Shown here one piece after another: positions 1 to 64,000 of a stretch of DNA of 64,000 nt. Under the pieces are notes generated by a model. It saw only the letters and a list, made by a program, of their open reading frames with translations, made no database searches and was not told the DNA's origin. The stretch is from a virus. Within the stretch, counting starts at the first letter, position 1. Each line of letters begins with the position of its first letter. The stretch lies in the IMG/VR virus record IMGVR_UViG_3300025789_001072, positions 32,001-96,000 of that record; one strand, given 5' to 3'. Position numbers and translations under genes: made by a program.

Positions 1-73
1 CGGTTAACATACCGTATGCAAAGTAATAGATTGGCTGACCGCCAGCTTCTAGGATTATCTCATTCATTTTCAT
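1..73 (-). CDS. 5' part of a gamma-glutamylcyclotransferase-like protein (runs off the window start)
   Basis: Hand translation MKMNEIILEAGGQPIYYFAYGMLT; YFAYG is the GGCT-family N-terminal motif; TAAATA lies 7 nt upstream of the ATG. Confidence 0.5.
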   Translation of the reverse strand, partial: MKMNEIILEAGGQPIYYFAYGMLT

Positions 74-92
74 GCTCTGATATTTAGGGGTT

Positions 93-169
93 TGGCGATC
101 TCGGCAGGATTCGAACCTGCAACCTAAAGAGTAGAAATCTTTTGCACTGTCCAGTTGTGCTACGAGACC
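93..169 (-). tRNA. tRNA-Arg(TCT)
   Basis: GGTCTCG acceptor stem, anticodon arm AAAGA-TTTCTAC-TCTTT, T loop TTCGAAT, encoded CCA. Confidence 0.95.
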
Positions 170-172
170 ACA

Positions 173-553
173 TTACAATTCAAATATATCACGCAGTGCT
201 GCTTCTGTCAACTCACTTGTGAGAAAAGTATGGTCGCACTTATATGATGGACTATCGCTTAAGCGACGTGGTGCCTTGTTATGCACAATACGAACGCTCA
301 CATCATGCTGAACACGATCAACCGCATGTTGGTGGCTCTGATGCAGCACCATAGCAAGTGGTCTGGCAAATCTATAAATCTTAGAAAGACTTTCAGCACG
401 GCTAACAACATAGGCGCTATATCCTACCGCATGTTGCTTATTATTGTATGGACTCTCAGCAATTATTTCGGCTTCACTTATGACTTTAACTTGCGGCAAC
501 TTAGCCAACAATTCTACACAGTCATAATCTTCAACTAGAAATAATACTTTCAT
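173..553 (-). CDS. hypothetical protein
   Basis: 126-aa ORF filling the space between two tRNAs; no motif recognised. Confidence 0.6.
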   Translation of the reverse strand: MKVLFLVEDYDCVELLAKLPQVKVISEAEIIAESPYNNKQHAVGYSAYVVSRAESLSKIYRFARPLAMVLHQSHQHAVDRVQHDVSVRIVHNKAPRRLSDSPSYKCDHTFLTSELTEAALRDIFEL

Positions 554-576
554 GCCGTTTCCAAAAAAAAAAATAA

Positions 577-664
577 TGGCGGAGCGTAGAGGAATCGAAC
601 CTCTTCAACCCGTTAAGGTTGTACGGTTTAGCAAACCGCTGCATTACCAGCCTGCCCACGCTCC
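577..664 (-). tRNA. tRNA-Ser(GCT)
   Basis: GGAGCGT/ACGCTCC acceptor, anticodon arm GCGGT-TTGCTAA-ACCGT, long variable arm, encoded CCA. Confidence 0.95.
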
Positions 665-1359
665 ATTATATTAAATATAGCATCTTTTCCCCATACTGTC
701 AATTTATTTTTAAATTGTTTCCACTTGCAACGGTCAAGTTCTGTCTCATAACCCTTGACTTCAAGATAACCACCTAATTCTTCAACATAAAAATCAGGAG
801 TATAATGACTCAATGTTCCTTTTAAATTGATATAAGGAAATCTTTCAGTATTTCTACGCCAATTCCATCCTTGTTTATCCATATATTTTGCGGAAATTAG
901 TTCCCACGAGCCATCCAATAAAACTTCACCAGCAATAGGAGATACATATTTAATTTTTTTGCATCTTCCTGCTTTTGGCATCCATCCGTCTTCGTATCTT
1001 TTAATAATTATTTCACGGTGTCTATCTCTAAATTTTTGTTGTTTTTCTTCTGTTAAATTATTCCAAAATAATTTACCTAGATTTGCACTTCGCAACTTTT
1101 CTTTTTGAATTATTGCGCCTTGTTCACCAAATATTTCATTATATTTTTTTCCTTTAAGACTTGTGCCTTTTGAAGAACCTTTTGGGTGTCCATTTTTCCA
1201 ATAATTATTGCCTAATTCTTTTCTTAATTTTTTTATTTTAGAACGATTTAGTTCCTTCATTCCATTACAGGAACTAGTAGATTCACTACAACAATTTTTT
1301 CCATTTTTTAATTTATATTTTGCTTCTGTCCCACAACCATAATCACATAAGTTTGTCAT
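628..1359 (-). CDS. putative free-standing homing endonuclease, PD-(D/E)xK type with N-terminal Cys cluster
   Basis: CDYGCG...CC...C N-terminus, basic linker, C-terminal YTPDF...YLEVKG motif; located inside the tRNA cluster. Confidence 0.7.
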   Translation of the reverse strand: MTNLCDYGCGTEAKYKLKNGKNCCSESTSSCNGMKELNRSKIKKLRKELGNNYWKNGHPKGSSKGTSLKGKKYNEIFGEQGAIIQKEKLRSANLGKLFWNNLTEEKQQKFRDRHREIIIKRYEDGWMPKAGRCKKIKYVSPIAGEVLLDGSWELISAKYMDKQGWNWRRNTERFPYINLKGTLSHYTPDFYVEELGGYLEVKGYETELDRCKWKQFKNKLTVWGKDAIFNIMERGQAGNAAVC

Positions 1360-1407
1360 ATAACTATTTATACAAAATAATTAAAAAGGTGCTTTTAACC
1401 TCTGAGA

Positions 1408-1481
1408 TGGTAGGCAATGACAGAATCGAACTGCCGTAGCCGCTGTGTAAAAGCGGAGTTTTACCATTAAACTAATCGCCC
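1408..1481 (-). tRNA. tRNA-Val(TAC)
   Basis: anticodon arm CCGCT-TTTACAC-AGCGG, T loop TTCGATT, encoded CCA. Confidence 0.95.
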
Positions 1482-1496
1482 ACTTCTTATATTACT

Positions 1497-1525
1497 AATA
1501 TACTTATATTATTCAATTTTGTCAA
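1497..1525 (-). promoter_or_regulatory. sigma70-type promoter for the tRNA cluster
   Basis: TTGACA-N17-TATATT just upstream of tRNA-Val. Confidence 0.75.
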
Positions 1526-1528
1526 GCA

Positions 1529-2353
1529 TTATTTTGTAAAACATGCATTTATTTTTGGTAGAATTAAATTAAACCAATCTACATGCGCCGCTTCACTTGG
1601 GTGACTGCCGCATAGCGGATAATTATTTTTCTGTGACCAATTATTAAAGGCGTGTTCTTTATACCAGTTATTCCAATTGACAGTTTCCCATAAACCACTG
1701 TCATTTACTACTTCTGGTAAGGGATTTAATATTTCATCGCTTGCCAAACAAAAGAAATACGGTATATTCTTAGACTGCAAATAAAACTGTAACAAATTTA
1801 TTTCTTTAAGCAAATTAAATTGATGATAATGATAATCACCTGTTACTTTATAAAAATAATTTGCAGCATCAGTGATACCAAGTTCAGTCATCTTGTCATG
1901 CTGTTGTTTAAAAAATTCATGTCTTTCTGGATGCAAATCATCTTTAAAAAATGACATTTTCTCTTTAAATGTTAAACCATGCCATGCATTAAGATTAATC
2001 CAATAATTGTCAATATCAAATCTGGCTGCTACCACTGGATCATTGTTGATATCAATAAATGGTTTTTCTTTTCGTAATCTTATTTCACTACGATGTGTGT
2101 ATGTCCACATAACTGCCACATATATCTCGTCATGAATTTTAGATTGTTTTGCAACTTCTGCGATTACACGACGAGATATACTGTTATTTCCGCTGCCTGG
2201 TTTGGCAACACAATTATAGTCCATATTATAGTGTTGCGATATTTTTGCAGACCATGTTAATTGACTTGGTATGTTTTTCTCATAGTCAAGATACTGGTCA
2301 GGCAGTTCACTGCCCCATGTAAAACTATCGCCACCACTAATCAATATGGGCAT
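1529..2353 (-). CDS. SGNH/GDSL hydrolase-like protein
   Basis: GDSFTWG block I, GSGN block II, C-terminal HP motif. Confidence 0.65.
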   Translation of the reverse strand: MPILISGGDSFTWGSELPDQYLDYEKNIPSQLTWSAKISQHYNMDYNCVAKPGSGNNSISRRVIAEVAKQSKIHDEIYVAVMWTYTHRSEIRLRKEKPFIDINNDPVVAARFDIDNYWINLNAWHGLTFKEKMSFFKDDLHPERHEFFKQQHDKMTELGITDAANYFYKVTGDYHYHQFNLLKEINLLQFYLQSKNIPYFFCLASDEILNPLPEVVNDSGLWETVNWNNWYKEHAFNNWSQKNNYPLCGSHPSEAAHVDWFNLILPKINACFTK

Positions 2354-2967
2354 TAAGCACCCAATACTGACTTGGCTTTGTTATAAAGTTCAGTACGTTC
2401 TTCTAGCCCAATATTTCCACCATTGATGATCTTAGTTGTTTTTACAACATCATCTGCATCAGCAGTTTCATTGCAGCCATTTTCTTGAAAGAACCATGCA
2501 GCCGAACGAGCAGCGCCTTCTGGAGTTGCGAGATAATCGCTATCACTCGTTAGGTCTTTGTTAAGTGCCTTGCCACAGTTATCATAGTTTGACTTACCAG
2601 TTAATTGGATGAGTCCACGACCACGATAACGATAGCCATCACCGCTTGCTTCATCGCCATTGCCCATGCGTGATGCATAAACACGGTTAGCAATCTTTTC
2701 TGGTTGCTTTGCAAAGTCATCTGGATTTACATCACGGAAATACTTTGGAAATACCTTTGTTAAAGTTTCTGCCTTGTAGTTAAGGTTTTCACTTACGGCA
2801 CTAAACATGCCACTTTCATGTCCACACTGTGCAAGAAACATTGCTTCACGAGCAAGAGTGTTGATTTCAAACTCATTCATTGCTTCGTTAAGTGGATCAC
2901 AGAACTTGTCTAGGTTTTCTTCTTTTGCGCCGTGAAAGATTTCTTTTAATTGGTCAATAGTTGCCAT
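2353..2967 (-). CDS. glycoside hydrolase family 19 endolysin
   Basis: FLAQCGHES, ENLNY, YRGRGLIQLTG and TKIINGG motifs. Confidence 0.92.
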   Translation of the reverse strand: MATIDQLKEIFHGAKEENLDKFCDPLNEAMNEFEINTLAREAMFLAQCGHESGMFSAVSENLNYKAETLTKVFPKYFRDVNPDDFAKQPEKIANRVYASRMGNGDEASGDGYRYRGRGLIQLTGKSNYDNCGKALNKDLTSDSDYLATPEGAARSAAWFFQENGCNETADADDVVKTTKIINGGNIGLEERTELYNKAKSVLGA

Positions 2968-3029
2968 TTTAATTTCCTTTAGGGGTTATACACTATTTAC
3001 CATTCCCAATATGTCACCTAAATAACTAC

Positions 3030-3914
3030 ATGTGTATCATAGTGGCCAAGTATTTTGAAGGAACTGGTTGGGTCGGAGTAAAGAACCGAGATAGAAACTA
3101 TGTTCCTGATTTAAGTTTTATTAAAGTTAAAAATAATAATACCGAAACTTTATACTTTCATGATGATATTACAAAATATGTAGAAGGTATGAATGATAGT
3201 GGTATTTGTATTTTATCAGCATCGTTGATGGTGCTTGATGATGAAAAAGAAATCACTGTTCGCACTAAAACACCATCGAAAGATGGTGTAAAGATTAAGA
3301 AAGCACTTAAACTTACTGATATTAAAGCAGTTTGCATGAGTTTAATTAAACAAAAATTACCAGGCTGCACACTTATATTCAATCAAGAAGATTGCTATCT
3401 ACTTGAAGGTGCTTGGGCACCTGGTGGTTATGAAGATAAAGATTACAAATATAAGATTGAAAAGATTGAACACAATGAAACCGTTGCAAGAACTAATCAT
3501 GGTGTATGGTTAAAGTGGGCTGGCTATCAATATGGTGCGGACGATAACGAAAGCATGAGTGCTATTAGTAGTCGCAGTCGTTTGTTAATTGCGCAGCATG
3601 TTGTTGATAGCGCAGAAACACCTGCACAACTTATTGATTGGTTGACCAAAAAGTATGTTGATAATTGGCAGTTAAATGCCATGCGTTTAGCAGATGAAAA
3701 AAAGATGATGCGCACAACTGCACAACTTATGTTAGTGCCAAAAGATTTAACAATGTTTGTGCGTCCTATTCAAAGCAATATTAAGTTTAACTTTTGGAAA
3801 CTTAATGGCGCTAAGGATAATAAGATGTGGGTTGAATTGCTTACCAATCGTGTGCTACGCACTGGCGAAGATGATCCTGCTATTCCAACTAATCTTTCAC
3901 ATATTGAAGATTAA
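3030..3914 (+). CDS. N-terminal nucleophile (Ntn) hydrolase-like protein
   Basis: Cys2 after Met, KNRD, EGMNDSG and RTNH motifs, typical of C45/C59-type Ntn hydrolases. Confidence 0.65.
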   Translation: MCIIVAKYFEGTGWVGVKNRDRNYVPDLSFIKVKNNNTETLYFHDDITKYVEGMNDSGICILSASLMVLDDEKEITVRTKTPSKDGVKIKKALKLTDIKAVCMSLIKQKLPGCTLIFNQEDCYLLEGAWAPGGYEDKDYKYKIEKIEHNETVARTNHGVWLKWAGYQYGADDNESMSAISSRSRLLIAQHVVDSAETPAQLIDWLTKKYVDNWQLNAMRLADEKKMMRTTAQLMLVPKDLTMFVRPIQSNIKFNFWKLNGAKDNKMWVELLTNRVLRTGEDDPAIPTNLSHIED

Positions 3915-4162
3915 ACTGGATGATGGGCTAAACCCCAATCATTGTTTACCCAACGCAAACTAAACAGCATGGCATCTTCACTACAGTAAAATCGCCACTG
4001 ACTAGTCCAACCAAAATCGTCATTAACATATGGCCATTTTTCTACTTGAAATTTAATGTCATTTGACTCACACCATTTATGCATCTGATCAATCCACCAC
4101 TCTTTTCCATAATAGTGGGCGGCAGGTAGCGTGATATCAATTTTATAAATTTCGTCTATCAT
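3911..4162 (-). CDS. hypothetical protein
   Basis: 83-aa ORF with a DAMLFSLRW C-terminal motif, common in small phage proteins. Confidence 0.6.
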   Translation of the reverse strand: MIDEIYKIDITLPAAHYYGKEWWIDQMHKWCESNDIKFQVEKWPYVNDDFGWTSQWRFYCSEDAMLFSLRWVNNDWGLAHHPV

Positions 4163-4178
4163 GATTACTTTTTAAGTT

Positions 4179-4311
4179 TGGTGCGCTCTACCAGAATCGA
4201 ACTGGTACGCCGAAGCGAGAGATTTTACGGCGGAGATTCTGGATTTGAACCATAATGGGCGTTTACCCTTTCTCCGAAGTCTCTTGTGTCTACCTATTCC
4301 ACCAAGAGCGC
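4179..4311 (-). tRNA. tRNA-Leu(TAA) interrupted by a 50-nt insertion (4228-4277) in the anticodon loop
   Basis: Removing 4228-4277 gives a canonical 83-nt tRNA-Leu: GCGCTCT/AGAGCGC acceptor, AGAGA-CTTAAAA-TCTCT anticodon arm, variable hairpin, TTCGATT T loop, ACCA end. Confidence 0.9.
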
Positions 4312-4318
4312 ATTAGCC

Positions 4319-4606
4319 TTATTTTACACTTATACTATGTATGCTGTCAAGACGAAACGAACGCCATTCTTTAATATCGGTCACAAAAACTGCCAACGAT
4401 TTATCACTGACCTTGCGCTTTGGCATTTCAGTATCTTCGCTTTCTACGATAGGAGGCAACATCTCAGGATTAAGAGTGCAAGGCATCGTGCGTAGATCAC
4501 CATTGACTTTAGTAAAGGTTACTTCACAAATACCTTCATGCAACATACTACGCAGCATATCAATGCTTGGTTGAACATCCGCATTAAATTCAATATATGT
4601 TGGCAT
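4319..4606 (-). CDS. WYL_2/Sm-like SH3-fold protein
   Basis: VTFTKVNGDLRTMPCTL and WRSFR motifs typical of this T4-like phage family. Confidence 0.75.
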   Translation of the reverse strand: MPTYIEFNADVQPSIDMLRSMLHEGICEVTFTKVNGDLRTMPCTLNPEMLPPIVESEDTEMPKRKVSDKSLAVFVTDIKEWRSFRLDSIHSISVK

Positions 4607-4624
4607 CTATACTCTTTCAAAAAA

Positions 4625-4700
4625 TGGTGGGCAGTGAGGGACTCAAACCCCCGATCAAATTCTTATGAGGAACCGGCTTTAGTCGCTAAGCTAACCGCCC
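4625..4700 (-). tRNA. tRNA with CAT anticodon (Ile2 or elongator Met)
   Basis: GGGCGGT/ACTGCCC acceptor, anticodon arm GGTTC-CTCATAA-GAATT, ACCA end; atypical D and T loops. Confidence 0.85.
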
Positions 4701-4711
4701 ATTGTTATAAT

Positions 4712-4936
4712 TTATACTGTTTTGTTTAACCTGTCAATAAAAAGTTTCTTCAACGCTTTCTCAAAACCTTCCGAATTTCCTTCAACACGAGCCAAGAACA
4801 ATTCGTAAACAAGTGGGTCATGACTTGGTGGTGTAAAAACAAGATTGCGTGATTTCATCTCTTCAATGAGTTCATCATCATCAAAATCACTGATATCATA
4901 TTCTACTTCTACTTCTGTGTAATGTGTTCGTGCCAT
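4712..4936 (-). CDS. hypothetical protein
   Basis: 74-aa acidic ORF in the operon. Confidence 0.6.
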   Translation of the reverse strand: MARTHYTEVEVEYDISDFDDDELIEEMKSRNLVFTPPSHDPLVYELFLARVEGNSEGFEKALKKLFIDRLNKTV

Positions 4937-4938
4937 TT

Positions 4939-5382
4939 TTATTCTTCCATTTCAAAAAGGTTATTGCCAAATTCTTCTGGTTCACCAAAAAGATAATTGT
5001 ATTCTAGACTATCAGCGCATACAATATTTTGCTCAACAACATATCGCAAATCTTCACGCCCACACAATAAACGATCTTGACATAATTTAACATTGTCTGC
5101 CATAATGTCAACACCATAAATCGTAGATAGTGCAGTTTCAAATGAAATGCCGCTTTCAAGTTTGCAAATTAATACTTCACTTAAGAACTGCCCATCACCA
5201 CATGCAGGATCACAGAATATTTTAGTCGGATCACTGAATAATTCTTGTGGTAACTTGTCTAATACTTCTTGCACAAGTTCAGTAGGTGTAAACACTTCAC
5301 CTGTTGCTTTCACTCGCAACTTGTCACGTTCTACGCCACTCATATATTCACGATTACGAAGATGATTAATTATCTTTTGCAT
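4939..5382 (-). CDS. short N6-adenine DNA methyltransferase-like protein (AdoMet-binding half only)
   Basis: GEVFTP (motif X), DPACGDGQF (motif I), YGVDI, ADSL; no NPPY/F motif IV. Confidence 0.75.
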   Translation of the reverse strand: MQKIINHLRNREYMSGVERDKLRVKATGEVFTPTELVQEVLDKLPQELFSDPTKIFCDPACGDGQFLSEVLICKLESGISFETALSTIYGVDIMADNVKLCQDRLLCGREDLRYVVEQNIVCADSLEYNYLFGEPEEFGNNLFEMEE

Positions 5383-6592
5383 TGAACCCATCTACGAATT
5401 TCTTTTCATCATCAGTAAGTCCAAAGTAATTGTATACTTCATCATCGTTGTATACATGGTTCAGCGGTGGCAGCGCAAAGTTTCTGATTACTTCTTTATT
5501 ATTAAACCCACTCCACTTATTACATGCCATGATAAAGTGAAATAGTTTACTGTTAATAACGCTATGTGCACTATCAACTGTTTCACCATCTTTTACAATA
5601 TATGCCAGACACATATCAGTAAATCCCATAGTTCCGTAATCTGGCTTTGGTTGATACTTGCCACTAAGACTAATCATGACTTTATGATCATTTAGATTAG
5701 GATGCGGAACATTAGTATACCAATAACGTTCGCCCTTGGCTGGCGTATGATATACAGGATAGGTAAACATGTTATCTTGTGTTTCACTATACTTGATAAT
5801 ATTTTTACTCTGCAATTGTCCAGCAATAACTTTGCCTGTTATCTTTGCTGAGTATTTTAAATTAATGCTATATGCAAGCGCATTATTAATGGTAGGCAAA
5901 CTATCATACTGACGAAGATCAACAGTAATCTGTGTACCATCATTAAGTTCAACGAGCGTAGAGCCACCATATGGCGCATGCTGCACAATATAATAACTAA
6001 ATGTGCTTCCAACACCTGCAAAGTGTTTTCCAAGACTGTTGCTAAGATTGATATATGTTGTATTGTTCTTCGCAAGAACATCCTTGAGAAGATATCGTCC
6101 GCCGCTTAAATTCTTGGTTGGTCCTGCCCAACTTGCAGGCGTAATCATTGCAAGATATCCGCCATCGACAAGTAATTCGTTAACACTCTTGTCAACGAAT
6201 TTACTCCAAAGATTGGTGCTTAGGCTTTTACGATTGCCATTGCTATCGCTTTCGCCAAATGGTGGATTGCCGACAATTACGTCAAACTTCATAGTAACAT
6301 CCTGCTTCAAGAAATCATTATACGACATCTTATTGAAATTTCCAATAAGTTTATTCATGTTCACGGCAAGATTAACTAATGCCTTGTTATATTCAACCCC
6401 ATAAACACGGCCCTGAATGTTCTCATCATTATGACCTGCTTCACGCAACCGACGAATAATTTCAATTAAAAATTGTCCACCACCCATTACTGGATCAAGA
6501 AAAGTTGTAGTTGTGCTAGTCCACACATGTGGTGGCAAGCCGTCAAGCATTTGACTGACAAGAGCAGTGATTGGTTTAATACGAGCAAGCAT
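5366..6592 (-). CDS. Eco57I/type IIG-like N6-adenine DNA methyltransferase
   Basis: FLDPVMGGGQF, YGVE, FDVIVGNPPF and MITPASW motifs plus a C-terminal target-recognition-like region. Confidence 0.85.
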   Translation of the reverse strand: MLARIKPITALVSQMLDGLPPHVWTSTTTTFLDPVMGGGQFLIEIIRRLREAGHNDENIQGRVYGVEYNKALVNLAVNMNKLIGNFNKMSYNDFLKQDVTMKFDVIVGNPPFGESDSNGNRKSLSTNLWSKFVDKSVNELLVDGGYLAMITPASWAGPTKNLSGGRYLLKDVLAKNNTTYINLSNSLGKHFAGVGSTFSYYIVQHAPYGGSTLVELNDGTQITVDLRQYDSLPTINNALAYSINLKYSAKITGKVIAGQLQSKNIIKYSETQDNMFTYPVYHTPAKGERYWYTNVPHPNLNDHKVMISLSGKYQPKPDYGTMGFTDMCLAYIVKDGETVDSAHSVINSKLFHFIMACNKWSGFNNKEVIRNFALPPLNHVYNDDEVYNYFGLTDDEKKFVDGFNAKDN

Positions 6593-8865
6593 TATGCACC
6601 TATTAGTTTAATGACTTTGGCAGATTTCTGTAAACTTGCCAAATCATAATTCAAGATACCACGGTCGAAAAACTCAAGAATCTTCTGTGGCGTTGCACTA
6701 AATTCCTGCGTGACATACGCATGATATTCACTATCGTCAATACAAGCCTTTAGACTATCACGTATTGTAACCTGATTTGTCATAAATGTCAAGTAGGGAA
6801 GATGCTCAACGATGGTAGTAAGAACCTTACGAGCCTTATCAACCGCATCTAGATTAGCATCACGTTCGTTATTATTATTTTGCTGCTTACTGGATGAAGA
6901 TTCACCGTAAGTTTTACCACGTTCAGCAATTTGAGTTTCTTCGAGATTATCATAAGCAATATTGCCGTTAGCAAGAGCAATGATTTCTGTCAGGCTCATC
7001 TTAGTCAGATCAGCTTGTTTGCCAACCATACGACTTAACGTGTCACGGTTAAGTAGCTGCTGCAAATAATCATCTGGATTTATCTTAACCGCACCATCAG
7101 GCGTTGCTGAAAAGATATCAATCGTAGCAATAACCTTACGTTGTGCATCAACTATTTCAATACCATCACGCTTGGCAATATTCTGTGCAGCGGCAACCAA
7201 CATTGTATCAAATTTATCATCACGATTTGGATCAAATGACAAACTAAAAATACGTCCAATCTTGCCAGCATCTAGAGGAGTAAGAGCACGACTGATCTTT
7301 TGTGTAGTAGCGCCAGCATCACCTTCATCATAGCATAAAAATAGATTAGTAATTTCACCAATGCTGTAACTACGCTGAGCCATACCACGGCTAAGAATAA
7401 GAACAGGTGTGTTTGACTCCTTTGCTTTGGCAACTACTTCCTTTGTAATTTCTTCGGCATTCTCATTCTTAATCTTGATACCATTATAGGTGCCAGCGCC
7501 ACTAATCTCTAAAATTATCCAACCTTTTAACGCTGATTGCGTGTATGCAACAACATCCTTAAGGTCTTTATTTCGCATACCGCCTGGCAGAAACATCATT
7601 GATGCTTGAAAGCTGTCACTGACATTTGTTTGATATGAAATGTTAAGTTCATCAAGATTATTCTTACCAAGAAACATAGCCTCAAGCATACGAACCCAGA
7701 AACCTTTTGCACGAGAAGGTTTCTTAGAAAATTTAGTCCAACTTGGCAAATTATCCTTATCAATCATAACCGTTGGATCAAGGCGACATGCTTGAGCAAG
7801 AGCATTATTGATATCAAGCTGATAGAACTGTGTATCAACCACCTTATCAACACGACTATAATCAATATCAAAGTTCTTTAACGTATTGCTATGATAGACG
7901 CTGCCACCGTTTAATACTTCTTTTTTAATAATAAGAAGTTCTGGATATACAACAGAAAGATAGTGGTCAATTTTCCAATTGCCGCATGCACGATCACCAT
8001 TAGTACCAGTCATTAGCACAACATGATCATTAGATTTTACTGCAGCAATAAATGGCTCTGTTTGATTTTTAGTATGTGCGCCAAAGTCTGCTTCATCAAT
8101 AAAAAGCAACCGTGGTTGTTCAAGATTAAACAAATAATCAATACGATCTTGCCGCAACGAACCGCCGACCATGCTAAGCAATACAATAACTTGCTGATCG
8201 TTGTCAAGAGCAGTTTGAACATCTGCTTGATATGTTGCACTGGATGCTTCGACCACTACCATATTACGAAATTGTTCATACTTTGCTAATTCATTTTTAA
8301 AACTAGCAAATGATGTAAGAACATAACTGGCAATAATAGTTAATCGTGAATTAAGTTCGTGAGCAAGAGCCGCTGCCCAAATTGTTTTACCAAAGCGAGC
8401 ACACAATTCTGCTAATGTAATCTGTTTGTTTTCGCCAATTGTAGCAATAACATTTTCAGCCGCTGCATATTGCCAAGGACTAAGACCAACTTTAGAACGT
8501 TCTATGCCCCATGAATTAATATATTGGTTAATGCGAAGCATTGCGGTTTCAAAGTGAACTGCATGATGCTCATCTTGTGGATCAACACGATATCCGATAG
8601 CAGGACGAATATAATCATCCATCTTTGCCTTTGCATAATTACGGTTAACTGCAGTTGCAATTTCAGTTACATCCCAGAAGCCATCAATAACAACCTTGCC
8701 GTTATCATAGTCACGCTTGTTAACACCAAGACTTTGGCGAACACGATTAATAACCGCAGTTTCAATGTCTTCGCCTGTTAATACAAATGTTTGTCCAAAT
8801 TTAACCTCATTTGGATTATTGATAAAATGATGCAAATATACAACCATGCTACCTTCGGTATTCAT
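6592..8865 (-). CDS. SF2 (ResIII-like) helicase with N-terminal GIY-YIG/T5orf172-like region
   Basis: Walker A-like ARFGKT, FIDEADFG, MTGT and QKISRA motifs; N-terminal VVY...VKFGQT. Confidence 0.75.
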   Translation of the reverse strand: MNTEGSMVVYLHHFINNPNEVKFGQTFVLTGEDIETAVINRVRQSLGVNKRDYDNGKVVIDGFWDVTEIATAVNRNYAKAKMDDYIRPAIGYRVDPQDEHHAVHFETAMLRINQYINSWGIERSKVGLSPWQYAAAENVIATIGENKQITLAELCARFGKTIWAAALAHELNSRLTIIASYVLTSFASFKNELAKYEQFRNMVVVEASSATYQADVQTALDNDQQVIVLLSMVGGSLRQDRIDYLFNLEQPRLLFIDEADFGAHTKNQTEPFIAAVKSNDHVVLMTGTNGDRACGNWKIDHYLSVVYPELLIIKKEVLNGGSVYHSNTLKNFDIDYSRVDKVVDTQFYQLDINNALAQACRLDPTVMIDKDNLPSWTKFSKKPSRAKGFWVRMLEAMFLGKNNLDELNISYQTNVSDSFQASMMFLPGGMRNKDLKDVVAYTQSALKGWIILEISGAGTYNGIKIKNENAEEITKEVVAKAKESNTPVLILSRGMAQRSYSIGEITNLFLCYDEGDAGATTQKISRALTPLDAGKIGRIFSLSFDPNRDDKFDTMLVAAAQNIAKRDGIEIVDAQRKVIATIDIFSATPDGAVKINPDDYLQQLLNRDTLSRMVGKQADLTKMSLTEIIALANGNIAYDNLEETQIAERGKTYGESSSSKQQNNNNERDANLDAVDKARKVLTTIVEHLPYLTFMTNQVTIRDSLKACIDDSEYHAYVTQEFSATPQKILEFFDRGILNYDLASLQKSAKVIKLIGA

Positions 8866-8866
8866 A

Positions 8867-9304
8867 TTACTTTACTTTCTTCTGTGATTGTTTAAACATT
8901 TTATACAATCCAAGTTCACGACCAAAGGCTTCAATCTCCCAAGGACAATCCCAATAGTTCATATCTTCTGGATAATACTCACCAGCAAAACGATACATGC
9001 GCTTACGAGAGTTGAAGCCAAACTTGTCACACACATGCTGCTTGACATGCACCATCTCATGGGCGAGCGCCAACAATATAGACCGCTCGCCCATGTCAGC
9101 ATCAACCGTGATAGTAAACTCTTTACCATCATCATTGACACAATCAGCATAATTGCCTTGGTTCTTCAAAAAACCTTTTTCAAAGTCAATATGCACGTCT
9201 ACCTTCGCATGTTTCTTCATGAGATAATCGGCATAGAAACCCATCGCTGCCTTGACGGTTTTGTGGTCAATCTTGGAAGGCTTGCCAGAAATCGTGAGGA
9301 ACAT
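8867..9304 (-). CDS. zincin metallopeptidase-like protein
   Basis: LAHEMVH (HExxH) and PWEIEA motifs. Confidence 0.75.
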   Translation of the reverse strand: MFLTISGKPSKIDHKTVKAAMGFYADYLMKKHAKVDVHIDFEKGFLKNQGNYADCVNDDGKEFTITVDADMGERSILLALAHEMVHVKQHVCDKFGFNSRKRMYRFAGEYYPEDMNYWDCPWEIEAFGRELGLYKMFKQSQKKVK

Positions 9305-9330
9305 GCGATATCTCCATTGCTTATATTCTC

Positions 9331-9358
9331 AATATAACATGGATTTAGGGTTTGTCAA
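9331..9358 (-). promoter_or_regulatory. sigma70-type early promoter of the peptidase-helicase-MTase operon
   Basis: TTGACA-N16-TATATT with TG extension. Confidence 0.7.
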
Positions 9359-9815
9359 GCATTATTATTTCGTCAAATCCCTCACTCAGATGAGGCATTT
9401 CAAGATGTTCAATCATGCTATCAATAACATTTTGCGGTATCTTCTTGCCCCAACGACTGTCCAATCGGCGTTGCAATTCGGCCTCATCTGGCGTAGGAAA
9501 AAATACCCCAACCTTGATCCAATCCTTGGGTAGCCGTGCCAACCGCAACTTGCGGTGCTTGGCTACCGTGTTGGTTTGATCCCATACAAGCGTCTTGTCC
9601 AAATTGATAGCCATCTGCACTTGCGAGTCACAAAACTTTTGTGCATAGCCAATAGCCTGACTAAACATTTGGTCATAGGTCTTGCCAGCCTTGGCAGCGA
9701 CAGTTTCAATATAAGCATCGCTAGACGCAATGATTGCGTCTTCAAAACCTTGCTTTGTAATCCACGTTGACTTGCCGGAACCTGGCACACCAATTAACAT
9801 ATAACACTTTGTCAT
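9345..9815 (-). CDS. P-loop kinase (AAA_33, polynucleotide 5'-kinase-like)
   Basis: GVPGSGKST, SSD, WDQTN and RxxxR lid motifs. Confidence 0.85.
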   Translation of the reverse strand: MTKCYMLIGVPGSGKSTWITKQGFEDAIIASSDAYIETVAAKAGKTYDQMFSQAIGYAQKFCDSQVQMAINLDKTLVWDQTNTVAKHRKLRLARLPKDWIKVGVFFPTPDEAELQRRLDSRWGKKIPQNVIDSMIEHLEMPHLSEGFDEIIMLDKP

Positions 9816-10039
9816 TTTACACCTATCATTTCAACTTCACTATCAGTTTCAATCCAGAGTTTGGCACCACATTTTCGTGGTTTGTCTGAACTATACACCA
9901 TACGAGATGGACCTTTAATATCTACTTCCATACAGTATGTTACCACACCATCCTGTTCAACACGAACAACAGGCTCACTTCTGCCGTGTTTGGCGTTAGC
10001 CTGTATGATGTTTCGATTAATATGGATAATAGTAGTCAT
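9812..10039 (-). CDS. hypothetical protein
   Basis: MTTIIHINRN...CGAKLWIET; start refined to the ATG at 10039. Confidence 0.65.
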   Translation of the reverse strand: MTTIIHINRNIIQANAKHGRSEPVVRVEQDGVVTYCMEVDIKGPSRMVYSSDKPRKCGAKLWIETDSEVEMIGVK

Positions 10040-10040
10040 A

Positions 10041-10490
10041 TCAAAAATTACCTTCGGCAACCTGCAACACACGAACGCCACATGCACGGATGGCATCAAC
10101 AACCTGATTACGGTCATCAAACCACAGCCAAGGCTCGCCAAAGTCGCTACGGATTTGGTCAAACAATTCTACTTTGACAATGCTATCCTTGCGATAGTCC
10201 CTTTCCGCTCGCATGTAAAGCCGCTTGTATGGAACGGTATGCGTTGCCAACCACTTCTCGGTTACCGCACGAGTTTCCTCGCCACGACCGCTGCAAAAGA
10301 TGATAATGTCGCCCCGTGAATGAAACACATCCAACAGCAATGAGATGTCTGCATGAACAGTGTCATTTGCCATACCAGCGTTCCAAGCAGCCCAGTTCTT
10401 TGGCTTGCTTGCAACCCAATGCTTGCGGTGTTCAGTGTTGGCAATCGTGCCATCAATGTCACATACGATAATCTTGTTCACTTTAACCAT
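10041..10490 (-). CDS. HAD-family phosphatase resembling the T4 PseT 3'-phosphatase domain
   Basis: DIDGT, SGR, D-x-R-K-D-x-x-x-K and FDDR motifs. Confidence 0.88.
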   Translation of the reverse strand: MVKVNKIIVCDIDGTIANTEHRKHWVASKPKNWAAWNAGMANDTVHADISLLLDVFHSRGDIIIFCSGRGEETRAVTEKWLATHTVPYKRLYMRAERDYRKDSIVKVELFDQIRSDFGEPWLWFDDRNQVVDAIRACGVRVLQVAEGNF

Positions 10491-10639
10491 TCCTTGTGAT
10501 AGCCAATAAGCGTCTTGATTTGATCTTGACTAAGTTCGCCGTTGGACAGGAGACCCGCCATATACGAGTCATAAATCATGTTCTTTTTGTCACAATAAAG
10601 TGACACCAGAAAGCGTAATTTGTCCATGTCATACATCGT
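10478..10639 (-). CDS. small hypothetical protein
   Basis: short ORF behind a GGAG RBS and a sigma70 promoter; exact start uncertain. Confidence 0.5.
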   Translation of the reverse strand, partial: TMYDMDKLRFLVSLYCDKKNMIYDSYMAGLLSNGELSQDQIKTLIGYHKEWLK

Positions 10640-10659
10640 TTGCGTTCTCCTTATATCCA

Positions 10660-10687
10660 AATATAACACAGGTTTAAGGGTTGTCAA
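10660..10687 (-). promoter_or_regulatory. sigma70-type early promoter
   Basis: TTGACA-N16-TATATT. Confidence 0.7.
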
Positions 10688-10690
10688 GCA

Positions 10691-11500
10691 TTATTTTAAC
10701 TTAACGTATTGTGGATTTATGTTATTTTTTAATAAATCGTCAACTTTGTCGATATCTTGTATCTTTCCAACAATTATGACACCGTTTGTATTTTCAAGGG
10801 TCCAATCGGGTATATTATGATGTGTTAACCATTCTTCTTTATATTGATTCCACCAGCTATTAAATTTATCAACATCAATATTTGGAAATAAATCACAATT
10901 TGTTAATGCTATGTTTAATTGTGGTTTTATTATCAACCATGGTTTTATTAATTCTTTAATGCGGTTTATATCATTCGGTTCGCCATCTTTCCAGTACCTA
11001 TATATTTTTTTACCTAATTCAGCCCATGTAATAAAAATATCACCACGTTTAACAATAGTTGTTAAATTTTTTGTATATTCATGATCATATGGTTTATTAA
11101 AATATCCAGCTTTTTCATCATATGTTATAAAAAATACATTTTTACTTGGCTTATAATAGTCTTCACACAGATGTATCATTTCATGAAATATTAACCAATT
11201 ATGATTTTTTCCATCGTAATTTTTTTCGTATAATTCATGTAAGTGGTTGCAATAAGATTGCGCTGAGTCACCGTGTAGATTATCTATGTTAACAATAATT
11301 GACAATTTTTCAGCGAAGTTTTTTAATTTTAACACATGCTCAGCATATATTATATTTTCAGTATAATATGGATTTTGAAAATCATGGAAGTCCAACGGAA
11401 TATGTTGTAGATGCTTAAAACATTTTTGTATATATTCTCGCAACGGAGAATCTATTAATTCAAATTGTACTGTTTCATTATTATTAAAAATAATTTTCAT
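10691..11500 (-). CDS. hypothetical protein (AT-rich)
   Basis: 269-aa ORF with HELYE/HEMIHLCE and ELGK motifs. Confidence 0.7.
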   Translation of the reverse strand: MKIIFNNNETVQFELIDSPLREYIQKCFKHLQHIPLDFHDFQNPYYTENIIYAEHVLKLKNFAEKLSIIVNIDNLHGDSAQSYCNHLHELYEKNYDGKNHNWLIFHEMIHLCEDYYKPSKNVFFITYDEKAGYFNKPYDHEYTKNLTTIVKRGDIFITWAELGKKIYRYWKDGEPNDINRIKELIKPWLIIKPQLNIALTNCDLFPNIDVDKFNSWWNQYKEEWLTHHNIPDWTLENTNGVIIVGKIQDIDKVDDLLKNNINPQYVKLK

Positions 11501-11519
11501 AAATTTACTTATAAAACGC

Positions 11520-11547
11520 TTGACAACCGCCCCAAATATGTTATTAT
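11520..11547 (+). promoter_or_regulatory. sigma70-type early promoter
   Basis: TTGACA-N16-TATTAT. Confidence 0.7.
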
Positions 11548-11576
11548 GAGGATATTATCAATAGAGAGAAAACACC

Positions 11577-11798
11577 ATGAGCAATCAACGTGCAGGCAAA
11601 ACCCATTCGGCAGCCCTTGTAGATGGTGACAAGGTTTCCCTTACGTCCATTATCAAGTTTCTCAAAGATGCCAAGACCGATCTCGAAAAGAGCGGCGAGG
11701 AAGATGCTGCTCTTCGGTTTGAAATTCTTGCTGACTATCTTGTGCAAGACTATCGTGGTGGTGGCTTCAAATATTCTAGCAAGATGATCGGACTGTAA
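11577..11798 (+). CDS. hypothetical protein
   Basis: 73-aa ORF directly behind the promoter. Confidence 0.65.
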   Translation: MSNQRAGKTHSAALVDGDKVSLTSIIKFLKDAKTDLEKSGEEDAALRFEILADYLVQDYRGGGFKYSSKMIGL

Positions 11799-11808
11799 TA
11801 ACTACAGT

Positions 11809-12510
11809 ATGACCAATGACTCCAGTGAACTGCTCCTAATGTTTCCGCTAGCAGTGTACAAGGCAATGCTAGCGGATAGCGATTCAATAAATCAAATATT
11901 CTTTGATAATATTGAAGCCTATACTTTTAGCAGTTCACTGGATACGCTAACTGGTGATTTCTTAGGCAAAGGCAATATACATCATAATCCGCTATTCAAA
12001 CCTTTCTTTGATAAGGTAAGTGAACATGCCACCAAATATATGGCAACGCTAGGTGTCAACACCGATATCTTTGATTTGTTTGTGAACAAATGTTGGTTGA
12101 GTATTATTGATACTCCGCAATATAATATGAGTTATCACACTCATACAGTTGCTGACATTTCTTTTGTATATTATTTGCAGATTCCAGAAAATAGTGACCT
12201 AATTTCATTTGCAAACCGTCACAAACAAAACGAATTATTTCCAAACTTGCTAGACAGTGATCGTCCGTTAGAGCAAACAATGCTCACGGAGATAAATTCA
12301 TTTAATTGTAGCACCTATAACATAATGCCGCAGAGTGGATTGTTGTTGATGTTTCCTGGCAAACAATCACATGGCACAATTAAAAATGCTGCTGGTGATT
12401 TTAACGGCACCCGTATTGCTGTTGTTGGCGATATGAGTTTATTTTTTAAACCAGGATTTGAAAATACTGATTATGGCAGACTACCATTTAATTACATGAG
12501 AAAAATATGA
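11809..12510 (+). CDS. 2OG-Fe(II) oxygenase-like protein (TIGR02466-like)
   Basis: HTH, ISFVYY, FPGKQSH and RI motifs. Confidence 0.75.
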   Translation: MTNDSSELLLMFPLAVYKAMLADSDSINQIFFDNIEAYTFSSSLDTLTGDFLGKGNIHHNPLFKPFFDKVSEHATKYMATLGVNTDIFDLFVNKCWLSIIDTPQYNMSYHTHTVADISFVYYLQIPENSDLISFANRHKQNELFPNLLDSDRPLEQTMLTEINSFNCSTYNIMPQSGLLLMFPGKQSHGTIKNAAGDFNGTRIAVVGDMSLFFKPGFENTDYGRLPFNYMRKI

Positions 12511-13721
12511 CAGATTGTAAACCCCTACGCCGTTGCCTATGCTGTGGCAATCATAGCCTTAAACTTACTCTCGACTTGGGTTCTCAGCCGCTTGCCAATA
12601 GTTTTAAGGCAACGGCTAGTGAACCTGAAAATACATATCCACTTGCAGTTAATTATTGTGCTGACTGTTCGCACCTACAACTTACCCATGCTGTTGATGG
12701 CAATATTATCTTCAAGAATTATCTTTATGTGAGTGGTACTAGTCTCACTATGCAGAATTATTTCGCATGGTTTGCAGATTATGTCATGGAGTATTTTCCA
12801 GATGTTAAACCTCGCAAGGTTCTGGAAATTGGCTGCAATGACGGCACACAGTTAAACTATTTTAAGAAACATGGATTAGAAACAGTGGGTATCGATCCTG
12901 CAGAAAACATCTATCCAATCTCTTCCAAGAACCACAAGATTATTTGTGATTTCCTAACACCAGAAGCCTTACTCAAAGTAGGCAAGACACCTGATATCAT
13001 CTACGCACAGAATGTATTTGCGCACCAAGATGATCCAGAAACTTTTCTGAAACTATGTCGTAATATCATGAATCCTAACACGCTGTTGTTTATTCAAAAC
13101 TCACAGAGTGATATGATACAGAATAACGAGTTTGATACCATCTATCATGAGCACCGTAATTTCTTCTCCGTAAAGAGTTTATACACGCTTGCTAGCAGTG
13201 TTGGCTTGAACATGATTGATGTGTTCAAAGGAACTATTCATGGTGGCAGCAATATCTTTGTGTTCTCAACGGACCAACATAGTCCTGCTCGTATATCCTC
13301 GTATCTTGATTGGGAGCGTATTCAGGGATTGCATGATTATAGCACATACCAAAGTTGGGCAGAAGGTGCCAAGCGCACAGTTAATGACCTTTCAATGGTC
13401 CTAGATGGGCAGCGCAAGGCTCACCAGCGGCTTATAGTAGGCTATGGAGCGCCAGCAAAGGGTAATACGCTTCTTAACTTTGGCAATATCAATATGGACT
13501 TTATCATTGATGATAATCCACTAAAACAAGGCAAATTTACGCCTGGCATGAGCATACCTGTTGTCACGATAGATGAACTTAAAAAGTATCCTGACCGTGA
13601 AATTTGCTTTGTGCCGCTAGCATGGAACTTCTTTGATGAGATTGTAGGACGTATTCGCAAGGTTCGCAACTTCAAGGGCGATGTATTCGTCAAGTATTTC
13701 CCAGAGATCGTAATCTCCTAA
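12507..13721 (+). CDS. NDP-hexose C-methyltransferase (Zn-binding N-terminus, class I SAM fold)
   Basis: CLCCG, LDLGSQPLAN, EIGCNDG, FDTIYHEH, HGGS, YGAPAKG and LAWNF motifs. Confidence 0.9.
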   Translation: MTDCKPLRRCLCCGNHSLKLTLDLGSQPLANSFKATASEPENTYPLAVNYCADCSHLQLTHAVDGNIIFKNYLYVSGTSLTMQNYFAWFADYVMEYFPDVKPRKVLEIGCNDGTQLNYFKKHGLETVGIDPAENIYPISSKNHKIICDFLTPEALLKVGKTPDIIYAQNVFAHQDDPETFLKLCRNIMNPNTLLFIQNSQSDMIQNNEFDTIYHEHRNFFSVKSLYTLASSVGLNMIDVFKGTIHGGSNIFVFSTDQHSPARISSYLDWERIQGLHDYSTYQSWAEGAKRTVNDLSMVLDGQRKAHQRLIVGYGAPAKGNTLLNFGNINMDFIIDDNPLKQGKFTPGMSIPVVTIDELKKYPDREICFVPLAWNFFDEIVGRIRKVRNFKGDVFVKYFPEIVIS

Positions 13722-13744
13722 ATAATTGTAGGAGATTACCCACG

Positions 13745-14362
13745 ATGAACAACGATATCAGATATACAATGTTAGTCCTTGAAGGACTTGAAATCAACCA
13801 TCGCATGGATAGTGATGTGTTAGACATGATTCGTGGTCTCATGGTCGAGAGTGAACAACTTGATGAAGGTGTATTGGATACCATCAAGGACAAGGCTGCT
13901 GCTTTTGCCGATAAAGTAAAAGACAGTGCCAAGAATATTCTTCCAAGTATAACACAGAAATTTGATAATGTGTTGGCACAGGTTCGTACTAAACAAGGTG
14001 AAGAAACTGCCGATGCCATTGAAGATGAAATGCGCAAAAAAGGCGGTAGTGATTGGAAAACCAATAGTGTAAAGATTGCAGCAGCCCTAGCAGTTGCAAG
14101 TAGTCTGGCACAAGCATCACCTGCACAGGCACGTGATATGTATATGCGCATGTCGCCATTTCAGGCACAACAATATGCGATGCAGAACCAGGCAAATTGG
14201 TCACGTCAGCAAGCAATGTGGGGACAACGCAATTTTAATCGTCCAATGCCACAGGGTTATTATCAGGGCAATCAGGGTGGTGGTAATGATGCAGCCGCAC
14301 TTGCTATTGGTGTTATGATTGGCGCAGCACTTGGCGCAGCATTAAGTCAGCCACACAAATAA
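13745..14362 (+). CDS. hypothetical late protein with C-terminal glycine-zipper/TM segment
   Basis: TAAATA promoter and AGGAG RBS; LE/VE/DE motifs resembling prohead-protease sites; Gln/Gly-rich tail. Confidence 0.65.
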   Translation: MNNDIRYTMLVLEGLEINHRMDSDVLDMIRGLMVESEQLDEGVLDTIKDKAAAFADKVKDSAKNILPSITQKFDNVLAQVRTKQGEETADAIEDEMRKKGGSDWKTNSVKIAAALAVASSLAQASPAQARDMYMRMSPFQAQQYAMQNQANWSRQQAMWGQRNFNRPMPQGYYQGNQGGGNDAAALAIGVMIGAALGAALSQPHK

Positions 14363-14377
14363 TAAAATAAATACCCT

Positions 14378-15106
14378 ATGCGCAGTAGAGAATTTATCAC
14401 AGAATCACGAAGAGTCATACTAGAAGGCGGTAATATGTTTACCGATGCTAGTCAGTTTGACCAGAAGTATGCAAAGAATATTACGGACACAGTAAACAAG
14501 GCACTTGCGAAAACTGGTATCAAGGTTATTCCTGTGGGCAGTGGCGCAACACCAACTGCTGGCAAGATGAGCGGTGACTTTGATGTTATGGCAGATGAAG
14601 AAGATGTTAAGAATTACTTTAACGTTCCTGATGCCAAAAGTGCTCGTAAAGCCCTAAATGATTACTTACATAGTCTAGGTTTTAATACTGCACAAAGCGG
14701 CATCAATGTTCATATTCTAGTTCCGCTGCCTGATGGTGCAAAGGCACAAACTGATATTATGGTCACGCCGCAGGCAGCAACAATATCTAAGTTTCATGTG
14801 CACTCAGTGCCACAGGGAAGCCCGTACAAGGGCAAGAACAAGATTTTGCTTATGACGCTACTTGCTAAACAAAAAGGTATGTTATGGAGTCCATGGCAAG
14901 GTTTGTTTATGCGTGATGCCAGTGGCAAGAAAGGCGAGTTTGTATCTAACGATATTGATCAGGTTGCTAAAACACTAATTGGTGGCAACGCAAGTGGTAA
15001 AGATTTAGGCAGTGTTGAAAGTATTCTAGGTGCCATGCCACAAGACCAGGCACAACGTTTATTAACAGATATTCGTACCGATCCTAATTGGGAAGAAGCA
15101 CGATGA
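14378..15106 (+). CDS. Pol-beta-superfamily nucleotidyltransferase-like protein
   Basis: VGS-x10-GDFDV plus a distal QTD motif; N-terminal MRSREFITE. Confidence 0.65.
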   Translation: MRSREFITESRRVILEGGNMFTDASQFDQKYAKNITDTVNKALAKTGIKVIPVGSGATPTAGKMSGDFDVMADEEDVKNYFNVPDAKSARKALNDYLHSLGFNTAQSGINVHILVPLPDGAKAQTDIMVTPQAATISKFHVHSVPQGSPYKGKNKILLMTLLAKQKGMLWSPWQGLFMRDASGKKGEFVSNDIDQVAKTLIGGNASGKDLGSVESILGAMPQDQAQRLLTDIRTDPNWEEAR

Positions 15107-16548
15107 GAGCAAAAGATATATTAGTTAAAGAAGCAAGCATTATTCGTAAACTTGGTGAAAAATATCACTATGGTATGAAGTTTATATTGCGTGGAAAAAA
15201 TGGTGATACTTTAACAAATATTATCAAAACAAGTGGTGTTCCTGATTTTAATAAAACAGAAGAACTAACTCTAATACAAAACAACCCACCTGGCGACGTT
15301 GATGAAGTTCAATTTGGGCGTGGAAATAATGTTATTACTTTTGAACGACCAAATGGAAAATTTTTACAAATAATTGGTACTCAAAGTAATATTGAAAATT
15401 CAATAAGCGCAGCATCCAGTGAAAAAACAAGCAGAGGTGGCAACATAGGCGATTTAAGTGAACCTGTGTTAAGCGCAGCAGTTATTGCAAAACTTATCAA
15501 GCGTGGTGGTTCAAATGTTGAAGATATTACTGGCGATGATGTAAAAACAGTATTAAATGGCGCACTTGCAAATGATGGCTTAGTCTATAACGTTTTTGAT
15601 CAAAATAGTAGAATTGCTGATAATATTGAATTTTCAATGAGACTGCGTGATGATACAAAGATGTTTATTAATAGTCCTCTCTTTTGGCCAAAGTATGATC
15701 CTATTTTACCAAGCGTAGTGCATTATGCCAATAGTGGGCAGATTGACAAATATGCAGATTATTTTTATAAAAACGGAAAAGTTGATAAAGTTCGTGTTAT
15801 ATCCGATGGCGTAAGTGACGCAAAGGCACGAAAAACAGATGTTGAGGCTTTAGTTTTTAATGAAAAAACTGGACAGGTGGATAGACCACTTCAAAATTTA
15901 AATTTAAGTTTGAAAGCGGGTAGTAATAAACTTGGTATAGTTGGTGGTGGTTCACTAAACAAATACAAATTAAGTGGCAAGGAAAAAGGTACAGAAAACG
16001 CAACCTATATACAAGCTAATGCACAGAAGTTATTCGGTGAATTAGGTGTTGGGGTTCCAGAATATAACGGCAGACAATCAAAAGCACAGTATTGGGATAA
16101 ATGTTACAAGATCGCTGCAACAGAATTGAGAAATATGTTAAAAGATCGAAATGTACGATCAGAAAAACAAATTGTTGAAAAAATAGCAAGAATGATTCAA
16201 TTCCATGCACAGAAATCAGAAGCCAATGTTCGTCTTGTAAACATAGATAGAAAAAATAATATTTCCACTGTCCATACTTTTAAAAATCTAGAAACCAGAT
16301 TAGTAAATTATGACATTGATTTAAATGCCCAGTACATATCAGGATATACTAGAGATGGTGAAAAAAGACCTACTCTCACTATATTTGATAATAATAGTGG
16401 ATATGAAATACTAAGAATTAATGTTATTATAAGTGCCAAGGGTGATTTAAATAATGAGATTCATATGGGTAAATTACTGTCAAAATTGACAGAAATACAG
16501 TTTACCAAAAATAAACCAAAAGAACCTCAACAAGGCAAACTAATATAA
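15103..16548 (+). CDS. hypothetical protein, possible PD-(D/E)xK-like nuclease
   Basis: ATGA overlap with the upstream gene; GDLSE...KTDV...LSLKAG pattern. Confidence 0.55.
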   Translation: MRAKDILVKEASIIRKLGEKYHYGMKFILRGKNGDTLTNIIKTSGVPDFNKTEELTLIQNNPPGDVDEVQFGRGNNVITFERPNGKFLQIIGTQSNIENSISAASSEKTSRGGNIGDLSEPVLSAAVIAKLIKRGGSNVEDITGDDVKTVLNGALANDGLVYNVFDQNSRIADNIEFSMRLRDDTKMFINSPLFWPKYDPILPSVVHYANSGQIDKYADYFYKNGKVDKVRVISDGVSDAKARKTDVEALVFNEKTGQVDRPLQNLNLSLKAGSNKLGIVGGGSLNKYKLSGKEKGTENATYIQANAQKLFGELGVGVPEYNGRQSKAQYWDKCYKIAATELRNMLKDRNVRSEKQIVEKIARMIQFHAQKSEANVRLVNIDRKNNISTVHTFKNLETRLVNYDIDLNAQYISGYTRDGEKRPTLTIFDNNSGYEILRINVIISAKGDLNNEIHMGKLLSKLTEIQFTKNKPKEPQQGKLI

Positions 16549-16549
16549 G

Positions 16550-16578
16550 AAAATAGCCCCTTTCGGGGCTATTTTTTT
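16550..16578. terminator. bidirectional intrinsic terminator
   Basis: AAAATAGCCCC-TTTC-GGGGCTATTTTTTT between convergent genes. Confidence 0.9.
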
Positions 16579-16939
16579 AAGCATCACGTGAAATATAGTG
16601 ATGACGAATCTTCTGTGGCTTGAAATACTTTTCCACAGTAGAGAATACAAGTTCATTCTCAAATGGCTTGCATGAGAATACATCAATATAGAAATTGCCG
16701 TCATTGTCACAGAAGTGACCAGTGATGTTTGAAGTCTCAATCATCTGACAAAGACTGTAACCAGCCTTATCTGCCGCATGAGTGGCGAAACGTTCAATCC
16801 AAGGCTCGCCAAATGCTGTCATATCAATAACAACAACTAGTTCCTTAATAAAGTTATAGATATTTTCCCGTGAACCGATAAGTTCCTTATCGCCAGCGGT
16901 GCAGTCTAGTAGTAGGTGGTAACCCCAAGTTTTGCTCAT
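16577..16939 (-). CDS. speD: S-adenosylmethionine decarboxylase proenzyme-like
   Basis: GYHLLLD, IETSNITGH (pyruvoyl-forming Ser) and YIDVFSCKPF motifs. Confidence 0.8.
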   Translation of the reverse strand: MSKTWGYHLLLDCTAGDKELIGSRENIYNFIKELVVVIDMTAFGEPWIERFATHAADKAGYSLCQMIETSNITGHFCDNDGNFYIDVFSCKPFENELVFSTVEKYFKPQKIRHHYISRDA

Positions 16940-16973
16940 GCCAGTTTTCCTTTGTTGATAGCAGTTTGAAGAA

Positions 16974-17522
16974 TTATTTATTTGGATATACGCCTAACTT
17001 GTGGAAACACTCAGTTAGTCGTTGTATTTGTGACAAACAATCCCATAACGCATGGTGTTTGTTATTTTGTGGAATAAAATGGTCAGGAACCAGTTTATAG
17101 ATTGTGCGAGCATCTAGCACTTGCCAGAAGTTCCACGGTGACTTATTATTGAGTTGACGGTTGCAACTTTCTAAGATAGTAAAATCAAATCCTGCACCAT
17201 TTGCCCAATAACGGTCAGCACCCTTTGCCCAATCATTGAGACTTGACATTGCTTCTGCTAGTGGTAAACGATTATCATCAGCAAATGCTTCTGCCTTTGC
17301 TTCTTGTGGTTGTTTAGCCCACCATTGAACTGTATCTTCATTGATTTCACGCTTCTGTGATTCAACATCTACTCTGCAGTAGAAGAAGTCCAGTGTGGTA
17401 GGGTCTGCTACGGTGGCATACTTGCCCATACGGTCAAAGGCAATGCCAGCGATGGTTAAAACTGTGGCGTCAGGTGTATTGCCTAACGTCTCGATATCGA
17501 TCATTACATCTCTGTGTTTCAT
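16974..17522 (-). CDS. DEDDh 3'-5' exonuclease (DexA/RNase T-like)
   Basis: MIDIETLG, WANGAGFD, DART and HHALWD motifs. Confidence 0.88.
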   Translation of the reverse strand: MKHRDVMIDIETLGNTPDATVLTIAGIAFDRMGKYATVADPTTLDFFYCRVDVESQKREINEDTVQWWAKQPQEAKAEAFADDNRLPLAEAMSSLNDWAKGADRYWANGAGFDFTILESCNRQLNNKSPWNFWQVLDARTIYKLVPDHFIPQNNKHHALWDCLSQIQRLTECFHKLGVYPNK

Positions 17523-17528
17523 ACTATC

Positions 17529-17556
17529 AATATACACTAAAATAACAGCATGTCAA
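17529..17556 (-). promoter_or_regulatory. sigma70-type early promoter
   Basis: TTGACA-N16-TATATT. Confidence 0.7.
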
Positions 17557-17771
17557 GATATTTTTATGCGTACAGAATAAATAATATTGTCAGTTAATGT
17601 TTCGGAGTACTAACCAATGTCTTCTCAAGAATGGCAATGCATTAGAAAGCATCTTCCTAATTTTCTAATTTGGCCAGAAGTATGGATGGGTTGCCTCTTT
17701 GGTTCGGTAAGTGGTGTAATACTCTTAGAAACAATATTAAAGTACGTCGTTCAATAAATTGGAATTCGTGT

Positions 17772-18050
17772 ATGGATTTCTTAAAATTAGTTGGTGAAGT
17801 TGGATTCCCTATTGCAGCCGCCTGTGCAGGCGGTTATTTTGTTTTTTTAACCCTAAAATTTATTCTTGCTGGCGTTACAAGTTCCGTGAATGGTATTAAA
17901 GGTATCATTATGGCGCTTGATAACCGTGTTAAGACAATGAACCATGATGTTATAAGAATTGATACTCTCATGAGTAATGCGTTAGGTGTGCGTCCCGACC
18001 TTGATCGTATTGCTCGTGCAGACGGTAAGAACGACGCAAGGAGAGACTAA
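17772..18050 (+). CDS. small membrane protein, YvrJ-like GFPI motif plus coiled coil
   Basis: MDFLKLVGEVGFPIAAA TM segment; LDNRVKTMNHDVIRI. Confidence 0.65.
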   Translation: MDFLKLVGEVGFPIAAACAGGYFVFLTLKFILAGVTSSVNGIKGIIMALDNRVKTMNHDVIRIDTLMSNALGVRPDLDRIARADGKNDARRD

Positions 18051-18145
18051 ATGATAGAGAATTTTGTATTAGCAAGTTTGTTCGTCCAGCTGGCAGTAAT
18101 TGCATATGTTGGCAAAGATTATCTGTTTAATTAAAGGAAAAGACA

Positions 18146-18328
18146 ATGAAGAAGTTATTATTAGTAGCAACAATGTTAGCATTTTCAACAAGTGCTTTCG
18201 CAGCAACTGCACCAGCAACTAAGGCTCCAAAGGCTAAGGTTGTGCATAGTGCATGTGATCCTGTAAAAAATGCAGCAGCATGTAAGAGTGTAGTTCATCA
18301 CAAAGCACCAAAGAAGAAAAAGAAATAA
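18146..18328 (+). CDS. small secreted basic protein
   Basis: AAGGA RBS, signal peptide ending AFA, two Cys, Lys-rich tail. Confidence 0.6.
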   Translation: MKKLLLVATMLAFSTSAFAATAPATKAPKAKVVHSACDPVKNAAACKSVVHHKAPKKKKK

Positions 18329-18517
18329 TTAACTTTTTGTTAAGTAATTGGTGGTAGTATAATGAAGTGGAAAATGCACAGAATCCTTACCGTGTTGAAG
18401 AACATCATCGTGTAAACGGTGATCGGTATTATACTGTGCACTTCCATGGAAAATTAATAATAATACTACGAAATAAAAGAATAGCAGACGAATATATAGA
18501 ATTGAATAAGAAGAATA

Positions 18518-18871
18518 ATGGAACAGAGTCTAGTACAAGCAATTAATCAATATGGGTTTCCAATTATAGCCGCAAGTGGAATTGGCTATATGATATATTT
18601 TGTTTGGAAATGGGCAACTGAAGAAGTTAAACCTGTGCTAAGCGAAGCCAATACAGTGCTGATTGGTCTTATAGATCGTATTCGTATGTTAGATAATGAT
18701 CTTATCCGTCTTAATCAAAAACTAAACATAGTGCTAATGTTGCGTGGTAAGGAGATTGAAAGCCAACGCCATCTTGATGATGCAGTTGCAGATGTTGCTG
18801 CAAAGGCAAAAGAAGAAGAAGTTCAACGCACTCTTAAAAGAGCAAGTAAGAAAATTCCAAGCGACGGTTAA
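18518..18871 (+). CDS. small membrane protein, paralogue of 17772-18050
   Basis: QYGFPIIAA TM segment; LIDRIRMLDNDLIRL. Confidence 0.7.
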   Translation: MEQSLVQAINQYGFPIIAASGIGYMIYFVWKWATEEVKPVLSEANTVLIGLIDRIRMLDNDLIRLNQKLNIVLMLRGKEIESQRHLDDAVADVAAKAKEEEVQRTLKRASKKIPSDG

Positions 18872-20923
18872 TTACTTTGAATTAGTGCGGAAAACACCAT
18901 CCCAATCTTTACCTGGCGGATTGGCAGCCATCTCGGTACAACGTTCAATCCACATATCATAATAGCCATCCATTTGACCATCAAACTCGCCTTTTAACTG
19001 CTTACATGCTTCAATAGCAGTTTTAAAGTGTTGTGAGTGATAATCATCCATCATACTAATATGCCCACTTTTTGCTGCTAGGTATTCTGCGGCTGAACCA
19101 GCATCGTATATCTGTAGCACAGTGTGAATATTAACACCTTCTTTCTTACCTTTAACTGCGATACAATCTAGTGGTAGCGTGAAGTAATCATTCTTTACAT
19201 ATTCATTGGTTTTATCGCCAATAACCATAGCAACATGATATGGTTTGCTTTGACCTTCTAGGCGTGAGGCAAGATTGACACCATCGCCAAGGCAAGTGTA
19301 ATCAAACCGCTGAGAACTCCCCATGTTACCAACAACGACAGTAGCAGTGTTGATGCCAAGTCCCATTCCAAAAGGTGGAACGCCTTCTGCGGCGACTTCT
19401 CTGTTAAACGCATCTAAACTTCCTAACATTTGTAGTGCTGTTTTTACAGCATTCTTTGCATGTTCTGCATCATCTAGTGGTGCGTTCCAAAATGCCATTT
19501 GAGCATCACCGATATACTTGTCAAGTGTTCCGCCATTATCTAAAATTTTAGCAGTCATCGCTGTCATATAGCGATTCATGATCTTGGTTAGCCCCTGAAC
19601 GTCGCTTCCATAATGCTCGCTAATAGAAGTAAAGCCCCTAACATCTGTAAATATGATAGACAATTCACGTGACTCTCCCCCAAGTGCCAATAATTCAGGA
19701 TTCTTTTGTAGTTTTTCAACCATTGCAGGTGAAAGATAAGTTCCAAATTGTTTCTTTATTTGTTGCTTTTGTAAGAACTCAGAGATAAATTTAACTCCGT
19801 AGGCATGCAAAGCAACCAAGATGATTGTAGCAACAGGAGCGGTTGCGTCCCATAACTGTAGAGTGTGACTAAACTGATACTGAGAAAAAGCAATACTGCC
19901 GATGCCCAATACAACAACCGTGCCAAGTCCAACATATACCCACCTTGTTAGGAATAGTAGTAGTAATCCACCAATGACAATGGCAGCAAGTTCTGTACCT
20001 TCTGCATAATCTGGTCTAGAAATATTTACCTTGTTTGCCAACGTAGCAATGATCTTGGCTTGAATATCTTGTGGATATACAGCACCGATAGCAGTAGGAA
20101 CGGGATTAGCAATGCCAGCAGCCGATGTACCAACAATTACAACAGCACCATCAAAGTTTTGTGGCATATTCATAAGACTTACTTGTTTATGTTGTTGACT
20201 TAAATCAATCCATACACGACCAAGTTGGTCAGTGGTGAATATAGATTTGCCCATACCCATCTTATCAATGCCAATTTCACTTAGCTTAACCTTAAAGTTT
20301 TTTTCATTTGTAAAAACACGTAGCGTTTCAATACCAATGGTTGGATAAAGTTTGCCACCACTGCCAATAAGTAGTGGAATACGACGATTCACACCATCTA
20401 TTTCAGGGTATACATTGGTAGTACCGACACCGATTGCGGCGTTTTCTAGTTCTGGAATGTTGGCGATTACTCCAGGATAATTGTAAATCCTATCTATAAA
20501 ATTGCTATTGACAATGGCGGCACCATTAGGACGAGGAGTATTTTTATTGACTGTACTTGGAATGTTTGAAAGAATGGTGGGGTGTTGTTTAAGAGTATCT
20601 GCTAGCACAGCATCACCGCCTTGACGGTCCGCCTCTGGCATCAACACTGTCCATACAACTAGACTTGCTCCACGAGCATAGATATCTTTAATAATATCCG
20701 CATATACAGTTCTGCTAAACGGCCACTGACCATACTTGTCAAGTGCTGCTTCATCAATATTAACTGTATAAATTGGGTTATCAGTAGGAGCCTTGTTGGT
20801 GATTAACGTGTCAAAGTATCGTAACTTTATACTTTCAACAAAGGTGGGTGATGAAATCTTAATGGCAACTAAAATTGCCAACGTGATGAGCGCAGTCCAT
20901 GGAGATAGCAGAATTTTTTTCAT
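18872..20923 (-). CDS. CHASE2-domain membrane class III adenylate cyclase
   Basis: IDE...GQWPFSR and DGVNR (CHASE2), three TMs, FTDVRGFT, DKYIGDA, DYTCLGDGVNLASRLEG, C-terminal WDGVF. Confidence 0.93.
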   Translation of the reverse strand: MKKILLSPWTALITLAILVAIKISSPTFVESIKLRYFDTLITNKAPTDNPIYTVNIDEAALDKYGQWPFSRTVYADIIKDIYARGASLVVWTVLMPEADRQGGDAVLADTLKQHPTILSNIPSTVNKNTPRPNGAAIVNSNFIDRIYNYPGVIANIPELENAAIGVGTTNVYPEIDGVNRRIPLLIGSGGKLYPTIGIETLRVFTNEKNFKVKLSEIGIDKMGMGKSIFTTDQLGRVWIDLSQQHKQVSLMNMPQNFDGAVVIVGTSAAGIANPVPTAIGAVYPQDIQAKIIATLANKVNISRPDYAEGTELAAIVIGGLLLLFLTRWVYVGLGTVVVLGIGSIAFSQYQFSHTLQLWDATAPVATIILVALHAYGVKFISEFLQKQQIKKQFGTYLSPAMVEKLQKNPELLALGGESRELSIIFTDVRGFTSISEHYGSDVQGLTKIMNRYMTAMTAKILDNGGTLDKYIGDAQMAFWNAPLDDAEHAKNAVKTALQMLGSLDAFNREVAAEGVPPFGMGLGINTATVVVGNMGSSQRFDYTCLGDGVNLASRLEGQSKPYHVAMVIGDKTNEYVKNDYFTLPLDCIAVKGKKEGVNIHTVLQIYDAGSAAEYLAAKSGHISMMDDYHSQHFKTAIEACKQLKGEFDGQMDGYYDMWIERCTEMAANPPGKDWDGVFRTNSK

Positions 20924-20937
20924 GATGATATTTAGAT

Positions 20938-21822
20938 TTAGGAAATCTTGAAGGAGATATATTCAACAATAGCGGTGGCAATATCTACGCCGCAATACTT
21001 CTCAAACCCTTCAAAACCAGGTGCGCTATTTGCTTCGCATACCTTGTAACCGTCATCGTCAAACAGCAAGTCAATACCAGCCACATCTAAACCAAGACAC
21101 TTAGCTGTTTCACGGCATAGCAAGTCCATCTCTGGTGTAACGGCAAATGGTTCGCCACTGCCGCCGCCTGTGATGTTGGCACGGAAATCACCTTCTGGAC
21201 CAATGCGTTTCATAGCACCAATGGTCTTGCCACCAATTACCCATACACGAAGGTCAGTGCCTGCTGCAGCATTAACGAACTCTTGCACAATCATTGTCTT
21301 CTTAACGCCAAGATTATCAACCAAGTCCATTAGATTTTCAAATAGTTCTTTGGTTTGGCAAAGATGAACGCCCTTGCCATGCGAACCTTGCAGCACCTTA
21401 ACAACACATGGAAATCCTATTTCTTGTTCAACCACTTTGCTCGAAACAGGAAACTTAACTAACATTGTCTTTGGTGTAGGGATATTGTTCTGTGCTAGGA
21501 TTTGATGTGCTAGAAGTTTATCTTTAACATTTGCAATAGCATCACTACTATTAATAGTAGGCACACTAAACTTTTCTAATTGACGCATAACAGCACTGCT
21601 AAAGTAATTTGTTCCACTTCCTGTGCGGGTTAGCACAATCTTAGGCATAGAGATGCTTGTGCCTTGATAGCGAATACTTTTTGAACGACTGCGATTAACA
21701 ATGATATCAAAGTCATCTGGATGCACAAGTTTGGTGTCAATGTTTTTAGCAGCAAATGCTGCTAGCAATCTGCCGTTCTCATAACTTTCACGATGCTGAC
21801 TTAGTATCCAAACTGTGCTCAT
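20938..21822 (-). CDS. RimK-family ATP-grasp alpha-L-glutamate ligase
   Basis: DKL, GSHGKGV, VQEFV, DLRV, FRANITGGG and CEANSAPG motifs. Confidence 0.9.
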   Translation of the reverse strand: MSTVWILSQHRESYENGRLLAAFAAKNIDTKLVHPDDFDIIVNRSRSKSIRYQGTSISMPKIVLTRTGSGTNYFSSAVMRQLEKFSVPTINSSDAIANVKDKLLAHQILAQNNIPTPKTMLVKFPVSSKVVEQEIGFPCVVKVLQGSHGKGVHLCQTKELFENLMDLVDNLGVKKTMIVQEFVNAAAGTDLRVWVIGGKTIGAMKRIGPEGDFRANITGGGSGEPFAVTPEMDLLCRETAKCLGLDVAGIDLLFDDDGYKVCEANSAPGFEGFEKYCGVDIATAIVEYISFKIS

Positions 21823-21826
21823 GCTA

Positions 21827-22840
21827 TTAGTTATCTATGGACTTAATAAGACTTAAATTTTCTACAAATGCAGCAGTGCAGCCGCTCCATGTATATTGCT
21901 TACTTGATTCATGCACAGTCTTACGATCACAGTTAAGTGCTTGTTCAACCGCCTTTTCTAAATCATCATCCATATAACCATTAACGCCATTAACAACTAC
22001 ATCGCTTGGTCCAGTAACAGGATAAGCAGCAATAGGAGTTCCACATGCCATTGCTTCTAACATTACAACACCAAATGTATCAGTCTTGCTTGGAAATACA
22101 AACACATCAGCACAAGCATAATATTCGGCTAGTTCCCTACCACTCTTATAACCAGCATAGTTGATATGTGGATATTTGCGTTTTAATTCTGGCAGATATG
22201 GACCGTCACCGACGAGTATCTTGGTGCCATCTATTTGTAGGGAACAGAAATCATCTAGCCCTTTTTCATAACTAGCACGACTAACACAAAGTATGATAGG
22301 TTTCTTGACACCAGTAGTTTCTCTGCGTTGTGGATTAAAAGTAACAGTATCAACACCACGGTTCCACACAGCAAGATGTTCAAATCCACGCTGTGTCAAT
22401 TCCCCCTTCATAGTTTCATTTGTAACTAGCACCTTAGTAGAGAACTTATGAAACATTTTTATAAACCAGTATCCCCAATCTACAGGAAATCCAAAGAACT
22501 TATTAAAATATTCTGGAAACTTTGTATGGTAGGATGTATTGTGTGGGATACTGCGCTTATCTACTTTACAATACCAACGAGCAGCAAACCCTAGCGGACC
22601 TTCTGTGGCAATGTGAATGGCATCGGGATTAAATGATTCAATCATTGGACCAACCTTCCAGATATTCCACGCTAGTCTAATTTCTTTATAGCCAGGTGCT
22701 GGCACGGTCTTAAACTGACTTGGTTCAATAACCTGAACCTCGTGTCCAAGTTTTCTTAGTTCTGCAACAGTATTGACAAGGGTAGTTACAACGCCATTTA
22801 CGCTTGGACTATATGTATCGGTGACTAGGGTGATCCGCAT
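21827..22840 (-). CDS. GT4 glycosyltransferase, Agt-like glycolipid synthase
   Basis: VTD...NGVV, IHIATEGPLG, YHTKFPEY and FPSKTDTFGVVMLEAMACG motifs; directly downstream of the PlcP-like gene. Confidence 0.88.
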   Translation of the reverse strand: MRITLVTDTYSPSVNGVVTTLVNTVAELRKLGHEVQVIEPSQFKTVPAPGYKEIRLAWNIWKVGPMIESFNPDAIHIATEGPLGFAARWYCKVDKRSIPHNTSYHTKFPEYFNKFFGFPVDWGYWFIKMFHKFSTKVLVTNETMKGELTQRGFEHLAVWNRGVDTVTFNPQRRETTGVKKPIILCVSRASYEKGLDDFCSLQIDGTKILVGDGPYLPELKRKYPHINYAGYKSGRELAEYYACADVFVFPSKTDTFGVVMLEAMACGTPIAAYPVTGPSDVVVNGVNGYMDDDLEKAVEQALNCDRKTVHESSKQYTWSGCTAAFVENLSLIKSIDN

Positions 22841-23567
22841 GAGAGTATTTAATTATAATCCACTTGCCTTCATAGGTTTCAACAAGTGCTGTGCAACTCT
22901 CTACCCAATCACCACAGTTCATATACTTTACATCACCTATATCACGAATGTTCGCATGATGAATATGTCCGCATATAATACCATCGGCACCTTTGACTCT
23001 AGCAAATTTGGCTAGGTTTTCTTCAAAGTCGCCAATAAAATTTACTGCTTGCTTAACTTTATACTTTGCCCATGCGCTTAGACTCCAGTGTGGGAGTCTG
23101 AACCAATTTTGTAATTTATTAACAACCACATTAATGTTAATGAGAATATCATATGCCCAACTTCCTATATGTGCCAACCACTTCATATTCTTCATGACCA
23201 CATCAAACTGATCGCCATGCATGACTAGATATTTCTTTCCATCTAATCCGCTATGTGTGATTGTATCAGTCAGAATAATATTACCAAAATGATGGTCGCC
23301 AAAACTGCGTAAAAACTCATCATGATTGCCTGGCAAATAGGTAACAGTTGTTCCCTTACGAGCCATACGCATAATCTTTTGTATAACATCGTTATGTTCT
23401 TGTGGCCAGTAAAATGATTTGCTCATTGCCCAACCATCAATAATATCGCCTACAAGATAAAGACGCTCACATTCAAATGTTTTAATAAATTCAAGCAGAG
23501 CCTGTGGCTGACTCATTTTTGTGCCTAGATGCACATCGCTTATGAATACACTTCGATAATAATTCAT
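22809..23567 (-). CDS. PlcP/LpxH-family metallophosphoesterase (phospholipase C-like)
   Basis: FISDVHLG, LVGDIIDGW, WPQEHNDV, GNHDE, HGDQFD, CGHIH and GDWVES motifs. Confidence 0.88.
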   Translation of the reverse strand: MNYYRSVFISDVHLGTKMSQPQALLEFIKTFECERLYLVGDIIDGWAMSKSFYWPQEHNDVIQKIMRMARKGTTVTYLPGNHDEFLRSFGDHHFGNIILTDTITHSGLDGKKYLVMHGDQFDVVMKNMKWLAHIGSWAYDILININVVVNKLQNWFRLPHWSLSAWAKYKVKQAVNFIGDFEENLAKFARVKGADGIICGHIHHANIRDIGDVKYMNCGDWVESCTALVETYEGKWIIIKYSHADHPSHRYI

Positions 23568-23592
23568 GCAGTAATATTTATGCTGCCATTTT

Positions 23593-24195
23593 TTAGTTAT
23601 TTGGGTAGTTTATTAATTCTTTGTATTCAATCCAATGATGTTTATCTAGATTAATATTTAATTTGTTAAGATTTTCATTCAGATAATTCCAATCAGACAA
23701 AGATTGCTCAACATCAATGTGAATGAAATAATCTTTATTCTTTAATTGTTCTTCAATACTTGATTTACAAATTTTCATAAATTGATCTAATTTATGTGTT
23801 TGTTCATTTTTAATGATGCAGTTTTCTGCAACTTGTTTATAATTTTTGCTATAAAGATGTATCTTGATTTGATCTTTTTCAACTAAATCTTTGTGCACGA
23901 AATTTTTAATATTCTTGAAATATTCATAATGAGTTGATATAACAGTATTCAAGTTATTATCTATAATATTTTTATAATTTTTGTTGATTAAGATATTATC
24001 ATTTTCAACACGAGTTCTAAAAGGCATCGGTTCATTGCACCACTGTGGTCCAATAAATTTTACTTTATTACCAAATTTTTTATGTATTTTCCATTCATTT
24101 ATGCCATCTGCGGAAAAAACGTTATTTGATTTTTCTAAAAGATTACAAAAACCATCTCCGCCAACACCTGCAAAGAAAAATATCCAATATTGCAT
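23593..24195 (-). CDS. hypothetical protein (AT-rich, possible P-loop/sulfotransferase-like)
   Basis: N-terminal FAGVGGDGF. Confidence 0.6.
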   Translation of the reverse strand: MQYWIFFFAGVGGDGFCNLLEKSNNVFSADGINEWKIHKKFGNKVKFIGPQWCNEPMPFRTRVENDNILINKNYKNIIDNNLNTVISTHYEYFKNIKNFVHKDLVEKDQIKIHLYSKNYKQVAENCIIKNEQTHKLDQFMKICKSSIEEQLKNKDYFIHIDVEQSLSDWNYLNENLNKLNINLDKHHWIEYKELINYPNN

Positions 24196-24216
24196 TTAAT
24201 TATTTAATTTAGAAAA

Positions 24217-24349
24217 GGTGCGGGTAGGATTTATACCTACAATTTGATGGTATTCACAGGCTACAGGTTTAACAGACCCTTGCTTTCTAGTTTTCAATAT
24301 TTCCATCATGCCGATACTCGATTACGTGTCCTGCCCACGCCGCCACACC
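24217..24349 (-). ncRNA. 133-nt tRNA-like structured RNA
   Basis: 7-bp terminal stem GGTGTGG/CCGCACC, D-like arm GCGTG/CACGT, T-like arm GTAGG-TATAAAT-CCTAC, central helix TGATGG/CCATCA; intergenic. Confidence 0.7.
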
Positions 24350-24359
24350 CGTATTCTAA

Positions 24360-24593
24360 TTAACCTTGACTAACAAAGTCATTTAGAATCTTAGCCTTTT
24401 CAACAATCTGTTCCATAGTATAGATTGGTGGAAGGTCTGGAGTAGTAGGAACAGGTTTATGTCCTTCATGTGCCAATGAAACTTGATTGCTCCAATCAGT
24501 GCGGATCATATCACATTTTGTATGGTATTCTGTATTAAGTGCGTCTTGTGCCATCTTTAACAATTCAAGACGAAGCATATATGGATTTGACAT
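24360..24593 (-). CDS. conserved phage hypothetical protein
   Basis: NPYxLRLELLKMA N-terminus; AGGAG RBS. Confidence 0.75.
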   Translation of the reverse strand: MSNPYMLRLELLKMAQDALNTEYHTKCDMIRTDWSNQVSLAHEGHKPVPTTPDLPPIYTMEQIVEKAKILNDFVSQG

Positions 24594-24680
24594 TATATTC
24601 TCCTTTGTGTGTTTGTGTGTAATGTCTGCCTACTGTTGTAAGCAAGAGTATTTAACCACACTTTACGTAGTAATGCAAAT

Positions 24681-25385
24681 TTAATTTAACGCTATTACTT
24701 CTTTACTGCCAAGAATCTGTGCAGTGTATTTGCAAGCACGTGGATTGATAATATTCACTTCTTTTTCTTCTGGATTACCACGAACATCTACGCTTAAATT
24801 ATCAATATTGTTTGGTGGTGTAGTAGCAGTAAGTAAAACATAAACTTCTTTACCTTCACTGTGTGTGCGACCTTCTACACCTTCAATATAATCATCTATA
24901 ACATCACGATCAACAGTCCAGTGTGAACCTAAATCTGTGCGATTCAAATCTTCAAACTTTTGCAAGAATACAATACGATATAGCACACCACCTTGTTGTA
25001 TTATAGCATCGACTTCATTGCTATAATCATAAATTTCAACTGCGCCACGACGACTATCGCCATAATAATCTGTCCAAAACTTTAATGCATCAGCAAAATA
25101 TTTTGGATCAATTAGCCTATTATTTTTTTCTTTTGCGGGCGATGGCAGCGTATTAAAATATTCCCATGTATTAGAATCACGCACAACGCTAAACTCTTCT
25201 GGTTTAGCACCACTATTTTTTATGGCATAATCAATGCGATATTTTTTATACCAATCCACTGCTTCATCATATGAATTAAAAAACTTTGCATTATCATGCA
25301 TATCGTTTGGCTTACCATTACGAAATAATTCATAATAGCCTGGTCCAGTTTTTTGTGGTTTGGTTTCTATTTCACTTATACGCAT
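24681..25385 (-). CDS. putative ADP-ribosyltransferase-fold protein
   Basis: LYR...GSHWT...EEKEV, an R-S-ExE-like arrangement; N-terminal MRISEIE. Confidence 0.5.
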   Translation of the reverse strand: MRISEIETKPQKTGPGYYELFRNGKPNDMHDNAKFFNSYDEAVDWYKKYRIDYAIKNSGAKPEEFSVVRDSNTWEYFNTLPSPAKEKNNRLIDPKYFADALKFWTDYYGDSRRGAVEIYDYSNEVDAIIQQGGVLYRIVFLQKFEDLNRTDLGSHWTVDRDVIDDYIEGVEGRTHSEGKEVYVLLTATTPPNNIDNLSVDVRGNPEEKEVNIINPRACKYTAQILGSKEVIALN

Positions 25386-25392
25386 ACTATAT

Positions 25393-25920
25393 TTAATGTT
25401 TTGTGTAACTGTATCCAGAACAAGGCGGCGTTAAACATTGGATACTCATGCTGCCGCTATCTGGCACCGTAGGGCTATCTTGTAACACTTTTGCTGTAAT
25501 ACCACTGCCACTCAAATTAAGAACAAAACTTTTATCAGCATCACCAGACTGATGAATAGCAGCGCCGTTATTGCTATTGGAAGTAGTGCCATCAAGATTA
25601 ATAGCAGCAGTATGATTTCCACTACCGCTTTGAACGATTGTGAGGGTGTTGTTGTTATTATTAGCAGCATTAGTATTAGTATTAATAGTTCCATCTTGGT
25701 TCATTCCTACGGGTGGCGTTCCAATGAATGCAGCGTGATTGCCACTGCCATTCTGTATTATAGTTAGGTTGTTGTCATCGCCTTGATTCAAAATAGTAGC
25801 CTGTGGCGCACCACTACTAACCTGTTCTACGAATATGTTATTGCTATCACCTACTTGGTCTATATAAACACTGCCAGCCGCAGCAGGCGTAATCCATAGT
25901 AAGAATAATAAACGCTTCAT
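25393..25920 (-). CDS. curlin-repeat protein (CsgB-like)
   Basis: signal peptide then repeated QxGxxN motifs (QVGDSN, QGDDN, QNGSGN, QSGSGN). Confidence 0.75.
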   Translation of the reverse strand: MKRLLFLLWITPAAAGSVYIDQVGDSNNIFVEQVSSGAPQATILNQGDDNNLTIIQNGSGNHAAFIGTPPVGMNQDGTINTNTNAANNNNNTLTIVQSGSGNHTAAINLDGTTSNSNNGAAIHQSGDADKSFVLNLSGSGITAKVLQDSPTVPDSGSMSIQCLTPPCSGYSYTKH

Positions 25921-25921
25921 A

Positions 25922-27034
25922 TTAGTTTCCCTGTGTTATTGTAATAACGCTACCGCCAGGATGTTGAACATTTTGTGTCATTGAAGTTCCTTCTTGATTT
26001 AAGATAAGTGTAGTTGGGCTATCCTTATCCACTGTCAATTGACTATAACTATTACCACCTTGACGATACAGTGTAAGGTTAGTATCTATCTTGACATACT
26101 TTAATCCTGCTTGTTTATTTGCGGCATATTGTGGCAGCATTTGATTTTCACCGCCTAACATACTTGCCAATAGTGAAGCATTAGCGAGGTCTAACATATT
26201 AGCCAAGAACTCTACATCAAGATTATTGATACTTAACTTGTTAAATGCTGTTAGATAATCCATGTTTAATTCATCAAACTTTAAGAAATCTTTATCAAGA
26301 AAATTAATATCAAGTGCTGTTTTCTGAACATGCTGTTCTTCTTCTACTTTCTTTGGTGGTTGAAGAATAAGCATATTGTTGATTTGTTCTGGACTTAGGG
26401 CAAGTATAACAGGTTTGGTTGGGTTTTGCTCTTTAGCACTTGTAGATGTTGCCTGAAACGGCTTGTCAAGATGTACAGTTCCCATATCAGTTGTTACATC
26501 AATCTTACCAGTGATACAATCTTTATCAATGTTCTTGTAACCTACTGGACAACTTGGCAGCAGTACAATAAGACTGCGACCTAACTCATCAACAGTCATA
26601 CTAAAATCAGTTCCACGCACACCGATTGTAGCAGTAGGAGTTTCAATCTTTACACTTTGTGGATTATCTTTGGCAATCTGACCACTGGCATAGCGAGCAG
26701 TGCCGATAGCAACTTTTAATCCTAACTTTCCAGCATCACCGTGAGCAGGATCATAAACAAAATCATCGATAACAAGTTTACTTTGCTCCGTTATTTCAAC
26801 TTTGGTATCATCTTCAAATGTAATACCAACTCGTGCTTTAGCAGTAACAACGGCATCGTTCATTTCGACGCCGCTGTTTACATTGCTCGGTATGCTCTGA
26901 CTTGACCGTTGTATTTCCGTCGGCCCTGTTTGTTCAGTCACAGTTCCGATTGCAGCATTAGTTACCGCTGGTAACAGAAATACTGTTATTAGAACCAGTA
27001 CTCTTAATATTGACTGTGCTATCAGTTGTGCCAC
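25922..27034 (-). CDS. FecR-domain periplasmic protein with C-terminal curlin-like strands
   Basis: signal-like N-terminus, ITFEDDT and ETPTATIGVRGTDF FecR motifs; start uncertain because it overlaps the upstream gene. Confidence 0.85.
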   Translation of the reverse strand: MAQLIAQSILRVLVLITVFLLPAVTNAAIGTVTEQTGPTEIQRSSQSIPSNVNSGVEMNDAVVTAKARVGITFEDDTKVEITEQSKLVIDDFVYDPAHGDAGKLGLKVAIGTARYASGQIAKDNPQSVKIETPTATIGVRGTDFSMTVDELGRSLIVLLPSCPVGYKNIDKDCITGKIDVTTDMGTVHLDKPFQATSTSAKEQNPTKPVILALSPEQINNMLILQPPKKVEEEQHVQKTALDINFLDKDFLKFDELNMDYLTAFNKLSINNLDVEFLANMLDLANASLLASMLGGENQMLPQYAANKQAGLKYVKIDTNLTLYRQGGNSYSQLTVDKDSPTTLILNQEGTSMTQNVQHPGGSVITITQGN

Positions 27035-27644
27035 TTTGAGTCACCGCCACGTTATTACTCGCACCAGTTACTTCAACCTTTGACACAAAGCCATTAGCAC
27101 CCGCTGGTCCGTTCTGACTTATATTTACCACGTTTGTATCGCCAGTTTCTTTGACATCAACGCCAGCACCCATTAGGTTTGTAGTGCTGCTGCTAATAGT
27201 AGTGTTGTTTGTGCTACCAGAAACTACTGCACTAACTGTGCTTTTAGAACCAGCGGTGATACTTGTGTTGTTTGTATTACCTGTAACATTGGCAGTAATA
27301 GCAGTATCATTACAACTGCTACTTGGTGCAGCACCACACGCAACCGTAGTATTATTGTTATCACCAGTTACAACGCTGTTAATAACGCTGTTAGCACCCT
27401 GTACATTTACTTTATTAGTATTGCCACTACCGACTTGTGAAATGCTTACGGTTTGTCCATTTCCATGAAGAGTAGTTGCGGTCGTGTCATTTCCAATCTC
27501 GTTGTTGGAACCTTGTTGATTGAGCGTGATCGTGCTTCCACTGCCCACTTGGTCGATATAAACGTTGTTTATCGTACCAGCAAAACTTTGACTCGCTAGC
27601 ATTATAACTGCAAATCCTATTGCAGATTTAATAATGTTTTTCAA
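26958..27644 (-). CDS. curlin-repeat protein (CsgA/B-like)
   Basis: TTG start with AGGAG RBS, signal peptide, about 9 (Q/T)xGxxN repeats. Confidence 0.8.
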   Translation of the reverse strand: MKNIIKSAIGFAVIMLASQSFAGTINNVYIDQVGSGSTITLNQQGSNNEIGNDTTATTLHGNGQTVSISQVGSGNTNKVNVQGANSVINSVVTGDNNNTTVACGAAPSSSCNDTAITANVTGNTNNTSITAGSKSTVSAVVSGSTNNTTISSSTTNLMGAGVDVKETGDTNVVNISQNGPAGANGFVSKVEVTGASNNVAVTQSGTTDSTVNIKSTGSNNSISVTSGN

Positions 27645-27666
27645 ATGCCTACTCCTTTAAGGAGTT

Positions 27667-28488
27667 TTACGACGCCTTCTTTTTAGTAGTCGCATAACCC
27701 CATAGATTTTTTTGTGCACCCTGTTTAATCATATCCACAACGGCTGCTTCTGTTGCCAGACGCACTGCGTATGTGGTGGGTTCGTTGACATTTGCACCAG
27801 CCTCGACTTGTAAACTCATCGTACTCTGATCTAGGAATGTGACTACTGTGCCACTTCCACCTGTGCTTAAGATTGTTTTGGTAGCGCCAGCAGAAATTAA
27901 AACCTCACCTGTATGAACGCTGATCAATCTCACAATCACAGTAACCTCGTCGGTTCTATATTGTTGATTTACGCCTATTCCTAACATGGCAGCGCCATTG
28001 CCACCACTTTGTACATTGGTATCATAACCTACGATACCACCTTCAACCATAACACCAGCAATAAGCATTGGTGATAATGGCTTGGCATCTTTTCCTTCAT
28101 AGGTTTCACGTTGGTTGCGAATTAATTGACGCTCTTTAATAAGATCATCTAAACCAACACGTTCTACAACTTGAAACCATTTTCCCTTACCTGCGTCTTG
28201 TAGTGCCTTGATAAGAAATACTTCACCACCCTGTGTTACAGCACTACTTAGCACTGAAAACTTATCATTTTCCTTGCGTTGACCAGTTTTATCACCAAAG
28301 CCATACATTGCAATAGTAATTGGTTGTCCATCTGGCGGTGGCATATTTGCCAACTCATTATAATAACTTTTAGTAACTTTCTGCGGCATGTCGCTTGCAG
28401 CAGTTGGAACTCTTGCTTCATATGGCTGAACAGTGCTACATGCTGCCAGCAACGTGGTTATAATCATTGATACGATAAATTTATACAT
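27667..28488 (-). CDS. csgG: curli secretion channel lipoprotein CsgG
   Basis: lipobox LAAC; DKTGQRK, SSAVTQG, WFQVVER, LIKERQLIR and EGGIVGYD motifs. Confidence 0.93.
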   Translation of the reverse strand: MYKFIVSMIITTLLAACSTVQPYEARVPTAASDMPQKVTKSYYNELANMPPPDGQPITIAMYGFGDKTGQRKENDKFSVLSSAVTQGGEVFLIKALQDAGKGKWFQVVERVGLDDLIKERQLIRNQRETYEGKDAKPLSPMLIAGVMVEGGIVGYDTNVQSGGNGAAMLGIGVNQQYRTDEVTVIVRLISVHTGEVLISAGATKTILSTGGSGTVVTFLDQSTMSLQVEAGANVNEPTTYAVRLATEAAVVDMIKQGAQKNLWGYATTKKKAS

Positions 28489-28937
28489 TAGAACTTGAAA
28501 CTCCCTATTGGAACTGTGATATCTGTACGATTGCCAGTAGCATCAATTACCGTTAAGGCGATAGTCTGCGCAGTGCTATCCTTGATCCAAGAGATAGTGC
28601 TGCCTTCAAATTGCATAGTTCCAGTAGTTGATCCATCGCTAAACATAGCATTGCTAAGTTGCAAACTTAACTGTGCATAGATGCGGCTTTCCAGATTGTT
28701 GAGAAATTTATTTAAATTGGTATTGCTAGCCGCTGCTGCGGCTGCATCTGCTTCTGCTTTTTTAGAAGCAGCAAGAGATTGACGACGAGTATATTCTTCG
28801 TTTTCAATAGTCAGAACATGACTAGAGAATCCATCACCACTAAATTGCGGGTTTTTAAATGCAAATGTCATATCACTTGCGTGAGCAAGTGTGGGAATTG
28901 TCATTAAAAATACACAAAGTGCGCTAATTTTACGCAT
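28488..28937 (-). CDS. csgF: curli assembly protein CsgF
   Basis: signal peptide then SDMTFAFKNPQFSG; C-terminal TGNRTDITVP; adjacent to csgG. Confidence 0.88.
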   Translation of the reverse strand: MRKISALCVFLMTIPTLAHASDMTFAFKNPQFSGDGFSSHVLTIENEEYTRRQSLAASKKAEADAAAAAASNTNLNKFLNNLESRIYAQLSLQLSNAMFSDGSTTGTMQFEGSTISWIKDSTAQTIALTVIDATGNRTDITVPIGSFKF

Positions 28938-28943
28938 AATAAT

Positions 28944-28980
28944 ACCCTTGTAACTAATATTATTTAGTAGTTACAAGGGT
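28944..28980 (-). promoter_or_regulatory. 13-bp inverted repeat enclosing a TAAATA late promoter and masking the csgF RBS
   Basis: ACCCTTGTAACTA-ctaaataatat-TAGTTACAAGGGT, then 6 nt to the ATG. Confidence 0.7.
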
Positions 28981-29005
28981 GTCAAAATATTGGCACTTTA
29001 TTAAT

Positions 29006-29080
29006 TGGCTGGGGAAACTGGACTCGAACCAATACTAACGGAGTCAAAGTCCGCTTTTCTACCGATTAAAATATTCCCCA
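29006..29080 (-). tRNA. tRNA-Gln(TTG)
   Basis: TGGGGAA/TTCCCCA acceptor, anticodon arm GCGGA-CTTTGAC-TCCGT, GCCA end. Confidence 0.95.
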
Positions 29081-29085
29081 ATAAC

Positions 29086-29820
29086 TCAATTTTCTATTGC
29101 TTGTCCATTTGGTGCTACTAGACCTTTAACACCAGTTCTAGCAAACTCTACTACATCCGCCTTTGGCAAGAACTTATACCAAAGATGTTCAATATCTATA
29201 TATCCACCTGCATTAACACGGTCTTGCATATGTTCAACCATGTCTTCAAGAAGTAGAATAAACTCCCCCATACGACTGCCACCAAAACTATAAACACGCA
29301 ACATATGCTGTTGATCTACACCAGTCACACCTGGCGCAAACTGACTTAACATACGCTTGGAAACAACATACTTGTCGCCAACGATATCGTTCTCATAGTC
29401 TGCGGTATTAAACGTATCAGTAAGCATATAACGACCACTTACCTTAAAGATGCGATCACAGCCCTCAAACCAACCTTCTTCCTGTGCCATTTCAAAGAAA
29501 CTATGAACTACTGAAAGTTCAGTAAGATTCTTGACAATATCCTGTACTTCAATGTTATCATGAATCCAAACAACATTTTCATCGCCACTGAAATCCATAA
29601 AGTGATCAACATGTTCAACAAGCTGAGCCTTTACATCATCACTTATACCAGGTTGGCTGCAATCTGTCAAGCAAATAACGCCATTTGGAATACGTGCACG
29701 AACACTGGCAATAGTTTCTAGCGTCTGAGCAAGTCGTTCCTGCGGCTTATAGATTGAGAACTTGGCATTGATGGCACTGGTGATAAACACCCCATATTTC
29801 TTTGTTTTCTTTTTAGACAT
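29086..29820 (-). CDS. hypothetical protein, possibly glycosyltransferase-related
   Basis: ITSAI, ERLxQT, FKVSGRY and DIEH motifs; follows the sugar dehydratase. Confidence 0.6.
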   Translation of the reverse strand: MSKKKTKKYGVFITSAINAKFSIYKPQERLAQTLETIASVRARIPNGVICLTDCSQPGISDDVKAQLVEHVDHFMDFSGDENVVWIHDNIEVQDIVKNLTELSVVHSFFEMAQEEGWFEGCDRIFKVSGRYMLTDTFNTADYENDIVGDKYVVSKRMLSQFAPGVTGVDQQHMLRVYSFGGSRMGEFILLLEDMVEHMQDRVNAGGYIDIEHLWYKFLPKADVVEFARTGVKGLVAPNGQAIEN

Positions 29821-29867
29821 TTTTAAATCTTTCTTTATTAAGATTATAATACAACTATCTGCTGCCG

Positions 29868-30893
29868 CTAAAGCCAGGTATCAGACCTTAAGAGAGTCCA
29901 ATCAACAACTTGCTTAATACGTTCGGTAAGTTCAATCTTAGGTTCCCAACCAAGGCTCTTCATAAATTCACCACTTAAGGAATAACGAAGGTCATGACCA
30001 GGACGGCTAGAATGGAAATCAACCATTTCATAATGTAGTTGTTTGTCTTGCGCATTGGCAATAATCTTGGCAAGTTCAAGGTTATCAATTTCTTGCTTGC
30101 CTACGATATTAAACTTTGGACACTTTGCTCCACCAAACTCTGGTGGCATTGTAAAGTCCTTGAGATCAAGAATAAACATCAAGGCTTCGGCAACATCCTT
30201 AGCATGAATATAGTGACGTGAACCAGGTACTGTGCGAGTTTTGTCACTATGAACCGTGATTGTTTCGCCATCACGAGCCTTGCGAATACACATAGGAATA
30301 AACTTCTCTGGATGCTGACGCTCACCAAATACGTTCATGGTATGCGTTACATAGACGGGCAGACCATAGGTATTTTCATATGCAACCGCAAGTTCTTCAC
30401 CACCTGCTTTGGCAGCACTATACGGATTGCCACTGTTATAGCGATCATACTCACCGTAATTTACACCAACTGGTGCAGGACCAAATACTTCATCAGTTGA
30501 GAAATACACAAAGCGTTCTAAATTATCACACTTACGAGCAAACTCAAGAATATTGCAAGTTCCAACCACATTATCCATAACGAATTCCATAGGATAATCG
30601 ATACTACGGTCAACATGACTGCCAGCGGCCAAATGTAAAATAATGTCAACAGGACCAATGCGAGTTTTGGTAAGAGGATTGATTTCGGCTTTAAGATCAT
30701 GGAAGATTACCTTTACACGTGATCGTGTTTGTGGGCTATGGTCTTGCATCATGTCGTTTAAGCGGTTAAGATTGCCACTAAAATCCAAGCGGTCAAGACT
30801 GATGATATTCCAGTTGGTAGTTTTAAGGATATGATCGATAACATGGGTAGCAATAAAACCTGCACCACCAGTAACTAATACGTTCTTTGACAA
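29868..30893 (-). CDS. rfbB: dTDP-glucose 4,6-dehydratase-like NAD-dependent epimerase/dehydratase
   Basis: TGGAGFI, SHVDRSI, STDEVFG, YSAAK and RPGHDLRY motifs. Confidence 0.88.
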   Translation of the reverse strand: MSKNVLVTGGAGFIATHVIDHILKTTNWNIISLDRLDFSGNLNRLNDMMQDHSPQTRSRVKVIFHDLKAEINPLTKTRIGPVDIILHLAAGSHVDRSIDYPMEFVMDNVVGTCNILEFARKCDNLERFVYFSTDEVFGPAPVGVNYGEYDRYNSGNPYSAAKAGGEELAVAYENTYGLPVYVTHTMNVFGERQHPEKFIPMCIRKARDGETITVHSDKTRTVPGSRHYIHAKDVAEALMFILDLKDFTMPPEFGGAKCPKFNIVGKQEIDNLELAKIIANAQDKQLHYEMVDFHSSRPGHDLRYSLSGEFMKSLGWEPKIELTERIKQVVDWTLLRSDTWL

Positions 30894-30927
30894 TTTATTC
30901 TCCGATTATTGATATTATTATATATGG

Positions 30928-31152
30928 TTACGATACTTTCGTCAATAAATTATTGATGATATCGTTACTAATCTTTTTAGAATGCCCATTTCTATCAACA
31001 AGCACCAACCCAATGCCTGTTGGACTTGCATCATCAGGATAAAACTCTACAGTAGCTTCACTGTCCTTACCACTATCACGCAGATAACGTTTTACCATCG
31101 TCATCATACGCATGTTAATAAACATGTTTTCACAATCAATGACATTATCCAT
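30928..31152 (-). CDS. hypothetical protein
   Basis: 74-aa ORF with AGGTG RBS. Confidence 0.6.
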   Translation of the reverse strand: MDNVIDCENMFINMRMMTMVKRYLRDSGKDSEATVEFYPDDASPTGIGLVLVDRNGHSKKISNDIINNLLTKVS

Positions 31153-31166
31153 GGTTCACCTATCTT

Positions 31167-31337
31167 TCAATTAGTAATGGCAGTAATGCCACAAGCCTTC
31201 ATAAACATACCATAATGGAACCGTGGGTTACTCTGGCGGCAAACCTCTGCAATAGACTGTGCAATCTTTATGCGATTTTCAAGGCTGTCAATACAGGATA
31301 TAGCGGCGGCTAGAACTTCGAAATGTTTTTTACTCAT
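31167..31337 (-). CDS. small hypothetical protein (56 aa, below the ORF-track cutoff)
   Basis: MSKKHFEVLA...NPRFHYGMFMKACG behind a sigma70 promoter. Confidence 0.6.
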   Translation of the reverse strand: MSKKHFEVLAAAISCIDSLENRIKIAQSIAEVCRQSNPRFHYGMFMKACGITAITN

Positions 31338-31386
31338 AGGATACCCTTTCTGTTGTTTGAACCAAGTAATATTGATTCGTATTATT

Positions 31387-31414
31387 AATATACCATATGA
31401 TTAAAATTTGTCAA
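31387..31414 (-). promoter_or_regulatory. sigma70-type early promoter
   Basis: TTGACA-N16-TATATT. Confidence 0.7.
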
Positions 31415-31415
31415 T

Positions 31416-31446
31416 AAAAAAAAGACCGCTGCGAAGCGGTCTTTTT
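31416..31446. terminator. intrinsic terminator
   Basis: AAAAAAAAGACCGCT-GCGA-AGCGGTCTTTTT (UUCG-containing loop on the minus strand). Confidence 0.9.
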
Positions 31447-31493
31447 AACGGACATCTTTAGTTTTGGCTCGTGCCGACGCCGCAGGTTCTTAA

Positions 31494-31907
31494 TTACTTT
31501 GCCTTCTTTGCCTTTGGAGCAGCCGCCTTCTTAGCACGGGGCTTCTTAACTGGTGCTGCTTCTGCCGCTACTTCTGGTATTACGACTGCACTTGGTGAAT
31601 CAACAGTTACAACAACTGGTGCTACTTCAACACGATTTGGGTTTTGATCACTCATTGCCCATTCAGCGTCACTTATGTTTTCTGGCTTAGTTGTTGCCTT
31701 TGGTGTTTCGGTGGCAGTTTCAGCAACATGTAATACTTCGTCCATCTTTGCCGCTACTGCCTGCTCTGCTTCTGCCAAATTTGCCTTGGCTTCTGCTTCT
31801 AACTTATCCAGAGGATCAACCTCTGGTGTCTTGTCTTTATGATTTAGCAACTTGTAAATCACTGCAATAAGAACAGCAAGACCAAGCAATAAAATAATAG
31901 TGTTCAT
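31494..31907 (-). CDS. membrane-anchored protein with Lys/Ala-rich tail
   Basis: N-terminal TM; C-terminal KKPRAKKAAAPKAKKAK; AGGAG RBS. Confidence 0.7.
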   Translation of the reverse strand: MNTIILLLGLAVLIAVIYKLLNHKDKTPEVDPLDKLEAEAKANLAEAEQAVAAKMDEVLHVAETATETPKATTKPENISDAEWAMSDQNPNRVEVAPVVVTVDSPSAVVIPEVAAEAAPVKKPRAKKAAAPKAKKAK

Positions 31908-31969
31908 CGATATATCTCCTTTTTAGATATTTACTATCTATAATATGACATTTAAATTAAAATGTCAAA

Positions 31970-32278
31970 TTATTTGTACGATGGGGAATAAAATTTAAAT
32001 GCCTCTTTCCAAAAAGTGCTGTAAAGATCATTTGAAACCTGTTCTTGCATCTTCTTGAAATGCTTGCCAGCACTAACTTCTTCAACTGACTTTGCCATTT
32101 CACTGGAAATTACGCCCATTGCGCTTGCTGCTGCCTTAACAGCATCCTTTGTATAAGCAGATTGTGCATCAACAAATGCGTTCATGCTCTTTGCAATAGT
32201 TTCGTTCTGCACAAAAGTCTTTACCATAGTCTTTTTTGCGTTCTGTACGGTATCAATAAATTCATCGGTATCAAACAT
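31970..32278 (-). CDS. phasin-like amphipathic helical protein
   Basis: start refined to MFDTDEFIDTVQ (AAGGAG RBS); Ala-rich amphipathic helices; TGC-rich upstream box. Confidence 0.55.
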   Translation of the reverse strand: MFDTDEFIDTVQNAKKTMVKTFVQNETIAKSMNAFVDAQSAYTKDAVKAAASAMGVISSEMAKSVEEVSAGKHFKKMQEQVSNDLYSTFWKEAFKFYSPSYK

Positions 32279-32371
32279 TTCATTCTCCTTTGTTGTGGCG
32301 GTTGCGCCATGGTTTATAAAATCTAATTCATCCACTGTATATGGTTGCATAGAACTGTTCCTTTATTATCT

Positions 32372-32406
32372 TTGCAGTGTAGCACAAAAAATGCTGCACT
32401 GCAACA
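32372..32406. promoter_or_regulatory. PhaR-like operator (TGC/GCA repeats)
   Basis: TTGCAGTGTAGCA-caaaaaa-TGCTGCACTGCAA near-perfect inverted repeat upstream of the phasin-like gene. Confidence 0.55.
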
Positions 32407-32425
32407 TAAATTTATTTATGCTTGA

Positions 32426-33517
32426 TTAAAATAAATCAACGGTTTCCCAAGGCAAACCATCTTTGCCAAAGTGTCCATAATTAGTCGTAGAACTATAGAT
32501 AGGACGGAACAAGTCAAACTTGTTGATGATACCAAGTGGCGTTAAATCAACATTCTCACGAATCCACTTAGTTAGTCCACGACTATCGCCATTGCTTTCA
32601 ACATAGAAACTCATTGGCTGTTCAAGCCCAATAGCATAAGATACCTGAACCGTTGCCCAATCTGCACGACCACTTGCTACAATATTCTTTGCAAGATAAC
32701 GCATCATATAAGCAGCAGACCTATCAACCTTTGTAGGGTCTTTGCCACTAAATGCACCACCACCGTGGGGAGCAGAACCACCGTAAGTATCGACAATAAT
32801 CTTACGACCAGTTAGCCCAGTATCACCATCAGGTCCACCAATAACAAATCGTCCAGTAGGATTAATATGAAATGTTGTACGAGTATCAACTAAACGATCA
32901 GGAAGAACGCTGCGAATAAGTTGTTCTACTCGTGTACGTACCGTATACATATCAGTATCTTCACTGTGCTGCGTAGAGCAAACTACCTTGTCAATACGAA
33001 ATGGATTACTATCATCATTGTATTCAACAGTAATTTGACTCTTGGCATCTGGACCAAGCCAATTACGTCCACTCTTACGATGTTCAGTAAGTGCCTTTAC
33101 AACTTCATGGCTATAATGAATAGCACTTGGCATATAGTTTGGGGTCTCATTGGTAGCGTAACCAAACATCAAGCCCTGATCGCCAGCACCAAACGTATCA
33201 GTGCCAAGTGCAATGTCAGCACTTTGTCCATGCATTAGATTAAGAACCTTTACAGTTCTCCAATCAAATCCACTTTGCTCATATCCAATATCACGAATAG
33301 TATTGATAACGGTTGCTTCAACCAATTGACGATCAAGTTCACCTTTATATTCACCTGCAATAACTACCTGATTGGTAGTGACAAGTGTCTCACACGCACA
33401 ACGATAAGACTTATCCTGCGGTGCCATCATTAAATCTAGAACTGCATCACTGATAGCATCAGCAACTTTATCTGGATGTCCTTCACTTACGCTTTCACTA
33501 GTAAACAGATAACTCAT
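32426..33517 (-). CDS. metK: S-adenosylmethionine synthetase
   Basis: FTSESVSEGHPDK, GAGDQG and GGGAFSGKDPTKVDRS motifs. Confidence 0.97.
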   Translation of the reverse strand: MSYLFTSESVSEGHPDKVADAISDAVLDLMMAPQDKSYRCACETLVTTNQVVIAGEYKGELDRQLVEATVINTIRDIGYEQSGFDWRTVKVLNLMHGQSADIALGTDTFGAGDQGLMFGYATNETPNYMPSAIHYSHEVVKALTEHRKSGRNWLGPDAKSQITVEYNDDSNPFRIDKVVCSTQHSEDTDMYTVRTRVEQLIRSVLPDRLVDTRTTFHINPTGRFVIGGPDGDTGLTGRKIIVDTYGGSAPHGGGAFSGKDPTKVDRSAAYMMRYLAKNIVASGRADWATVQVSYAIGLEQPMSFYVESNGDSRGLTKWIRENVDLTPLGIINKFDLFRPIYSSTTNYGHFGKDGLPWETVDLF

Positions 33518-34543
33518 TTATTTTCCTTTGGTTAATTCTTTGTGCAATTTAAAACTAGCAAGGTTCTTAGCCTTTGCTTCTACTTGTATATCAAAATCGT
33601 TCCATAGTTCGCCAATATAGTTATTGACTGCGCTGTTCCACATAAAGTCACTGTGTGCTCGCAGTGTGCCTTTCTTGTGACCACTTTCCATTAGTGTGGA
33701 TAGATCAGGTCTGCCAACACCAGTGATACCCATAGATTCACGACTAAGAGAGTAATGAAGAGAAGGGCGGACACCCCTCCAACTCTCCTTGACCATTTTA
33801 ATACGGTCGTCAGTTGGAGATAGGTATTCTCCCGAATGAATCCAGTGATGATGAGTATCAAAAACGATAGGCAAGATATCACCCAGAGTGAGACAAGCAT
33901 CAAGTCCATATGTATATTCCTCGTTTTCTATTGTGATGAGATTTCTAGCTTCGGGCGAGAGGCGGTTGTATACGGCTCGTATAGCCAACGGACCACCTTT
34001 GCCGCTAATATGCACATTGATCTTAAAACCGTGATCGTGCCAACTAGAACCAAAACCCATCCAACGAGCCAAGTCAGCATGATATTCAAATTCAGCAATT
34101 GAATTTTGAACAACACTTTCTCTGTCACTAGCAAGGACGCAAAATTGGCCAGGATGAAAACTGACCCTAACATCGAGACGTTTAGCAGCCTCTCCAACTT
34201 TGGCCAGTCGCTTTGCAATGGTTTCACGAAGGTGTTTATCAGTCCAGAAATGGCTCCAAGTTGACTCAGTGTAAACAGGAAGTATGTCGCTACTAAGGCG
34301 TACCATTCGTAATTCTGGTGCAAGTGTTCCCACACGCTCCACCAATCGTAATGTGGCATCTGTATTGTGCTCCATGATATCCCACAATCGTTGCTCGGCA
34401 ACTGCCTTAGTCTGGCGGTTTAACCAAGCCACTGTCGTGGTTTTGTTGTTATAGCGGAGTGCATCATCCTTGGGCTTAAAGCCACCAAGTTGATCCACGG
34501 TGTCAATCCATTTGCAGCAAAAGCCGATACGTTTTTGTGTCAT
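33518..34543 (-). CDS. uvsE: UV DNA damage endonuclease (UvsE/UVDE)
   Basis: RLSSD, HPGQF, TIENEE, DTHHH and RAHSD motifs. Confidence 0.92.
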   Translation of the reverse strand: MTQKRIGFCCKWIDTVDQLGGFKPKDDALRYNNKTTTVAWLNRQTKAVAEQRLWDIMEHNTDATLRLVERVGTLAPELRMVRLSSDILPVYTESTWSHFWTDKHLRETIAKRLAKVGEAAKRLDVRVSFHPGQFCVLASDRESVVQNSIAEFEYHADLARWMGFGSSWHDHGFKINVHISGKGGPLAIRAVYNRLSPEARNLITIENEEYTYGLDACLTLGDILPIVFDTHHHWIHSGEYLSPTDDRIKMVKESWRGVRPSLHYSLSRESMGITGVGRPDLSTLMESGHKKGTLRAHSDFMWNSAVNNYIGELWNDFDIQVEAKAKNLASFKLHKELTKGK

Positions 34544-34549
34544 AATAAG

Positions 34550-34577
34550 AATATAACACAATTAAGCGCAATGTCAA
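34550..34577 (-). promoter_or_regulatory. sigma70-type promoter for uvsE-metK
   Basis: TTGACA-N16-TATATT. Confidence 0.7.
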
Positions 34578-35167
34578 GCAAATAGTTCAGGATAAAGTAG
34601 GGAAATATGAAATTCTTGGTCAGTTGTAATATACGTTTTAATATGTGGAATTAAACTTTGGGCTAAAACTTGGTGTCCATTTGCACTAAAATGGTTTAAT
34701 CTTGGGTCTTCAAAAGTAGTCCAATGCTTGTTATATTCTCGATTATAATCTGCTCTACTGCAATTTATTAATCCACCATTACACAGAATCCATAGTCCAT
34801 ACGTTTTATCTATAAAATCATGTTCAAAGCATGGAATGTTTATAAGTTTAATATTACGCTGTTTGCATATTTCTTGCATATCTCGTAGAATAGAACTAAA
34901 AATATACTTGCTAAAATTTTCATCATCGAGCAACCATTCTCTGCTACCATCTTTATTGTAAAATCTAGTATGCTCAGTATGACAACAAATAATAACATCT
35001 GGATTGTTTTTTATAACTTCTAAAAATTCAAGATATAATTTATATTGTGCCTGACCACGAAATCCAGATTGATGAATTACGGTGAGATTAAGTTCGCTAC
35101 AAAGTCGTTCAATCCAAGTATCTTTGTAATTGTGAGTAAAACTATCACCAATAATAGCAACCCGCAT
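34574..35167 (-). CDS. SGNH hydrolase-like protein
   Basis: IIGDSF and DPRLNHFS motifs. Confidence 0.65.
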   Translation of the reverse strand: MRVAIIGDSFTHNYKDTWIERLCSELNLTVIHQSGFRGQAQYKLYLEFLEVIKNNPDVIICCHTEHTRFYNKDGSREWLLDDENFSKYIFSSILRDMQEICKQRNIKLINIPCFEHDFIDKTYGLWILCNGGLINCSRADYNREYNKHWTTFEDPRLNHFSANGHQVLAQSLIPHIKTYITTDQEFHISLLYPELFA

Positions 35168-35170
35168 TAT

Positions 35171-35824
35171 TTAATTAAACCCTTCTGTTAAAATTGAAAC
35201 GCTATCAAATTCTTTATCACCATTTATAAAATTGTTAATGCATGGAATAATATCTGCTGCTATTATATCATGCTCAGTTGCATCAAAATGATTCAATCTT
35301 AAAATACTTGAATCATATTCTTTATCTTCTCTAGTATGAGAAGTCAGTGTCACTAACCCACCGTCAACAGTTAGCCAAAGTCCATATTTTTTGTCTAAAA
35401 AATCATGTTGAAAACAAGGAACATTGATTAGTTTTATTTTTTTATCCTTGCAAATATTTTGAATGTCAGTTAATAAAAATTTATAAATTTCTTTTGCAAA
35501 TTCTTCATCGTATAAATGATCATAATATTTTTGTACTGCATCATGAAAATCTTTTAATAAAATTTCAGGACCAGTATTAAGTTGAGGTCTAACACTGTAT
35601 TTTGGATGATATAATCTTGATGGTTCGGTATGGCATATTAGTATTATGTCAGGAAGAGTTTTTAAATTTAAAATATCTTTAAATTTTTTATATATTTTAT
35701 ATTCACTCATGCCAGGAAATCCTACATGAATGCTTAATTCTAAATTACATCCATTAACGATTTTCTCAAACCAGGTATTTGTGTAATGAAGTGCAAAACT
35801 ATCGCCAATGATTGCTATCTTCAT
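35171..35824 (-). CDS. SGNH hydrolase-like protein (tandem paralogue)
   Basis: IIGDSF and RLNHF; shares CHTE and KLINxPCFxHDF with its neighbour. Confidence 0.65.
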   Translation of the reverse strand: MKIAIIGDSFALHYTNTWFEKIVNGCNLELSIHVGFPGMSEYKIYKKFKDILNLKTLPDIILICHTEPSRLYHPKYSVRPQLNTGPEILLKDFHDAVQKYYDHLYDEEFAKEIYKFLLTDIQNICKDKKIKLINVPCFQHDFLDKKYGLWLTVDGGLVTLTSHTREDKEYDSSILRLNHFDATEHDIIAADIIPCINNFINGDKEFDSVSILTEGFN

Positions 35825-37287
35825 TAGAATACCACGACATTATGTAACTGAGCAAACCGTTCGGCATCCGCCCATGTGTTTACCAGCGGCTCGCCTTTAA
35901 TGTTAAGACTAGTGTTAAGCAACATTGGACAACGAGTTCTAGCATACCATGCTTCTAAAATTTTGTATGCAATACTTGGTGTAGGTTGATCTATGGTTTG
36001 AACACGAGAGGTGCCATCTACGTGACATATTGCTGGAAAATCACCGGGTGAAAGACAAGCATCTGCCCATTGCATATAATCATGGTTTACTCGCATCCTA
36101 CTATGAAAATATTCACTGAACCAAGGTTTCAATATGATAGGAGCAAATGGACGAAATGGCTCACGCTTTTTGATTTGGTTCACACGGTCTTTTACATCGT
36201 CACCACGAGGATCAGCAAGCAGCGAACGATTGCCTAACGCACGAGGACCAAACTCTGCACGACCATTGGCAATACCTACAACTTGACCTGCTTCTAGCGC
36301 ATCAACGACTGCACGAACATCAACCCTACGGTCAATATTATAACCAAGAAACGCATGATTTAAATGAACATGTTTCTTAGTATGATAGGTAATCGCACCC
36401 AAACTTAACCCACTATCGCCAGGATTTGGTGGCACCCATATATTACTAAATCCAGTAAATGTTTTCAATCGGCTATTTGCCACACAATTTAGTGCGCAAC
36501 CACCCACCAATACAAGATTATCGCTGCCAATTATATCACGAGCATAACGGCAAATTGCCATTAAGTATTGTTCATATAAGGCTTGTGCAGAGGCTGCAAT
36601 ATCTTCTGGCTTCCAACCTTCATCTTTGGGCTTAGTCCACCAACGCATACCACGATGTAGGTTATGCTTAAACTCTATGTGAGGCGGATTCCATACACCA
36701 AAGAACTCATTGAGCATGGCTTTAAGGTGCTTTGGTTCGCCGTATGCTGCCATGCCCATGACAATATATTCTTCTTCATTGGGCTTAAACCCAAGATATT
36801 CTGTGATGGCACTATAGAATAGCCCAATACTTTGTGGATAAACATTGCTCCAAACTTTAGTAAGTTTGTCTCCACGACCACGCCACACAGAAGTACACTC
36901 CCATTCGCCAATAGCATCAATTACCACAATAGCAGCATCGGAATATTCACTAGTATAGTATCCCATAGCAGCATGAGCGCCATGATGAGGTGTGGTTACA
37001 ATTGGTATTTTACCCAAACCATATTTTTTAAGATAGTCGGACAAGTTATAATGTAGTGGACGCTGCCCACTGACAAGATTACGAACCGTTCGTTTCCACG
37101 GTTGTTCGTACCATACTATTTTATCAGGTATGCCATATTGTAGCGCATCGTCAATCAATGCTTCATTTAGATGTGGATCATTCTTTACTCTGCTATACCG
37201 TTCAGCGTGACCAGCAAACAGAATGTTAGACCCGTCAACAACAGCAATACTTGCGTCGTGATTGTTAGCATTGATACCTAATAACAT
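35824..37287 (-). CDS. carbamoyltransferase (NodU/CmcH family)
   Basis: HDAS, ERYSRVK, HHGAHA, GGCALN, EFGPRALGNRS, RPFAP and NTSLN motifs. Confidence 0.95.
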   Translation of the reverse strand: MLLGINANNHDASIAVVDGSNILFAGHAERYSRVKNDPHLNEALIDDALQYGIPDKIVWYEQPWKRTVRNLVSGQRPLHYNLSDYLKKYGLGKIPIVTTPHHGAHAAMGYYTSEYSDAAIVVIDAIGEWECTSVWRGRGDKLTKVWSNVYPQSIGLFYSAITEYLGFKPNEEEYIVMGMAAYGEPKHLKAMLNEFFGVWNPPHIEFKHNLHRGMRWWTKPKDEGWKPEDIAASAQALYEQYLMAICRYARDIIGSDNLVLVGGCALNCVANSRLKTFTGFSNIWVPPNPGDSGLSLGAITYHTKKHVHLNHAFLGYNIDRRVDVRAVVDALEAGQVVGIANGRAEFGPRALGNRSLLADPRGDDVKDRVNQIKKREPFRPFAPIILKPWFSEYFHSRMRVNHDYMQWADACLSPGDFPAICHVDGTSRVQTIDQPTPSIAYKILEAWYARTRCPMLLNTSLNIKGEPLVNTWADAERFAQLHNVVVF

Positions 37288-37293
37288 TTTTCC

Positions 37294-37401
37294 TCAATAT
37301 ATAAATGGATCACGCTTGCGCAATTCTTTGAGCAAACGACGACGCTTATACTTGTATATCATATCATCAACGATATTATAAATCCATTTAAAAATACGCA
37401 T
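37294..37401 (-). CDS. 35-aa peptide ending DPFIY
   Basis: MRIFKWIYNIVDDMIYKYKRRRLLKELRKRDPFIY; overlaps the upstream stop codon and fills the gap exactly. Confidence 0.6.
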   Translation of the reverse strand: MRIFKWIYNIVDDMIYKYKRRRLLKELRKRDPFIY

Positions 37402-38564
37402 TATAGAATCTTCCCCCAACTATTTTGACCAAGACATCTGTATATAGCCGTGCCATCACGCATGACAGCAATTTCGCCAGGTTCGCCAACTTGTTCTGGA
37501 ATACGATCTACAACATTTATTAACAACCCATTGAAACGTAATGGACCATTAATTTCTATTTTACCATCATTCTTTAATTTTAATTGGTTCTGATTATTTG
37601 TTCCAAGTATTAAATCAGTTGCACGGGTAGAACCAGCATACATTGTGCGTGGACTATGCTTTACTAGAGTGAATTCAGCATCTTCGTCCCATACCGATAA
37701 CGCACCAGCAGCACTTTCTGTATTGATACCAACCTTATTATTGGTAACTACCAGTGTTTCATGAATAATGGCTTGACCTTCAACACTCAATTCTTGTAGA
37801 TTTCCCAAACGACGTATGTTGCTGTTGATAATTTGTGGACCAAGTGTATCGTTACTCAATATTAATCTATCGCCATATACAACGTTGCGACCTGAAATAT
37901 CAATATCTTTCTTATTGCTTTGTGCAGTATAAACTGCAGCAGTTTCATCTGCAATGTTTTTTACAAATGTATCCAATCCAGCAATATGGAAATTTCCATC
38001 TACTGTGATATTTTTGAAGAATGCATTATCATCAATCAACAAGTTTTCAGCAGTAATGTTATTGGTTGTAACAATGCCATCATCAGTCACGACAAGTTGG
38101 GTTTTGCTTGCAGTATCGCTAATGCCCCTACTATTAAATTGTGGTATGATACCACTATCTAACTTTGCTGCTGGTAACTGTGCACCATCAAGATTTAAAC
38201 TGACGAATGGTATACTGCTATCTGGAAACTTAAATGTTGAGATTGCGCCATTTGCTGCTGCTTCTGCCTTGGTGTTTACAATACTTGTGATATCAAGCGT
38301 TCCTAGCAATTCACCAACTTTATTATGTCCAAGTGTCAGTAATTGGTCAGCAAGTATGTTGTTAACGAGTGCAGTGACTTCGCTCTCTAAATCACGTTTA
38401 TCTACAATTTGTGAGAATATCTTGCCTGTTAAATTGATAATAACATTGCTCACTTGCTTTTGTAAGTGTTCTGCAATGATTTCATCTAGGTTAATATTTT
38501 GAATATGCGACTCAATGCTTGCACGAACTGTGGCAGCAATTGTTTCTTCGATCTTTAAGTCCAC
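37401..38564 (-). CDS. hypothetical protein, probably virion structural
   Basis: helical N-half and beta-rich C-half with GNLQELSV/KVGINT fibre-like motifs. Confidence 0.65.
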   Translation of the reverse strand: MDLKIEETIAATVRASIESHIQNINLDEIIAEHLQKQVSNVIINLTGKIFSQIVDKRDLESEVTALVNNILADQLLTLGHNKVGELLGTLDITSIVNTKAEAAANGAISTFKFPDSSIPFVSLNLDGAQLPAAKLDSGIIPQFNSRGISDTASKTQLVVTDDGIVTTNNITAENLLIDDNAFFKNITVDGNFHIAGLDTFVKNIADETAAVYTAQSNKKDIDISGRNVVYGDRLILSNDTLGPQIINSNIRRLGNLQELSVEGQAIIHETLVVTNNKVGINTESAAGALSVWDEDAEFTLVKHSPRTMYAGSTRATDLILGTNNQNQLKLKNDGKIEINGPLRFNGLLINVVDRIPEQVGEPGEIAVMRDGTAIYRCLGQNSWGKIL

Positions 38565-38575
38565 GCCTGTTCCTT

Positions 38576-39271
38576 TTAAACAAAACGCACCGTGATGATG
38601 TGTTCATAGTTTCTTTTATAAAAACCACGATATAACAGATTCTTCTGTATCACATATTGTGTGCCTTGTAAGTCGCTGCAGTATTTTGCCAATTGTTTAA
38701 AATACATAGTGCGGCGAGGCGTTGGTCCTAGAACTGTTAAATCATTGTGGTTTTCTATAAAGTATATATAGTTTTCCCAGTTCTGCTTATTATTTCTGTC
38801 TAAAATATTTTCTTCAACAATAATAATGTTATTGCTGTTAGAAGCATCTACTTGACTGCGCTTATGCGGAGCATTGTTTTTATAATCTTGTAGCGTTGTA
38901 ATAAGATATCCACTCAAAACTTTTTTAATTTCGTCAAGCAAATCACGTTGTTCAATTTCACTGTCAGCATAGGTAAAGTATTCGTCAAGTGCAAGGCAAA
39001 CATCTACTGTGCCTACATCTGCAAGACTATCTACAAATTCGCTTTTACTTTGCCATGAATACTTGAGGCTTTGATCTGCGACGACTACGCAGTCATAGTG
39101 TTGTTCAAGCAACAACACGATTGGATTAAATGTTGGGAATAGTATTCTTTTTGGTTTAATACCAATATTAGTAAAAAGTTTATCAATTATCTCAAATTTG
39201 GCTTGAGCAATATCAAGCCACTTACTAATCTCTGCAATTTGTTGTGTTTTTGCCCAATAATCATTTAACAA
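38576..39271 (-). CDS. hypothetical protein (possible degenerate methyltransferase fold)
   Basis: 231-aa ORF, TTG start after GGAG RBS. Confidence 0.65.
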   Translation of the reverse strand: MLNDYWAKTQQIAEISKWLDIAQAKFEIIDKLFTNIGIKPKRILFPTFNPIVLLLEQHYDCVVVADQSLKYSWQSKSEFVDSLADVGTVDVCLALDEYFTYADSEIEQRDLLDEIKKVLSGYLITTLQDYKNNAPHKRSQVDASNSNNIIIVEENILDRNNKQNWENYIYFIENHNDLTVLGPTPRRTMYFKQLAKYCSDLQGTQYVIQKNLLYRGFYKRNYEHIITVRFV

Positions 39272-39273
39272 AA

Positions 39274-39310
39274 CATAAACTCCCCTAATTTATATTTAGG
39301 GGAGTTTATG
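39274..39310 (-). promoter_or_regulatory. 15-bp inverted repeat overlapping a TAAATA promoter and masking the RBS
   Basis: CATAAACTCCCCTAA-atataaa-TTAGGGGAGTTTATG. Confidence 0.7.
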
Positions 39311-39314
39311 ACAT

Positions 39315-39512
39315 TTACTTGATTAGGATGCCAAGTTCCCTCAAGTCTTCATATAGAGTATGGTCATTTGGAATGGTTTCGGTTCTACCTTCCTTGACAT
39401 TCTTGACAATCTTCTCAATGTCACCGGCAGGCAAGTCTGTACAACGCTTGAACGCAGCACGAACTTTTGACCACTCTGGCTTATCTTTATATCCCATGAT
39501 TAACATTGTCAT
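39315..39512 (-). CDS. hypothetical early protein
   Basis: 65-aa ORF behind a sigma70 promoter. Confidence 0.6.
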   Translation of the reverse strand: MTMLIMGYKDKPEWSKVRAAFKRCTDLPAGDIEKIVKNVKEGRTETIPNDHTLYEDLRELGILIK

Positions 39513-39535
39513 AACTCTCTTCTGTTTATTCTCTT

Positions 39536-39564
39536 AATATACTATATAGTTTGCGGGTTGTCAA
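39536..39564 (-). promoter_or_regulatory. sigma70-type early promoter
   Basis: TTGACA-N17-TATATT. Confidence 0.75.
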
Positions 39565-39571
39565 TAGTTTT

Positions 39572-39765
39572 TTAACGGGTGGGTTGCTATCCCCACGATG
39601 GTTTTAGGCTGGTCTACCATTTCGGGTTTCGTTTGTCTGACACAACTACCATTACCTTAAACAGGTCTCTCACCTGTGCAGTCCACTGATATTGGTATGC
39701 ATCCCTCACAGATGGTTTTTAGTTATACTCGCTCCAACCTTTTAGCACAGCCGTGCCGCCGTTAA
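39572..39765 (-). ncRNA. 194-nt structured RNA with a tRNA-like frame
   Basis: terminal stem TTAACGG/CCGTTAA, GCAC/GTGC arm, AGGTTGG/CCAGCCT helix, internal hairpins, GTGGG/CCCAC arm; no ORF. Confidence 0.7.
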
Positions 39766-39771
39766 AAATTG

Positions 39772-40581
39772 TTATGTCCATAAACCTTTTCTTATACGAA
39801 CAACAAGCATCAACATAGCAGTATCTTCTGCATCATATGCTGCTTCAATGTCATGCGTCTTATCTAATGCCACACGACCACGTGAACGTTCTTCTGGAGT
39901 TTCTTGGTCACGACTTTCAAAAATATGGTCATCTCCATACTTGTCACGCATATCATCACAATACTGGCTCCAACCACTTGCATCATGTGGGTCAGGACGC
40001 TTTGGACGATCAAACTTCCACCAGATATAAAGTTTCATTACATCCATAGCACGTTGTGCTTGGTCAGTAAGTTCGCCAAACTTTGCATCGCTTGGTTCCA
40101 TGCCCCATGATTCATCGTAAAACAATCCCATTTCCCATTTTAGGGATGCTAAACCAAGTTCAGGGCAACGACCGCTCTTCCACACAGCAGTCTTGCTTGC
40201 CTCAGTGTTTAACCAACGACTTTTCCATGCTGCTTCTTTTTCAACATAGTCAACAATACCTTGCATGATGCCATGAAGAATACGCTCATCTAAATCATGA
40301 TATTCGCCAACAGGCAATCCTGTTGGAAGAACATGGGTTTGACGCCAGAAACGATTGCGCAGATAATAACGAACATTGTCAATATGACCAACCGTATTGC
40401 GATCAATCTTATCTACGATACGAGGAAAGGTTTCAGTTACCCAATAGCCGATAGGATGTGCGGCTTTAGTCTCACGCTTCCACACTGACCAAGCACCCCA
40501 TTCAAGAGCCACTGGTTTTTCAATCTTAAATTTTTTACGAAGCCAATAGACTATTTTAGTTTCTGACCAATAACGTGACAT
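39772..40581 (-). CDS. conserved phage hypothetical protein
   Basis: 269-aa Trp-rich ORF with AAGGA RBS. Confidence 0.75.
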   Translation of the reverse strand: MSRYWSETKIVYWLRKKFKIEKPVALEWGAWSVWKRETKAAHPIGYWVTETFPRIVDKIDRNTVGHIDNVRYYLRNRFWRQTHVLPTGLPVGEYHDLDERILHGIMQGIVDYVEKEAAWKSRWLNTEASKTAVWKSGRCPELGLASLKWEMGLFYDESWGMEPSDAKFGELTDQAQRAMDVMKLYIWWKFDRPKRPDPHDASGWSQYCDDMRDKYGDDHIFESRDQETPEERSRGRVALDKTHDIEAAYDAEDTAMLMLVVRIRKGLWT

Positions 40582-40598
40582 GACATATCCTTGAAAAA

Positions 40599-40672
40599 TG
40601 GTGCTCCCACCTAGAATCGAACTAGGAATTGAGGTTTACAAAACCACTGTTATACCACTTAACTATAAGAGC
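40599..40672 (-). tRNA. tRNA-Thr(TGT)
   Basis: GCTCTTA/TGGGAGC acceptor, TTTGTAA anticodon loop, ACCA end. Confidence 0.93.
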
Positions 40673-40673
40673 G

Positions 40674-41033
40674 TTATTCTTTAGGAACGGTGTGCTTTAC
40701 GCCATCCCATATTCTATTTACTTTAGCAGATTCTACACAAAAGTCAATAACTAAATTATAAAATTCGTCTAATTCACCACCAAATTGTCCAAGCAACATG
40801 GTAACAAGTTCTTGTGTTTTTTGCCAATCACCACTCTTATAAGCAGCAATCATCTCTACGTGAAGTTCACGCATAAATGAAAGCGTGGTAATATCTTGAA
40901 CATTAGTAATTTCAACGACTGCAAATAGTTTTATTGGTTTTTCTAAACCAGGTTGCATAATAGTATCTAACTCTAGTACTGTGTATTTTTCAGCAAGTTG
41001 TTGGGCTAATTTTTCATCAAAAATAATATTCAT
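40674..41033 (-). CDS. stand-alone homologue of the adenylate cyclase C-terminal region
   Basis: aligns by eye to the last ~120 aa of the protein at 18872-20923 (LD.I, H..M...Y, L.G.F.G..D..Y, WDGV). Confidence 0.7.
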   Translation of the reverse strand: MNIIFDEKLAQQLAEKYTVLELDTIMQPGLEKPIKLFAVVEITNVQDITTLSFMRELHVEMIAAYKSGDWQKTQELVTMLLGQFGGELDEFYNLVIDFCVESAKVNRIWDGVKHTVPKE

Positions 41034-41096
41034 AACATTATATAGGCTAATTATTATTGGAATATAAAAAAATGCAGTTTGATTTATATTGTCATA

Positions 41097-42212
41097 TTAT
41101 GATTGAGTATCAAACAAGTAATTTGCAAACTCTTCTGGAAAAAGTAAATGACTATGGGTATTTCTAAACCTATCAAGCGTTTTTAACTTGGATGCACACT
41201 CTTTTAATACATTACTGTCACCATTTCTATTCAATTTGTTAATTACGCTAATAAAATTTAAATTTTTTCCTATAGTTGTTATTATTTGGTTTTTAAAATT
41301 TTCAGGTAAATTCTTAATGTTATAATAATTTGGTTCTTCAAGAAAATTAAAATTTACTTTTTTTGTTAAATCTTTCCTTAAAGAATGAAAATCTTTTTCT
41401 ATATTGAAAATATTCAGTATACTAACTGTATAATTAATTGATATAATAATATTACTAAATTTTTTTACATTATTGATATTATTTAAAATATCTACCCATT
41501 TTGCTGGCCATCTAATTATTTCAAAATTCTCTTCAACACCATCAATACTAAATTGAATATCAACTAACTTAAATGTACTCAATTGTACTAATAATGTGTC
41601 ATCAAAAATTGTTCCATTAGTATAAAAATTTAAAGTTATATTTTTAGAAAAGTTTTTTTCGACTAACCAAGATAAAATATTTTTTAATTTTTTAGAATAA
41701 AATGGTTCGCCACCATATAGCACAAGTGTTTCTACATTTTCCCAAAGTTTTTCATCTAATAACCAATCATAATTGTCTTGTTTATTTTTTTTAACAATAG
41801 GTTTATTATACATTCTTGCATCTTCACTTGCCCATCTACTACTTGAATTAGCATCGCAAGTAATACATGCAATATTGCATACATTATCTAATCGCAATTC
41901 TAAATGTTTTAAGACAAATTTATTATTAGATATAATACTTTGATCAGGTTTATGAAAATATTCTAATCTATGACTGGTTGAATTTAATTCTTCAACTTTT
42001 TTACAATGTTCACATCCACTCGACCATTGATTTTTTAAATTATCTTCTCTAATGGTTTGATGAAAATCTTCTATGTTATTATATTTTGTATTTTTATTAA
42101 AATAACAACATGGTCTATAAATCTTGTTATCTATATCAATATATAGTTCAGTAAACGCACGGAAACATAGAATATTTTCAAATTTGTTCATATATTTAAT
42201 TATCATGATCAC
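41097..42212 (-). CDS. radical SAM protein with N-terminal twitch/SPASM-like domain
   Basis: CNIACITC, GGEP, YTNGT and FSIDG motifs; N-terminal PCC...CEHC. Confidence 0.9.
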   Translation of the reverse strand: MIMIIKYMNKFENILCFRAFTELYIDIDNKIYRPCCYFNKNTKYNNIEDFHQTIREDNLKNQWSSGCEHCKKVEELNSTSHRLEYFHKPDQSIISNNKFVLKHLELRLDNVCNIACITCDANSSSRWASEDARMYNKPIVKKNKQDNYDWLLDEKLWENVETLVLYGGEPFYSKKLKNILSWLVEKNFSKNITLNFYTNGTIFDDTLLVQLSTFKLVDIQFSIDGVEENFEIIRWPAKWVDILNNINNVKKFSNIIISINYTVSILNIFNIEKDFHSLRKDLTKKVNFNFLEEPNYYNIKNLPENFKNQIITTIGKNLNFISVINKLNRNGDSNVLKECASKLKTLDRFRNTHSHLLFPEEFANYLFDTQS

Positions 42213-42301
42213 ATAATTCTTAAATAAAATTAAAAAAAATTATCAGATTTATATTGTCATAGTAAATACTTTTATGATAAAAAAATTGAAATTAATGCAT
42301 A

Positions 42302-43078
42302 ATGCATTTTGATTTATACAGTGATTTACATGATAATTGGTGGTCTAAGGATAAGTTATTAAACTATCGTGGGCTAGGAACTAGTCTTGTGGCAGTTGTT
42401 GCTGGTGATATTAGCAGTGATTGGGATTACACCTATGCTACGCTAGTTGAGATAGCACGTTGTTATCGTCATGTTATTTTCGTAGACGGTAATCATGAGC
42501 ATAACCATCAAATGGATATTGAGGCTAACTGCGCTGCATTTCAAGCAAAGTTGCGTAATCATAGTAACATAACCTATTTGTATAGATCATGTCTTGTGCT
42601 TGATGATACTGCTTTTGTTGGATGCAATGGTTGGTGGACATTTGATTTTTGCCAACCAGAAATTAGCACGGCAGATTGTTGGAATAACTTAATTGACTCA
42701 ACCTATAGTGAGAAATTGTTAAGCGAAATATTCATCACTGCCAAGATGGATGCCAAGATACTGTATGAACAAATAGAAACATTCAATGATGATCCACGAA
42801 TTAATAACATAGTAGTAGTTACACATACTGCACCACTACATAAATTCAGATACATCAATCCAGATATGCCACAATATCATATGGGACGCACCGGCAATAG
42901 TCTAATGAACTTATCACTCAATGCCAACACCAATAAAAAGATAAGCACATGGTGCTTTGGTCATGTGCATACCGCATACGATGAAGTAATTGACGGTATC
43001 AGATATGTTTGCAACCCACGTGGACGTGAGGAAGAAAATATCGGTACAGTATATTTCCCAAAACTTATTGAAGTTTAA
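42302..43078 (+). CDS. calcineurin-like metallophosphoesterase
   Basis: SDLH, AGDI, GNHE, THTAP, FGHVH and NPRG motifs. Confidence 0.88.
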   Translation: MHFDLYSDLHDNWWSKDKLLNYRGLGTSLVAVVAGDISSDWDYTYATLVEIARCYRHVIFVDGNHEHNHQMDIEANCAAFQAKLRNHSNITYLYRSCLVLDDTAFVGCNGWWTFDFCQPEISTADCWNNLIDSTYSEKLLSEIFITAKMDAKILYEQIETFNDDPRINNIVVVTHTAPLHKFRYINPDMPQYHMGRTGNSLMNLSLNANTNKKISTWCFGHVHTAYDEVIDGIRYVCNPRGREEENIGTVYFPKLIEV

Positions 43079-43398
43079 GCAACAGGTTCAAGTTTTACAT
43101 TAAGTGGAAAACTGTTTGTACGAGCAAGTAACGTTGCTTCTACTGCTTTGCTTTCTGCAATTTCAAATGGTAAAACTGCAACAGCAGCCTGTCCTTGCTC
43201 ATGAATCTTTATGGTCAAGTCTGTTGCGCTATCTTCATTATGATCAAATATTTCCATAAGAACCGCCATAACAAATTGTACGGTAGTTATATCGTCGTTC
43301 ATAAAGACAACTTGAAAACTTGGCGGCGGCGTAAGATCAATGCGTGGTGCAATCTTAACTTTGGTTGTTGTTGCGGTGTCTGTGCTCATTTTGCTCAT
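43075..43398 (-). CDS. clpS: ATP-dependent Clp protease adaptor ClpS
   Basis: VVFMNDDITTVQFV, IHEQG, EIAESK and FPL motifs. Confidence 0.92.
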   Translation of the reverse strand: MSKMSTDTATTTKVKIAPRIDLTPPPSFQVVFMNDDITTVQFVMAVLMEIFDHNEDSATDLTIKIHEQGQAAVAVLPFEIAESKAVEATLLARTNSFPLNVKLEPVA

Positions 43399-43410
43399 CT
43401 TCTATTATTT

Positions 43411-43439
43411 ACACGGCGGGACAATTCCCGCCGTGTTTT
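43411..43439. terminator. GC-rich hairpin/terminator between hsp20 and clpS
   Basis: ACACGGCGGGA-caat-TCCCGCCGTGT followed by TTT. Confidence 0.7.
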
Positions 43440-43451
43440 GTTGCTATTATA

Positions 43452-43889
43452 TTACTTGGTTACTGGAATTTTCTTTGGCTTCTTTTCGTCTGGAACAACA
43501 TGTTCTAGTGATACGATAAGCAAGCCATTCTTAACCTTTGCAGCATTTACCACAACATCGTCACTTAGTGAGAATGTGCGAATAAACTTGCGAGCAGCAA
43601 TGCCACGGTGAAGATACTCATTGGTATCCTCGTCGGTGTTTTCGCCAGTGATAACCAATTGATTATCAGTTAGGGTGATATCAATATCTTTTTCAGAAAA
43701 ACCACTTACGGCAATCTGAATTTCATAATTGGTTTCATCGTTGCGGATGATATTGTATGGTGGATAATTCTGTTGAACATTGATAGTGTTTACACGCAGC
43801 ATATCATCTAGGATACGATCAAACCCAATAGTGGTACGGTGAAGGTTATCAAATAATTTTTGGTCAAAGACCTGTAGAAGGTTACTCAT
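43452..43889 (-). CDS. small heat-shock protein Hsp20 (IbpA-like)
   Basis: IGFD, NYPPYNI, AVSGF, YLHRGIA and NGLL motifs. Confidence 0.95.
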   Translation of the reverse strand: MSNLLQVFDQKLFDNLHRTTIGFDRILDDMLRVNTINVQQNYPPYNIIRNDETNYEIQIAVSGFSEKDIDITLTDNQLVITGENTDEDTNEYLHRGIAARKFIRTFSLSDDVVVNAAKVKNGLLIVSLEHVVPDEKKPKKIPVTK

Positions 43890-43950
43890 GCTTGTTTCTC
43901 CTTTTTAAAGCGAGTATACTGTAGACGACCCATCATTGGCATCGTCTACA
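43887..43950 (-). promoter_or_regulatory. ROSE-like RNA thermometer
   Basis: 5' hairpin TGTAGACGA/TCGTCTACA, then CTC-G-CTT pairing with the AAGGAG SD with a bulged G, upstream of an sHsp gene. Confidence 0.65.
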
Positions 43951-43963
43951 TATATTTAGTAAT

Positions 43964-44578
43964 TCACACATCATTTGTCAAGGGTTTATTTTGAATTATT
44001 TTTTTACAAAGATTTATAAAATAATCTTGCATAAAATTAGCTTTCATATGATTTATATCTTTATGCACAATTTGTATGTTACTTGTTTTATATCCAATAG
44101 AATTATTAATTCTATCAATAGATGCTGTTCTATTATGGAAATCAATTTCTAATCCTGACAACGCACACTTTTTATTCTGTTTAATATAAAGATTCCAAAC
44201 ATCTTGCATCGTTATTTCAAAGACATAATTTCTATCTTTTGCTTGTTTTTGTATTCGTGCCCAATATGTGCCAGTAATTTGTTCATAGCCTTTAAAATTA
44301 TTTGGTCTTGGATTTTTCTTGCATCCACAATTTCTTACACCGTCTCTTCTTGATATTTGATTAGCAGTTCTTTCAATAAGATTTCCGCACACACATTCAC
44401 ATATCCACTTTGCAGGTTTAATACCTATTTCGGTCAATCTTTCCTTAACAATTAAATCACCAACTCTATATCCAATATCAATTTTTGCATTTACGGGTTT
44501 TAATCCTTTAACTTTTTTTCCATTTTGTCTGCTTCTTTCTTTGTGCAGTTCGCTTCTTTCAAATATTCCTTTTGGCAT
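43964..44578 (-). CDS. HNH-type homing endonuclease-like protein
   Basis: WICECVCG, NCGC, CALSG and SIDRINNSIGY...NIQ...INHMK motifs. Confidence 0.8.
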   Translation of the reverse strand: MPKGIFERSELHKERSRQNGKKVKGLKPVNAKIDIGYRVGDLIVKERLTEIGIKPAKWICECVCGNLIERTANQISRRDGVRNCGCKKNPRPNNFKGYEQITGTYWARIQKQAKDRNYVFEITMQDVWNLYIKQNKKCALSGLEIDFHNRTASIDRINNSIGYKTSNIQIVHKDINHMKANFMQDYFINLCKKIIQNKPLTNDV

Positions 44579-44588
44579 TTTTATTTCC

Positions 44589-44634
44589 TTTTAGGTGGTG
44601 TGTATTATATTTATTTATCACACACCACCTAAAA
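44589..44634 (-). promoter_or_regulatory. 14-bp inverted repeat enclosing a TAAATA promoter, abutting the RBS of the HNH gene
   Basis: TTTTAGGTGGTGTG-tgataaataaatataata-CACACCACCTAAAA followed by GGA. Confidence 0.7.
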
Positions 44635-44636
44635 TA

Positions 44637-45740
44637 TTATTTTTCATAAATTTTATTAACTTGATTATTAACCAACACAAATGTTGTGCGTTTAGATAGT
44701 TCTTTCAGCGACTTGCTGCCCGTATAAGTTAGAGTGCTTCTTATTCCACCAAGAATGTCTTGTAGGGTATCGCCAACATCACCACGATACGGCACAGCAA
44801 CTTCTTTGCCTTCTGCAGCACGATATGATTTCAATCCACCACTGTGCTTGTCATTGGCAGACTTTGAACTCATACCATAGAATTTGACAAACTGTTTAGT
44901 CGTAAAGATATCATCAGGAGTGCCATCATCTTGTATCCATACTTGATTACTGCGTGTCATTTGTGATACAATTTTGCCACCACCCTGATCATGTCCTGAC
45001 AACATTCCTCCTAACATTACAAAGTCTGCACCAGCCCCAAAAGCCTTAGACACATCGCCAGGACAAACGCAACCCCCATCACTAATGATATGTCCACCAA
45101 GCCCATGAGCAGCATCAGCACACTCAATAATAGCACTAAGCTGTGGATAACCAACACCCGTTTTGAGACGAGTAGTACAGACACTGCCAGGACCAATACC
45201 AACTTTAATAATATCTGCTCCACTCAGTATCAACTCCTCTGTCATATCACCAGTTACTACATTGCCAGCAATGATAATTAGATCAGGATTTTCCATACGG
45301 AACCGTTTAACAAACTCTACAAATCGTTCTGTATAACCATTGGCAACATCAATACAAACAAACTTGATGTTATCCTTTGGCAACTTGCTTACAACAAGTT
45401 TGAACTTTTCGTATTCTTCATCTTTAATACCAAGTCCATAAGCCCAATATTCTTGAATATTAAATCCAGTGCGACCAATCCATAACACAAGTTCTTCTGT
45501 GGTATAATTCTTGCGCAAACATGTGAACATCTTATAAGTGGCAAGTTTTTCTGCCATCTCAAATGTTCCAACACCATCCATATTTGCCGCCATAATTCCT
45601 ACACCAGACCAATAACGATGACTATTACGAAATGTAAAAGTTCGTTCTAGCGACACTTCCTCACGACTCGTTAGTGTGGACCGTTTAGGCAAGATTAGAA
45701 CGTCGGAGAAATCCAACTTTTGATCGTTGATTATACGCAT
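44637..45740 (-). CDS. guaC: GMP reductase
   Basis: [36 protein letters not shown] and FYGMSS motifs. Confidence 0.95.
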
Positions 45741-45764
45741 TTTAAACCTATTGGTTAGAGTTGA

Positions 45765-46013
45765 TTAATTAGCAACGCCGCTAGCACGAAGTTCTTTCAA
45801 CTTCTTCTGCCAACGTTTCTGTGCACGAGCCTTTGACTTCTTACGTTTCATGCTTGGCGTTTCAAAACGCTCACGTTCACGCAACATCTGGTGAATACCA
45901 TCTTGCTGCAACAACTTCTTCATCTTACGAAGTGCCTTGGTGACATCGCCATTATGAACTTCTACAAAAAGTCCTTTCTGACGAACATTTTCTAATTCTG
46001 GAGTATTACTCAT
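45765..46013 (-). CDS. rpsU: ribosomal protein bS21
   Basis: VEVHNGDVTKALRKMKK...RERFETPS.KRK. Confidence 0.88.
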   Translation of the reverse strand: MSNTPELENVRQKGLFVEVHNGDVTKALRKMKKLLQQDGIHQMLRERERFETPSMKRKKSKARAQKRWQKKLKELRASGVAN

Positions 46014-46395
46014 TATTTTCCTCTTTTAAGTAATTATTATATTGTAGCAGCAACCAAGAATAAATGTCAAATACATTTTTATGTGTGGCTGCACCTAATT
46101 CATTTTGCCCTAATGCCCAAGTAGTACGCTGTGCAAGTAGCCAACCTTTAAGCAATTCTTTACTACCACTAAATCTGCAATTTATTAGAGTAGCATAGGC
46201 GTGTTTGTGGGCATTTATGCACCATATATCACTTTCATCTTTGCTACCATATAAAAAAATTGTAATTGGAAACTGTAGTTCTTTTATGGCGTGTGATAGT
46301 TTTTCAACATCCGACCATTCAACATCAACCAGCAATATCTTAAACCTAGCATCAAGGTCTAAATCTGGTGCGGTTACTATTCTGCTATCATTCAT
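46006..46395 (-). CDS. hypothetical protein
   Basis: 129-aa ORF overlapping the rpsU start. Confidence 0.65.
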   Translation of the reverse strand: MNDSRIVTAPDLDLDARFKILLVDVEWSDVEKLSHAIKELQFPITIFLYGSKDESDIWCINAHKHAYATLINCRFSGSKELLKGWLLAQRTTWALGQNELGAATHKNVFDIYSWLLLQYNNYLKEENNE

Positions 46396-47903
46396 ACATT
46401 TAACGTTTCTAGTGCAGTTTGTTCAGCATTAGTCATATCGTCAAACTCAATCTCTGCTCGCTGTAATCTGCCCAACTGCCAATGTTTCCAATTTATATTA
46501 TCAGTATAGCCAGTATTTTGTGTTTTGTCAACTAAAATCCAACTATCGCCATTCCATTTATACAAGTTATTTGGTTCATTGGTTATAATAAAAAGTTGTC
46601 CAACATATGGCGTTATACCAGCCACACTTGGAAATTGTGGACCAACAATATCGGTATCAACATCAAGCAAGTATGCCTTATCATCAACGCCTGATTGTTC
46701 TTCACGTAAGATTTCATTTTCCGCATGAAGTCTATGAATTTCGTTGTTCTTTACATCTATTTCTTTTAACAACTGATCGAGTGCACCCGTTAAATCACCA
46801 ATGGTTTTTGTGTCATTGATTACTTCAACAGGAACTTCAACAATCTTTTCTACTTCTACAATCTTTTCTACTTCAACAATACGCTCAACAACGGTTATAG
46901 TTGGAACTTCTACTATCTTTTCAACGATTTGTTCTTCGTAGATAGGGACTGCTTGTGTAATCACACGTTCAATTACTTGCGGTTCACGATTGCGAAGTTC
47001 TTCTACTTCTGCTTGTAGGGCTTCTGCACGAACAATAGCATCATTATTGTAAACTGTAACTATTTTTTCAACAGGAACCTCTACAATCTTTTCAATATAT
47101 TCTACTGTGTTTTCTTCTTTAGGTTTACGCCACGACATACTCATGGTTGCACCCAACACAAGTGATACCGCAAGTGGATCAAAAACTGCTACAATAAAGA
47201 TAATAACCCAACGAACTGCTCGTTCAAGCAAGTTTTTGTCAACAGCATCACCGTATATCAATTGAGCAATATACTTGATTGGTCCAACTTCTGCTTCAAC
47301 TTTAAGTTGTGCCTGGTTAAGTTTTAACTTTTGGCTATTTAAATCCTGAATACGCTTGTTGGTATCATCAATTGTTTTGTTAGCCGCATCACGATCTTTC
47401 TTTTGACTATCACGAAGTTTGGTTGCCTGTGTGGTCAGCGTTGCTGTGCGGTTGTTGTCTTTAGTAGCATTTGATGCGCCACTGTTCAACAATCCATTAA
47501 CAGCATCATCCATTTGCGCAATAATCTTTTGATTATCTTTAATTCGTTGTTGTTCTACTGCAAGGTTTTGGTCAACCTGTTCAATGAGTAGCGTATTATC
47601 ACCTACCGAACTTGTAGTTTCAATGTGTGCACGTGATAGGAAACCAAAGATACCCATACTTGTAACAAACATTAGCACGATAACCGCAAGACTCAAGTAG
47701 TATTTGATAAAAAAATTTATCTTGTTCCAATTGCCATGCAACCATACTGTGGTAATAATCTTACCAACTTCTAACACGGTTCCCATAATGATAATAGGAA
47801 TAACTGCACCACTAAAGATGGCGGTTAAACCAGCAATACTATAATATGCTGCAACACCACTGATTGAGATGGCACTTAACAATGCTAAAATGTTTAGGAA
47901 CAT
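46392..47903 (-). CDS. multi-pass membrane coiled-coil protein with VEKIVEV repeats
   Basis: N-terminal TMs (AAYYSI.GL, TSMGIFGFLS), EVGPIKY, VFDPLA, repeated EKIVEV. Confidence 0.75.
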   Translation of the reverse strand: MFLNILALLSAISISGVAAYYSIAGLTAIFSGAVIPIIIMGTVLEVGKIITTVWLHGNWNKINFFIKYYLSLAVIVLMFVTSMGIFGFLSRAHIETTSSVGDNTLLIEQVDQNLAVEQQRIKDNQKIIAQMDDAVNGLLNSGASNATKDNNRTATLTTQATKLRDSQKKDRDAANKTIDDTNKRIQDLNSQKLKLNQAQLKVEAEVGPIKYIAQLIYGDAVDKNLLERAVRWVIIFIVAVFDPLAVSLVLGATMSMSWRKPKEENTVEYIEKIVEVPVEKIVTVYNNDAIVRAEALQAEVEELRNREPQVIERVITQAVPIYEEQIVEKIVEVPTITVVERIVEVEKIVEVEKIVEVPVEVINDTKTIGDLTGALDQLLKEIDVKNNEIHRLHAENEILREEQSGVDDKAYLLDVDTDIVGPQFPSVAGITPYVGQLFIITNEPNNLYKWNGDSWILVDKTQNTGYTDNINWKHWQLGRLQRAEIEFDDMTNAEQTALETLNV

Positions 47904-48280
47904 TATATATTTACCTTGTTTTCAACCACATACCAACCAATTTTTTTAAAATCTTCACGAATCTCTTCGTCAACCATACCTTCGGAAATGTAGTTAGTAT
48001 CATCGTTAAAACTTGCTGTATAGTAACGCATATAATCACCGCTGAAAGAACCATCATATAAACCAGCAGCAATACCGCCCGCATGACGCCACGAGCAAGA
48101 CCAGTGGTCTGCTGCCAAGATTGATAGCACTTCTGCCTTTATAAATTCATTATTGCAGAGTGTAGCATAAAGATGCTGACAATATGTGTCATTATTTCGT
48201 GCTTTATCACGAATATACTGACTATAAAATAAATCTGCTTCAAGGTTTGGTTTAGGTTGATCAGTCATAATACGCTCCAT
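47903..48280 (-). CDS. conserved phage hypothetical protein
   Basis: LYATLCNNEF, WSCSWR and EGMV motifs. Confidence 0.7.
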   Translation of the reverse strand: MERIMTDQPKPNLEADLFYSQYIRDKARNNDTYCQHLYATLCNNEFIKAEVLSILAADHWSCSWRHAGGIAAGLYDGSFSGDYMRYYTASFNDDTNYISEGMVDEEIREDFKKIGWYVVENKVNI

Positions 48281-48353
48281 GAATATTTAATCTATCACAC
48301 ACCAAGCCATGTAGCAATATTAAAATAAATATTGTAAAGGGAGAAAATCAACC

Positions 48354-49112
48354 ATGTTAAAAGACCAAAGCCTACCCGAATTAGCCGTTACTATGGCAGA
48401 ATTAGCAAGCGCAGCCTATCAAGATGACAATAAAGCCATCTATGCTGCTCTTGGATTTAAGAAATATAAATTTTTAGATAATGAAGGCGCACAAGGGCAT
48501 GTTGCTGCAAGTGATAGCGAAGTAATTGTTTCTTGCCGTGGAACACAACCTACACAGCCAAATGATTTACTTGCCGACCTTGATACTATTCCAAAGCGTC
48601 ACGGCAAAGGATGGGTTCATGAAGGTTTCCGTCGTGAAGCACGTAAAATTCTTGACCAAGTTTTAGATTGGGCAGCGAAGAATAAGGGCAAAGACATTTA
48701 TGTTACTGGTCACAGTCTTGGTGCTGCAATGGCACTTTATATTACCCAAGAACTAGAATTTGCTGGATATCCACCAACGAAACTTATGACCTTTGGACAG
48801 CCTCGTCTTGGAAATGCTGATTATGTGTCGGACATTAAAACTGACCACTATCGTTTTGTAAATTGTAATGATATGGTTACGCATGTGCCACCGCCAGTGT
48901 TGCTATTCAAGCATCATGGACAACTATGCTATATCAACTTCTATGGCAACATTCGTCCACTAAGCCGTTATCAACGCTTTAAGGATAGCATGAGAGCGCA
49001 TTGGCGTTGTTGGAAGAAAGGTCAATTGTTTGATGGACTATATGACCACAACATGGGTCTTTATATTGAAAAGTTGACCAATATTCGTGATACTGGTCAA
49101 AGTATTAATTAA
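48354..49112 (+). CDS. lipase class 3
   Basis: RGT, VHEGF, VTGHSLG, TFGQPR and D.V..VP motifs plus a distal DH. Confidence 0.9.
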   Translation: MLKDQSLPELAVTMAELASAAYQDDNKAIYAALGFKKYKFLDNEGAQGHVAASDSEVIVSCRGTQPTQPNDLLADLDTIPKRHGKGWVHEGFRREARKILDQVLDWAAKNKGKDIYVTGHSLGAAMALYITQELEFAGYPPTKLMTFGQPRLGNADYVSDIKTDHYRFVNCNDMVTHVPPPVLLFKHHGQLCYINFYGNIRPLSRYQRFKDSMRAHWRCWKKGQLFDGLYDHNMGLYIEKLTNIRDTGQSIN

Positions 49113-49579
49113 TTTGCATCCGTATAAAACCAGTGGTGTCCTATCTTTCTAATAAACTTGAACTGTTTGTTCTTAAAAGGTTTATTATTAAAGTATAGAG
49201 CACCGCCGGTTGGATCAACCATATAGGTTGAATACAACACCATCATCGCAATGCTATAAAAATCATTGCGTTCATCTACCTTATCTATTGGCTTAAATGG
49301 AAAGCAAATAAAAGTAAACTGGCAATCCATACCATGTTTTTCATAAACAATCTTACATGGTGAGTTAGGAAACTTACCACTTTGCAATCTGTTACGAACT
49401 ACCCAAGCAATAGCAACTTGTCCCTGATAGTCTTCGCCACGAGCCTCATTGTAAACGGCTTGAGCAACACACTCGCTAGGATTTTCCACAACAATAGGTT
49501 TTTGGGGTTTGGGGTCTTTGGCTAAAACAGGATAACTCACTGTTAAGAGCAGCGCCAAAGAGATTAAAAATTTTTTCAT
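49109..49579 (-). CDS. SleB-like cell wall hydrolase (Hydrolase_2) with signal peptide
   Basis: AVYNEARGE, VVRNR, QF, DPTGGALYF and IGHHWFY motifs; start refined to MKKFL. Confidence 0.88.
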   Translation of the reverse strand: MKKFLISLALLLTVSYPVLAKDPKPQKPIVVENPSECVAQAVYNEARGEDYQGQVAIAWVVRNRLQSGKFPNSPCKIVYEKHGMDCQFTFICFPFKPIDKVDERNDFYSIAMMVLYSTYMVDPTGGALYFNNKPFKNKQFKFIRKIGHHWFYTDAN

Positions 49580-49590
49580 CGCCCTCAATA

Positions 49591-49902
49591 AAAAAGTGCA
49601 ACTTTTCTGTTTCGAGGTAAGTTGCCAACCCAAGAAATTAAGCTACTAGAGCCATTTCAATTAATGCATTATCGTTAGCATTTATTACGTTTACTAACAT
49701 CTACTCAAAACCTTTACTACACCTGTCGATCCTAATTGCCGCCCATCAAAGATACACCGTCATGGACTCAAACCATAATAGCATTAGAGTTAACTAATCT
49801 ATGTATCATACCCCACGTCTGGGCAGTGTATCTATGGTGGACGGCGAGAGAATTGCACTCTCGTCCAGCATGTTTATTCTGTTTTGCCTCAACAATATTA
49901 GT
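49591..49902 (-). ncRNA. ssrA: circularly permuted (two-piece) tmRNA
   Basis: acceptor piece first (T arm GAGAG-TGCAATT-CTCTC, GCCGTCC-A-CCA ending at 49835), 90-nt spacer, coding piece starting GGGCGGC at 49744 (G3.U70 pair), tag frame 49679-49638 ANDNALIEMALVA*; outer ends approximate. Confidence 0.9.
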
Positions 49903-49906
49903 ATGT

Positions 49907-49937
49907 TATTTATAGCATAGGGAAAGGGTTATGTCAA
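49907..49937 (-). promoter_or_regulatory. composite sigma70 / T4-late-like promoter for the tmRNA
   Basis: TTGACA-N17-TATAAA, where the -10 box is a perfect TATAAATA. Confidence 0.75.
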
Positions 49938-49940
49938 GGG

Positions 49941-50753
49941 TTAAATTATTTTATCCCAACTATCCAGATCAGATAACATTTCGTGAAATATAATACCAGG
50001 ATGTTTACAATCTCTTGCAAATGATTTTTTCTCTTCCATTGTAGAAAATGCTATTTTTAATTTTTCTTCATTTACTGAAAACAAATTAATATTATTTTCA
50101 TATGCAATAAATTTTATAGCATTCCAATTTCTATGCCAAAATATCTGTTGTTCATCATCGCCTGAAAAATAATTTTGATATGCATATTCATAGAAAAACA
50201 TATTTTCTTTACTAAGATTATTTCTTTGAGAAAAATCATCAGTTAATACCCAATTACCAATGCCATCACTTTGTTGTTTTTTTCTAATAAATTCTCTACG
50301 ATTTTTAAATAGTCCCATTATATAAACATTCTTTTGTTTAATAACTGGTAACCATGCCGCCATTAAACGATACATTGTTTCAATCCCAGCACCAGATTGG
50401 CTAAGATTGTAAAAACACCCACCAATTTTTCTGTTAATTTTATATCCGCATGTATCTTCTATATTAATACCATTTCCTGCAAGTATACTGCATCCTAAAA
50501 AAACATTCCCTTCTTCTGGGTTTTCCAAATTAAAATTATCTGGTGTTCTAAATCCATAATTGTTATAGGAATATATTATCTCAGCATCTATCCAATTATT
50601 TTTTTCTAATAAAATTTTATTTTCTTTTAAATTTTTTTTATATGTCTCAATAGAATCTCTATTTGCATACTTTAAAATTTTATTTGATTCATTGTAACTA
50701 TATGAAAAATTATTGAAAAATTCTTTATCAGACATTTTTTGTTTGGTCGTCAA
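49941..50753 (-). CDS. SGNH-like hypothetical protein (AT-rich)
   Basis: YNNYGFR, FLGCS, NLSQSG and ARDCKHPG motifs. Confidence 0.6.
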   Translation of the reverse strand: MTTKQKMSDKEFFNNFSYSYNESNKILKYANRDSIETYKKNLKENKILLEKNNWIDAEIIYSYNNYGFRTPDNFNLENPEEGNVFLGCSILAGNGINIEDTCGYKINRKIGGCFYNLSQSGAGIETMYRLMAAWLPVIKQKNVYIMGLFKNRREFIRKKQQSDGIGNWVLTDDFSQRNNLSKENMFFYEYAYQNYFSGDDEQQIFWHRNWNAIKFIAYENNINLFSVNEEKLKIAFSTMEEKKSFARDCKHPGIIFHEMLSDLDSWDKII

Positions 50754-51570
50754 TATAGGCTAAGATTTGAAATGCTTCTGCGGGATTATCAAGACTTAAA
50801 CTGCTCTTGATGTTTGTTTTAAGACGACCTTGACAACGATAACCAGCATTTAATATCTTGATGGTTTCATTACCAATTTTTTTCACCACGCCACCATTTC
50901 GTCCAAGTCTAAATTCAATTTGGATTTGACCTTCAAATTTTGGCACGGGCAGATCGTATATGTTATCATTAAGGTAGAACAGACCAGCACCACCGATCTG
51001 AATATAATATACTTTTTTCAGATTATATGCTTTAGTGATGATCGATGTATCATTAAAATTAACTTTTTCACCAAGTGCTGCGAGTAAACCAGCACTTTTG
51101 GCATTATTCCATGCTTTGCTCGTAATTGCACCAATAGGAAAACTATCAATTCTGCTATGCATTTCCACGGGTTCTTGCTTTTGAACAAATTCGATATAGT
51201 CAATGATAGCTTGCTTCTTTGATTGCACCGCATTTAGAAAATATGGCTGCGCTTCATCATCAATAGTATCACTGTTTACTATCTCAGCCAGATCGGTTGC
51301 GGGATTATACCGAATACTGGTGCCGCCCATTTGCGCATCTTTATTTTTTTTAATCTCAATATTAAACGGTGCGCCATTAACTTGCAATTCAAGATCAATA
51401 CCTACGCTGCTATAACCAGCAGTGGCAAAGTTAAGATTGGTAAACTTAACACGGTCTTGAAAGTGTGGAATTACATGTTGCACAGATTTTACCACAGCAC
51501 TTTCATATTCTAAACCGCCTGAATTAATACTCATTTCGGTTATGCTTTCTGTGATCTCGTGAATCTTCAT
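50728..51570 (-). CDS. PD-(D/E)xK nuclease-like protein
   Basis: GLEYE...GIDL...IEIK and YYIQIGG.GL motifs; N-terminal MKIHEITE. Confidence 0.6.
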   Translation of the reverse strand: MKIHEITESITEMSINSGGLEYESAVVKSVQHVIPHFQDRVKFTNLNFATAGYSSVGIDLELQVNGAPFNIEIKKNKDAQMGGTSIRYNPATDLAEIVNSDTIDDEAQPYFLNAVQSKKQAIIDYIEFVQKQEPVEMHSRIDSFPIGAITSKAWNNAKSAGLLAALGEKVNFNDTSIITKAYNLKKVYYIQIGGAGLFYLNDNIYDLPVPKFEGQIQIEFRLGRNGGVVKKIGNETIKILNAGYRCQGRLKTNIKSSLSLDNPAEAFQILAYIDDQTKNV

Positions 51571-51614
51571 GGTATGTTATTTATAGCCCTAAAGTTATAA
51601 CTTGTCAAGCGTTT

Positions 51615-54600
51615 TCAATGGCGCTTCGGTGAAGTATAATCACCATCTGGACCACTGCCGCCCCACGCATTAACATCATTACGATCCATCGCAGTATTGG
51701 TATTGTTAAGGATTGTGGTAAAGAATGCACGTAGTTTATCCAAGAATCCACCAAGTGCAACACTTCCTAACAATGTTTGTTTGAGTGCATCAATGTTGTG
51801 CGGCGTAAGTTGACCTAACATTTCCAACATACCATATACCATTTGATCAGTAAAGAATGGAGTTTCATACTTGGTAGTTCCGATATCACCATACAACATT
51901 TTGTTAAGAACGCTTAGCATGGTTCCTACAAATAACTGGTTATTGTTTAACAGCAAACCATTTTGATCCATTGTAGCAAATAGATTTTGACTACGATCAA
52001 GTCCAACCACATAACATTTATTGCCGATTACCAAGATATTACGATTAACTGCTTCTTGTAACATGTTAAGACCGATGTTCTCAAGAACTGCAGGTGACGT
52101 TGATATCCAACGCAAATCATAATACTTCTCATCTGCTTGTGCTGGCAACATAACAGTTGGATCATAACCATTATCAATTAACGTTTGATTACGCATTTCA
52201 ATATACAAATCTTGTGGAGTTTGTGGAATAATTTGGTCTACAAGTTGTGATGGTGTAAGTGGTAGGTTTCCTGTATAAGCATCCATATAGAAGCCCATTG
52301 GATCACGATAGTATTGACTATGTGGTAACTGGAATCTATCTGTTTGAATACCAAGTGGCTCTAATGCAGCAGCATTACGCCCCATGCGCATTGCAGCCTT
52401 GATACTATCACCATAAATGTTATTACTGGCAACTTGTTCAATATAGTGTCCAATTTTACCGTAACCATTATCATTGCCAGCGCCAGATAAACCTGCAGCA
52501 AACACATAAGCAGTAACAGGAGTATTTGAACTATTCTCGAACAGGTTCATGTTATAAGTTTGGATAAAATGATTTTCTTTGAGTATCTGTGCACAACTTG
52601 CAGCATGTGCAGTTTCTGCTGCTTGAATAATTGCCTGAATAGTTGGATCACTGATGTTCTTGATAACGGTTAACTGTGCTTCCACATACGTTATTGCTGC
52701 CAATACTGCAGCATCAAGTGTAGTAAATGAACCTAAGTCTGGAACAATAATAACATCAGCCACTGCGGGTGATCCACTATTTGAATCAGCAGGTGAACCT
52801 GGCACATAGTAAGTGCCGCCAACCAATGACTGTAGAACACCGATACGGCGAGTTAGTTCTTGTCCTTCTGGTCTTGCAGCAATTACTGTATTTGCATCAA
52901 TAATATATGGCAAGGTATCATTATGAACATAACCACCAGCAGTTCCAATAAAATCTGCAGTGGTAATTTCACCCAGTGTACCACCGCCATAACCAAATGT
53001 TTGCATAAGACTGTTTGCTGCAGTGGAAGTAATAGGAGTTGGATTTTGGCTCAAGTATTGTAGGTTTAGACCAGGATCAACCTTAGCAAATGCAGTGCCA
53101 TAATCACTAAATGTTTGTCCCTTTGTCATACCGAGAGAAATAAACTGTTGTCCAAGATCACTGAAACTTTGACTTGGACTACTTTGCGCTAGGTTGGGAC
53201 ACATATGAGCGAAATCTGTTAATTGTCCAAGATTTTGCAGCGGCTTGGTAATATTAAATTGTGAACTTACTGCGCCAATGGCATTGGTATCAGTAATTGA
53301 ATTAAGTATGGCTTTAACTGGTGCGTCATGCAGTGGATTATCAATGCCAGCAACAGGTAGACCTGCACTCACAAGACTAGAAGTTAGCCCCGTAACACCA
53401 CCCAATCCTGCATTTAGTATTTGATTAGCAACATTAGCGGGTTGTTGTAAACGTAGCAGCGATGAGGTGTCCATGTTTCCAAGACCTAACATATCACTAG
53501 CAGCACCGCCGACATCTCTGGTAACTGATGTTAGCCCATAACTTATAAGATCATTATTATTTCTTATATTAGCACCAAGACCATTTATGCCATTTCCAAA
53601 TTGTTGTGCAACAGCTTCGGCAGTAGCGCCAACAACATTGTTTGCAATACCACTATAAGCACTTGCCATACCAATATTATTGACAAAGTTGTTCATGTTT
53701 CCGCTGCCGCCGCCAACCATATTTTGTGCAACAGTTTGAATCATTCCATTCAATCCGCCAGCAGCACCAAATTGCTGAATTGCATTTGGAAATGGACTAT
53801 CTTTCAAAACACCATTTAGTGGACCTAATAAATTACCTACAACGCCTTGTGTAACATTGCCTACGACGCCATTTAACATGCCATTGACGCCGCCTCGCAG
53901 ACCGCCAACGATTGCACTGTTAACAAGTCCGTTTATTCCACCTGGCAGAACACCAGTTAAACTTGGTAGAATGTTAGCACCCATTTGACTTAGTGCCTGA
54001 AATGCGCCGCCACTGATACTATTGAGTGCAGTTGCTATTAATCCGCCAGCACCACCAGCAAAGTTACCAACAGCACTACTAATTACGTTACTAATACCAC
54101 CAGTTGCTGCATTCATCGCAGCATTAACTATATTGCCACCACCGCTCATGACAGCAGATGCTAAACCTGTGATTGGGCTTGCACCAACTGCTTTTGTTAC
54201 AGCATCAAGAACACTGTTTACTCCCATTGCACCACCAACAGCAGCCGAAGCCATTGCCATCAATCCAGCAGGTGATAAACCAGCAGCAGCACAACCTGCG
54301 CCACCAAAACTAGTTCCGCCGCTATTTGTTCCCTCTACTGCACCATTGCCTTTTGGCGGTGTGCGATTAGATGTAGGTACACCGCTTGTATCTAAGCCTG
54401 CACCTTTAGCAAGACCAGCGCCACCAGCATATTGTCCTTCAATATGATTGATTGCATCGCCTGTTGTTCCATTTAGATCAACACCGTTGACCGCAAGATT
54501 ATGTTGAAGACTCGGAGATAATGAACTAATTGGTGTGCTTGGATCACTGTTAAACAACGCATGCGCACCACCACTGCCTTGCTGATAGATTACATAGGCT

Positions 54601-54875
54601 TCGGATGGAGTATATCCTGCTGCTTGTTGTGCAGCAAAAAAGTTACTAGCAGCAGAAATGTTGTCATCTGGGTTTACTGTGCTACCGCCAGGATTCCATT
54701 GTGACATGAATCCTTGAGTTTGTTGTAACGGACCTTTAATGCCCGTGCTACTGGTTGCATTTGGATCACCACTTGGATTTTCTACACCAAGTAGCGCAGC
54801 ACCAGCGCCCGCTGGTAATCCTTTGGCCTGAAAGGCTGCATCAACTTTTGAACCAAAATTTGCATTATATGCCAT
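51615..54875 (-). CDS. large virion (baseplate/tail) protein with N-terminal lysozyme-like domain and Gly-rich region
   Basis: LGVENPSGDPNATSSTGIKGPLQ (transglycosylase-like Glu motif), long G/A/N-rich stretch; downstream of PAAR. Confidence 0.6.
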   Translation of the reverse strand: MAYNANFGSKVDAAFQAKGLPAGAGAALLGVENPSGDPNATSSTGIKGPLQQTQGFMSQWNPGGSTVNPDDNISAASNFFAAQQAAGYTPSEAYVIYQQGSGGAHALFNSDPSTPISSLSPSLQHNLAVNGVDLNGTTGDAINHIEGQYAGGAGLAKGAGLDTSGVPTSNRTPPKGNGAVEGTNSGGTSFGGAGCAAAGLSPAGLMAMASAAVGGAMGVNSVLDAVTKAVGASPITGLASAVMSGGGNIVNAAMNAATGGISNVISSAVGNFAGGAGGLIATALNSISGGAFQALSQMGANILPSLTGVLPGGINGLVNSAIVGGLRGGVNGMLNGVVGNVTQGVVGNLLGPLNGVLKDSPFPNAIQQFGAAGGLNGMIQTVAQNMVGGGSGNMNNFVNNIGMASAYSGIANNVVGATAEAVAQQFGNGINGLGANIRNNNDLISYGLTSVTRDVGGAASDMLGLGNMDTSSLLRLQQPANVANQILNAGLGGVTGLTSSLVSAGLPVAGIDNPLHDAPVKAILNSITDTNAIGAVSSQFNITKPLQNLGQLTDFAHMCPNLAQSSPSQSFSDLGQQFISLGMTKGQTFSDYGTAFAKVDPGLNLQYLSQNPTPITSTAANSLMQTFGYGGGTLGEITTADFIGTAGGYVHNDTLPYIIDANTVIAARPEGQELTRRIGVLQSLVGGTYYVPGSPADSNSGSPAVADVIIVPDLGSFTTLDAAVLAAITYVEAQLTVIKNISDPTIQAIIQAAETAHAASCAQILKENHFIQTYNMNLFENSSNTPVTAYVFAAGLSGAGNDNGYGKIGHYIEQVASNNIYGDSIKAAMRMGRNAAALEPLGIQTDRFQLPHSQYYRDPMGFYMDAYTGNLPLTPSQLVDQIIPQTPQDLYIEMRNQTLIDNGYDPTVMLPAQADEKYYDLRWISTSPAVLENIGLNMLQEAVNRNILVIGNKCYVVGLDRSQNLFATMDQNGLLLNNNQLFVGTMLSVLNKMLYGDIGTTKYETPFFTDQMVYGMLEMLGQLTPHNIDALKQTLLGSVALGGFLDKLRAFFTTILNNTNTAMDRNDVNAWGGSGPDGDYTSPKRH

Positions 54876-54887
54876 CTATTTTTATTC

Positions 54888-56162
54888 CTAGTTCTTCTGT
54901 ACTTTATAAACTATAGGTGTAAATGGTGCATCAATAGGTTCATCACTTTCAACTTTAGCATTTAACAAACCTGGTATAGCAATAGGAGCACCTGTTGCAC
55001 TTAGTTTCTTTAATTTTAGTGGAGGCAATCGTAAATTTTGATCTTGATTGATACCTAAGTTATTGTTATTGCTATCTTTTAAGGTATCTAGTGCAGATTT
55101 TTGATTTAGATATTGAGTAGCATCGCTGTGATAATCGGTAACTCGTGGCACATTTACACCTATGGCAGTTGCAAATTGATGAACTCTGCTATTCGCAATA
55201 AGTGCATTTGCATTGTTAGCATATATTAATGGATCGCTATCTGCAAGGTTTTGTATAAAATGAGAATTATATAAACTATTGCGAACATTTGTTGCATCTG
55301 TTCCAAATGCACGATGTTCAGTATCAAAATCACCAACGCTAAAGAAATCACCTGAGATGTTCAAGCCAGCATTGCCATATACATATGAATTTAGTAGTGC
55401 TGCGTTTGTAGTTTTAGTTGGCGCTAGATTTGGATCAAGATAGACATTTGCACGGGCGGTTGTATTCGTAAACACACTTGCTGGCAAATCAACTAATTGT
55501 CCAGTTACGCTATCACGAATTGGTGGATGATACTTGTGAACAAAACTTGCGCCTGGTATTAAACCACTCGTAGCCCATGAAAATAAATTACTGTTAAGTT
55601 GATCTAACTTAGGGTTAGTATTGACATCGCTATATGATGTTCCAAAAAGAGTAGTACTGTAAACTACAGGTGATTGTTTGTAAAATACCGTATTAGATAC
55701 ATTTGCCGCACTATTAGAATTTAATAGAATAACATTATTATCTATAACCATTTCTACGGTGCCAAGATATAGATTAGCACTATTTGTTGTAGAATTTGGT
55801 TGATAGATTGCATCACCATATTTTAAGTTTGAGATAAATGCCGTATTATTTCCAAATACCATGTTAGTGATATTACTTGCTGTAATATTACCAATACAAT
55901 TATAACTGTATGCTATAGTATTTGCAGTAAATGCGGCTACTTTATAACTTGCACTATTAACAGCAAGATTAGCATTTGCTCGTAAAGTTATGGCAGTATT
56001 GCTTGTTACATAACCAACATAACCAATAAACACATTACCAACGTTAGCAATGATACTGCCTGGCATATAGTTTGTAAAAGTAGTTCCACTACCAATAACA
56101 TTGGCATTAGTGCTAAATGTTGTGATAGTTCCACTGCCAGAGATAAAACTTCCAACAGGCAT
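54888..56162 (-). CDS. virion structural protein (fibre/baseplate-like)
   Basis: Asn/Thr-rich beta repeats (GSGTTFT, VFGNNTAF); coupled to the PAAR gene. Confidence 0.65.
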   Translation of the reverse strand: MPVGSFISGSGTITTFSTNANVIGSGTTFTNYMPGSIIANVGNVFIGYVGYVTSNTAITLRANANLAVNSASYKVAAFTANTIAYSYNCIGNITASNITNMVFGNNTAFISNLKYGDAIYQPNSTTNSANLYLGTVEMVIDNNVILLNSNSAANVSNTVFYKQSPVVYSTTLFGTSYSDVNTNPKLDQLNSNLFSWATSGLIPGASFVHKYHPPIRDSVTGQLVDLPASVFTNTTARANVYLDPNLAPTKTTNAALLNSYVYGNAGLNISGDFFSVGDFDTEHRAFGTDATNVRNSLYNSHFIQNLADSDPLIYANNANALIANSRVHQFATAIGVNVPRVTDYHSDATQYLNQKSALDTLKDSNNNNLGINQDQNLRLPPLKLKKLSATGAPIAIPGLLNAKVESDEPIDAPFTPIVYKVQKN

Positions 56163-56431
56163 TAGGCTAAACCTACCAACACATCTGCTTCAACTGGCAA
56201 CATAACGTGACGACATGCGTCTGGACTGCCTAAGAAACCTTGCGGTCTTAATCCTACAAGAACGCTTGCACTGCCCAATACAATAGGATTGGCAGGATGC
56301 AAATGTGGATGCGGAGTAACCATATCACCAAAACGGCTTGATGGTCTGCCGTTCATGATGACAGTGGGATCACCTTGAAATGATACTCCACCACCGCTGT
56401 TAAAAGTTCCAAATTTTGCTGGAATAGGCAT
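56162..56431 (-). CDS. PAAR-domain spike tip protein
   Basis: GDPTVIMNGRPSSRFGD..PH, GSASV and D.C.H motifs. Confidence 0.85.
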   Translation of the reverse strand: MPIPAKFGTFNSGGGVSFQGDPTVIMNGRPSSRFGDMVTPHPHLHPANPIVLGSASVLVGLRPQGFLGSPDACRHVMLPVEADVLVGLA

Positions 56432-56441
56432 TGACTCTCCT

Positions 56442-56738
56442 TTAGGCAGTAGCCAACGTCAGTCCTGTCGTTTTAGAAAGATACTGAGTGGCAATATCGC
56501 TTTCAGTTTTACCAGAAAGAACAACTGCTCTCTTATTTAACACAATCGTATCTGAGGGTCCAATACTATAAACTGCTGGCGCTAATCCAAATCCACCTTG
56601 TGGAGTAACAATCATAACCAGTGGCTTTAGCAACGTGTAAGTAGTAGCATCACTTTCACTAACACGACTAATGATTTCTTCGCCAGTGACAGTCTTAAAG
56701 GTATAGACAGTATTCTTGTCAGTCTTATTGATTAGCAT
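56442..56738 (-). CDS. conserved phage Sm-like protein
   Basis: KTVTGEEIISR...Y...TTG pattern. Confidence 0.65.
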   Translation of the reverse strand: MLINKTDKNTVYTFKTVTGEEIISRVSESDATTYTLLKPLVMIVTPQGGFGLAPAVYSIGPSDTIVLNKRAVVLSGKTESDIATQYLSKTTGLTLATA

Positions 56739-56976
56739 TCTTTCTTTCCTGTAATTCGTTGATAGACAATTTACTTAGTCCACTGTAACCGCCCTCTACT
56801 AAAAGTTTGTCGTTGAAGTAAATCTGCGGCACAGTCTTATGACCTTCGGCTACAAGCCAATCACGAACACCCTCATCATTGATATGAACTTCAGTATATT
56901 CTTCACCCCAACTGTTTAGTAGATGTTTTGCTCCATCGCAATATGGGCAGTTATCTTTTGTATAAAGTGTAATCAT
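56725..56976 (-). CDS. glutaredoxin (ribonucleotide reductase redoxin)
   Basis: CPYC, TVPQI and GGY motifs. Confidence 0.93.
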   Translation of the reverse strand: MITLYTKDNCPYCDGAKHLLNSWGEEYTEVHINDEGVRDWLVAEGHKTVPQIYFNDKLLVEGGYSGLSKLSINELQERKNANQ

Positions 56977-56979
56977 TGA

Positions 56980-58098
56980 TTATTCCTTTTCTATTACTTC
57001 TATTTTCCAATTTTTTGCTTTGCCACGATTTGGTATTCTATTATATAGATATGCGGCGTGAATGGTTGCAAAACTTAAATTTAATTTTTCACATAGTCCT
57101 TTAAGATTTCCAACCTGTTGATATACTTTACCCGTTGGAGATGTAAGTTTCCAATGGTTGCTAAAATAATGGTTTTCACCAGTTGGCATTATTCTATTTT
57201 CTTTAATTTTTTGTATAGTTTCTGGGCTATGATGTTTACCATACATTGGATTATTGCTGCCAGCAGTAAGTTCTCTAAACTTTGCACGAGTTTCTTCACT
57301 GTGCGTTTTAGGTCCATAACCGCCTCGATCTTTCTGCAATTGCGAACGCTTGGCTCTTTGGATTTCTGCACCTTCTTTGCCATATATTTGTTCATAAGTT
57401 TTTCCCTTATGATTTGGTGGTCTTGCATCTAAACATACATTTGTTAAAATACCATAAGGTTCATATCCCTTGCGACCATATCGCAATATTAAATCTTCTT
57501 CCATTTTATAAGCAAGATTTTCATCAATAATATCTTCTGCAAGATATTCAACTTGTGGTTCTAATCCTGCTTTTCTAATAGCATCAATTTTATTTTCTTT
57601 GTGAATATTATCACTTCTTGACATATCCCAAAGATGGGTTTGTGCTCTTTTTCCAGTCCCCTTGCCAATATAAAAAGGCATATTGTTTCTTGGGTCTATC
57701 AGAGCATATATATAATACATAATTTCAATCTCCTGATTATATTTATCAAGAGATAGAGAATATATATTATTTGTGATATATTTTTGTATATTATTTTTTA
57801 ATTTGGCAAATACATTTGTATTTCTTTTATCAGCAAATGGAGTAATATCTATCAAGTTCCCATCACTATCTTGCCATACACTATGTAGTATTGCTTGATA
57901 TCCCCACGCACTTTCTAAAAAGTAATAGCCAAGTATTTTTTTACCACCGTGTCCAAGAATATAATTTTTTACATTCGTATGGCATATATTTTCTTCACAA
58001 CTTGCGTCAGGATTGGTTGGAATATTTCCCAACCAATCACAGCCAATATTACGAGCAAAGTCAGCAACACCATTTACTGACGGTATCAACCAAATCAC
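56980..58098 (-). CDS. GIY-YIG homing endonuclease with NUMOD3 repeats, in frame with an unrelated N-terminal domain
   Basis: YIY...PFYIGKG...R...H, HSEETR and NPMYGKHHS motifs; second start at 57720 with AGGAG RBS. Confidence 0.8.
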   Translation of the reverse strand: MIWLIPSVNGVADFARNIGCDWLGNIPTNPDASCEENICHTNVKNYILGHGGKKILGYYFLESAWGYQAILHSVWQDSDGNLIDITPFADKRNTNVFAKLKNNIQKYITNNIYSLSLDKYNQEIEIMYYIYALIDPRNNMPFYIGKGTGKRAQTHLWDMSRSDNIHKENKIDAIRKAGLEPQVEYLAEDIIDENLAYKMEEDLILRYGRKGYEPYGILTNVCLDARPPNHKGKTYEQIYGKEGAEIQRAKRSQLQKDRGGYGPKTHSEETRAKFRELTAGSNNPMYGKHHSPETIQKIKENRIMPTGENHYFSNHWKLTSPTGKVYQQVGNLKGLCEKLNLSFATIHAAYLYNRIPNRGKAKNWKIEVIEKE

Positions 58099-59198
58099 AA
58101 ACTAAATCCACTGAACGAATTACTATCAACATCTTGCTTGGTTCCACCAATAACATAACTTGAAATTTGCGTTTGTTGTGGAGCCACTTGAACATCTGCG
58201 CCAGCAATCCACTTTTGTGTCCATGGCAGTGGATTATTCTTTGTAGGATATACCGCACCAAGACCGATTGCTTGCATACGCTTGTTGGCAATAAACTCAA
58301 CATATTCAGCAAGTAGTTGGTAGTTCAATCCAATCATAGAACCATCCTTGAACAAATATTTTGCCCATGCCTTTTCTTGATTGACAGCATCATCAAATAA
58401 CTTGATGGCTTCATCACGACATTCTATTTCAATCTTTTCAAATGCTGGGTCATCTTTGGGAAGAAGTTTAAGAAGTGTCTGTGTGCCAGCGAGATGTAGA
58501 TTTTCATCACGAGCAATCAACTTAATAATCTTTGCATTGCCTTCCATTTTCTTCAATTCAGCAAATGCCCAAGAGCAAGCAAATGACACATAGAAGCGAA
58601 CACCTTCAAGAATGTTTACGCTCATAAGTGCAAGCCAAAGTGCCTTCTTGTGTTCATATAAAGCAAATCCAGGATGTTCCTTATCTGCATAAAAATTGTT
58701 CATTTCAATTAACTTGTCATAAAGTGCAGTAATATCGCCAGCACAATCAACAATTTCTTGAATATCCATCAGTTCATCAAAGATTTTACTTGGATTGGCA
58801 TACACATTACGGATAATATGAGTATATGAACGAGAGTGAATAGTTTCACTGAATGTCCAAGTAGTAATCCAAGTTTCTAATTCTGGCAAAGAGCAAATAG
58901 GACCAAATGCCACTGCTGGCGCACGACCTTGCACAGAATCAAGAAGAATCTGTCGCTTTAAATTGCTTGTAAAGATATGTTGTTCATTTGCCGTTAAGTC
59001 TTTGAAATCTTTGGCATCACGAAGAATATCAACTTCTTCTGGTCGCCAAAAGAATCCTAACTGCTTATCGGTCAGTTTATCAAACTGCTTATACTTTAGC
59101 GTATCATAGCGTTGGATACTTACACCGCCGTTAGGGTCTAGGAATGCTAGTGACTTTGTGTGGTCGCTCTTGTCGTTTGCGTCAAATACCGTGCTCAT
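58095..59198 (-). CDS. nrdB: ribonucleotide reductase class Ia beta subunit
   Basis: FFWRPEE, LDSVQGR, ETIHSRSY, EGVRFY and RDENLH motifs. Confidence 0.97.
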   Translation of the reverse strand: MSTVFDANDKSDHTKSLAFLDPNGGVSIQRYDTLKYKQFDKLTDKQLGFFWRPEEVDILRDAKDFKDLTANEQHIFTSNLKRQILLDSVQGRAPAVAFGPICSLPELETWITTWTFSETIHSRSYTHIIRNVYANPSKIFDELMDIQEIVDCAGDITALYDKLIEMNNFYADKEHPGFALYEHKKALWLALMSVNILEGVRFYVSFACSWAFAELKKMEGNAKIIKLIARDENLHLAGTQTLLKLLPKDDPAFEKIEIECRDEAIKLFDDAVNQEKAWAKYLFKDGSMIGLNYQLLAEYVEFIANKRMQAIGLGAVYPTKNNPLPWTQKWIAGADVQVAPQQTQISSYVIGGTKQDVDSNSFSGFSL

Positions 59199-59232
59199 TA
59201 TATCACCTCAATTTTAATAATTATGTCATATT

Positions 59233-59946
59233 TTATAGTATATTGCAATCTTTTTTAGTTATAAATTCATATAATTCGTTGGCTAATATATGTTGACCTT
59301 CTGGTGAAATATGATAACCAGGGTCATCTTCACCTATTAATTTATAATCATGATATATTTCCTGAAATCCCAATCGTTGAGGTAAGAAATATCTATCAGT
59401 AAACCAATCAGGCATTCCCAATTCACCATCAATATTAAACCATGGATTATAATAGAATTTAATACCTAACTCGTGTAAGGCCCACAATCCTTCTTGCAAC
59501 ACATATCGATCAAGTTGTCGTTGCCAATTAACATCATGCAAATAAGTTGCATATTGCGCTGCGGCCTCTTTTGCTTCCTTTGTCAATCCACGCATTCTAC
59601 GATGTATTGGTCCATCAATGATATTCACTAATGTTTCGCTTAACATCACGCTATCGGGCGTAGCATCATAATTAAAATCACGCAATCTTAACTTGTTGCT
59701 TGATTTAGCATTAGGATTTCTAGGTAATATAATACGGTCTGAACTAGTAGCCCCGATTATTACAACGTCAGATTTAAGTCTAATGGCTTCATCTATTTGA
59801 ATTCTTATTGCGCCATTGCTTATGCCTTGCCTGGCAAGATTATGCAATTCTGCATTCATCTTGCCAGCCAATATTTCACTCCAGTGCGTATTGGGAGCCT
59901 TAGTTGCAACAGCACTAAAACTACATCCACAAACTGCTAACTTCAT
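59233..59946 (-). CDS. SGNH hydrolase-like protein
   Basis: VCGCSF, NLARQG.SN and DPGYH motifs. Confidence 0.65.
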   Translation of the reverse strand: MKLAVCGCSFSAVATKAPNTHWSEILAGKMNAELHNLARQGISNGAIRIQIDEAIRLKSDVVIIGATSSDRIILPRNPNAKSSNKLRLRDFNYDATPDSVMLSETLVNIIDGPIHRRMRGLTKEAKEAAAQYATYLHDVNWQRQLDRYVLQEGLWALHELGIKFYYNPWFNIDGELGMPDWFTDRYFLPQRLGFQEIYHDYKLIGEDDPGYHISPEGQHILANELYEFITKKDCNIL

Positions 59947-59968
59947 AATATTACCTTAATTTTAATTA

Positions 59969-60727
59969 TTATATTGTTTTGTTAACATCAAATATAATTT
60001 TAATATTACCATTATTATCATGATAATATATCGGAGATAAATCTAAAATAAGAAAATCAATGTATTTTTTGTATTTTTTTTCTAAATTTTGTAAAACTTC
60101 AATAATATATTCGTGAGTAATATGCCAATTTGATTGATTAATGTCAGTTGTTCCAAACAATTTTAATAATGTTTTTTCATCGGTGTATTCTATCATTTTC
60201 CCAACATTGAATGTTATAAATCCTCTTCCATTTTTTTTAAAAATAGAAACAAATTTGAGAAATTGTTTCTTGATATTTGTAATTGGTATAAAATGCAATG
60301 AATTGATTGCCCATGCATATTCAACAAAATTTTTATTTTTTTCAGAAAATTCTTCAAATGTAATTTGCAAATCAGGGTGAGTTAGTAATGAATATACAGT
60401 ATAATCGTCGGAAATAAATTTTTCGTTATTTTTTCGAATTGGGTATGGTTCTATTGCAACAATACTAACAATATCTTTTAACAAAAGTTTAAAATAACTA
60501 TTTCCAGCGCCAATATCATAAATTACATTTGGGTTCTGTCTCACTATATAATCCAAGTAATAATATATAATATGATTTGATTTATAATCTATTAAATCTC
60601 TTGGTCGATAATCAACAATATTTTTTAAGTATGACTGAATATCAAACGTTTTAATCGCCTCATAGTAGTTACTTTGATAAAAAGTTTCAATAAATTGATC
60701 TTGATTATCAAATAAATTATTAGACAT
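59969..60727 (-). CDS. class I SAM-dependent methyltransferase-like protein (AT-rich)
   Basis: IYDIGAG, AIEP and INSLHF motifs. Confidence 0.65.
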   Translation of the reverse strand: MSNNLFDNQDQFIETFYQSNYYEAIKTFDIQSYLKNIVDYRPRDLIDYKSNHIIYYYLDYIVRQNPNVIYDIGAGNSYFKLLLKDIVSIVAIEPYPIRKNNEKFISDDYTVYSLLTHPDLQITFEEFSEKNKNFVEYAWAINSLHFIPITNIKKQFLKFVSIFKKNGRGFITFNVGKMIEYTDEKTLLKLFGTTDINQSNWHITHEYIIEVLQNLEKKYKKYIDFLILDLSPIYYHDNNGNIKIIFDVNKTI

Positions 60728-63033
60728 TAAATTGTACAACTTTCACAATTCTCTTGATCATCAAGAGTAGCAAATGCAGCAGCCAGTGGTTGTTCTTGAG
60801 ACAACTTGTTGACATCAATCTCACCTTGACCATCATTAGTATTAAAATAATACAGTGTTTTGATGCCATATTTGTAGCATAGAAGAATATGCCCAAGCAT
60901 TTCACTCATTGGAATCTTTTCATCTTCATAATGAGCAGGATTATATGAAGTGTTTGTTGAAATACTCTGATCAATATACTTCTGTAGTACAGCAACTAGT
61001 TTCAAATAACCTTCTGGTGATTTCTGATCCCATAGAAGTTCATACTTGTTTTTTAACTTACGGAACTCTGGAACAACTTGCTTCAACACACCATGTTTAC
61101 TCTGCTTAATGGAAATAAGCGAACGAGGCGGTTCAATGCCGTTTGTAGCATTAGCAACCTGTGCTGATGTTTCTGCTGGCATAAGTGCCATAAGAGTAGA
61201 ATTACGAATACCATGTTCACGAAGACTTGCACGAAGTGATACCCAATCCATACGCTCCACATGTGGCACAAGTTCATCAACTTCACGCTTATATGTGTCA
61301 ATAGGCAGAATACCCGCACCATACTTTGTTTCATCGTTTTTTGGCGCAGCACCACGTTCAATAGCAAGTTGATTGCTTGCACGAATAAGATAATAACTCC
61401 ATGCCTCTGCATATTCATCAACGAGTGCCAACGCACGAGGATCACTATAACTCATATCATTCTTGGCAAGAAAATATGCAAAGTTAATTATTCCTACGCC
61501 TAGTGGACGACGATTCATAGTGCTCATCTGTGCTGCAATAACTGGATAGTTCTGGTAGTCAAGTAGCGCATCAAGACCACGAACCGCAAGGTCACACATC
61601 TTTTCAAAGTCTTTTGGTTCTTTAACATTGCCCCAATTAATCGCAGAGAGTGTGCAAAGTGAGATTTCACCTTCTTCATCAAAGATATGATTAAGTGGTT
61701 TTGTAGGCAATGCAATCTCAGCACACAAATTACTTTGCTTGATTACGGCTTTACTTTCAATAAACGCACCATGGGTGTTAGCATGATCAACATTCATAAG
61801 ATAAATGCGACCTGTATTCTTGCGCTCTTCCATGAACTGCGAGAACAAATCAATTGCTTTATAGGTTTTCTTGCGAATCTTTGGATTCTTCTCTGCCTTC
61901 TCATACAGTTCCTTGAACTTATCTTGGTCAGCAAAGAACGCATCATACAAACCAGGCACATCGCTAGGTGAGAAGCAAGTGATATCACCGCCACTTAACA
62001 GACGCTCATACATAAGTTTGTTAAACTGAACACCATAATCCATCTGGCGAATACGGTTATCTTCTGTTCCTTTATTGTTCTTGAGAACTAATAAATCTTC
62101 TACTTCATAGTGCCATAGCGGATAATAAAGAGTAGCAGCACCGTTACGAACACCGCCTTGTGAGCATGATCTAACTGCTGCTTGGAACATCTTATAGAAT
62201 GGAATTAAGCCTGTATGAGAGGCATCGCCACGACGAATAGGTGAGCCGATAGCACGAATAGAACCCGCCCCAATGCCAATGCCAGCCTTTTGTGAGACAT
62301 ACTTAACAATGGCACTGCTTGTTGCATTAATGCTGTCTAAACTGTCGCCAGTTTCAATCAATACACAAGATGAGAACTGACGCTGTGGTGTGCGAAGACC
62401 TGCCATAATTGGCGTCGGTAACGAGATATCATGCTTAGAAATAGCATCATAATAATCACGAACATACTTTAGGCGTGTTTCTTGTGGATACTTGGCAAAT
62501 AGAGTTGCTGCAATGAGTGCATAAGCAACCTGTGGAGTTTCCATAATTTCGCCAGTAACACGATTCTGCACCAGGTATTTGCCACGAAGTTGTTCCATTG
62601 CAACATAGGTAAGTTGCATATCACGTTCATGTTCAACAAACTTATTGATGCTTGCCCATTCTTCTTCTGTATAATCACTTAGTAGATTAGCATCATAGAA
62701 ACCGCTGCCTACATTCTTCTTGATAATATCAATTAGCGGAAGCGGTTGATAGTCATTATATACTTGCTTGCGAAGATGATAATTTACAAGACGACCAGCA
62801 ACATATTGATAATTTGGCGCTTCTTCTGAAATAAGATCAGCAGCAGCCTTAATTAACGTTTCCTGTACCTCAGTAGTTTTAATGTTATTATAAAATTGAA
62901 TTTGACTTCTAATTTCTAATTCACTTGCACTTACACCGCTTAGGTTTTCAGTTGCCCAAAATACTACCTTGTGAAGTTTTTCAATATCCAATGGTTCCTT
63001 GCGACCATCACGCTTAATAACATTGATTGGCAT
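60727..63033 (-). CDS. nrdA: ribonucleotide reductase class Ia alpha subunit with ATP cone
   Basis: VIKRDG, SSCVL, SNLCAEI, TLYY and C-terminal CESC motifs; no intein or intron seen. Confidence 0.97.
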   Translation of the reverse strand: MPINVIKRDGRKEPLDIEKLHKVVFWATENLSGVSASELEIRSQIQFYNNIKTTEVQETLIKAAADLISEEAPNYQYVAGRLVNYHLRKQVYNDYQPLPLIDIIKKNVGSGFYDANLLSDYTEEEWASINKFVEHERDMQLTYVAMEQLRGKYLVQNRVTGEIMETPQVAYALIAATLFAKYPQETRLKYVRDYYDAISKHDISLPTPIMAGLRTPQRQFSSCVLIETGDSLDSINATSSAIVKYVSQKAGIGIGAGSIRAIGSPIRRGDASHTGLIPFYKMFQAAVRSCSQGGVRNGAATLYYPLWHYEVEDLLVLKNNKGTEDNRIRQMDYGVQFNKLMYERLLSGGDITCFSPSDVPGLYDAFFADQDKFKELYEKAEKNPKIRKKTYKAIDLFSQFMEERKNTGRIYLMNVDHANTHGAFIESKAVIKQSNLCAEIALPTKPLNHIFDEEGEISLCTLSAINWGNVKEPKDFEKMCDLAVRGLDALLDYQNYPVIAAQMSTMNRRPLGVGIINFAYFLAKNDMSYSDPRALALVDEYAEAWSYYLIRASNQLAIERGAAPKNDETKYGAGILPIDTYKREVDELVPHVERMDWVSLRASLREHGIRNSTLMALMPAETSAQVANATNGIEPPRSLISIKQSKHGVLKQVVPEFRKLKNKYELLWDQKSPEGYLKLVAVLQKYIDQSISTNTSYNPAHYEDEKIPMSEMLGHILLCYKYGIKTLYYFNTNDGQGEIDVNKLSQEQPLAAAFATLDDQENCESCTI

Positions 63034-63046
63034 TTTATTTTCTCTT

Positions 63047-63505
63047 TCAAATTTTTAAATTTTTATGTGTTACGATGTTTATGAGTTCTGCCGATTCGGG
63101 GACAGAGAGACTATTTACAACCTCGCCTATATTGTAATTAAGCGTATATAATCCGTCTTCACATCGCAATAAATTAAGGTATTCATGATTTTTTCTATCC
63201 TTGTAAATCTCTATTTTCATAGTATCACGAAACGGATAAGAAGTATAGTATAAAGTGTAAAACATACCAAGAGCACGTGCTATATCGCAATAATTACCTT
63301 CACTAACCAAGGTCCAAGGATCAGGCCAGTCTCTGCAATCATCGTATTCAAGATAATTTGGAATAATTGGGCATTTAGCCCAATCTTGTGCTATGGTTTG
63401 CAAATGGTTGCTTGCAATATTGCGACGATATTCTCGCCATTGTAATATTCTATCTGCAGAATTACCACTAAACCAGTTATAACATTTCGAGGTATCTGAT
63501 AGCAT
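63047..63505 (-). CDS. conserved phage hypothetical protein
   Basis: R...WREYR, WPDPWTL and LGMFYTL motifs; start uncertain. Confidence 0.7.
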   Translation of the reverse strand: MLSDTSKCYNWFSGNSADRILQWREYRRNIASNHLQTIAQDWAKCPIIPNYLEYDDCRDWPDPWTLVSEGNYCDIARALGMFYTLYYTSYPFRDTMKIEIYKDRKNHEYLNLLRCEDGLYTLNYNIGEVVNSLSVPESAELINIVTHKNLKI

Positions 63506-64000
63506 AATTGAGGAGACCTGTTCCATTTCCATCTGATGTATAAGTTAAATCGGTTCCATTGAAACCAAATGTTACTCCAACATCCGAATTTTGAGTGCTA
63601 TCATCATCTATACCATATACACCACTAGAAGTCAAACTAAATTTAACCATACCAGTACGAACACCGCCGTTTCGTGAAATACTATAATCTATGAACATAT
63701 TGGCTATTACACCAGTAAATCCATCATCATAACCAGTACCCAACACAGCAGTAGTACTTGCAGCAATTGATAAACTTTTACCGTTGTTGTGTTGTATTGT
63801 TCCTAATCGTAAGGCTTCGCTGTAATTCCATTCACTAGTATTTGCTGTTTCTGATACTTTGTTTAAGTCGCTTCTATCATAACTATCACCGATAGTTGCG
63901 CAACCAACAGCAGTGTTATCCCAATAAATTACTGGTGTAGACGGGGTAGATGCACCATTTAAGTGATCGCCAACATCTTTAAAATAATTTGTTAAACTAG
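63477..64000 (-). CDS. C-terminal part of a probable virion structural protein (start lies beyond the window)
   Basis: frame open from the window end (SLTNYFKDVGD...IDYSISR...YLEML*). Confidence 0.65.
   Translation of the reverse strand, partial: SLTNYFKDVGDHLNGASTPSTPVIYWDNTAVGCATIGDSYDRSDLNKVSETANTSEWNYSEALRLGTIQHNNGKSLSIAASTTAVLGTGYDDGFTGVIANMFIDYSISRNGGVRTGMVKFSLTSSGVYGIDDDSTQNSDVGVTFGFNGTDLTYTSDGNGTGLLNYAIRYLEML

Follow-up and report, generated by a model that had tools for sequence, protein, structure and literature searches.

The window analysed here, a stretch of 64,000 nt, comes from a giant freshwater phage whose own record measures 130.7 kb and is 37% complete. All 24 runs listed for this phage are DNA metagenomes, and 23 of them are labelled freshwater. 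An interrupted tRNA-Leu(UAA) gene lies on the minus strand of the window, and the following features were annotated in and around it.

4625..4700, minus strand: tRNA-Met(CAT), the upstream neighbour (ARAGORN and Rfam; the order is the same in relatives)
4319..4606, minus strand: gene for a WYL_2 / Sm-like small protein (Pfam PF10902, E 4.3e-10; PHROG 1086)
4321..4350, minus strand: sigma-70-type promoter match TTGACA-18-TAAAAT (11/12 consensus matches; a consensus match only)
4182..4311, minus strand: interrupted tRNA-Leu(UAA) gene, 130 nt (Rfam RF00005; the joined exons equal the L014 tRNA)
4278..4311, minus strand: exon 1, tRNA positions 1-33, with 4277 added if the junction lies between U34 and A35 (from the sequence)
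4228..4277 (register 1) or 4227-4276 (register 2), minus strand: insert, 50 nt (MFE and centroid fold)
4271-4276 with 4231-4236, minus strand: closing, acceptor-like stem of the insert (MFE and centroid fold)
4257-4268, minus strand: small hairpin of the insert (MFE and centroid fold)
4240-4252, minus strand: T-like arm of the insert (MFE and centroid fold)
4182..4227, minus strand: exon 2, from U34 or A35 to the discriminator A (from the sequence)
4179-4181, minus strand: encoded CCA, directly 3' of the tRNA-Leu gene

The WYL_2 / Sm-like gene sits between the tRNA-Met and tRNA-Leu genes. The promoter match ends 10 nt upstream of the tRNA-Leu 5' end, and this block is kept before the tRNA in relatives; the wider cluster follows the conserved order Met-Leu ... 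Val-Ser-Arg-Rnl1 in the phage's own record and in relatives. The acceptor stem of the tRNA-Leu is 7 bp long and its anticodon stem 5 bp; a Leu-type D arm, a long variable arm, a T arm and a discriminator A complete the molecule, and its 7-nt anticodon loop CT/TAAAA is split by exactly 50 nt. Because a T stands at each junction, the two registers of the insert are equivalent. RF00005 matches 4182-4311 (minus strand) at 40.9 bits over model positions 1-71 (gathering score 29), and the alignment leaves a 53-nt unaligned block in the anticodon loop; the intron-less allele (L014) scores 57.1 bits with the same Rfam model. Two canonical tRNA halves around a loop split by 50 nt had been described in a sequence-only reading of this DNA, and both the sequence and the Rfam match bear that description out. 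Default ARAGORN missed the interrupted gene. When introns were permitted, ARAGORN found a 50-nt intron but placed it at 38/39 with an Arg(tcg) call, which we rejected because the tRNA body is Leu-type and the loop of the intron-less allele reads CTTAAAA.

The insert is not an assembly chimera, a possibility raised with the sequence-only reading. Contigs from 4/4 independent DNA runs (X3, X4, X5 and X8) span it with 0 differences, and it is also present in 8 further contigs, giving 9 in total with 5 sequence variants. In the syntenic sister phage L014/L139, which has the upstream gene and promoter in common with the insert carrier, the tRNA-Leu equals the joined exons in sequence and lacks the insert. 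Furthermore, contigs of intron-less tRNA-Leu genes in 3 runs continue from 4227 directly into exon-1 sequence, and the 27-mer across the exon-exon junction occurs in at least 120 IMG/VR contigs. The insert thus interrupts, with exact boundaries, a tRNA-Leu(UAA) that is canonical in all other respects.

Eight related loci show the Met-Leu position, and all 8/8 have a tRNA with anticodon UAA there: three with the intron, one with the same tRNA without the intron, and four with other tRNA bodies. No second tRNA-Leu was found in the 130.7-kb own record or in the fragments of the carriers, and UUA is the commonest Leu codon (807/2740, or 29.5%, in 104 long ORFs). This suggests that the locus supplies a decoding tRNA(UAA).

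A blastn search with positions 3000-6000 against 50,697 phage records gave zero matches. The exact 21-mer of the insert occurred in 3 contigs, and gapped exon patterns retrieved 4 and 6 stretches, although two of the latter six (L128 and L129) were ordinary tRNA-Leu genes matched via the acceptor strand. In IMG/VR, degenerate and relaxed insert patterns returned only the same 4 contigs, none outside tRNA-Leu, and GTDB genomes gave 0 matches with both patterns searched there. A metagenome scan yielded 9 stretches, 7 of them with the intron; these comprised three duplicates of IMG/VR contigs and four new carriers (L130, L132, L133 and L136), and two stretches from the scan (L134 and L137) were chance matches. 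A covariance model of the insert (R1), run over 850 kb of related phage DNA, gave 7 copies, all inside tRNA-Leu, with the next matches at E >= 3. A dispersed mobile element or repeat was rejected on this basis. Intron-permitting ARAGORN made 122 intron calls over 127 loci, of which 117 overlapped ordinary tRNAs and were artefacts of neighbouring-tRNA halves or long variable arms; four were the present intron, and one was a call in L113.

Over the 5 variants in 9 contigs the insert is 92-100% identical (96-100% among eight homologous loci; 92% for L130). The 400-nt upstream flank, mostly the WYL_2 / Sm-like gene, is 72-88% identical among carriers (one pair 96%) and unrelated in L130 (about 41%). 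The flank of the window itself is nearest to that of the intron-less L139, at 87% versus 73-81% for carriers. All 6 variable columns of the insert are among the 24/50 positions predicted to be unpaired (hypergeometric estimate, p about 0.008), and 13/13 pairs are intact and unvarying in all 5 variants; no covarying pair was scored because the divergence is too low. In the exons, 2/80 columns vary, one in the D loop of exon 1 (G to A in L136) and one in the T loop of exon 2 (in L130), and both variants also occur in intron-less phage tRNA-Leu genes. The anticodon-stem halves and all seven loop bases are invariant in the 5 variants. Recent lateral spread together with the tRNA gene, and not purifying selection, could account for part of the high identity of the intron.

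When the insert was folded alone, the MFE and centroid structures were the same: a closing stem of 6 bp, a hairpin in which GGGU pairs with GCCC around 4 loop bases, and a 3-bp arm whose 7-nt loop is T-like. Its folding energy is -13.4 kcal/mol (z = -1.95), and 8/200 shuffles fold as well. In the fold of the whole precursor, all tRNA arms are retained and the insert forms its own domain. In register 2 the insert can be parsed as 7+15+17+7+4 = 50 nt, like the top half of a tRNA, with an acceptor strand, a connector hairpin, a T-like arm, a second acceptor strand and a tail. Both junctions then lie at the outer end of the closing stem, with a flush 5' end and a 3' overhang of 4 nt, as for tRNA ends; the base at -1 of the insert is U, and U54, C56, a purine at 57 and A58 of the T-like loop are kept in all variants.

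The insert departs from a tRNA in several places. It has mismatches at the tRNA-equivalent pairs 7-66, 49-65 and 50-64; the would-be 49-65 pair is broken in L136 and L130 without compensation, with A-G and A-A mismatches beside it, and L130 has a G at the equivalent of U55. The tail reads C-CGU, compared with N-CCA in tRNAs. The strands of the three-way junction are 2, 4 and 3 nt long, so stacking of the acceptor and T arms is not obligatory, and Rfam and ARAGORN both fail to recognise the insert itself as a tRNA. The fold given in the sequence-only reading is the MFE and centroid structure of the insert alone, but two details of that reading are weaker, since the T stem holds only 3 secure pairs and the 3' end, called CCA-like there, reads CCG(T). 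According to these predicted structures, the insert appears to mimic, imperfectly, the acceptor/T-arm half of a tRNA.

Group I introns have a conserved P3-P9 core and a guanosine-binding site, and the smallest known are about 200 nt. A group I intron can be excluded here. The insert is 50 nt long, in comparison with about 200 nt or more for the group I introns of tRNAs, and it has neither an Rfam match nor a P3-P9 core; group I-type self-splicing is therefore excluded as well. When 4100-4400 was scanned against Rfam at E<=10, the matches were to tRNA and, as two chance hits, to snoRNAs; no ribozyme family was among them, and none of the small self-cleaving ribozymes in Rfam (hammerhead, twister, pistol, hatchet, HDV-like and others) was found at this threshold. 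The earlier judgement that the insert is too short for a group I intron was thus correct. A 5' exon ending in U and an insert ending in G are combined in register 1 only (…CU/U…CCG/U…), whereas register 2 ends in U; the U/G ends hold in one of two equivalent registers, and no group I internal guide sequence could be assigned. The group I intron of cyanobacterial and plastid tRNA-Leu(UAA) presumably occupies U34/A35, the same site as the insert in one register. As described in the available text on that intron, it interrupts the same tRNA, its 5' exon ends in U, and it is patchy among relatives; group I tRNA introns also occur in other bacteria and in phages (PMC3984707).

A bulge-helix-bulge (BHB) intron was also excluded, as the sequence-only reading had supposed: both junctions share the same outer end of the 6-bp closing helix, so that no such geometry can be drawn, and the MFE of the whole fold has a single 5-nt bulge, on the 3' side only. 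Like archaeal and eukaryal BHB introns, the insert is short, lies in the anticodon loop and forms its own domain, while the exons fold as a mature tRNA. BHB introns are protein-dependent: the splicing endonuclease makes the cuts, and RtcB or Trl1 then joins the exons. Unlike them, the insert is located at position 33/34 or 34/35 instead of 37/38 and has no 3-4-3 motif, in which a 4-bp helix stands between two 3-nt bulges of opposite strands and each bulge contains a splice site. The splicing-endonuclease family PF01974 was found in 0/5 phage records (G000, G001, G004, G006 and G007, of which G004 and G007 are complete), and the same search was positive in 4 archaea used as controls.

Candidate repair enzymes are encoded near the tRNA cluster.

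9345..9815, minus strand: polynucleotide-kinase-type P-loop kinase, candidate for 5'-OH healing (Pfam AAA_33, E 4.7e-16)
10041..10490, minus strand: PNKP-type HAD phosphatase, candidate for 3'-end healing (Pfam HAD_PNKP, E 8.4e-32)

A full-length T4-type RNA ligase 1 (Rnl1; PF09511, 89.3 bits) aligns with residues 52-360 of the 375 residues of T4 Rnl1 (E 3.6e-27), a range that we take to include the tRNA-specific C-terminal domain. Its gene follows the final tRNA of the cluster at a distance of 1.7 kb, and Rnl1 and the split Pnk flank the tRNA cluster. The three proteins are predicted to make up a T4-type repair set, with kinase and phosphatase as separate ORFs, unlike T4. A ligase, RtcB or Rnl, had been anticipated elsewhere in the genome; Rnl1 is present together with the Pnk enzymes, but RtcB was not found in the phage's own record. 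Linkage of Rnl1 and Pnk to the tRNA cluster was also seen in G001, G003 and L130, and in L130 the kinase homologue adjoins the HAD phosphatase and tRNA-Met/Leu. HAD_PNKP was detected in G001 and G004 and was not found in G006 (85% complete) or G007. Rnl1 was rejected as a marker of intron carriers, since it is also encoded, at 88% identity, by the intron-less L139. Relatives that lack the intron (L139 and G004) possess Rnl1 and Pnk just as carriers do, and the presence of these enzymes is therefore permissive and not diagnostic. The distribution of the one nuclease-like ORF of the cluster (628-1359) does not follow that of the intron. The ORF at 8867-9304 beside the kinase was rejected as a nuclease; its closest atlas clusters are SprT-like or metallopeptidase-like, and the L130 homologue is DUF6782.

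The arrangement resembles the PrrC/Pnkp/Rnl1 repair of T4, with the same enzyme set beside phage tRNA genes and a break at or next to the wobble base. However, T4 repairs a single host-inflicted cut, whereas here the phage would need to lose 50 nt from a transcript of its own. tRNA-shaped modules set exact RNase P/RNase Z cuts in longer RNAs in the MALAT1 mascRNA and in plant mitochondrial t-elements, but those flanks are not rejoined and those systems are eukaryotic or organellar.

The closest printed counterparts are found in Lak megaphages, which have conserved 'enigmatic' tRNA introns, one of which 'may encode a tRNA' (Devoto et al. 2019, PMC6784885), and in jumbo phages, for which the same remark takes up a single sentence (PMC13037316). 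In the available text of these reports, no mechanism is proposed or tested (PMC6784885, PMC13037316). As in Lak, the present intron lies in tRNA genes of very large phages that bacterial-mode tRNA finders miss, and its copies are near-identical and patchy among related genomes; unlike Lak, it belongs to a freshwater lineage and not to gut phages of Prevotella, and it interrupts a different tRNA (PMC6784885). One Lak intron was predicted to be a tRNA, whereas the present insert is a 50-nt top half that no finder calls a tRNA, and the two are likened by description only. The traits of the Lak type that we observed are an insert inside the anticodon loop of a phage tRNA with canonical exons, and a near-identical intron wherever it is found, with presence and absence among related phages. 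As far as the available texts go, such introns are known in print only from these brief remarks on Lak megaphages and jumbo phages. In the published literature we found no mechanism for them, nor any member for which removal and exon rejoining had been shown. The claim of a new intron type was thus overstated, similar introns having already been printed, and the insert probably belongs to a barely described class, the tRNA-shaped mini-introns of large phages. In G006, another jumbo phage that encodes Rnl1, one tRNA carries an insert of 47 nt, which divides in the same manner into 7+12+17+7+4 and has a full 5-bp T arm; no intron-less allele of this tRNA (Asn or Thr) was found among the loci compared. 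In G007, tRNA-framed RNAs carry inserts of 42-60 nt that are not tRNA-like.

We infer tentatively, with a confidence that falls somewhat short of an even chance, that the insert is an intron excised by RNase P and a second endonuclease and that Rnl1 reseals the exons; the removal, the cutters and the joiner are all part of this inference. The tRNA-Leu gene would be transcribed from its own predicted promoter, and the exons would form the normal cloverleaf with the insert as a separate domain resembling the top half of a tRNA. RNase P would cut where the acceptor-like stem starts on its 5' side, so that exon 1 ends in U34 and bears a 3'-OH, and a second endonucleolytic cut four bases past the stem, equivalent to the tRNA 3' end, would release exon 2 from A35 onwards. 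The tRNA body would keep the two halves together while the phage T4-type RNA ligase 1 seals the nick, and the split Pnk kinase and phosphatase would be on hand if the ends need healing. T4-type RNA ligase 1 is specialised for breaks in anticodon loops. RNase Z normally cuts after the discriminator, so its cut would leave 3 extra bases, and we know of no bacterial endonuclease for which precise cleavage behind position 76 of a substrate like this is established.

Other explanations were weighed against this one. The insert might never be removed, the 130-nt RNA being a non-decoding look-alike of a tRNA that ties up some tRNA-binding protein; it might, for instance, distract a host anticodon nuclease that attacks tRNA-Leu(UAA). 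The locus is unusually variable among sister phages, with four other tRNA bodies bearing UAA, which would fit an arms race over this tRNA; the whole insert is conserved and not its ends alone; and the G007 RNAs with non-tRNA-like inserts would suit such a role. However, the invariant anticodon-stem halves and loop bases argue against it, as do the uninterrupted sister allele of the same tRNA, the decoding tRNA(UAA) that all relatives keep at the locus, the rank of UUA as top Leu codon, and the lack of any other tRNA-Leu in the carriers' fragments. Because relatives have ordinary decoding tRNAs with the same anticodon at this locus, a decoy or shield fits less well, and we consider it unlikely. 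A splicing route in which the Pnk phosphatase and kinase heal the ends and Rnl1 seals them seems quite improbable. This is the chemistry of T4 repair of PrrC damage and, except for the 2'-phosphate that Trl1 leaves at the junction, of yeast Sen/Trl1 splicing. In the phage's own record, G001 and L130, all three enzymes (kinase, HAD phosphatase and Rnl1) are encoded in linkage with the tRNA cluster, and the register 1 junction is U33/U34, presumably the site that PrrC cuts and T4 Rnl1 reseals. Nevertheless, no candidate endonuclease was found for it, with PF01974 absent from the five records and the nuclease-like ORF 628-1359 varying independently of the intron; G006, whose record is 85% complete, combines a similar insert with Rnl1 yet shows no HAD_PNKP match, and intron-less relatives also have the Pnk and Rnl1 genes.

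The presence or absence of the insert in close relatives and its 6-nt terminal inverted repeats, formed by the closing stem, would also fit a tiny mobile element that disabled the gene, leaving a tRNA pseudogene or selfish DNA tolerated because the host tRNA-Leu suffices. We regard this as very unlikely, since no other copy was found in 850 kb of related phage DNA, in IMG/VR outside tRNA-Leu or in GTDB, the exons and insert are nearly invariant while the flanks diverge, the insert persists in the distant L130 with its unrelated upstream flank, and the promoter match is retained. The least probable explanation, to which we give hardly any weight, is a new, very small self-cleaving or self-splicing RNA. 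Nearly all 50 nt are conserved, the three-way junction is compact with purine-rich strands, and in register 1 a U-ending 5' exon and a G-ending insert are present, as in group I introns. However, no Rfam ribozyme family matched at E<=10, and a group I core does not fit into 50 nt. A single small motif would need to cleave at two sites as well as ligate, and among the variable sites are loop bases which a core of this kind might require.

To our knowledge, bacteria and their phages are thought to splice tRNAs only via self-splicing group I ribozymes. A conserved, precisely bounded 50-nt intron that is neither a ribozyme nor of the BHB type needs protein-dependent cutting and joining in a bacterial cell. 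The locus offers a clean test case, with one intron, an isogenic intron-less sister allele and candidate enzymes nearby. Because bacterial-mode finders miss such genes, phage tRNA repertoires are under-counted. If excision by RNase P and a 3' nuclease with sealing by Rnl1 is true, phage RNA ligase 1 and Pnk would have a second, constitutive role, and the 'enigmatic' introns of Lak megaphages would be explained. The ligase and kinase modules of Trl1 are described as related to T4 Rnl1 and Pnk in the available text of two reports (PMC6379707, PMC10946426), and the same route would provide a bacterial-world parallel of, an evolutionary bridge to, and a possible forerunner of, eukaryal Trl1-type tRNA splicing. 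In its broadest form, which we advance as a possibility that is rather doubtful, the proposal is that of a third class of tRNA introns, in which the universal enzymes of tRNA end processing excise a tRNA-shaped module, with RNase P acting on its 5' end and a tRNA 3'-end endonuclease on its position 76, and a phage Rnl1 reseals the anticodon loop, so that T4-type RNA repair enzymes would also serve as a splicing ligase. The anticodon-loop ligase would then be what lets selfish tRNA-shaped elements colonise phage tRNA genes.

Interrupted tRNA gene and neighbouring genes (window coordinates unless genome positions are stated)
4182-4311, minus strand: interrupted tRNA gene with a long variable arm, a Leu-type D arm, discriminator A and encoded CCA
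628-1359, minus strand: endonuclease-like ORF between tRNA-Val and tRNA-Ser (PHROG 15137, E 5.5e-13)
9345-9815: Pnk-type kinase, 5-6 kb from tRNA-Leu on the side opposite Rnl1
10041-10490: PNKP-type HAD phosphatase, 5-6 kb from tRNA-Leu on the side opposite Rnl1
Genome 30386-31567, just left of the window: full-length T4-type RNA ligase 1 (Rnl1; PF09511, 89 bits; aligned to residues 52-360 of the 375 of T4 Rnl1, E 3.6e-27)

The anticodon loop of the tRNA gene, CT/TAAAA, is split by 50 nt. The Rfam tRNA model matched the gene with 40.9 bits (gathering score 29) over model positions 1-71, leaving a block of 53 nt unaligned in the loop. ARAGORN did not report the gene at default settings; with introns allowed, it found a 50-nt intron, forced it to the eukaryal position and called the gene Arg(tcg). 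This call was rejected because the uninterrupted allele in L014, a contig of a syntenic sister phage, is an ordinary tRNA-Leu(UAA). L014 has the same upstream gene and promoter, and its tRNA-Leu (57.1 bits with the tRNA model) is base-for-base identical to the joined exons, which places the insert at 4228-4277 (register 1) or 4227-4276 (register 2); with a T at each junction, the two registers are indistinguishable. A 27-mer of the joined exons is present in at least 120 IMG/VR contigs, and a near-consensus promoter (TTGACA-18-TAAAAT, 11/12 matches) lies upstream, its end 10 nt from the tRNA. Judged by its sequence, the gene without the insert is an ordinary tRNA-Leu(UAA), interrupted at what we take to be the classic group I intron site. 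The Rfam match with its loop block and the intron-less allele thus bear out the sequence-only reading, which had placed a 50-nt insert in the anticodon loop of tRNA-Leu(UAA).

An assembly chimera had been a concern, but contigs of all four independent DNA runs span the insert without a difference. The interrupted gene was also found in four other IMG/VR contigs. A search with a gapped exon pattern returned nine metagenome stretches, seven with the interrupted gene (three duplicating IMG/VR contigs and four new) and two that were chance matches. In total, nine contigs carry the insert, in five distinct sequences. In DNA run X3, one contig (depth 4.45, 7 differences) passes from 4162 to 4308 without the tRNA-Leu gene; it probably represents a strain with a different tRNA allele at the locus. 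The runs containing the phage are labelled freshwater metagenomes. CheckV rates its 130,704-bp IMG/VR record as 37% complete, which makes the phage a jumbo phage with a genome of roughly 350 kb. It encodes a permuted tmRNA of alphaproteobacterial type (49595-49941, minus strand; Rfam alpha_tmRNA, 89.9 bits) with the tag peptide ANDNALIEMALVA (ARAGORN), and this type hints at an alphaproteobacterial host.

MFE and centroid predictions for the insert alone agree on a three-way junction, the fold that had been claimed from sequence: a stem of 6 bp closes it, one branch is a 4-bp hairpin capped by a tetraloop, and the other is a 3-bp stem whose 7-nt loop has a T-loop sequence. The predicted energy of this fold is -13.4 kcal/mol (z = -1.95), and 8 of 200 shuffled sequences do equally well. 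In the fold predicted for the whole precursor, the tRNA retains its cloverleaf arms, and the insert stands apart as a domain of its own on the anticodon stem. The proposed tRNA shape held in part. Read in register 2, all 50 nt match the layout of a tRNA top half exactly: a 7-nt acceptor strand, a 15-nt connector that forms the hairpin, a 5+7+5 T arm, a 7-nt acceptor strand and a 4-nt tail, with U as the base preceding the stem. However, the T stem has only 3 secure pairs, pairs 7-66 and 50-64 are mismatched, and the tail is CCGU rather than the NCCA of tRNA. Pair 49-65 is broken in two variants without compensation, and the U55 position of the T-like loop is G in one variant, with U54, C56, purine 57 and A58 retained.

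An alignment of the five distinct sequences has 6 variable columns among the 50 of the insert and 2 among the 80 of the exons. The variable insert columns lie in the small hairpin loop (one), the linker (two) and the T-like loop (three). All six fall on positions that the predicted fold leaves unpaired, of which there are 24 (p about 0.008, hypergeometric estimate). All 13 predicted pairs are intact and invariant, so these five variants give no covariation either way. In the eight carriers with homologous flanks, the upstream 400 nt, mostly the protein-coding WYL_2 gene, are 72-88% identical (one pair 96%), and the inserts are 96-100% identical. The most distant carrier, L130, has unrelated upstream sequence (about 41%), with the insert 92% and the exons 99% identical; its genes still run in the order phosphatase, kinase, metallopeptidase-like ORF, tRNA-Met, ORF, tRNA-Leu. 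The phage's own flank is nearest to that of the intron-less sister phage (L139; 87%, versus 73-81% for other carriers), so intron status does not track the flank tree. The identity of the inserts may partly reflect exchange of tRNA cassettes between phages, not selection alone.

Known intron classes do not account for the insert. An Rfam scan of 4100-4400 at E<=10 revealed no family besides tRNA, except two chance snoRNA hits, and 50 nt is too short for a group I core; a group I intron is ruled out. Nor can a bulge-helix-bulge motif be drawn: the two junctions share the outer end of a single 6-bp helix. Both exclusions had been anticipated from the sequence. A splicing-endonuclease domain was absent in five phage records (two complete). 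A dispersed repeat was rejected: the seven copies that the insert covariance model found across 850 kb of DNA from related phages all lie within tRNA-Leu, and the proposed search in related phages thereby recovered the insert but, with the 13 pairs invariant, no covariation. Degenerate insert patterns found nothing further in IMG/VR or GTDB genomes. When 127 phage loci with 998 ordinary tRNAs were scanned with introns allowed and overlapping calls were filtered out, only this intron and one further call were left.

The insert is most likely removed by RNase P and an endonuclease, with the exons sealed by Rnl1. We favor this route because the exons must rejoin for allele-like function, the insert cannot achieve this alone, and the cuts would fall at the equivalents of a tRNA 5' end and position 76. 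RNase P would cut at the 5' junction and the endonuclease four bases beyond the insert stem; Rnl1 would then seal the nick in the anticodon loop, presumably the same kind of break that T4 Rnl1 seals. Pnk would be on hand should the RNA ends require healing. Of the two ligases that the sequence-only reading had envisaged, Rnl1 is encoded, but RtcB was not found in the phage's own record. That reading's overall interpretation is partly supported: the anatomy, conservation and polymorphism of the insert and the gene content of the phage are observed, while the splicing route is one that we infer.

The conserved cluster order is tRNA-Met, small ORF, tRNA-Leu ... tRNA-Val, tRNA-Ser, tRNA-Arg, Rnl1. 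The same linkage of the tRNA cluster with ligase, kinase and phosphatase genes occurs in three related phages (G001, G003 and L130). It is not specific to carriers, as intron-less L139 has the closest Rnl1 (88% identity). Rnl1 and the phosphatase are also present in G004, a complete relative whose listed tRNA matches are all 100 nt or shorter. The distance from tRNA-Val to tRNA-Ser in relatives is about 80 or about 815 nt; the ORF at 628-1359 thus appears to come and go like a free-standing homing endonuclease, independently of the tRNA-Leu intron. A small SprT-like or metallopeptidase-like ORF lies directly beside the kinase, both here (8867-9304, minus strand) and in L130 (2393-2824, plus strand). 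Between Rnl1 and tRNA-Arg is a 152-aa ORF (L004 2304-2762, minus strand; genome 31304-31762, just left of the window) that by eye resembles an AIG2/gamma-glutamyl-cyclotransferase-like protein.

Eight related loci have the Met-Leu position in view: three with the intron, one with the same tRNA intron-less, and four with other tRNA bodies behind the same promoter (L140/L141 2811, L142 4133, L146 4340), two of which depart from canonical tRNA-Leu in their short variable arm. Since all eight carry anticodon UAA, the locus would serve as the source of a tRNA that decodes UUA and UUG. Of the phage's Leu codons, UUA is the commonest (29.5% of Leu in 104 long ORFs), and no second tRNA-Leu was seen in its own record. 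Such hypervariability of the tRNA(UAA) locus might stem from an arms race with a host nuclease that targets tRNAs.

Some support for the generality of the design comes from G006, a 318-kb Rnl1-encoding jumbo phage without a HAD_PNKP match. It has a tRNA (Asn or Thr, depending on the register) with a 47-nt insert in or beside the anticodon (L186 101-219, plus strand; G006:C1:136812-136930). This insert also parses as a tRNA top half (7+12+17+7+4); its T arm has all 5 bp, and its tail is ACCG. In the 360-kb phage G007, three tRNA-framed genes (Rfam 47-59 bits; L184 101-215 and L185 99-224 and 283-409, all minus strand) carry 42-60 extra bases replacing or within the anticodon arm, with no T-loop. 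These inserts are of a different kind, and one mechanism therefore need not cover all such inserts.

Lak megaphages have conserved 'enigmatic' tRNA introns whose presence varies among genomes, one of which may itself encode a tRNA (PMC6784885; preprint 10.1101/356790), and a 2026 jumbo-phage survey has one sentence on such introns (PMC13037316). A mechanism is given neither in the passages on the Lak introns (PMC6784885) nor in that sentence of the survey (PMC13037316). Our literature search found nothing further on such introns beyond these reports. On their published description, the Lak introns are the nearest counterpart of the tRNA-Leu insert. The insert belongs to a barely described kind, and its mechanism is directly testable. 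What is special to it is the classic group I site, the intron-less allele with identical exons in a sister phage, and the candidate healing and sealing enzymes that flank the tRNA cluster.

Follow-up and report, generated by a model that had tools for sequence, protein, structure and literature searches.

The tmRNA gene and its parts

The window, a 64,000-nt stretch of viral DNA (positions 32,001 to 96,000 of IMG/VR record IMGVR_UViG_3300025789_001072), carries a circularly permuted tmRNA gene on its minus strand. The Rfam model RF01849 matches at 49595-49941 with 89.9 bits (cut-off 50) and a second permuted-tmRNA model, RF04321, matches at 49638-49897 with 84.9 bits (cut-off 47). Because both covariance models score above their gathering thresholds, the gene is assigned as a permuted (two-piece) tmRNA. 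The ARAGORN call at the locus is tmRNA*, with the tag ANDNALIEMALVA. The acceptor piece, whose 5’ end is approximate, terminates in CCA at 49837-49835 and the coding piece begins with GGGCGGC at 49744; the intervening segment (spacer) is therefore 49834..49745, 90 nt. The acceptor-stem strands on either side of it pair with each other in both the Rfam alignment and the precursor fold. The features of the locus are listed in Table 1.

Table 1. Features of the tmRNA locus in window coordinates.
Feature	Position	Strand	Basis
Circularly permuted (two-piece) tmRNA gene of the phage	49595..49941	-	Rfam RF01849 and RF04321, ARAGORN
Putative promoter: TTGACA (49937-49932), 17 nt, TATAAA (49914-49909)	49909..49937	-	By eye
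Acceptor piece (T-arm of the tRNA-like domain and 3’ strand of the acceptor stem)	49835..49905	-	Rfam alignment, precursor fold
Intervening segment, 90 nt	49745..49834	-	Between CCA and G1 of the tRNA-like domain
Closing stem, 5’ arm AGAUACACUG; first 7 nt are the family-invariant core	49824..49833	-	Fold, relatives
Filler hairpin 1, CCCA-GACG-UGGG	49812..49823	-	Fold; specific to the filler type of the window, L008 and L010
Filler hairpin 2, bulged, 9 bp, AUAGAUUAG-UUAACU-CUAAU-G-CUAU	49778..49802	-	Fold
Filler hairpin 3, T-arm-like, UAUGG-UUUGAGU-CCAUG, 1 nt from the 3’ arm	49761..49777	-	Fold
Closing stem, 3’ arm CGGUGUAUCU	49750..49759	-	Fold, relatives
Leader UUGAU, immediately 5’ of the coding piece’s G1	49745..49749	-	Tails of relatives’ spacers
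Coding piece, G1 to terminator-like hairpin GCAACUU...AAGUUGC, then U6	49595..49744	-	Rfam alignment, sequence reading
Tag reading frame GCU...GCU UAA, encoding (A)ANDNALIEMALVA	49638..49679	-	ARAGORN, Rfam alignment, sequence reading

Both hexamers of the putative promoter, TTGACA and TATAAA, are invariant in a seven-sequence alignment (A1). A promoter and terminator scan of the window listed neither the promoter nor the terminator read by eye, because the second hexamer of the consensus scan must end in T and because the 14-nt loop of the terminator exceeds the loop limit of the scan. Pfam and PHROG scans of the neighbouring ORFs gave no match to a nuclease or recombinase, and a blastn search with the tmRNA gene as query had no match among 50,697 phage records. 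Genes for RtcB, an Rnl2-type ligase and RNase III were not found in the phage’s 130,704-bp record; these absences say little because the record is about 37% complete. A T4 Rnl1-type ligase gene is present just left of the window.

Fold of the intervening segment

The minimum-free-energy structure of the 90-nt spacer (RNAfold) has an energy of -26.3 kcal/mol (z -2.62; 1 of 200 shuffles was as stable). It is a four-way junction in which a 10-bp closing stem, AGAUACACUG/CGGUGUAUCU, including one U-G pair, encloses three hairpins, and the identical fold is recovered within a 206-nt precursor context. When the closing stem is left out, the stability of the interior is not beyond chance (z -0.82); the closing stem alone beats chance.

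Sequence differences touch two of the filler hairpins. In the related contig L008, the U-G closing pair of hairpin 3 is replaced by U-A, and a metatranscriptome variant contig carries a U>C change at 49780 that would break a pair of hairpin 2. A small share of the query words was contained in six metatranscriptome runs, and four of these were examined. The contigs from the four runs belong to relatives only (85-95% alike) and cover parts of the spacer and coding piece; some of them bridge the two, and could represent precursor or DNA.

Comparison of the spacer with tRNA

Like tRNA (RF00005), the window spacer has the outline of a four-way junction. Its third hairpin, at 49777-49761, has the form of a T-arm, with a 5-bp stem closed by G-C and a 7-nt loop of the UUNRANN type, and this loop, UUUGAGU, is identical to the loop of the phage’s own tRNA-Met (hairpin 4636-4652). 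Next to the 3’ strand of its closing helix the spacer has, like tRNA and tRNA-like processing signals of the mascRNA kind, a hairpin of 5 bp with a UUNRA-type loop of 7 nt. The remaining layout departs from canonical tRNA: the closing stem has 10 bp where the acceptor stem has 7 bp, the first hairpin loop (GACG) has 4 nt and lacks the GG of a D loop, the middle loop (UUAACU) has 6 nt where an anticodon loop has 7, and the linkers measure 0, 9, 0 and 1 nt as compared to 2, 1, 4-5 and 0 nt in tRNA.

Model searches also separate the spacer from tRNA and mascRNA. An Rfam search of the isolated 90 nt returned no match even at E<=10, tRNA (RF00005) included, and, as the segment was searched alone, clan competition cannot mask a tRNA match. 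ARAGORN made no tRNA call in the window spacer; among 61 isolated spacers it called a tRNA in L044 alone, where the Rfam search yielded tRNA-Sec alone (11.9 bits, E 7.9). The tRNA covariance model found nothing within the spacers in the records of L252, L044 and L016. In Rfam scans of the window and 39+10 related loci at gathering scores, which included riboswitches, ribozymes and group I introns, only tmRNA overlapped the spacers; clan competition would have masked tRNA matches in these scans. Orphan T-arm-like hairpins are not enriched in the phage record, with 12 non-tRNA matches as compared to 8.4+-2.9 in shuffles. A hand-made descriptor (closing stem, 4-bp hairpin, T-arm) matched 545 places, nearly all of them true tRNAs, and is therefore too loose to count. 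The descriptor search also brought up the relative L106 and a stand-alone double T-arm element at L151:879-959.

The original prediction had placed a tmRNA spacer at 49745-49834, folded into a 10-bp stem with three hairpins. Its coordinates and strand are correct and its fold is the RNAfold minimum-free-energy structure. It had also described the spacer as a tRNA-like RNA, an identity that is not supported, given the null results of Rfam (E<=10) and ARAGORN and the unconserved interior. For annotation, the lesson is that a cloverleaf shape enclosed by a long closing stem does little to establish a tRNA-like RNA.

A conserved closing stem in related phage tmRNA genes

A family of related spacers was defined by CCA, A or U, AGAUACA...UGUAUCU, a short tail ending in AU or CU, and then GGG; the window belongs to it as U-AGAUACACUG...CGGUGUAUCU-UUGAU-GGG. 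The pattern TCCACCAWAGATACAY was found in at least 118 stretches in IMG/VR, and a permuted tmRNA was present at the motif in all 39 of these loci that were scanned with Rfam. The strict-arm set from IMG/VR comprises at least 94 instances and at least 76 distinct spacers. At least 94 related phage tmRNA genes preserve both the stem base AGAUACA/UGUAUCU and the tail UUGAU. Among the matches listed, the strict and looser sets together hold 79 spacers of 32-158 nt with 54 unrelated interior types. Spacers cut by contig ends were excluded from the counts, as was L121, a 40-nt match without convincing tmRNA context. Of 125 occurrences of the 5’ motif, 20 lack a preceding T-arm and for this reason were judged to have arisen by chance.

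Conservation of the stem was also seen in a protein-anchored alignment that is independent of the motif, where the stem base is kept in 6 of 7 genes. The seventh gene, L004, has AAACACA/UGUGUUU, with changes on both sides of the stem, and its spacer consists of a 32-nt hairpin only. Beyond the invariant base, stem positions 8, 9 and 10 form standard pairs in 56, 54 and 51 of 60 spacers, respectively, with three to six pair types at each position, a pattern of covariation. Position 11 pairs in 35 of 60 spacers and further pairing is at the level of chance. Read on the tmRNA strand, the covarying positions display 24 G-U as compared to 6 A-C combinations, an asymmetry that points to selection on RNA rather than on a DNA palindrome. 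The 5-nt tail TTGAT is present in 33 of 60 spacers, and seven more have longer tails ending in TGAT because the match to the 3’ arm is shifted by 2 nt. Between the conserved inverted ends lies a variable, non-coding centre of 10-135 nt. This comparison of related genes shows that the stem and leader are conserved and that the stem covaries at the RNA level.

No long spacers in the AGAUACA-stem family were seen among the loci examined, and the AGAUACA spacer form with a gap of 40-70 nt is absent from 185,579 species (one genome per species). Many of the related tmRNA genes are directly adjoined by tRNA genes. In the literature that the searches reached, neither the conserved stem nor the swapping of spacers was found described; supplements may list phage tmRNA sequences.

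Constraint and exchange of the spacer interior

The interior capping the stem is variable. The window-type cloverleaf interior is present in only three contigs (the window, L008 and L010), and among the matches listed the same place is filled by 53 other interior types in relatives. The folds of the interiors have a mean z of -0.40 across spacers, with z below -2 in 4 of 59 and above 0 in 22 of 59. Neither GNRA loops nor generic hairpins are enriched among the fillers. The ORFs within them are likewise not enriched (longest ATG-ORF 5.24 codons on average, compared to 5.27 in shuffles), and when 45 spacer types were compared with 900 phage tRNAs, the best matches were within the shuffle range. 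By these measures the filler seems to be free of constraint.

Pairwise comparison of 63 genes (1953 pairs) shows that fillers and tmRNA bodies have discordant relationships. Eight pairs have bodies at least 90% alike and unrelated interiors, and 14 pairs have bodies less than 80% alike and interiors at least 80% alike. Some identical interiors lie inside bodies that are only 66% alike, and some unrelated interiors lie inside bodies that are 98% alike. For example, the spacers of L006 and L051 are 100% identical between flanks that are 65-67% alike, while L051 and L062 have flanks that are 97-99% alike around unrelated spacers. In roseophages, the whole spacer differs between DSS3P8 and DSS3_MAL1/MD18 within a nearly identical tmRNA.

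Among the matches listed, T-arm-like hairpins are present in 4 of 54 spacer types as compared to 0.10 expected, an enrichment of approximately 40-fold that was reached in 0 of 3000 shuffles. In three of these four types (the window type, L106 and L044), and also in the cultured roseophage DSS3_MAL1, the hairpin abuts the 3’ strand of the helix around it, an arrangement like that of a tRNA minihelix. The L106 spacer contains two canonical GG-UUCGAUU-CC hairpins, and the spacer of DSS3_MAL1/MD18 folds into a four-way junction (z -3.33) with AGCGG-UUCGAAA-CCGUU abutting its 3’ arm. This enrichment, together with the placement against the 3’ strand of the helix, indicates that at least some fillers are not random. 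In addition, differences within a filler type keep the filler hairpins paired in L023/L050 and L058/L104; these few cases hint at selection on filler structure.

A probable stem-closed processing hairpin with an exchangeable filler

Taken as a whole, the spacer is probably a processing hairpin that is closed by a stem and capped by an exchangeable filler, rather than a tRNA or an element of the Leu-insert kind. The functional part would be the closing stem of 10-11 bp, separated from CCA by a single base, and with it the UUGAU leader that precedes G1. Within the precursor, the stem may keep the two ends of the tRNA-like domain next to each other, and could in this way set up cleavage by RNase P at G1 as well as the endonucleolytic removal and trimming of the 3’ trailer. 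By analogy with the established two-piece tmRNA, the UUGAU/G1 junction is the expected RNase P site; for the AGAUACA-stem family, we infer both the putative processing enzyme and the cleavage site from this analogy. An invariant sequence of 7 bp exceeds the need of a purely structural clamp, which suggests a sequence-specific partner.

The 64 nt capping the stem would be one of many interchangeable fillers that are swapped among phages by recombination. Crossovers may take place in the universally conserved flanks, CUCCACCA-W-AGAUACA and UGUAUCU-UUGAU-GGGG. Crossovers within flanks of about 16 nt would be rare, so that selection or a dedicated mechanism may be needed to explain how often swaps occur. 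The third hairpin of the window filler, a T-arm look-alike stacked near the closing helix, may be a tRNA relic or a helper for tRNA-end enzymes.

Alternative explanations

The original prediction related the spacer to an insert in the phage’s tRNA-Leu(UAA) gene (4228-4277) through a shared string, and proposed, as one of two possibilities, that a small tRNA-like element targets stable-RNA processing sites. If one mobile element were responsible, the tmRNA spacer and the Leu insert would be two copies of it. Each of the two inserts does have a closing stem, a G/C hairpin (4 bp, 4-nt loop) and the string AUUAUGGUU-YRAR-UCCA, which is present at the two inserts and nowhere else in the 130,704-bp record. 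Their local alignment score of 19 has p ~0.005 against shuffles, in a relative (L140) the same tRNA-Leu exons lack the insert, and spacers are exchanged between tmRNA genes. However, the spacer scores higher against the phage’s own tRNA-Met (22, with an 11-nt exact match read by eye from this score and the two hairpin sequences) and tRNA-Gln (21), and the Leu insert scores higher against the L044 spacer (21). In L135 the shared string reads ACUAUGG, and there is no kinship between the two closing stems; a MAFFT alignment of both inserts (A2) did not respect their structures. In exact-word scans of IMG/VR, tRNA-Leu(UAA) was the sole location of the Leu insert (one site, 4 contigs) and tmRNA that of the window-type filler (3 contigs), so that each insert type is confined to its own kind of gene. 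Only 3 AGATACA...TGTATCT pairs lie outside tmRNA genes in 2.35 Mb of sequence, about chance by a rough estimate. By blastn, the phage tRNA-Leu gene had no match in 50,697 phage records. As far as the exact-word scans of IMG/VR reach, a mobile element common to both sites is refuted, and we regard it as extremely unlikely. The shared string is, judged from these alignments, a generic T-arm likeness and signals no specific kinship to the Leu insert. The inverted repeat could instead be a recombination or transposition site acting on DNA, comparable to the termini of a miniature element or to an integron attC hairpin, which would account for the swaps. Conserved inverted ends around a variable centre (10-135 nt) recall the architecture of integron attC sites, and the exchange boundaries are sharp. 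Against such a site, the excess of G-U over A-C (24 to 6) fits an RNA helix on the tmRNA strand, roseophages swap the stem itself along with the filler, no extra copies lie elsewhere in 2.35 Mb, and Pfam and PHROG scans of the neighbouring ORFs revealed no recombinase beside the gene. A site of this kind is very unlikely.

Two further explanations take the T-arm-like hairpin as their starting point. The excised spacer could be a functional mimic of the top half of a tRNA, a stable RNA that engages tRNA-end enzymes or tRNA-directed host defences. The enriched T-arm motif (4 of 54 types, 0.10 expected), the double T-arm hairpins of L106, the ARAGORN call in the L044 spacer, the four-way junction of DSS3_MAL1/MD18 with its T-arm-like hairpin against the 3’ arm, the identity of the window T-loop UUUGAGU with the tRNA-Met loop, and a published tRNA-Ala that lies intact inside the intervening sequence of a permuted tmRNA (PMC11915505) are all compatible with this. 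Yet 50 of 54 spacer types among the matches listed lack a T-arm-like hairpin, the spacer of L004 consists only of a 32-nt hairpin, and the tRNA covariance model is null in the spacers of the window, L252, L044 and L016. The helix from T-loop to stem base measures 15 bp in the window as compared to 12 bp in tRNA, the first hairpin loop has no GG, and the junction linkers are unlike those of tRNA. We consider such a mimic unlikely. Alternatively, the filler could be a decayed tRNA gene or fragment that was placed by recombination and is functionless now. The four-way outline of the window spacer, the local matches to phage tRNA-Met (22) and tRNA-Gln (21), the tRNA genes that adjoin many of these tmRNA genes, the weak tRNA-like unit in L044 and the same tRNA-Ala precedent (PMC11915505) favour decay. 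However, nothing beyond the T-arm aligns to tRNA, the comparison of 45 types with 900 phage tRNAs stayed in the shuffle range, and Rfam is null at E<=10. The enrichment concerns the T-arm only, and its recurrent placement at the 3’ strand of the helix in independent types fits function better than decay, which we likewise hold to be improbable.

Implications

The spacer of a two-piece tmRNA is regarded as a disposable linker; in a large group of aquatic phages it has instead a fixed RNA stem, and its filler passes between lineages independently of the tmRNA itself. With the stem-closed processing hairpin as the preferred reading, the family is a naturally occurring system in which to study how precursors of permuted tmRNA are cleaved and which partner reads the invariant stem. 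It also opens the question of whether an obligatory processing site of a stable RNA can carry extra RNA cargo. The same swap between the cultured roseophages DSS3P8 and DSS3_MAL1/MD18 allows these questions to be taken to the bench.

The release of extra tRNA-mimic RNAs at obligatory processing sites, as originally proposed, is partly borne out in that there is an exchangeable slot at such a site and that T-arm-like hairpins are enriched in it; it is at odds with an interior that is unconserved and has no match to the tRNA model. As a speculative and rather doubtful extension, the spacer could be a cargo slot that is emptied by tmRNA maturation. A minority of the cargo would be RNA resembling the top half of tRNA, in an undescribed set (the window, L106, L044, DSS3_MAL1/MD18 and L151:879-959) that acts on tRNA-end enzymes or on defences aimed at tRNA. 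If this were true, tmRNA maturation would release a small RNA with a T-arm stacked on a long helix, and selection for new cargo would drive the cassette-like swapping.

Comparison with known systems

A tRNA within the spacer of a permuted tmRNA has a precedent. An intact, high-scoring tRNA-Ala was reported in the intervening sequence of a permuted tmRNA and called unique by its authors (PMC11915505). That case and the window both have a tRNA-shaped unit in an excised spacer, but the window spacer scores nothing with the tRNA model.

Permuted tmRNAs of the alphaproteobacterial type are also carried by OM43 phage Melnitz and by pelagimyophages, aquatic T4-like myophages with curli csgGF genes (PMC9004378). 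Their tmRNA gene is described as lying behind an early promoter, with a glutamine riboswitch, a structured RNA module, at its 3’ domain (PMC9004378). The tmRNAs of these phages and of the window are alike in being phage-borne, permuted and of the alphaproteobacterial type; the available portion of PMC9004378 does not treat the intervening segment, its stem or its variability.

The closest bacterial counterpart is the alphaproteobacterial permuted tmRNA (Caulobacter type, RF01849/RF04321), in which the segment takes the same position, from CCA to G1, and the tRNA-like domain is the same. In a search of gaps of 20-50 nt, 86 distinct alphaproteobacterial spacers were found to be 21-50 nt in length, most often 23 nt, and mostly to form one small hairpin. 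These bacterial spacers, too, are mostly a hairpin placed a few bases away from either end. Unlike the bacterial spacers, those of the phage family have an invariant 7-bp stem base, reach up to 158 nt, contain 54 unrelated fillers and are exchanged between lineages.

Position of the spacer within the tmRNA gene

In the source virus record, which is 130,704 bp long and about 37% complete (CheckV), ARAGORN identified a permuted tmRNA with the tag ANDNALIEMALVA, and two Rfam models matched the gene. The positions of the CCA end of the acceptor piece and of the GGGCGGC that opens the coding piece define the 90-nt stretch between them as the intervening segment, which confirms the original prediction on this point. 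The gene is framed by a putative TTGACA-17-TATAAA promoter, both hexamers of which are unchanged in an alignment across seven relatives, and by a hairpin followed by U6; neither element was listed by a simple scan tool, owing to the tool's own rules.

Features of the tmRNA gene and of other stretches discussed in the text (window coordinates)
Feature	Position	Strand	Basis
alpha_tmRNA	49595-49941	minus	Rfam, 89.9 bits
tmRNA_permuted	49638-49897	minus	Rfam, 84.9 bits
CCA end of acceptor piece	49837-49835	minus	read from strand
Intervening segment, 90 nt	49834-49745	minus	CCA and GGGCGGC positions
Coding piece start, GGGCGGC	from 49744	minus	read from strand
Tag	49638-49679	minus	
270-residue ORF	49941-50753	minus	
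Structured-RNA candidate, 194 nt	39572-39765	minus	sequence reading
tRNA-Leu(UAA)	4182-4311	minus	

The tag ends in ALVA and not the usual ALAA; relatives in alignment A1 have ALAA-type ends. Directly upstream of the promoter lies a 270-residue ORF without a Pfam or PHROG match, which the compared loci L010, L002, L004 and L008 lack here: their blastn matches break off at 50737 and resume at 49943-49950. The structured-RNA candidate matched no Rfam family at gathering score.

A conserved stem encloses variable fillers

RNAfold reproduced the four-part structure originally described for the spacer: a 10-bp closing stem, the hairpin CCCA-GACG-UGGG, a bulged 9-bp hairpin and UAUGG-UUUGAGU-CCAUG. 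This structure (-26.3 kcal/mol, z -2.62, equal stability in 1 of 200 shuffles) was also formed within the 206-nt precursor. The interior without stem and tail gave a z of -0.82, and the fold signal is due to the closing stem.

Relatives were first gathered through a neighbouring 1086-residue protein, which gave ten related loci, six of them with a tmRNA. In the alignment of the tmRNA-bearing relatives, the stem base and tail are kept and the interiors are not alignable; the interior of the window's spacer is common only to L008 and L010 within this protein-anchored set. The spacer of L004 is a 32-nt hairpin only, with its stem base altered on both strands. The word TCCACCAWAGATACAY was found in at least 118 stretches of IMG/VR. 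All 39 loci scanned with Rfam have a permuted tmRNA at the motif, and about 20 of 125 motif occurrences are chance matches in coding DNA. A strict count gives at least 94 instances with at least 76 distinct spacers; together with a looser set, at least 79 spacers of 32-158 nt fall into at least 54 interior types.

The stem has seven invariant pairs, although the search word partly imposes invariance on its 5' half; this bias does not touch the 3' half or the protein-anchored alignment. Three covarying pairs follow, with standard pairing in 56, 54 and 51 of 60 spacers; pairing weakens at position 11 and is at chance level further in. Wobble pairing is biased towards the tmRNA strand (24 G-U versus 6 A-C), and the stem is therefore an RNA helix.

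Fillers are exchanged between tmRNA genes

Interiors across types look close to random. Their mean fold z is -0.40, generic hairpins and ORFs show no excess (ORFs, 5.24 vs 5.27 codons in shuffles), comparison with 900 phage tRNAs gave no kinship above shuffle level, and an Rfam scan found no family besides tmRNA. Among the loci retrieved, no spacer of this stem family was long enough to hold a small protein gene. Fillers do not drift together with the tmRNA gene. Among the 1953 pairs formed by 63 genes, 8 combine a body likeness of 90% or more with interiors alike no more than shuffles, and 14 combine a body likeness below 80% with an interior likeness of 80% or more. The 67-nt spacers of L006 and L051 are 100% identical, with flanks that are only 65-67% alike; the spacers of L051 and L062 are unrelated, with flanks 97-99% alike. 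The window tmRNA is itself a mosaic, with the acceptor stem as in L002 and the spacer as in L008 and L010, and blastn of L002, L004, L008 and L010 against the window revealed mosaicism on a larger scale throughout the region. The cultured roseophages DSS3_MAL1 and MD18 have one common spacer; that of DSS3P8 differs, down to its stem, whereas the rest of the tmRNA is nearly identical.

The permuted tmRNA locus of DSS3P8 (L375, KT870145.1 about 9100-9500) has no annotated feature; its DSS3_MAL1 homologue is annotated ssrA. In contig L090, a homologue of the L057-type filler (2288-2322 and flanks) lies about 300 nt downstream of the tmRNA motif, within another stem, AAGCAUACUU/AAGUAUGCUU. On the minus strand of L102, at about 160-420, a spacer-like hairpin, an unpermuted mini tRNA-like domain (GGGGUCA, T-arm, GACUCCACCA), a second spacer and the coding piece follow one another in tandem.

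T-arm-like hairpins and the tRNA-Leu insert

The segment had been read as a tRNA-like cloverleaf. The outline held, as did the T-arm-like hairpin; tRNA identity did not, with no Rfam family at E<=10 for the spacer searched alone and no tRNA found in it by ARAGORN. Its junction is unlike that of a tRNA in all measures except the third hairpin, a good T-arm look-alike whose loop, UUUGAGU, recurs as the T-loop in the phage's tRNA-Met. Over the whole record, orphan T-arm-like hairpins occur at chance level (12 vs 8.4±2.9). Among the fillers, hairpins whose G-C-closed stem has 4 bp or more and whose loop is UUNRANN are present in 4 of 54 listed interior types (the window type, the L089 type, L106 with two, and L044) against an expectation of 0.10 types, and four were reached in 0 of 3000 shuffles. 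The T-arm had thus been recognised correctly, and the hairpin recurs among fillers; the motif marks a minority of fillers, and the segment is not thereby a tRNA. In the window type, L106, L044 and DSS3_MAL1, only 0-1 nt separate the hairpin from the 3' strand of an enclosing helix, a placement like that in a tRNA minihelix. The DSS3_MAL1 spacer forms a four-way junction (z -3.33). The tRNA model matched none of these spacers.

The L106 spacer (1243-1334), of the same stem family, contains two canonical T-arms, GGUGG-UUCGAUU-CCACC and UGAGG-UUCGAUU-CCUCA, the second adjoining the 3' arm. In L151, outside any tmRNA, a seven-tRNA array is preceded at a distance of 2 nt by a stand-alone element (879-959), in which a 12-bp stem encloses the T-arm-like hairpins AUGGG-UUCAAUU-CCCAU and UUGGG-UUCAAUU-CCCAA.

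A string shared with the 50-nt insert in the anticodon loop of tRNA-Leu(UAA) had been taken as a sign of kinship. The insert is real. In the relative L140, which lacks it, the exons are identical and the CUUAAAA loop is uninterrupted; three more contigs (L135, L373 and L374) have it at the same site, one with ACUAUGG instead of AUUAUGG. The local match between spacer and insert scores 19 (p about 0.005). Higher scores link the spacer to tRNA-Met (22) and tRNA-Gln (21), and the insert to the spacer of L044 (21); the string that they have in common is therefore a T-arm consensus with four further bases. In exact-word scans of IMG/VR, neither filler nor insert was found at another kind of site. 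Given these better matches and the lack of a second kind of site in these scans, the view that the two are copies of one element was rejected. The idea that the segment is a tRNA mimic with kinship to the insert is for the most part unsupported. Carrying a T-arm-like hairpin may be a trait common to both.

In the case of L227, the tRNA of another phage with the same D and anticodon arms has an unrelated 71-nt insert ending in the T-arm-like AGAGG-UUCAAAC-CCUCU; ARAGORN calls it tRNA-Phe(aaa) with an intron. The phage tRNA-Leu(UAA) genes of L136, L146, L148, L166, L175 and L204 have long inserts after the same CU of the anticodon loop, an arrangement that may resemble the group I intron of tRNA-Leu. 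A gene for a T4 Rnl1-type RNA ligase (PF09511, 89.3 bits; G000:C1:30812-31396, minus strand), some 600 bp to the left of the window, adjoins the tRNA cluster containing the interrupted tRNA-Leu; the 130,704-bp record, at its estimated completeness, yielded neither RtcB nor an Rnl2-type ligase.

Processing and comparison with bacterial spacers

From established facts on two-piece tmRNAs, RNase P would be expected to cut before G1. The 3' trailer would start one base past CCA, locked in the 10-bp stem, so an endonucleolytic cut would probably be needed before trimming. That the stem sequence is invariant suggests a putative sequence-reading partner. Crossovers within the universal flanks of about 16 nt would account for spacer swaps, and swap frequency may reflect selection on cargo. 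The boldest reading, release of T-arm-bearing fillers as functional tRNA-top RNAs, appears unlikely. The published account of a tmRNA database describes as unique one permuted tmRNA with an intact tRNA-Ala at this position (PMC11915505).

The segment is a tmRNA spacer specific to phages, closed by a stem, open to swapping and holding a non-coding filler; it combines its defined position, a conserved leader and a conserved, covarying RNA stem with a variable filler that is exchanged. Alphaproteobacterial tmRNA spacers (at least 86 distinct, 21-50 nt, the range admitted by the search) mostly form a single small hairpin that stands a few bases away from both CCA and G1, with 23 nt as the commonest length. 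A search of 185,579 species, one genome each, found no phage stem motif with a gap of 40-70 nt. Next to the alphaproteobacterial spacer, that of the phages is therefore an ordinary feature in enlarged form, with a fixed base.
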